A stretch of DNA of 12,674 bases from Bacteriovoracaceae bacterium. GTDB lineage: Bacteria > Bdellovibrionota > Bacteriovoracia > Bacteriovoracales > Bacteriovoracaceae. The position numbers and the translations under genes were made by a program. The stretch's first letter is position 1. The number at the start of each line of letters is the position of its first letter. Below the pieces are notes generated by a model. The model saw nothing but the letters and a program-made list of their open reading frames with translations. It was not told where the DNA came from and did not search any database. The stretch is from NCBI GenBank assembly GCA_041586955.1, contig JBFGZE010000087.1, forward strand, positions 1-12,674, given 5' to 3'. Below, piece after piece: positions 1 through 12,674 of this stretch.

Positions 1-113
1 CTACAATGCGGCAAAGGCCTACGGGCTTTGAAGCGTTGGAGTTTACTCTCTCGCAGAGTGAACGAGAAGCGTAAGCGCCGAGAGATCGAATCCATTATTT
101 CGAAGAACTGTAG
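1..113 (+). other. Structured non-coding element (possible ncRNA or tRNA-associated repeat), probably truncated by the window edge
   Basis: Stacked hairpins. CAATGC(4-9)/GCGTTG(33-38) encloses CAAA(12-15)/TTTG(27-30) and GCC-TACG-GGC (17-26, UNCG tetraloop). GTTTACTCT(41-49)/AGAGTGAAC(55-63). GC-GTAA-GC(69-76). TCGAA(86-90)/TTCGA(99-103). CTACA(1-5)/TGTAG(109-113). G-U wobbles occur on the + strand. More GC-rich than the other intergenic regions. Confidence 0.4.
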
Positions 114-128
114 ATTATCAAAAATGAG

Positions 129-212
129 TGGTGGCCCGGGCGAGACTTGAACTCGCACACCCGAAGATACTTGATTTTGAATCAAGCGCGTCTACCATTC
201 CGCCACCGGGCC
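129..212 (-). tRNA. tRNA-Leu (anticodon CAA), CCA end encoded
   Basis: Reverse complement is GGCCCGGTGGCGGAATGGTAGACGCGCTTGATTCAAAATCAAGTATCTTCGGGTGTGCGAGTTCAAGTCTCGCCCGGGCCACCA. It has a 7-bp acceptor stem GGCCCGG/CCGGGCC, D-loop GG, anticodon arm CTTGA-TTCAAAA-TCAAG, a long variable arm, T-loop GTTCAAG, discriminator A and CCA. Confidence 0.97.
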
Positions 213-229
213 GTTTAGAACAGGATGGC

Positions 230-258
230 ATCTTATTAAAATCCTGGTAAACTGTAAA
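230..258 (-). promoter_or_regulatory. sigma70-type promoter for tRNA-Leu
   Basis: Minus strand TTTACA(258-253)-17 nt-TAAGAT(235-230), followed by GC-rich GCCATCC (discriminator-like), 17 nt upstream of the mature tRNA 5' end. Confidence 0.7.
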
Positions 259-289
259 GTACTACAAAATCACTTTCAAAGGTTGTGCT

Positions 290-580
290 ATGCGTATAGT
301 ATTGTTTATTTTCACCTGGTTATCACTTGGTATTCAAGCTGACGAAGCTCCCTCGAGCATCAAGGATGTTTCTGACAAGGTTATTAAAAAGAAGGGTTAT
401 TGTTCTCCTTTAGATAAATTGATGGGAGGTAAGAATTGCAAGAAGAGCGATAGCGCTAAACTTGAGGGTGAAATTCCGCCTAAGCTTAAAGAAATAGGTA
501 AAAAGATTGGTAAAAGGAATGGTTATTGTTCTCCTTTAGAGAAAGCTGCAGGTACCAAGAATTGTAAAAAAGAAGATTAA
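290..580 (+). CDS. Small secreted Lys-rich protein with two GYCSPL[DE]K-x4-KNCKK repeats
   Basis: 96 aa ORF. N-terminal signal-peptide-like segment MRIVLFIFTWLSLGIQA|D. AAGG upstream. Internal repeat with a 42-aa period. Stop codon overlaps the convergent gene (TTAA 577-580). Confidence 0.8.
   Translation: MRIVLFIFTWLSLGIQADEAPSSIKDVSDKVIKKKGYCSPLDKLMGGKNCKKSDSAKLEGEIPPKLKEIGKKIGKRNGYCSPLEKAAGTKNCKKED
395..540 (+). repeat. Intragenic direct repeat, exact 20-mer GGTTATTGTTCTCCTTTAGA twice (395-414, 521-540)
   Basis: The two copies are identical and 126 nt apart. AAGAATTG at 431-438 and 557-564 has the same 126-nt period. Both are in frame within the 290-580 ORF. Confidence 0.95.
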
Positions 581-1539
581 TTTTTAAGATGCTCCAAAGA
601 ATTACGCACGTTATATTGGTAAAACCCTTTGGGTAATAAGGCTTTTAATTCACTCGCATCAATGATGCAGGAATGCTTTATATAGTCGATGAGATACTCT
701 GGAATTTCCTTCCAAAAAAACTTTGCTGCTTTAAGAGATTGCTCCATTGCTAGGCTGGGTAATGGAATACTATTTAATTTAAGATGCTTACGTGCTTCTT
801 TAATAGAGATCACATCTTCTGGCGCAACATTATAAACGCCCAAAGGAATATTTTCTAAAGAAAATTGGATGACTTTTGCCATATCGGCTTCATGAATAAA
901 TTGAAACATGGGATTAAAATCCATACAGACCGGTAACCAATTTCCTCTGAGGTAGCGACTCATGGCATTTTGGATAGTGGGGCCAATAATGGAGCATGGC
1001 CTTAAGATGACCATTTCTCTACTTGTTTGATTTTTCCACATCCAGCTGCAGGTCATCTGATCAAGCTCTACAACATCTCTTAACTCGGGGTATTTAATGG
1101 AAGCTCTTAAAGGATAATCCTCGGTAATAAAAACGGGGTTATCTGAGAGGGCTCCATAGACGTGATAGGTACTTAGGAAAATTATTTTTTTGATATCAAA
1201 CTTTTCGGCCAGGTCTAAAATGCGTTTGGTTCCAATGAGGTTAAGATCGAGCCTACGAGAGAGGGAGTTTGAGCTTTCCAGGTTGGCGTGGGAAATACGG
1301 CCAAGATGGATGATTGTGTCGAATGAGTGTTCTCGAAAGAGGCGTTCGAAGTCTCCTCGAGTATAGCGGAGTTTAATAAAGTGTACTCGGGTAGAGGGAA
1401 GCTTGGTATTAAGGGGACGATTATCAATACCGATAATTTTACAGAGGGGATTACCTTTAATGATCCTCTTTGCGGTCAGTTGGGCCAAGCCGCCGGCCAT
1501 GCCAATGATTAATATTTTATTTGCTTGGTATTTGGCCAT
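577..1539 (-). CDS. NAD-dependent epimerase/dehydratase-family (extended SDR) protein, atypical
   Basis: Rossmann start ILIIGMAGGLA, IIGID, DTIIHLG, N-x-x-GT, IIFLSTYHVYG, LRPCSIIGP, FQFIHEAD, GVYNVA. Start directly abuts the acyltransferase stop. Confidence 0.88.
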   Translation of the reverse strand: MAKYQANKILIIGMAGGLAQLTAKRIIKGNPLCKIIGIDNRPLNTKLPSTRVHFIKLRYTRGDFERLFREHSFDTIIHLGRISHANLESSNSLSRRLDLNLIGTKRILDLAEKFDIKKIIFLSTYHVYGALSDNPVFITEDYPLRASIKYPELRDVVELDQMTCSWMWKNQTSREMVILRPCSIIGPTIQNAMSRYLRGNWLPVCMDFNPMFQFIHEADMAKVIQFSLENIPLGVYNVAPEDVISIKEARKHLKLNSIPLPSLAMEQSLKAAKFFWKEIPEYLIDYIKHSCIIDASELKALLPKGFYQYNVRNSLEHLKN

Positions 1540-2391
1540 TTATTGTTTCTCTTGATTGGTGTTGGCAAAAAAGGGTCGTCTTTTTTTGAGTCCTTTTTGT
1601 GTCATTTGTGAAATTTGATTTTTGATTTGATTAATATATTGATCGATAACTTCATCTGTAGCATCCTCCGAAACTTCCTCAGGCAGGCTAAATTCTTGAC
1701 CAATATGAATATCAATGGGCGAGGGCAATGGAAAGTAATTTAAGGAAAGTGGCAGGGCCGGAAGTTTTAGCATTTTTGCCAGTGATTTCGCCTGGTAGAC
1801 CCAGGGGAAAGTTTCTTCTGCCCCTATGACGGCAATGGGTAAGATGGGGGTTTTCGTTTGCAAGGCAATTCGAAAAAAACCTCGAGTAAAGTTTTGTAAT
1901 TGGTAATAATCAGATGTGCTTTTGGCAACACCTTTAACGCCCTCGGGGAAGACCAGAACGGATTCTCCTCTCTTGAGGAGATTGAGGCAATTTTGTCTAT
2001 CTCCTAATACTGCTCCACCTTCGGCCGCCCAGGTATTAAGGAAGGGGAGTTTTGTAAAGAAACGTTCGACCATTGCCCTTAAAATTCGCGGCGGTTTAAT
2101 TTCGGTGGCAAAAGCGGTAGCGATCAGCATACCATCAATGGCAATTTGTCCGGTGTGGTTAGAGATGACGACATAGGGTCTGTCCTTAACATTTTCTTTG
2201 CCAAATAAGCGAACTTTAAAATAGTTTTTATAAATGGGGTAAACAATCTCCATATTCTTACGAGCATTTTTTAAATGAAGGCCCCAGGCATCCTCACCAC
2301 TAGGATACTTTTTTTGAAAAAACCTGAATGTCTTATCAAAAAAGTCAGACTGACGTTTTGTGATAAGTATATTTTTTAAAATTTTAAGCAT
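1540..2391 (-). CDS. Lysophospholipid/acylglycerol acyltransferase (LPLAT, MGAT/DGAT2-like subgroup)
   Basis: Motifs VVISNHTGQIAIDG, VLVFPEG, F-x-RGFFRIA, TPILPIAVIGAEE, PLP...IHIGQ, typical of the PlsC-fold MGAT-like acyltransferases. Confidence 0.9.
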   Translation of the reverse strand: MLKILKNILITKRQSDFFDKTFRFFQKKYPSGEDAWGLHLKNARKNMEIVYPIYKNYFKVRLFGKENVKDRPYVVISNHTGQIAIDGMLIATAFATEIKPPRILRAMVERFFTKLPFLNTWAAEGGAVLGDRQNCLNLLKRGESVLVFPEGVKGVAKSTSDYYQLQNFTRGFFRIALQTKTPILPIAVIGAEETFPWVYQAKSLAKMLKLPALPLSLNYFPLPSPIDIHIGQEFSLPEEVSEDATDEVIDQYINQIKNQISQMTQKGLKKRRPFFANTNQEKQ

Positions 2392-2448
2392 AGGTGACCG
2401 TTCGTGTAGTAAATAATCATTGTCTTCATTTTAACAAATTCTAAATTC

Positions 2449-2477
2449 TTCACAACAAAGGTCTTAATAGTTATAAT
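2449..2477 (+). promoter_or_regulatory. sigma70-type promoter for the 2504-2815 gene
   Basis: TTCACA(2449-2454)-17 nt-TATAAT(2472-2477). A possible divergent extended -10 (TGTTAAAAT, minus strand 2436-2428) serves the acyltransferase. Confidence 0.7.
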
Positions 2478-2503
2478 TTGTATTGAATATTAAGGAGTCA
2501 AAT

Positions 2504-2815
2504 ATGACAGATAAAGGCCAAGACTGGAAGGACAGATTTCACGATATTTTTAATATCTGTCAAGAGGAAGTCAAAAAAACGACTGAAATTGGAAAAAGGA
2601 TGTTATCGGCTTCAAAGGCCAAAGGTCAATTAAACGAAGCTTATTCGGAATTAGGATCTTTGGCATTCTCTGCACTGAATAAGGGGGAGCTAACTAGCGA
2701 TGACCCTCGCGTTGCTGAATTAATGACCAAGATTAAGAATTATGAAGCGGATTTAGAAAATATTGAAAAGGAAGTGAATACCATTCGCTTTTCAGAGGAT
2801 AGTAACGACTCATAA
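2504..2815 (+). CDS. Hypothetical small alpha-helical/coiled-coil protein
   Basis: The ORF track starts at TTG 2483, but AAGGAG (2492-2497) precedes ATG 2504, which is the better start (103 aa). Charged helical pattern ...LNEAYSELGSLAF...LMTKIKNYEADLENIEKEVN. Confidence 0.75.
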   Translation: MTDKGQDWKDRFHDIFNICQEEVKKTTEIGKRMLSASKAKGQLNEAYSELGSLAFSALNKGELTSDDPRVAELMTKIKNYEADLENIEKEVNTIRFSEDSNDS

Positions 2816-3466
2816 AAGGCGAAGGAAGTGGTTGACGATTCCGCTTTCTAACTGTGGAACACCTGTCTTCTTTTCTGCAGATACCGTAAAGATTTGTTGG
2901 GCCATGGTGACTTCTTCTAAAATCTTTGGCATCTGACTTTTAAGCTTCGCTCTATCTTTTTGAGTTTTTAATTTATCTAATTTATTAAATGCGATACTAA
3001 TATGACCATCCCATTTTTTTAGTATTTTTAGAAAATGGGTGTCTGCGGTTTGCAATGGGTGGCGAGCATCTTGGACATTGATAAGGTGGATATTAGTGGA
3101 GGCCTGTCCAAAAAATATTTGCATTAATTCATCCCAATTTCTGGCCATCTCTTTTGAAATTTCAGCATGGCCGTAACCTGGGAGATCAAAGAGAAATAAC
3201 TCTTTTTCTGTTTCAATCGGGCGTCCATTCTCTTCTAAAGCGATATTAAAAATATTAATTTCTCTTGTGCGTCCTGGTGTTTTTGAGGTTCTGGCAGTTT
3301 TTCGGCCGAAAAGAGTATTGATAAGGCTGGACTTACCGACATTTGAACGACCAACAAAGGCGACACCTATGGCCTTGGGGTTTTCTTGAAACCAAGTCAT
3401 TAATTGCTCGGGAGAGCTAAAGCCATAGGCAAATTGGGTATTACCCTTTGATAGTTTTAGTTCCAT
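2810..3466 (-). CDS. engB: Ribosome biogenesis GTP-binding protein YihA/EngB (YsxC)
   Basis: G1 VAFVGRSNVGKSSLIN, G2 SKTPGRT, G3 DLPGYG, DARH, G4 NKLD, G5 SAEK. SD AGGAG at 3477-3473. Confidence 0.95.
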   Translation of the reverse strand: MELKLSKGNTQFAYGFSSPEQLMTWFQENPKAIGVAFVGRSNVGKSSLINTLFGRKTARTSKTPGRTREINIFNIALEENGRPIETEKELFLFDLPGYGHAEISKEMARNWDELMQIFFGQASTNIHLINVQDARHPLQTADTHFLKILKKWDGHISIAFNKLDKLKTQKDRAKLKSQMPKILEEVTMAQQIFTVSAEKKTGVPQLESGIVNHFLRLL

Positions 3467-3554
3467 GTGGTTCTCCTTGAGTCTTAATGGTTGATATCAA
3501 TACCATTTTTAACTTAGAATTCAATATAAGATCCTAAAAACAGGTGATTTTTAT

Positions 3555-3571
3555 CTGGCACAGGGCCTGAA
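3555..3571 (+). promoter_or_regulatory. Candidate sigma54 (-24/-12) promoter upstream of the enhancer-binding protein gene
   Basis: CTGGCACAGGGCCTGAA. Perfect TGGCAC -24 element, with GG-N10-GA in place of the canonical GG-N10-GC. Confidence 0.45.
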
Positions 3572-3613
3572 ATGAGAAGGAGGAAAGAACCTTTTTCTTC
3601 ACTTGGGGGCCTT

Positions 3614-4936
3614 ATGGTGCAAAAAGTCGCGATCCTTTCTAATTTATCAATTAAAGAAAATGGCCTGGGCCTTGGTGATCGTCTTGAGCTAACCCCTCTC
3701 AATGCTCGTAAAAGGACCCTTAAATTGATGAAAACTCATTATAAATTTGTGATTCGTCAGGGGGTTGAATACCAGCAAAAAGGTGAAGAAATTTGGTTAC
3801 CCGGCCTAAAGGAGGAGGAGGGGGAATTCTCCCTGGATTTATGGGGAGAGGGCAAGGATCATGATAAAAGATATTTATTGAGGGCCCTTAGCTCTAACTA
3901 CTTTAAGGTCAACGAGCAGTGGTGTGCTGAGGTCTTTCTTCAGCGGTACAGTACTATTTATTTGGGTTTTAATCGTATTGAGACTAAAAATAATTTATCC
4001 CATAGCAAAAAATCAGATGATGATGAAATAGATAAAAGGGAATTGTTTTTTGAAAAGTGGGGCCAATCTAATTTACCCCTCCTATTAAAAGGAGAGACAG
4101 GGAGTGGCAAGTCCCATATGGCCAAATCGATTGCCAATAAACTTTTCCCTGAAAAAAAATTTATTCATATTAATATTTCTTCTTTTTCCCCCTCATTGTT
4201 GGAGTCAGAATTATTTGGCCATGAAAAGGGGGCCTTTACGGGGGCGCATCAGAATAAATTGGGAGCTTTACGAGAGTCTCATTATGGGGTTCTCTATCTC
4301 GATGAAATTGACTCTTTGTCATTGGAGTTACAAACTAAATTATTATTATTTTTTGATAATAATGAGGTTCGACCAGTAGGTGGGGCGCGAAGTTACCCAG
4401 TCCAGAATAAATTAATTATCTCCACGGGCCGGTCACTTGATGACTTGTTAAAGGCCGGAAAAATAAGAAGCGATTTTTATTTTCGTCTTCACTCAGGCCT
4501 AGAATTTGAATTAGGGCCATTACGTCAGCGGCTAAATTCTATTCAAGAGATATTAGATTTATTTATGGTTCAACATAAGGTTCATTTTTCTCGTCAATTA
4601 ACCCAATTCATCCTCAATTATTCATGGCCTGGGAATTATCGTCAATTAATGGGATATTTAAAGAAAAAGGCGCTATTGGAAGGTCCTGGATATTTAGACG
4701 TGTCTTTAATTGATGAGAATTTACTCAATATCAAAAAACTCAATTCTATGGGTGAGTTAGAAGTGTTTCGACCCTTAGAAGAGGTCAAAAATGATTATAT
4801 AAAGCGTGCTTATATAAGCTTTGATCAGAAAGTTGATATGGTCTCTAATGTTCTTAAAATCTCCCCCTATAAAATTAAAAATGCATTAGAGGATTTTAAA
4901 GGTAAGGAAAGGGAAGCATTTAAAAAAGTTATTTAG
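3614..4936 (+). CDS. Sigma54-dependent transcriptional activator (bEBP, AAA+) with FHA-like N-terminus and Fis-type HTH
   Basis: Walker A GETGSGKS, ESELFGHEKGAFTGA (intact GAFTGA), Walker B LYLDEID, LQTKLL, RSDFYFRL, YSWPGNYRQL, C-terminal LEEVKNDYIKRA...VLKIS helix pattern. The ORF is open from ATG 3572. ATG 3614 (GGGGG at 3605-3609) is preferred, but the start is uncertain. Confidence 0.9.
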   Translation: MVQKVAILSNLSIKENGLGLGDRLELTPLNARKRTLKLMKTHYKFVIRQGVEYQQKGEEIWLPGLKEEEGEFSLDLWGEGKDHDKRYLLRALSSNYFKVNEQWCAEVFLQRYSTIYLGFNRIETKNNLSHSKKSDDDEIDKRELFFEKWGQSNLPLLLKGETGSGKSHMAKSIANKLFPEKKFIHINISSFSPSLLESELFGHEKGAFTGAHQNKLGALRESHYGVLYLDEIDSLSLELQTKLLLFFDNNEVRPVGGARSYPVQNKLIISTGRSLDDLLKAGKIRSDFYFRLHSGLEFELGPLRQRLNSIQEILDLFMVQHKVHFSRQLTQFILNYSWPGNYRQLMGYLKKKALLEGPGYLDVSLIDENLLNIKKLNSMGELEVFRPLEEVKNDYIKRAYISFDQKVDMVSNVLKISPYKIKNALEDFKGKEREAFKKVI

Positions 4937-5817
4937 GCGCCGAGCATAGAGTGAATATTGATCTCATCAATTTCTCCCTTGATTTCAAGCTCTTTAAGAA
5001 GTGCGTTTAATTCTACCTTTATTTTATCTTTGATGATTTGTTTTCCCTCTTGGGATTCGACTGGAAACTCGATGCTCATCGTTTCAATAGTGGAATGCAG
5101 TTTATTTGTAATTAAATAAGGGTTCTCCCATAAATAAGCGCGAATATACTTATTGGAGGCCTTAACTGTAAAATCTAAGTTGAGCACTTTCATCCCTCCG
5201 GTATTCACCAGATGAACGGGGAAAATAAAATTGCGTACCAGAAACTCTTTGTCAGTGCGACGAAAATAAGCAGGTCGTCGACTTGTCCCATCAGCGTCTT
5301 TAACTTTTTCTACCATTTCTGCAGCAGGTGAACGGGCCGCCTTTTCCGCAATTTTTTTACTATTTTTATAAACGGTGATCCCCGTTAAGGAACCCACTGT
5401 TGAGAGTGTTACAAAAGCGACGAGGGCCTTTGGTTTGAGAGTGAAAACCCAATGAGTACATTTTTTTAAAGGAGGGGCAAAGATCGCAAAGATGGCCAGA
5501 ACAATCTTTTTTAAGATTGAGGGGGTTAGTCGAAAGTCTTTCGCCTCAACCAAAGAGTTGAGGGCAGAGTCTTTGGTTTTGTGCCAGTTTTTAGTTGATT
5601 TTTTTTTCAAGTTAATAAGGTCTGATTGCGCTTTATTCTTTTTTTCGACTAGACCTTTACCAAGTAGGACCTTTTTCTCCGCAAAATTTTCCTGAAAATC
5701 AACAACGGACTCTAGGATCTTTTTTGGGGTAATCTTTTTGGTTGCCGAAGATGCCTGCTCGCCTACATTTGATAAAATGCGGTTGATACCATCTTCAATT
5801 TTCATAAACTTCTTCAA
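4933..5817 (-). CDS. FliL-like membrane protein with long basic N-terminal extension
   Basis: Hydrophobic segment LVAFVTLSTVGSLTGITVY, then a C-terminal domain ending EGKQIIKDKIKVELNALLKELEIKGEIDEINIHSM that resembles the FliL C-terminus. SD GGAGG at 5826-5822 before TTG. Upstream sigma28-like promoter. Confidence 0.65.
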   Translation of the reverse strand: MKKFMKIEDGINRILSNVGEQASSATKKITPKKILESVVDFQENFAEKKVLLGKGLVEKKNKAQSDLINLKKKSTKNWHKTKDSALNSLVEAKDFRLTPSILKKIVLAIFAIFAPPLKKCTHWVFTLKPKALVAFVTLSTVGSLTGITVYKNSKKIAEKAARSPAAEMVEKVKDADGTSRRPAYFRRTDKEFLVRNFIFPVHLVNTGGMKVLNLDFTVKASNKYIRAYLWENPYLITNKLHSTIETMSIEFPVESQEGKQIIKDKIKVELNALLKELEIKGEIDEINIHSMLGA

Positions 5818-5846
5818 AAAACCTCCAAAGGGCCTTATTCAAAGAT

Positions 5847-5874
5847 TTATCGGTTATTTGATTAAAATACTTTA
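5847..5874 (-). promoter_or_regulatory. sigma28 (FliA/SigD)-type promoter
   Basis: Minus strand TAAA(5874-5871)-16 nt-ACCGATAA(5854-5847), against consensus TAAA-N15/16-GCCGATAA. Lies about 30 nt upstream of the FliL-like start. Confidence 0.7.
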
Positions 5875-6035
5875 TTATAGGCCATAATGTTTTTCTAGTT
5901 GAGCGAAACGCTCGGCCAAGCCGTTAAAATAAGTAGATTTTTCCCCTTTTTACTTAAACTCTCACTTTCCTTCATCCAACGCAGATTTTGTTCGAATAGC
6001 CCAGTAGTTGGGGCATCGGGCCTCGCGGAGGGATT

Positions 6036-6689
6036 ATGCAGAATTCTAAGTATTTGATTATACTGTCTGTTCTTTTATTAAGCAGTTGCGCCGCCTTTTT
6101 AAAGAAAAGGACCTTTATCGATGAAATGGATCGTACCTCGGAGGGACTTTTTGTTCCAGGCCAAGATTTTAATGTCACGCCAGGAGACCGATCTGATTCG
6201 GCCTACCGTTCTCGTGAGGAAATCTTAAAGAGGACACCGGCATCCTTTGAGAGAGAACAGCTTGAAAACAGTAAATCTCTCAACCACGAATTAGTGATGA
6301 AAGAGCGCAATTTAAATCAAGAGGAGTATGAGCAATACGCTCATGTTTCACCATATCTCGAGTCTACTTCTGAAAAGATATATTTTCTAAGCTTATCATC
6401 AGAGGAAAAGCGAGACTATGTCGACTCAATGCGATTAGAAGAGTATCACGAAAGGGTCGGCCGTGATGGCCGTAGTCTTGCCAGTTTGGATCTTATCAAA
6501 AGGAGAGACCGGGATATTCAGGTAGGGATGACCAAAGATGATGTTCGCCGCCAATGGGGCCCGGCCTTTCGTATTGACGTGGCAGGTGACCCTATTCGCG
6601 AAAATGAGCGCTGGTCTTTTCAACAAAATGGCAGGATGCGCTATGTGTTTTTTGAGCAAGGCGTCGTCCAGGGGTGGAGCCTTGAATAA
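6036..6689 (+). CDS. Lipoprotein with C-terminal SmpA/OmlA (BamE)-like domain
   Basis: Lipobox LLSS-C after a hydrophobic signal. C-terminal IQVGMTKDDVRRQWGP...ERWSF...YVFFEQGVVQGW matches the GMT-x-x-[DE]V...G-P / W-x-Y / F-x-x-G-x-V pattern. SD GGAGG at 6027-6031. Confidence 0.75.
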   Translation: MQNSKYLIILSVLLLSSCAAFLKKRTFIDEMDRTSEGLFVPGQDFNVTPGDRSDSAYRSREEILKRTPASFEREQLENSKSLNHELVMKERNLNQEEYEQYAHVSPYLESTSEKIYFLSLSSEEKRDYVDSMRLEEYHERVGRDGRSLASLDLIKRRDRDIQVGMTKDDVRRQWGPAFRIDVAGDPIRENERWSFQQNGRMRYVFFEQGVVQGWSLE

Positions 6690-6786
6690 AATACTAGCTT
6701 TTTCCCCTCTCAACATTGTTAATCCCTTCTTTTTTTACTATCCTCGCTGTTAAACTTTTATCCCAAACCTGTTTGAGGGGTGTCTT

Positions 6787-7791
6787 TTGAGCGATTTATT
6801 AGATCAGTTTACCTTAGATTTTGAACGGCCAGTTCGAGCTTTAGAAAACCAAATTAAAGATTTAAAGGAAGCCTCTTCAAGGCCAGAGCTTGATATTTCT
6901 CGTGAGATTAAGGCCTTGGAGAAAAAGGTTAGTAATCTTATTAAAGAAATTTATGGCAATCTTACCCCTTGGGAAAGAGTTCAATTGTCACGCCATCCAA
7001 GCCGTCCTCATACAGTTGATTATATCAAAAATATTTTTACTGACTTTCATGAAGTTTGTGGTGATCGCAAATTTGCAAATGACCCCGCTTTAATTACCGG
7101 CTTTGCTTATCTTGGAGATCAAAAAGTTTGTGTTGTTGGTATTGAAAAAGGTCGCAAGACTAAAGAAAAGGTCAAGCATAACTTTGGTATGCCAAGACCA
7201 GAGGGTTATCGTAAGGCCCTCAGGGTCATGAAAACGGCAAGCCAATTTAATATTCCTATCATTACTTTGATTGATACTCCAGGTGCCTATCCAGGGATTG
7301 GCGCTGAAGAGAGAGGTCAGGCCTGCGCCATTGCTGATAATATCGCAGAAATGTTTGACCTCAATGGCCCAATCATCTCAGTTGTTGTTGGAGAAGGCGG
7401 TTCCGGAGGAGCGCTTGGGGTTGCTATTGCAGATAAAGTGCTAATGATGGAGTACTCCATTTATTCAGTCATCTCCCCTGAGTCTTGTGCCTCCATTTTA
7501 TGGGCCGATCCAAAGAAAGCTGAAACAGCTGCGAACTCCCTTCAATTGGGCCCTCAAAAGGCCCTTGAATTGCAAGTGATCGATGGTGTTATTGCTGAAC
7601 CTGCAGGTGGTGCCCATAAAGATGCCGGGGAAGCATTTGCTCTTGTTCAAAAAGCTTTGGAAAAAGAGGTTAAAGCTTTGAGTAAGATTTCTAAAAAGCG
7701 TTTGAAAGAAAATCGATTTCAGAAATTTAGACAGATGGGAAATCAAACGGTTGAGGGCAACCTCGATTGGCAATCACTGTTATTATCCTGA
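6787..7791 (+). CDS. accA: Acetyl-CoA carboxylase carboxyltransferase alpha subunit
   Basis: LDFERP, LTPWERVQLSRHPSRP, NFGMPRPEGYRKALR, IDTPGAYPGIGAEERGQ, GEGGSGGAL, YSVISPESCASILW, EPAGGAH. TTG start with SD GAGGGG. Confidence 0.98.
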   Translation: MSDLLDQFTLDFERPVRALENQIKDLKEASSRPELDISREIKALEKKVSNLIKEIYGNLTPWERVQLSRHPSRPHTVDYIKNIFTDFHEVCGDRKFANDPALITGFAYLGDQKVCVVGIEKGRKTKEKVKHNFGMPRPEGYRKALRVMKTASQFNIPIITLIDTPGAYPGIGAEERGQACAIADNIAEMFDLNGPIISVVVGEGGSGGALGVAIADKVLMMEYSIYSVISPESCASILWADPKKAETAANSLQLGPQKALELQVIDGVIAEPAGGAHKDAGEAFALVQKALEKEVKALSKISKKRLKENRFQKFRQMGNQTVEGNLDWQSLLLS

Positions 7792-7800
7792 GAGGAATTT

Positions 7801-8676
7801 ATGACTATTTCATCTATGACAGGCTTTGGTAAAGGGGAAGCCTCCGGTGAGGAGTACTCTGTAAATGTAGAAATTAAGAGTGTTAATCATCGTTTCAAAG
7901 ATATCCGCTTTAAAATGTCTTCCATTTTTAATGCTGTCGAAGTTGAGTTAAGAAAGAAATTATCCCATAAGTTTTGCCGCGGCTCTTTTGATGTTTTTAT
8001 CAATTTTAAACGGGCGGAAAATAACAATAAATTTGATGATATTGACCTCAATAAGGTGCAAGGCCTTATTAATACCCTCAAGCCAACTTTTGATGAGCAG
8101 GGGGTACAAATGACAATAAACCCCACAGATTTTTGCCGTTCTGAGTTTTTGACGGACAAGGATCTTTCCAAAGATCCGCTCCTTTTGGAATTACTTATTA
8201 CCGCTTTTGATCAGGCGGTGATTAGCCTTGGAGAGTCCCGCTCACAAGAAGGAGAGAAGTTAAAAGCGGTATTAGTGGATCATAAAGGTCAGTATTTAAA
8301 ACATTTTAAAATCATTGAAGAAAAAGCCGATGAGTTCCAAAAGCATGTGAAAGAGAGATTGACGAAGAAATTTAAAGAAATGATTTCGGAAATCAAAATT
8401 GATGAGCCCCGCTATATGCAAGAGGTGGTTTATTATTTAGAGAAAATGGATGTGCAGGAAGAAATCAACCGCATTAAAGTTCACCTCGCCAAACTCGATC
8501 AGCTTTTATTAAAAGGTGGTGAAACGGGGCGGCAAATGGACTTTTTGGTTCAAGAACTCAACCGGGAAACCAATACGATTGGCTCAAAAAGTAATATGGA
8601 AGAAGTTTCAGAGTCAGTAATCCAAATGAAGGTTCATTTGGAGAAAATTCGGGAACAAGGTTTAAATATTGAATGA
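7801..8676 (+). CDS. yicC: YicC/YloC family endoribonuclease
   Basis: SMTGFG N-terminus, EIKSVNHRF, DVQEEINR, GRQMDFLVQELNRETNTIGSK, LEKIREQGLNIE C-terminus. Confidence 0.96.
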   Translation: MTISSMTGFGKGEASGEEYSVNVEIKSVNHRFKDIRFKMSSIFNAVEVELRKKLSHKFCRGSFDVFINFKRAENNNKFDDIDLNKVQGLINTLKPTFDEQGVQMTINPTDFCRSEFLTDKDLSKDPLLLELLITAFDQAVISLGESRSQEGEKLKAVLVDHKGQYLKHFKIIEEKADEFQKHVKERLTKKFKEMISEIKIDEPRYMQEVVYYLEKMDVQEEINRIKVHLAKLDQLLLKGGETGRQMDFLVQELNRETNTIGSKSNMEEVSESVIQMKVHLEKIREQGLNIE

Positions 8677-9251
8677 TGAATACTGAAAAAAAAGGCAAAA
8701 TTATTGTTATTGTCGCCCCCTCGGGCACAGGTAAGTCGACTCTTATTAAGAGACTCAAAGAGGAATTTCGCTCACTTCATTGGTCAGTCTCTTTTACCAC
8801 TAGACCGCAAAGGGAAGGTGAAGTCGATGGGAAGCATTATTTTTTTATTTCTGAAGAAGAGTTTTTAAGAAAAAGAGACCAAGATGCTTTTGTCGAGTGG
8901 GCCAATGTTCATGGCAATTATTATGGCACCTCAAAGGGTTTTGTCCTGAGTAAAGTTAACCATGGCCATTCAGTTTTATTCGATCTTGATGTACAGGGGA
9001 CTGATTCGTTTAAAAAGTTTTTTGGCGATGATGCCCAAGCGATTTTTATTGCAGCACCGTCTTTAGAAGAGTTGGAGCGACGGCTACGTAATCGTGGCAC
9101 AGAATCGGAAGAAGTGATAGAGTTACGATTGAAGAATGCCCGGGAAGAAATGAAAAGACGGGATGATTACGATTATTGTGTGGTTAATGACGATTTGGAC
9201 CGCGCTTATGAAGATTTAAGAAGGGTCTTTAAAGAAATTTTGGGGGAATAA
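8673..9251 (+). CDS. gmk: Guanylate kinase
   Basis: APSGTGKST P-loop, SVSFTTRPQREGEVDGKHYFF, EWANVHGNYYGT, DLDVQG, LERRLRNRGTE, YDYCVVNDDL. ATGA overlap with the yicC stop (start may be 8676). Confidence 0.98.
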   Translation: MMNTEKKGKIIVIVAPSGTGKSTLIKRLKEEFRSLHWSVSFTTRPQREGEVDGKHYFFISEEEFLRKRDQDAFVEWANVHGNYYGTSKGFVLSKVNHGHSVLFDLDVQGTDSFKKFFGDDAQAIFIAAPSLEELERRLRNRGTESEEVIELRLKNAREEMKRRDDYDYCVVNDDLDRAYEDLRRVFKEILGE

Positions 9252-9252
9252 T

Positions 9253-11445
9253 TTGTTTCGCTCGTTGGATTTTTCACATGAACGAGATATTACGCTCGAC
9301 GATTTAGTTCGGAGAGTGGAAGCTTATTACCCAGATGCTGATTTTGTCTTATTAAAAAAGGCCTATCTTTTTGCACAAAAGGCCCATGAAGGTCAAAAGA
9401 GAAGTTCCGGTGAGGACTATTTTATTCACCCCTTAAATGTCTCTGCAACATTGATTAAGTTGCGCATGGACATTGAAAGTATTGTGGCAGGACTCCTTCA
9501 TGATGTTGTTGAAGATTGTAATATTTCTCCGACCGATCTAGAAAAAGAATTCAATACTGATGTTGCCCAAATTGTCGTTGGGTTGACCAAAATTTCTAAA
9601 ATTAAATTTAAAACTAAAGAAGAATCCCAAGCGGAAAACTTTCGTAAAATGGTTGTCGCCATGGCGAAAGATATTCGTGTGATTATCGTTAAGTTAGCGG
9701 ATCGCATGCATAATATGCGGACATTACAATATGTCTCAGAAGAGAAGCAGAAAAAAATAGCTCAAGAGACTCTCGATATTTATGTCCCCCTGGCAAGTCG
9801 TCTAGGAATTAATTCTGTTAAGGGGGAGCTAGAAGACCTTTGTTTAAGGTTTCTTCATCCCGATATTTATTATCGTTTGGCCGAAAAAGTCGCCATGAAA
9901 AAGACTGACCGTGATGGCTATATCCGCAATGTGATTGAAATTATTCAAGAGAAATTGTCGGAATATAATGTCAAGGCGGAGACAAAAGGACGATCTAAAC
10001 ATTTCTATTCAATTTATAAAAAAATGAAAGCGCGCGGTGTTGATTTTGAACAAATTCAAGATGTCCTGGCCTTTCGTATTATTCTTAATAATATCACTGA
10101 ATGCTATAAGGCATTGGGAATTATGCACTCTTCTTTTAAGCCCATTCCTGGGCGCTTTAAAGACTTTATTGCGATTCCTAAGGTTAATGGTTATCAATCC
10201 CTTCACACGATGGTGATTGGGCCCCAGGCAGAGAGGATCGAAATTCAAATTCGTACCAGTGATATGGATGAGGTCGCGGAAACAGGTGTCGCCGCCCACT
10301 GGAAATATAAGGAAGGTATCGCTAGCGGTAGTGCTAAGTTGGACTGGATTGATCAATTATTAGAATTCAATCAGAACGTTAAAAATAATTATGAATTTAT
10401 GGATGTTGTCAAAAACGACCTCGATGCAGGTGGTATTTTTGTCTTTACACCAAAAGGTGATGTTCGTGAATTGCGCTATGGGGCCACTCCCTTAGATCTC
10501 GCCTATGCTGTCCATACAGAAGTAGGGGCGCGTTGTGTGGGGGCCAAAGTTAATGGCCGAATGGTTTCGTTACGACATACACTTAAATCTGGCGATACCG
10601 TCGATATCCTGACCTCAAAGACTCAAACCCCATCCAAAGATTGGCTTAGCATTGTTAAGTCATCTCGTGCCAAAACTAAGATTAAGCAGTTTTTATTAAA
10701 AGTTGAGCGCGAAAATAACAAAGTCCTTGGCAAAGACATATTGGAAAAAACGTGCCGTATTTTTGGTACTTCCCTCAAAGCTCTCGCCAAGAAAGGTGAT
10801 TTGGAATTCCTCGTTAAGGAATTTCATTTGTCCAATGAGGATGACCTTTATATTCGAGTTGGTTCCGGTAAATTAAAACCTAAAGAAGTTATTCAAAAAT
10901 GCCCTTCTGTTAAAAACGTAGAAGAGAATACGGTCCCTGAAGAACATTTAACTGAAATAGAATCCTATACGAATAAGTTAACTCGTACTGTACGCAAAAA
11001 GGCGAATAAAGATAATGCGGTTATTGTTGATGGTATGGACGATTTAATGGTTCGCTTGGCCCGTTGTTGTAATCCCATTCCTGGTGACCCCATTATCGGC
11101 TACGTTACTCGTGGCCGGGGGATTACTGTTCATACTGGTCGGTGCCAACGTATGGATGAGGGCGATATGGGGCGTACTATTCATGTCGAATGGAATAATG
11201 AGTTTAGTTTTAAACATCCAGTAAATGTTCGTGTTATTACCCACGATCGACCGGGAATCTTATCCAATATTTCTAAAAGTATTACCAATATCGGCGTTAA
11301 TATTAGGAGCGCTTTGGCCAAATCTCTGCCTGATCGCAAGGGGAGCTTTATTTTTGAAATTGAAGTGAAGGATTATTCTGAGCTACTCAAGACCATTTCT
11401 ATTATTGAAGGCCATGAGGAAGTGATCTCAGTCACAAGGGTATAG
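9253..11445 (+). CDS. rel: Long RelA/SpoT homolog, bifunctional (p)ppGpp synthetase/hydrolase (Rel)
   Basis: HD hydrolase domain intact (HEGQKRSSGE, HP, LLHDVVED, KLADRMHN). Synthetase GRSKHFYSI, RFKD (RxKD), YQSLHT, EIQIRT. TGS FVFTPKGD. ZFD CCNPIPGD. ACT DRPGIL. TTG start 1 nt after the gmk stop. Confidence 0.97.
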   Translation: MFRSLDFSHERDITLDDLVRRVEAYYPDADFVLLKKAYLFAQKAHEGQKRSSGEDYFIHPLNVSATLIKLRMDIESIVAGLLHDVVEDCNISPTDLEKEFNTDVAQIVVGLTKISKIKFKTKEESQAENFRKMVVAMAKDIRVIIVKLADRMHNMRTLQYVSEEKQKKIAQETLDIYVPLASRLGINSVKGELEDLCLRFLHPDIYYRLAEKVAMKKTDRDGYIRNVIEIIQEKLSEYNVKAETKGRSKHFYSIYKKMKARGVDFEQIQDVLAFRIILNNITECYKALGIMHSSFKPIPGRFKDFIAIPKVNGYQSLHTMVIGPQAERIEIQIRTSDMDEVAETGVAAHWKYKEGIASGSAKLDWIDQLLEFNQNVKNNYEFMDVVKNDLDAGGIFVFTPKGDVRELRYGATPLDLAYAVHTEVGARCVGAKVNGRMVSLRHTLKSGDTVDILTSKTQTPSKDWLSIVKSSRAKTKIKQFLLKVERENNKVLGKDILEKTCRIFGTSLKALAKKGDLEFLVKEFHLSNEDDLYIRVGSGKLKPKEVIQKCPSVKNVEENTVPEEHLTEIESYTNKLTRTVRKKANKDNAVIVDGMDDLMVRLARCCNPIPGDPIIGYVTRGRGITVHTGRCQRMDEGDMGRTIHVEWNNEFSFKHPVNVRVITHDRPGILSNISKSITNIGVNIRSALAKSLPDRKGSFIFEIEVKDYSELLKTISIIEGHEEVISVTRV

Positions 11446-11508
11446 CACTTTGCGGCGTGACTCCTGACCTAAAAACTTTCTACTGTATGCCTTAATTAGG
11501 AAAAAATT

Positions 11509-12630
11509 ATGGCCGTGCAAGTTGCAACTCACCAATTATATAAAGCATTTCAAAAGATCGGACAGGTCTTGGAAAAGCGTGCCAGCGATATCTTAACAAG
11601 TCTTGTTTGTTTAAAGGCCTGTAAAGATGAGCAAAAATTGGTGCTGATGGCCACCGATTATGAGAATACAATTAACCTTAATATACCAGCGTATATTGAG
11701 AGCGATTGGGAGGGTGCTCTAGAGGGGCATGAATTTTTTCACTTGGTAAGAGAAATTGACTATGAATCGATTTCCTTAGATCTTATAGATAATAAAAACA
11801 TTCTCATTACAAGTGATGGCCTTAGTTGCGAAATGCCTTTAATTCCCCATGATCATATTCAGGCCTTGAATTTAGAAAAAATAGAAGGCGATTCGTTTGA
11901 CTCAGGTGATCTTCTTAATTTATTAGAAAAGGTATCCTTTGCTGTAGGTGACCAGGCCTTTCAGATTAATTTATCTGGAGTTTATGTTAGACCTTACCAT
12001 GGTAAGCTTAATGCTATTGCCACTAATGGCTATTTGGTCGCGTGGAATGAGGTTGGCCTTGGCCAGACTTCGTGGGATGATAATTTTCCTCCCGTGCTTA
12101 TTCCTGGGAAGTCTGTCGGCATTTTATTGAAAATCCTTAAGGCGGATAAACCTCAATTTAAATTTAAGGTGCAAAATAATTATTTGTTATTGGAATTAGA
12201 TAATGTTCTTTTAAAGATTCGCTTAATTGACCGCGAGTATGTCAATATTGATAGTGTTTATCCACGTCAATTTTCCAGTGAAATATTAATTGATAAACAA
12301 AAATTGATTTCCGTTTTACGCCGTATCAGTCTTTTTTCCGGTGACCGTTCCCGCTCGGTAGCAATCCAACTAAAAGATGATCAATTAAATATTACTTCGC
12401 TTGATAGTCAGGCATCTCGTGCTCAGGAGTCGATCGCTCTTAAACGGCCGGCCAAAGGAGCACTCGTTGAACTAAGAGTTAATTCTTTATTGCTTTTAGA
12501 TTCTCTTTCTCGAATTGAAGATGCTGAGTGTAAAATATCTTATGACAATGTCATGTCACCATTTTTAATTAGCTCAAAGAATGAAGATTATAGAGAGAAA
12601 TATCTAATGACCCCTCTTCGATCACGTTAG
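11509..12630 (+). CDS. Divergent DNA polymerase III beta sliding clamp (DnaN) homolog
   Basis: 373 aa, a full three-domain clamp length. Colinear DnaN motifs: LMATDYE, KVSFAV...LSGVY, AIATNG, VLIPGK, IRLID, VLRRISLFS, LNITS, AQESI, VN...LLDSL, C-terminal YLMTPLR. SD-like AGGA at 11498-11501. Confidence 0.88.
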   Translation: MAVQVATHQLYKAFQKIGQVLEKRASDILTSLVCLKACKDEQKLVLMATDYENTINLNIPAYIESDWEGALEGHEFFHLVREIDYESISLDLIDNKNILITSDGLSCEMPLIPHDHIQALNLEKIEGDSFDSGDLLNLLEKVSFAVGDQAFQINLSGVYVRPYHGKLNAIATNGYLVAWNEVGLGQTSWDDNFPPVLIPGKSVGILLKILKADKPQFKFKVQNNYLLLELDNVLLKIRLIDREYVNIDSVYPRQFSSEILIDKQKLISVLRRISLFSGDRSRSVAIQLKDDQLNITSLDSQASRAQESIALKRPAKGALVELRVNSLLLLDSLSRIEDAECKISYDNVMSPFLISSKNEDYREKYLMTPLRSR

Positions 12631-12674
12631 AAGAAATCGAGAGTTTCAAAGTCGTCGTAATTCCATAAAAGAAG
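12627..12674 (-). CDS. Probable 3' end of a convergent gene entering from the right edge (...LLLWNYDDFETLDFF*)
   Basis: A minus-strand frame is open from the window edge to TAA at 12629-12627. It overlaps the clamp stop in the same way as the other convergent pairs here. Only 16 codons are visible. Confidence 0.4.
   Translation of the reverse strand, partial: LLLWNYDDFETLDFF

Follow-up and report, generated by a model that had tools for sequence, protein, structure and literature searches.

What is a gene for a beta sliding clamp doing directly behind rel, with no dnaA, recF or gyrB beside it, and does the cell use its product? The window, by which we mean the whole stretch of 12,674 nt that was analysed, belongs to a marine predatory-type bacterium near organisms named Halobacteriovorax or Bacteriovoracaceae. 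The host genome is a metagenome bin of 194 contigs, 88.45% complete with 2.13% contamination. The gene, hereafter clamp2, was originally predicted to encode a full-length protein of the DnaN fold 63 nt after rel and in the same orientation, and its domains, fold and coordinates agree with this prediction (Table 1). The gene content of the window likewise agrees with the claim that no dnaA, recF, gyrB, phage or integrase genes lie close by, as none was found within the 12,674 nt. The other genes of the window were assigned by Pfam as accA, yicC, gmk and genes for a sigma-54 activator, an EngB-like GTPase, an acyltransferase and an epimerase.

Table 1. Coordinates of clamp2, its domains and pocket segments, and its immediate neighbours in the window.
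Feature	Position	Strand	Details
clamp2 (P0001)	11509..12630	+	ATG start, 373 aa, divergent beta sliding clamp, frame intact
Clamp domain I	11509..11850	+	residues 1-114; PF00712, 49.2 bits
Clamp domain II	11908..12240	+	residues 134-244; PF02767, 47.8 bits
Clamp domain III	12253..12609	+	residues 249-367; PF02768, 64.2 bits
Subsite-I motif ATNGYLV, rewritten	12019..12039	+	residues 171-177; consensus ATDGHRL; alignments
C-terminal pocket strand YLMTPLRSR, altered	12601..12627	+	canonical ...(I/V)MP(M/L)(R/K)L; alignments
rel, bifunctional (p)ppGpp synthetase/hydrolase	9253..11445	+	Pfam HD_4, RelA_SpoT, TGS, RelA_AH_RIS, ACT_4
rel-clamp2 spacer, 63 nt; left end of the insertion	11446..11508	+	
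DUF218 gene, 3' end, convergent; right end of the insertion	12627..12674	-	

The identity of the protein as a clamp was supported by profiles and by structure. All three DnaN Pfam domains exceeded their gathering scores and stood in tandem on one chain, and with TIGR00663 clamp2 scored 158.6 bits, as compared with 276.8 bits for the resident DnaN and a curated equivalog cut-off of 137.65. An AlphaFold2 model of clamp2 had a mean pLDDT of 93.5 and a pTM of 0.91; in a Foldseek comparison it superposed on solved bacterial beta clamps with TM scores of 0.84-0.91 and an rmsd of 2.2-3.4 Å. Alignment to other clamps ran end to end over the three domains with few indels, and the 373-codon frame stays open in DNA of 37% GC. 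In the channel helices, clamp2 carried 10 K+R and 5 D+E in the columns of six segments, a net charge of +5; over the other 71 clamps the mean was +6.6 (sd 2.3). These charges are a sequence proxy and not an electrostatic calculation. Residues L275 and F276 aligned with I272 and L273 of Escherichia coli, described as dimer-interface residues (PMC11139829), with hydrophobicity kept, and the C-terminal P-x-R was present. In length, fold, charged channel helices, interface hydrophobics and P-x-R, clamp2 thus resembles canonical DnaN, from which it differs in lacking linkage to dnaA, recF and gyrB, in its rewritten pocket and in being confined to a single lineage.

A profile count of clamps in the genome showed that clamp2 is not the sole dnaN, so that it cannot be a canonical clamp that has moved. 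A canonical dnaN was found on contig C80, followed by recF, gyrB and gyrA, while dnaA lay near the end of contig C92 of the same genome. The C80 gene was 67% identical to the dnaN of the nearest relatives (G003, G009 and G023), and recF and gyrB followed it in the same order as in relatives. It is therefore to this copy that the synteny of the dnaA-dnaN-recF-gyrB type belongs, and clamp2 sits between rel and DUF218. The two proteins were 24% identical, in accord with the prediction of a second, very divergent clamp. We conclude that clamp2 is a genuine second clamp copy. Among 1318 long open reading frames of the host, clamp2 ranked at the 53rd percentile for codon-usage score, the 22nd for GC and the 16th for GC3; its ordinary codon usage fits the settled chromosomal gene that had been proposed.

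At its 5' side, clamp2 has an AGGA ribosome-binding site (11498-11501) 7 nt ahead of the ATG, and a scan of the plus strand of the spacer behind rel returned no promoter-like or terminator-like site. Judged from the sequence, rel is probably the upstream operon partner of clamp2, which would be transcribed last in a yicC-gmk-rel operon. Rel itself was 58-77% identical to the Rel of 23 family genomes. At the 3' side, the TAG of clamp2 (12628-12630) overlaps the TAA of the DUF218 gene (12627-12629, minus strand). The contig ends 44 nt past clamp2 and is joined to the next through a 141-nt overlap; the following 12 kb encode DUF218, ridA, maeB, a symporter, a LysR regulator, a protease, a hydrolase and a GNAT protein. 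No meaningful direct or inverted repeats flank the insertion, and the sole tRNA (129-212) lies 11 kb from clamp2, none being adjacent.

We found no counterpart of clamp2 in 40 relatives, in 183 rel loci or in 300 further genomes from the phylum, and among 1.84 billion protein-cluster representatives the best match was at most 28% identical. A check of whether the adjacency of rel and a clamp is kept in relatives found a clamp in 0 of the 183 rel loci. The proposal of a life-cycle clamp of predatory Bdellovibrionota was not supported, because clamp2 was absent from all relatives searched and thus cannot be a general feature of predators. What relatives do share is a convergent DUF218 gene downstream of rel, in 11 of 23 family loci and in 108 of 160 further loci, with a gap of 53 nt or less in 55 of these 108; in other relatives varied cargo lies between the two genes. 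Since this arrangement occurs in relatives without a clamp, clamp2 is a lineage-specific single-gene insertion of about 1.2 kb; the inserted segment measures ~1.18 kb and clamp2 is its only gene.

The most marked changes were found in the pocket through which clamps bind their partners, whose subsites I and II comprise 18 listed residues (PMC11139829). At these positions clamp2 was identical to E. coli at 7 of 18, and the resident DnaN was identical to E. coli at 13 of 18. At the eight conserved pocket sites, clamp2 departed from consensus at all eight; among 111 sequences P0011, an orphan clamp described below, departed at seven and the next highest at five, while 59 showed no departure at all. 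The changes in clamp2 were R152Q, D173N, H175Y, R176L, P242V, Y244I, Y323L and, at M362, a substitution by threonine or an insertion: E. coli M362 aligns either to T368 or to M367, T368 then being a one-residue insertion. The columns concerned were conserved at 95% (D173N), 71% (H175Y) and 95% (R176L). The cleft has lost arginines 152, 176 and 246 together with H175, P242, Y244, Y323 and M362, and has retained its hydrophobicity. Over all columns conserved at 70% or more, clamp2 retained 25 of 49, the mean for clamps being 84%.

Phylogenetic analysis gave clamp2 a very long terminal branch, of 1.83 changes per site in a 71-row tree and 4.4-4.6 in 39-row trees, with a median near 0.8. In free trees it fell outside the canonical-clamp clade of the family (starred values, 99 and 100/99) and paired with another long branch. 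A tree constraining it to the family clade had a log-likelihood 26 units higher than a quick free tree (p-AU 0.889), and one placing it with the resident dnaN was just 0.68 lower (p-AU 0.499). P0011 joined clamp2 in the 71-row tree, a join flagged as long branches meeting.

P0011 is encoded on an 18,877-bp JGI metagenome contig. It shares with clamp2 N173, Y175, a hydrophobic residue at 176, the loss of R152, aliphatic residues at 242 and 244, and the loss of M362, but the two proteins are merely 27% identical. When a profile was used to look for more proteins like clamp2 and P0011, no addition to the group scored above 119 bits, and matches to P0011 at E ≤ 1e-45 were found in 0 of 301 genomes of the phylum.

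Second beta clamps are already documented, and clamp2 adds to them a divergent orphan whose pocket, as read from the alignments, is rewritten. In the griselimycin and mycoplanecin clusters, GriR/MypR is reported to be a second DnaN that confers self-resistance (PMC10817943), and such genes have been exploited for genome mining (10.1101/2023.12.14.571759). Like clamp2, these are described as divergent extra dnaN genes beside a housekeeping copy (PMC10817943; 10.1101/2023.12.14.571759), but they are placed within biosynthetic clusters and beside transposases, in actinomycetes, whereas clamp2 has neither association and belongs to another phylum. Streptomyces DnaN2, a second beta subunit of unknown role that is reported as weakly expressed in S. 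lividans (maximum RPKM of 5.7, as compared with 606.6; PMC8373060), is also a chromosomal extra clamp beside a replicative one. For clamp2, no close relative at all turned up in the collections searched.

That clamp2 is a phage- or plasmid-borne clamp was considered and rejected, since it has no mobile genes, repeats or adjacent tRNA around it and no close relatives among the mobile-element records searched. With the phage beta-clamp profile phrog_947 (PHROG 947), clamp2 scored 169 bits and the resident DnaN 253 bits. Eleven phage clamp records were at most 26% identical to clamp2; plasmid clamps were ~24% identical or less in the 12 records listed and below 60% in all 25. No relative was found in IMG/VR. 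The nearest ESM Atlas clusters were clamp clusters, and Uroviricota was the commonest phylum for the handful of members that had a record, which is a lead only, and the canonical pocket was retained in two of three phage clamps examined. A role in anti-phage defence was also discarded, PADLOC matching no family with clamp2 and four neighbouring ORFs. The genome carries an imuB-like/dnaE2-like cassette on contig C11, as do at least 6 of 30 relatives; a tie between clamp2 and this cassette was dismissed, all five cassette-bearing relatives searched being without clamp2.

It is extremely unlikely that clamp2 owes its place to a chimeric assembly or to a contaminant contig sorted into the wrong bin. 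The fragmentation of the bin and the end of the contig so soon after the gene would suit such an error, but the junctions with rel and with DUF218 both fall inside one contig, the next contig continues the family synteny of DUF218, ridA and maeB, the composition is native, and short contigs from other samples span both junctions identically. One of these (X3 record 17, 11367-11559) covers rel, the spacer and the start of clamp2, and another, from a different sample (X2 record 10), covers the clamp2-DUF218 junction; the bridging contigs, which come from two other samples of the same study, showed no differences from the window. No contig skipping clamp2 was seen among the low-depth contigs of four runs of one study, and the lone variant within the gene was synonymous (11644 C>T, depth ~2.7). 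That clamp2 is instead a relic or neutral passenger, duplicated or transferred, under relaxed constraint and heading to loss, we regard as unlikely. Its confinement to one lineage and its site, a junction with varied cargo in relatives, would agree with such a fate, and the very long branch and the loss of 24 of the 49 conserved columns, near-invariant pocket residues included, would also fit relaxed constraint. Unconstrained drift to 25% identity should, we infer, have produced stops and frameshifts, whereas all 373 codons are open, the ATG stands behind AGGA and the three domains align fully. The fold is confident, the channel has kept its charge and the interface its hydrophobic residues, and codon usage is native. 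The pocket changes, moreover, are common to the independent orphan P0011, which suggests a selected state.

An inhibitor-insensitive spare, arising by target duplication and either comparable to GriR/MypR or able to withstand a toxin or a phage protein blocking the canonical pocket, is distinctly improbable. Self-resistance through a second DnaN is on record (PMC10817943; 10.1101/2023.12.14.571759), and the changes in clamp2 cluster in the pocket used by such ligands and by all known partners. A replacement clamp, however, should keep its contacts with the Pol III alpha subunit and the loader, yet clamp2 departs from E. coli at 11 of the 18 pocket positions. Biosynthetic genes were absent across ~25 kb (the 12.7-kb window and 12 kb downstream), as were PADLOC matches in the ORFs searched. 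Self-resistance linked to non-ribosomal peptide synthesis was rejected, the NRPS condensation domain PF00668 having 0 matches in the genome (88% complete). We hold it very unlikely that clamp2 regulates replication through the resident clamp, one of the options originally proposed, by forming a heterodimer with DnaN or by titrating the loader, so as to damp or re-time replication, perhaps with Rel in starvation. Such a role would accord with its position next to rel, with probable co-transcription, and with the conserved interface hydrophobics, but clamp2 is absent from all relatives searched, although these live in the same way and carry the rel operon too.

The reading that we prefer, for which we put the chances at about even, is that clamp2 is a functional accessory clamp, lineage-specific and intact, with an altered partner specificity. 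It appears to retain what a ring encircling DNA needs, namely the three-domain fold, the positive channel helices and the hydrophobic interface, while its partner cleft may have been re-specified without ceasing to be hydrophobic. As an accessory clamp, clamp2 would be loaded onto DNA as a ring and would bind partners that differ from those of the resident DnaN or form a narrower set. It is conceivable, although we doubt it, that clamp2 and P0011 are the first sighted 'orthogonal' beta clamps, in which the cleft is rewired, its arginine rim, H175, P242, Y244 and M362 all having been exchanged, so that motifs of the universal QLxLF type go unread and a private partner is tethered to DNA. If this were true, a bacterium would possess a second, insulated clamp-client channel wired to its stringent-response operon.

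Concerning as it does a single gene from a single uncultured lineage, the case carries limited weight. Were clamp2 functional, it might point to a clamp client not seen before, or to a natural means of escape from inhibitors aimed at the pocket. An intact, well-folding clamp with a rewritten pocket beside a normal one in the same cell also amounts to a natural experiment on how far a hub can be re-specified. As a separate observation on the pocket, some canonical clamps of the host family, each the sole clamp of its genome, already have N173, Y175 and a residue other than arginine at 176.

The divergent second beta sliding clamp gene of the window, clamp2, is real and intact: an orphan of native composition whose clamp fold is predicted with confidence and whose partner pocket (the cleft that binds the clamp-binding motifs of clients) is rewritten. 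Its product scored above the gathering scores of the clamp families PF00712 (49.2 bits), PF02767 (47.8) and PF02768 (64.2), and reached 158.6 bits on the NCBIfam equivalog TIGR00663 (cut-off 137.65). AlphaFold2 modelling from a 111-sequence alignment gave a mean pLDDT of 93.5 and a pTM of 0.91, and the model superposed on solved bacterial beta clamps with TM scores of 0.84–0.91. The ATG lies 63 nt beyond rel and is preceded, 7 nt 5' of it, by an AGGA. No dnaA, recF, gyrB, integrase or phage gene was found in the window, whose remaining genes are housekeeping. The original prediction had described a full-length DnaN-fold protein in the orientation of rel and 63 nt downstream of it, with neither dnaA, recF or gyrB nor phage or integrase genes close by, and all of this was borne out. 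Pfam reported no C-terminal HTH for the sigma-54 activator of the window.

Coordinates of the features discussed (window positions unless a contig or locus is named)
Feature	Position	Strand	Remarks
clamp2	11509-12630	+	ATG start, 373 codons
rel	9253-11445	+	full-length Rel/SpoT enzyme, upstream neighbour of clamp2
DUF218 TAA stop	12627-12629	-	overlaps the clamp2 TAG stop
217-aa ORF	6036-6689	+	no Pfam family above threshold, no PADLOC match
96-aa ORF	290-580	+	no Pfam family above threshold, no PADLOC match
110-aa ORF	2483-2815	+	no Pfam family above threshold, no PADLOC match
294-aa ORF	4933-5817	-	sub-threshold FliL match, C-terminal part
Sigma-54 activator AAA+ protein, 454 aa	3572-4936	+	first 160 residues without a Pfam family
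Resident dnaN (locus L006)	host contig C80:14047-15180	-	377 aa, TIGR00663 276.8 bits; then recF, gyrB, gyrA
Second DnaE-type polymerase (987-aa ORF) adjoining Y-family (ImuB-like) gene (404-aa ORF)	host (G000) contig C11:14242-16853		
Variable rel/DUF218 junction	L096:5160-6949		rel locus of a relative
Variable rel/DUF218 junction	L212:5150-7202		rel locus of a relative
Variable rel/DUF218 junction	L104:5146-6782		rel locus of a relative

An assembly artefact was ruled out, as both junctions of clamp2 lie within one contig and are bridged by contigs from other samples. Three further samples yielded short contigs of low depth that match the window without differences and cover parts of rel and clamp2; one spanned rel, the spacer and the start of clamp2 (11367–11559), and another ran from the end of clamp2 into DUF218 (12540–12674 and beyond). 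All four runs belong to one marine metagenome study, and the assembly may derive from one of them. No contig skipping clamp2 was seen in these samples, a weak observation at this depth, and the only clamp2 variant was synonymous and of low depth. The last 141 nt of the window contig recur exactly at the start of contig C56 (window 12534–12674, C56:1–141), which continues with convergent DUF218, ridA and maeB. The break between the two contigs is thus within the 3' part of clamp2, and these ends are common to no other contig of the bin. One possibility is that strain variation created a branch in the assembly graph.

Whole-genome searches with PF02768 and PF00712 found exactly two clamp ORFs in the host assembly (194 contigs, 88.45% complete, 2.13% contamination): clamp2 and the resident dnaN on contig C80. 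The single dnaA, on contig C92, ends 437 nt short of the contig end, and C80 stops 33 nt before dnaN begins; these ends share no overlap, and dnaA likely adjoins dnaN in this genome. The resident dnaN has the lowest GC3 (0.233) among the 1318 long ORFs of the genome, and C80 was therefore checked for mis-binning. Its dnaN, recF and gyrB were closest to those of the genomes G003, G009 and G023 (67% for dnaN), of which G009 and G023 also gave the two best matches to the host Rel, and its GC of 0.369 is about one standard deviation off the all-contig mean (0.390, s.d. 0.020). Mis-binning was ruled out by this similarity to relatives and the near-mean GC, and C80 and its dnaN are native to the host. 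The overall GC of this dnaN (0.317) stands at the 0.4th percentile of the long ORFs, and its codon-usage score at the 99th. Clamp2 is 24% identical to the resident DnaN across 360 residues, as compared with 34–67% for the canonical clamps set against it (38–67% within the family, 34–38% for clamps from three further families in the phylum). The divergence of clamp2 therefore exceeds the range of the whole phylum.

Searches for homologues confirmed that clamp2 is an orphan. Among 41 genomes, its own included, the query matched once per genome in 38 relatives (21–27% identity), the match being a recF/gyrB-linked dnaN in the 19 loci examined, and not at all in two incomplete relatives (66% and 75% complete). 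A word-indexed search of 5.8 billion clusters found nothing above 23% identity beyond clamp2 itself, whose cluster has one member from one contig. At E ≤ 0.001, an exhaustive HMMER search through 1.84 billion representatives yielded 12,667 clamps; clamp2 alone fell below 1e-30, the best other match scored 117 bits, and identities were at most 28%. Phage records reached 26% (11 records) and plasmid records about 24% at most among the 12 listed, all 25 being below 60%; IMG/VR held no relative.

A PF02768 scan of 301 phylum genomes gave 12 with two or more matches. Ten of the 11 other than the host were examined (all except G214). The second match was weak and inside the same ORF in five and a fragment in one, and the genomes G163, G191, G228 and G270 had separate full-length clamp ORFs. 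These extra clamps share 20–26% identity with clamp2 and terminate in the canonical (M/L)PMR, and (A/S)TDG(H/K)RL is kept wherever the pattern located the motif, that is, in all except G191_C41. They lie at G163:C35, G191:C41, G270:C134 and G228:C10/C58/C239, have canonical pockets, and are 29–31% identical to Bacteriovoracaceae dnaN. Some are on very short contigs and may reflect contamination or strain mixtures.

Comparison with related loci indicates that clamp2 is the host lineage's cargo at the rel/DUF218 junction, a single-gene insertion of about 11446–12626. Convergent DUF218-ridA-maeB comes after yicC-gmk-rel in 11 of 23 family rel loci, mostly within a few tens of nucleotides; in the other 12, only 1.5 kb past rel was covered or other DNA was there. 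A further 160 rel loci came from metagenomes and species-representative genomes, with some records in both and hence not all independent; the nearest Rel C-terminal half among them was 73% identical. Convergent DUF218 lay downstream of rel in 108, with a gap of ≤53 nt in 55 and of 291–2698 nt in 53, and the rest had other downstream DNA (42) or were too short (10). No clamp was found at any of the 160 loci by tblastn with clamp2 and the resident clamp, nor among 91 gap ORFs with a 111-clamp profile. Relatives carry in this gap, among others, genes for signal-peptide proteins with a GGYKF terminus, for a C92 amidase and for M17 aminopeptidases, and nine of the 12 gap genes examined had no Pfam family. 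Since these genes vary among relatives, the junction is a variable spot in Bacteriovoracaceae. The cargo in the 53 gapped loci amounts to 0.3–2.7 kb, often one or two of the GGYKF-ending proteins without a Pfam family, and in some loci the amidase or an aminopeptidase replaces them. No flanking repeats of note surround the clamp2 insertion, and the locus has no mobile-element genes, the only tRNA being 11 kb distant.

Clamp2 may have arisen either by a duplication that was followed by extreme acceleration or by transfer from a donor not yet sampled. In free trees it fell outside the family-clamp clade, which is well supported, and its branch measured 1.8–4.6 changes per site. The AU test rejected neither clamp2 within the family clade (26 log-likelihood units above the quick free tree, p 0.889) nor clamp2 as sister of the resident dnaN (delta lnL 0.68, p 0.499). 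Six of its 50 best matches were members of the family clade, to which an AT-rich composition in common could contribute. Among the 1318 long ORFs, clamp2 stands at the 53rd percentile for codon-usage score, the 22nd for GC (0.374) and the 16th for GC3 (0.319). With such ordinary codon usage, its arrival was either old or from a donor of similar composition.

Compared with 110 of its best database matches, clamp2 retained 25 of the 49 columns conserved at ≥70% (mean of the others 84%, minimum 47%). In E. coli numbering, subsite I of the pocket is described as R152, L155, T172, G174, H175, R176, L177, P242, R246, V247, V360 and M362, and subsite II as H175, N320, Y323, V344, M362, P363, M364 and R365 (PMC11139829). 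With E. coli K-12 DnaN as reference, clamp2 has, in the same order, Q, L, T, G, Y, L, V, V, S, V, L and T, and Y, N, L, M, T, P, L and R; the C-terminal alignment is ambiguous, M362 lying opposite T368, or opposite M367 with T368 inserted. It matches E. coli at 7 of the 18 pocket residues; the resident DnaN matches E. coli at 13. Clamp2 is non-consensus at every one of eight conserved sites in or next to the pocket (152, 173, 175, 176, 242, 244, 323 and 362); 59 of 111 sequences are so at none. Its cleft retains its hydrophobic character and has lost three arginines; the surface around subsite I is described as positively charged, a property suggested as a possible guide for the acidic residues that flank client motifs (PMC11139829). 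Clamp2 keeps the features that a ring on DNA needs. Its six channel-helix segments carry 10 K/R and 5 D/E (net +5, as compared with +6.6, s.d. 2.3, in 71 clamps), and L275/F276 occupy the positions of E. coli I272/L273, mutation of which is reported to give a monomeric clamp (PMC11139829).

The best database match to clamp2, P0011, is itself a singleton, an orphan clamp on an 18.9-kb (18,877 bp) JGI metagenome contig. It departs from consensus at seven of the eight sites, the next highest count being five. The two proteins are only 27% identical. Both have N173, Y175 and a hydrophobic side chain at 176, and both lack R152, P242, Y244 and M362. Such agreement favours selection, rather than random decay, as the source of the rewired pocket. 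A 71-row tree joined P0011 to clamp2, a grouping flagged as long branches meeting, and no further member of this type was found in a profile search, IMG/VR or the phylum genomes. The N-terminal domain of P0011 is no longer recognised by Pfam. N173, Y175 and T/M176, with the rest of the pocket kept, also occur in a subclade of host-family clamps (those of genome G004, P0012 and P0017). G004, 94% complete, has a single clamp match (locus L019), which is recF/gyrB-linked; a clamp that is the only replicative one in its genome can thus, in Bacteriovoracaceae, carry these three changes. In this subclade they stand where the client pocket otherwise has the near-invariant residues D173, H175 and R176, which implies co-evolved clamp clients in that lineage.

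We infer that clamp2 forms a ring loadable on DNA and serves a client set different from, or narrower than, that of DnaN. It is probably transcribed together with rel, because a sequence scan found no promoter-like or terminator-like site in the spacer. Second clamps are a kind already known, and in this respect clamp2 is not new: GriR and MypR are described as a self-resistance precedent (PMC10817943; 10.1101/2023.12.14.571759), and Streptomyces DnaN2 is a further second clamp (PMC8373060). Context did not support self-resistance of the GriR/MypR type: no biosynthetic cluster lies near clamp2, and the genome showed no NRPS condensation domain. Among ESM Atlas clusters, those nearest to clamp2 are clamp clusters with many phage members, which is a lead only; known phage clamps are no nearer to clamp2 than cellular clamps, and two of three examined kept the canonical pocket. 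What is unusual about clamp2 is that it is an orphan, that it sits by itself in a housekeeping operon in an uncultured Halobacteriovorax relative from a marine source, and that an otherwise preserved client pocket has been rewritten while ring features persist.

The host also carries a second DnaE-type gene, as do at least six of 30 family genomes; the five such relatives also searched with clamp2 had no counterpart of it. The host gene and its Y-family neighbour on C11 look like a mutasome cassette of the imuB-dnaE2 type.
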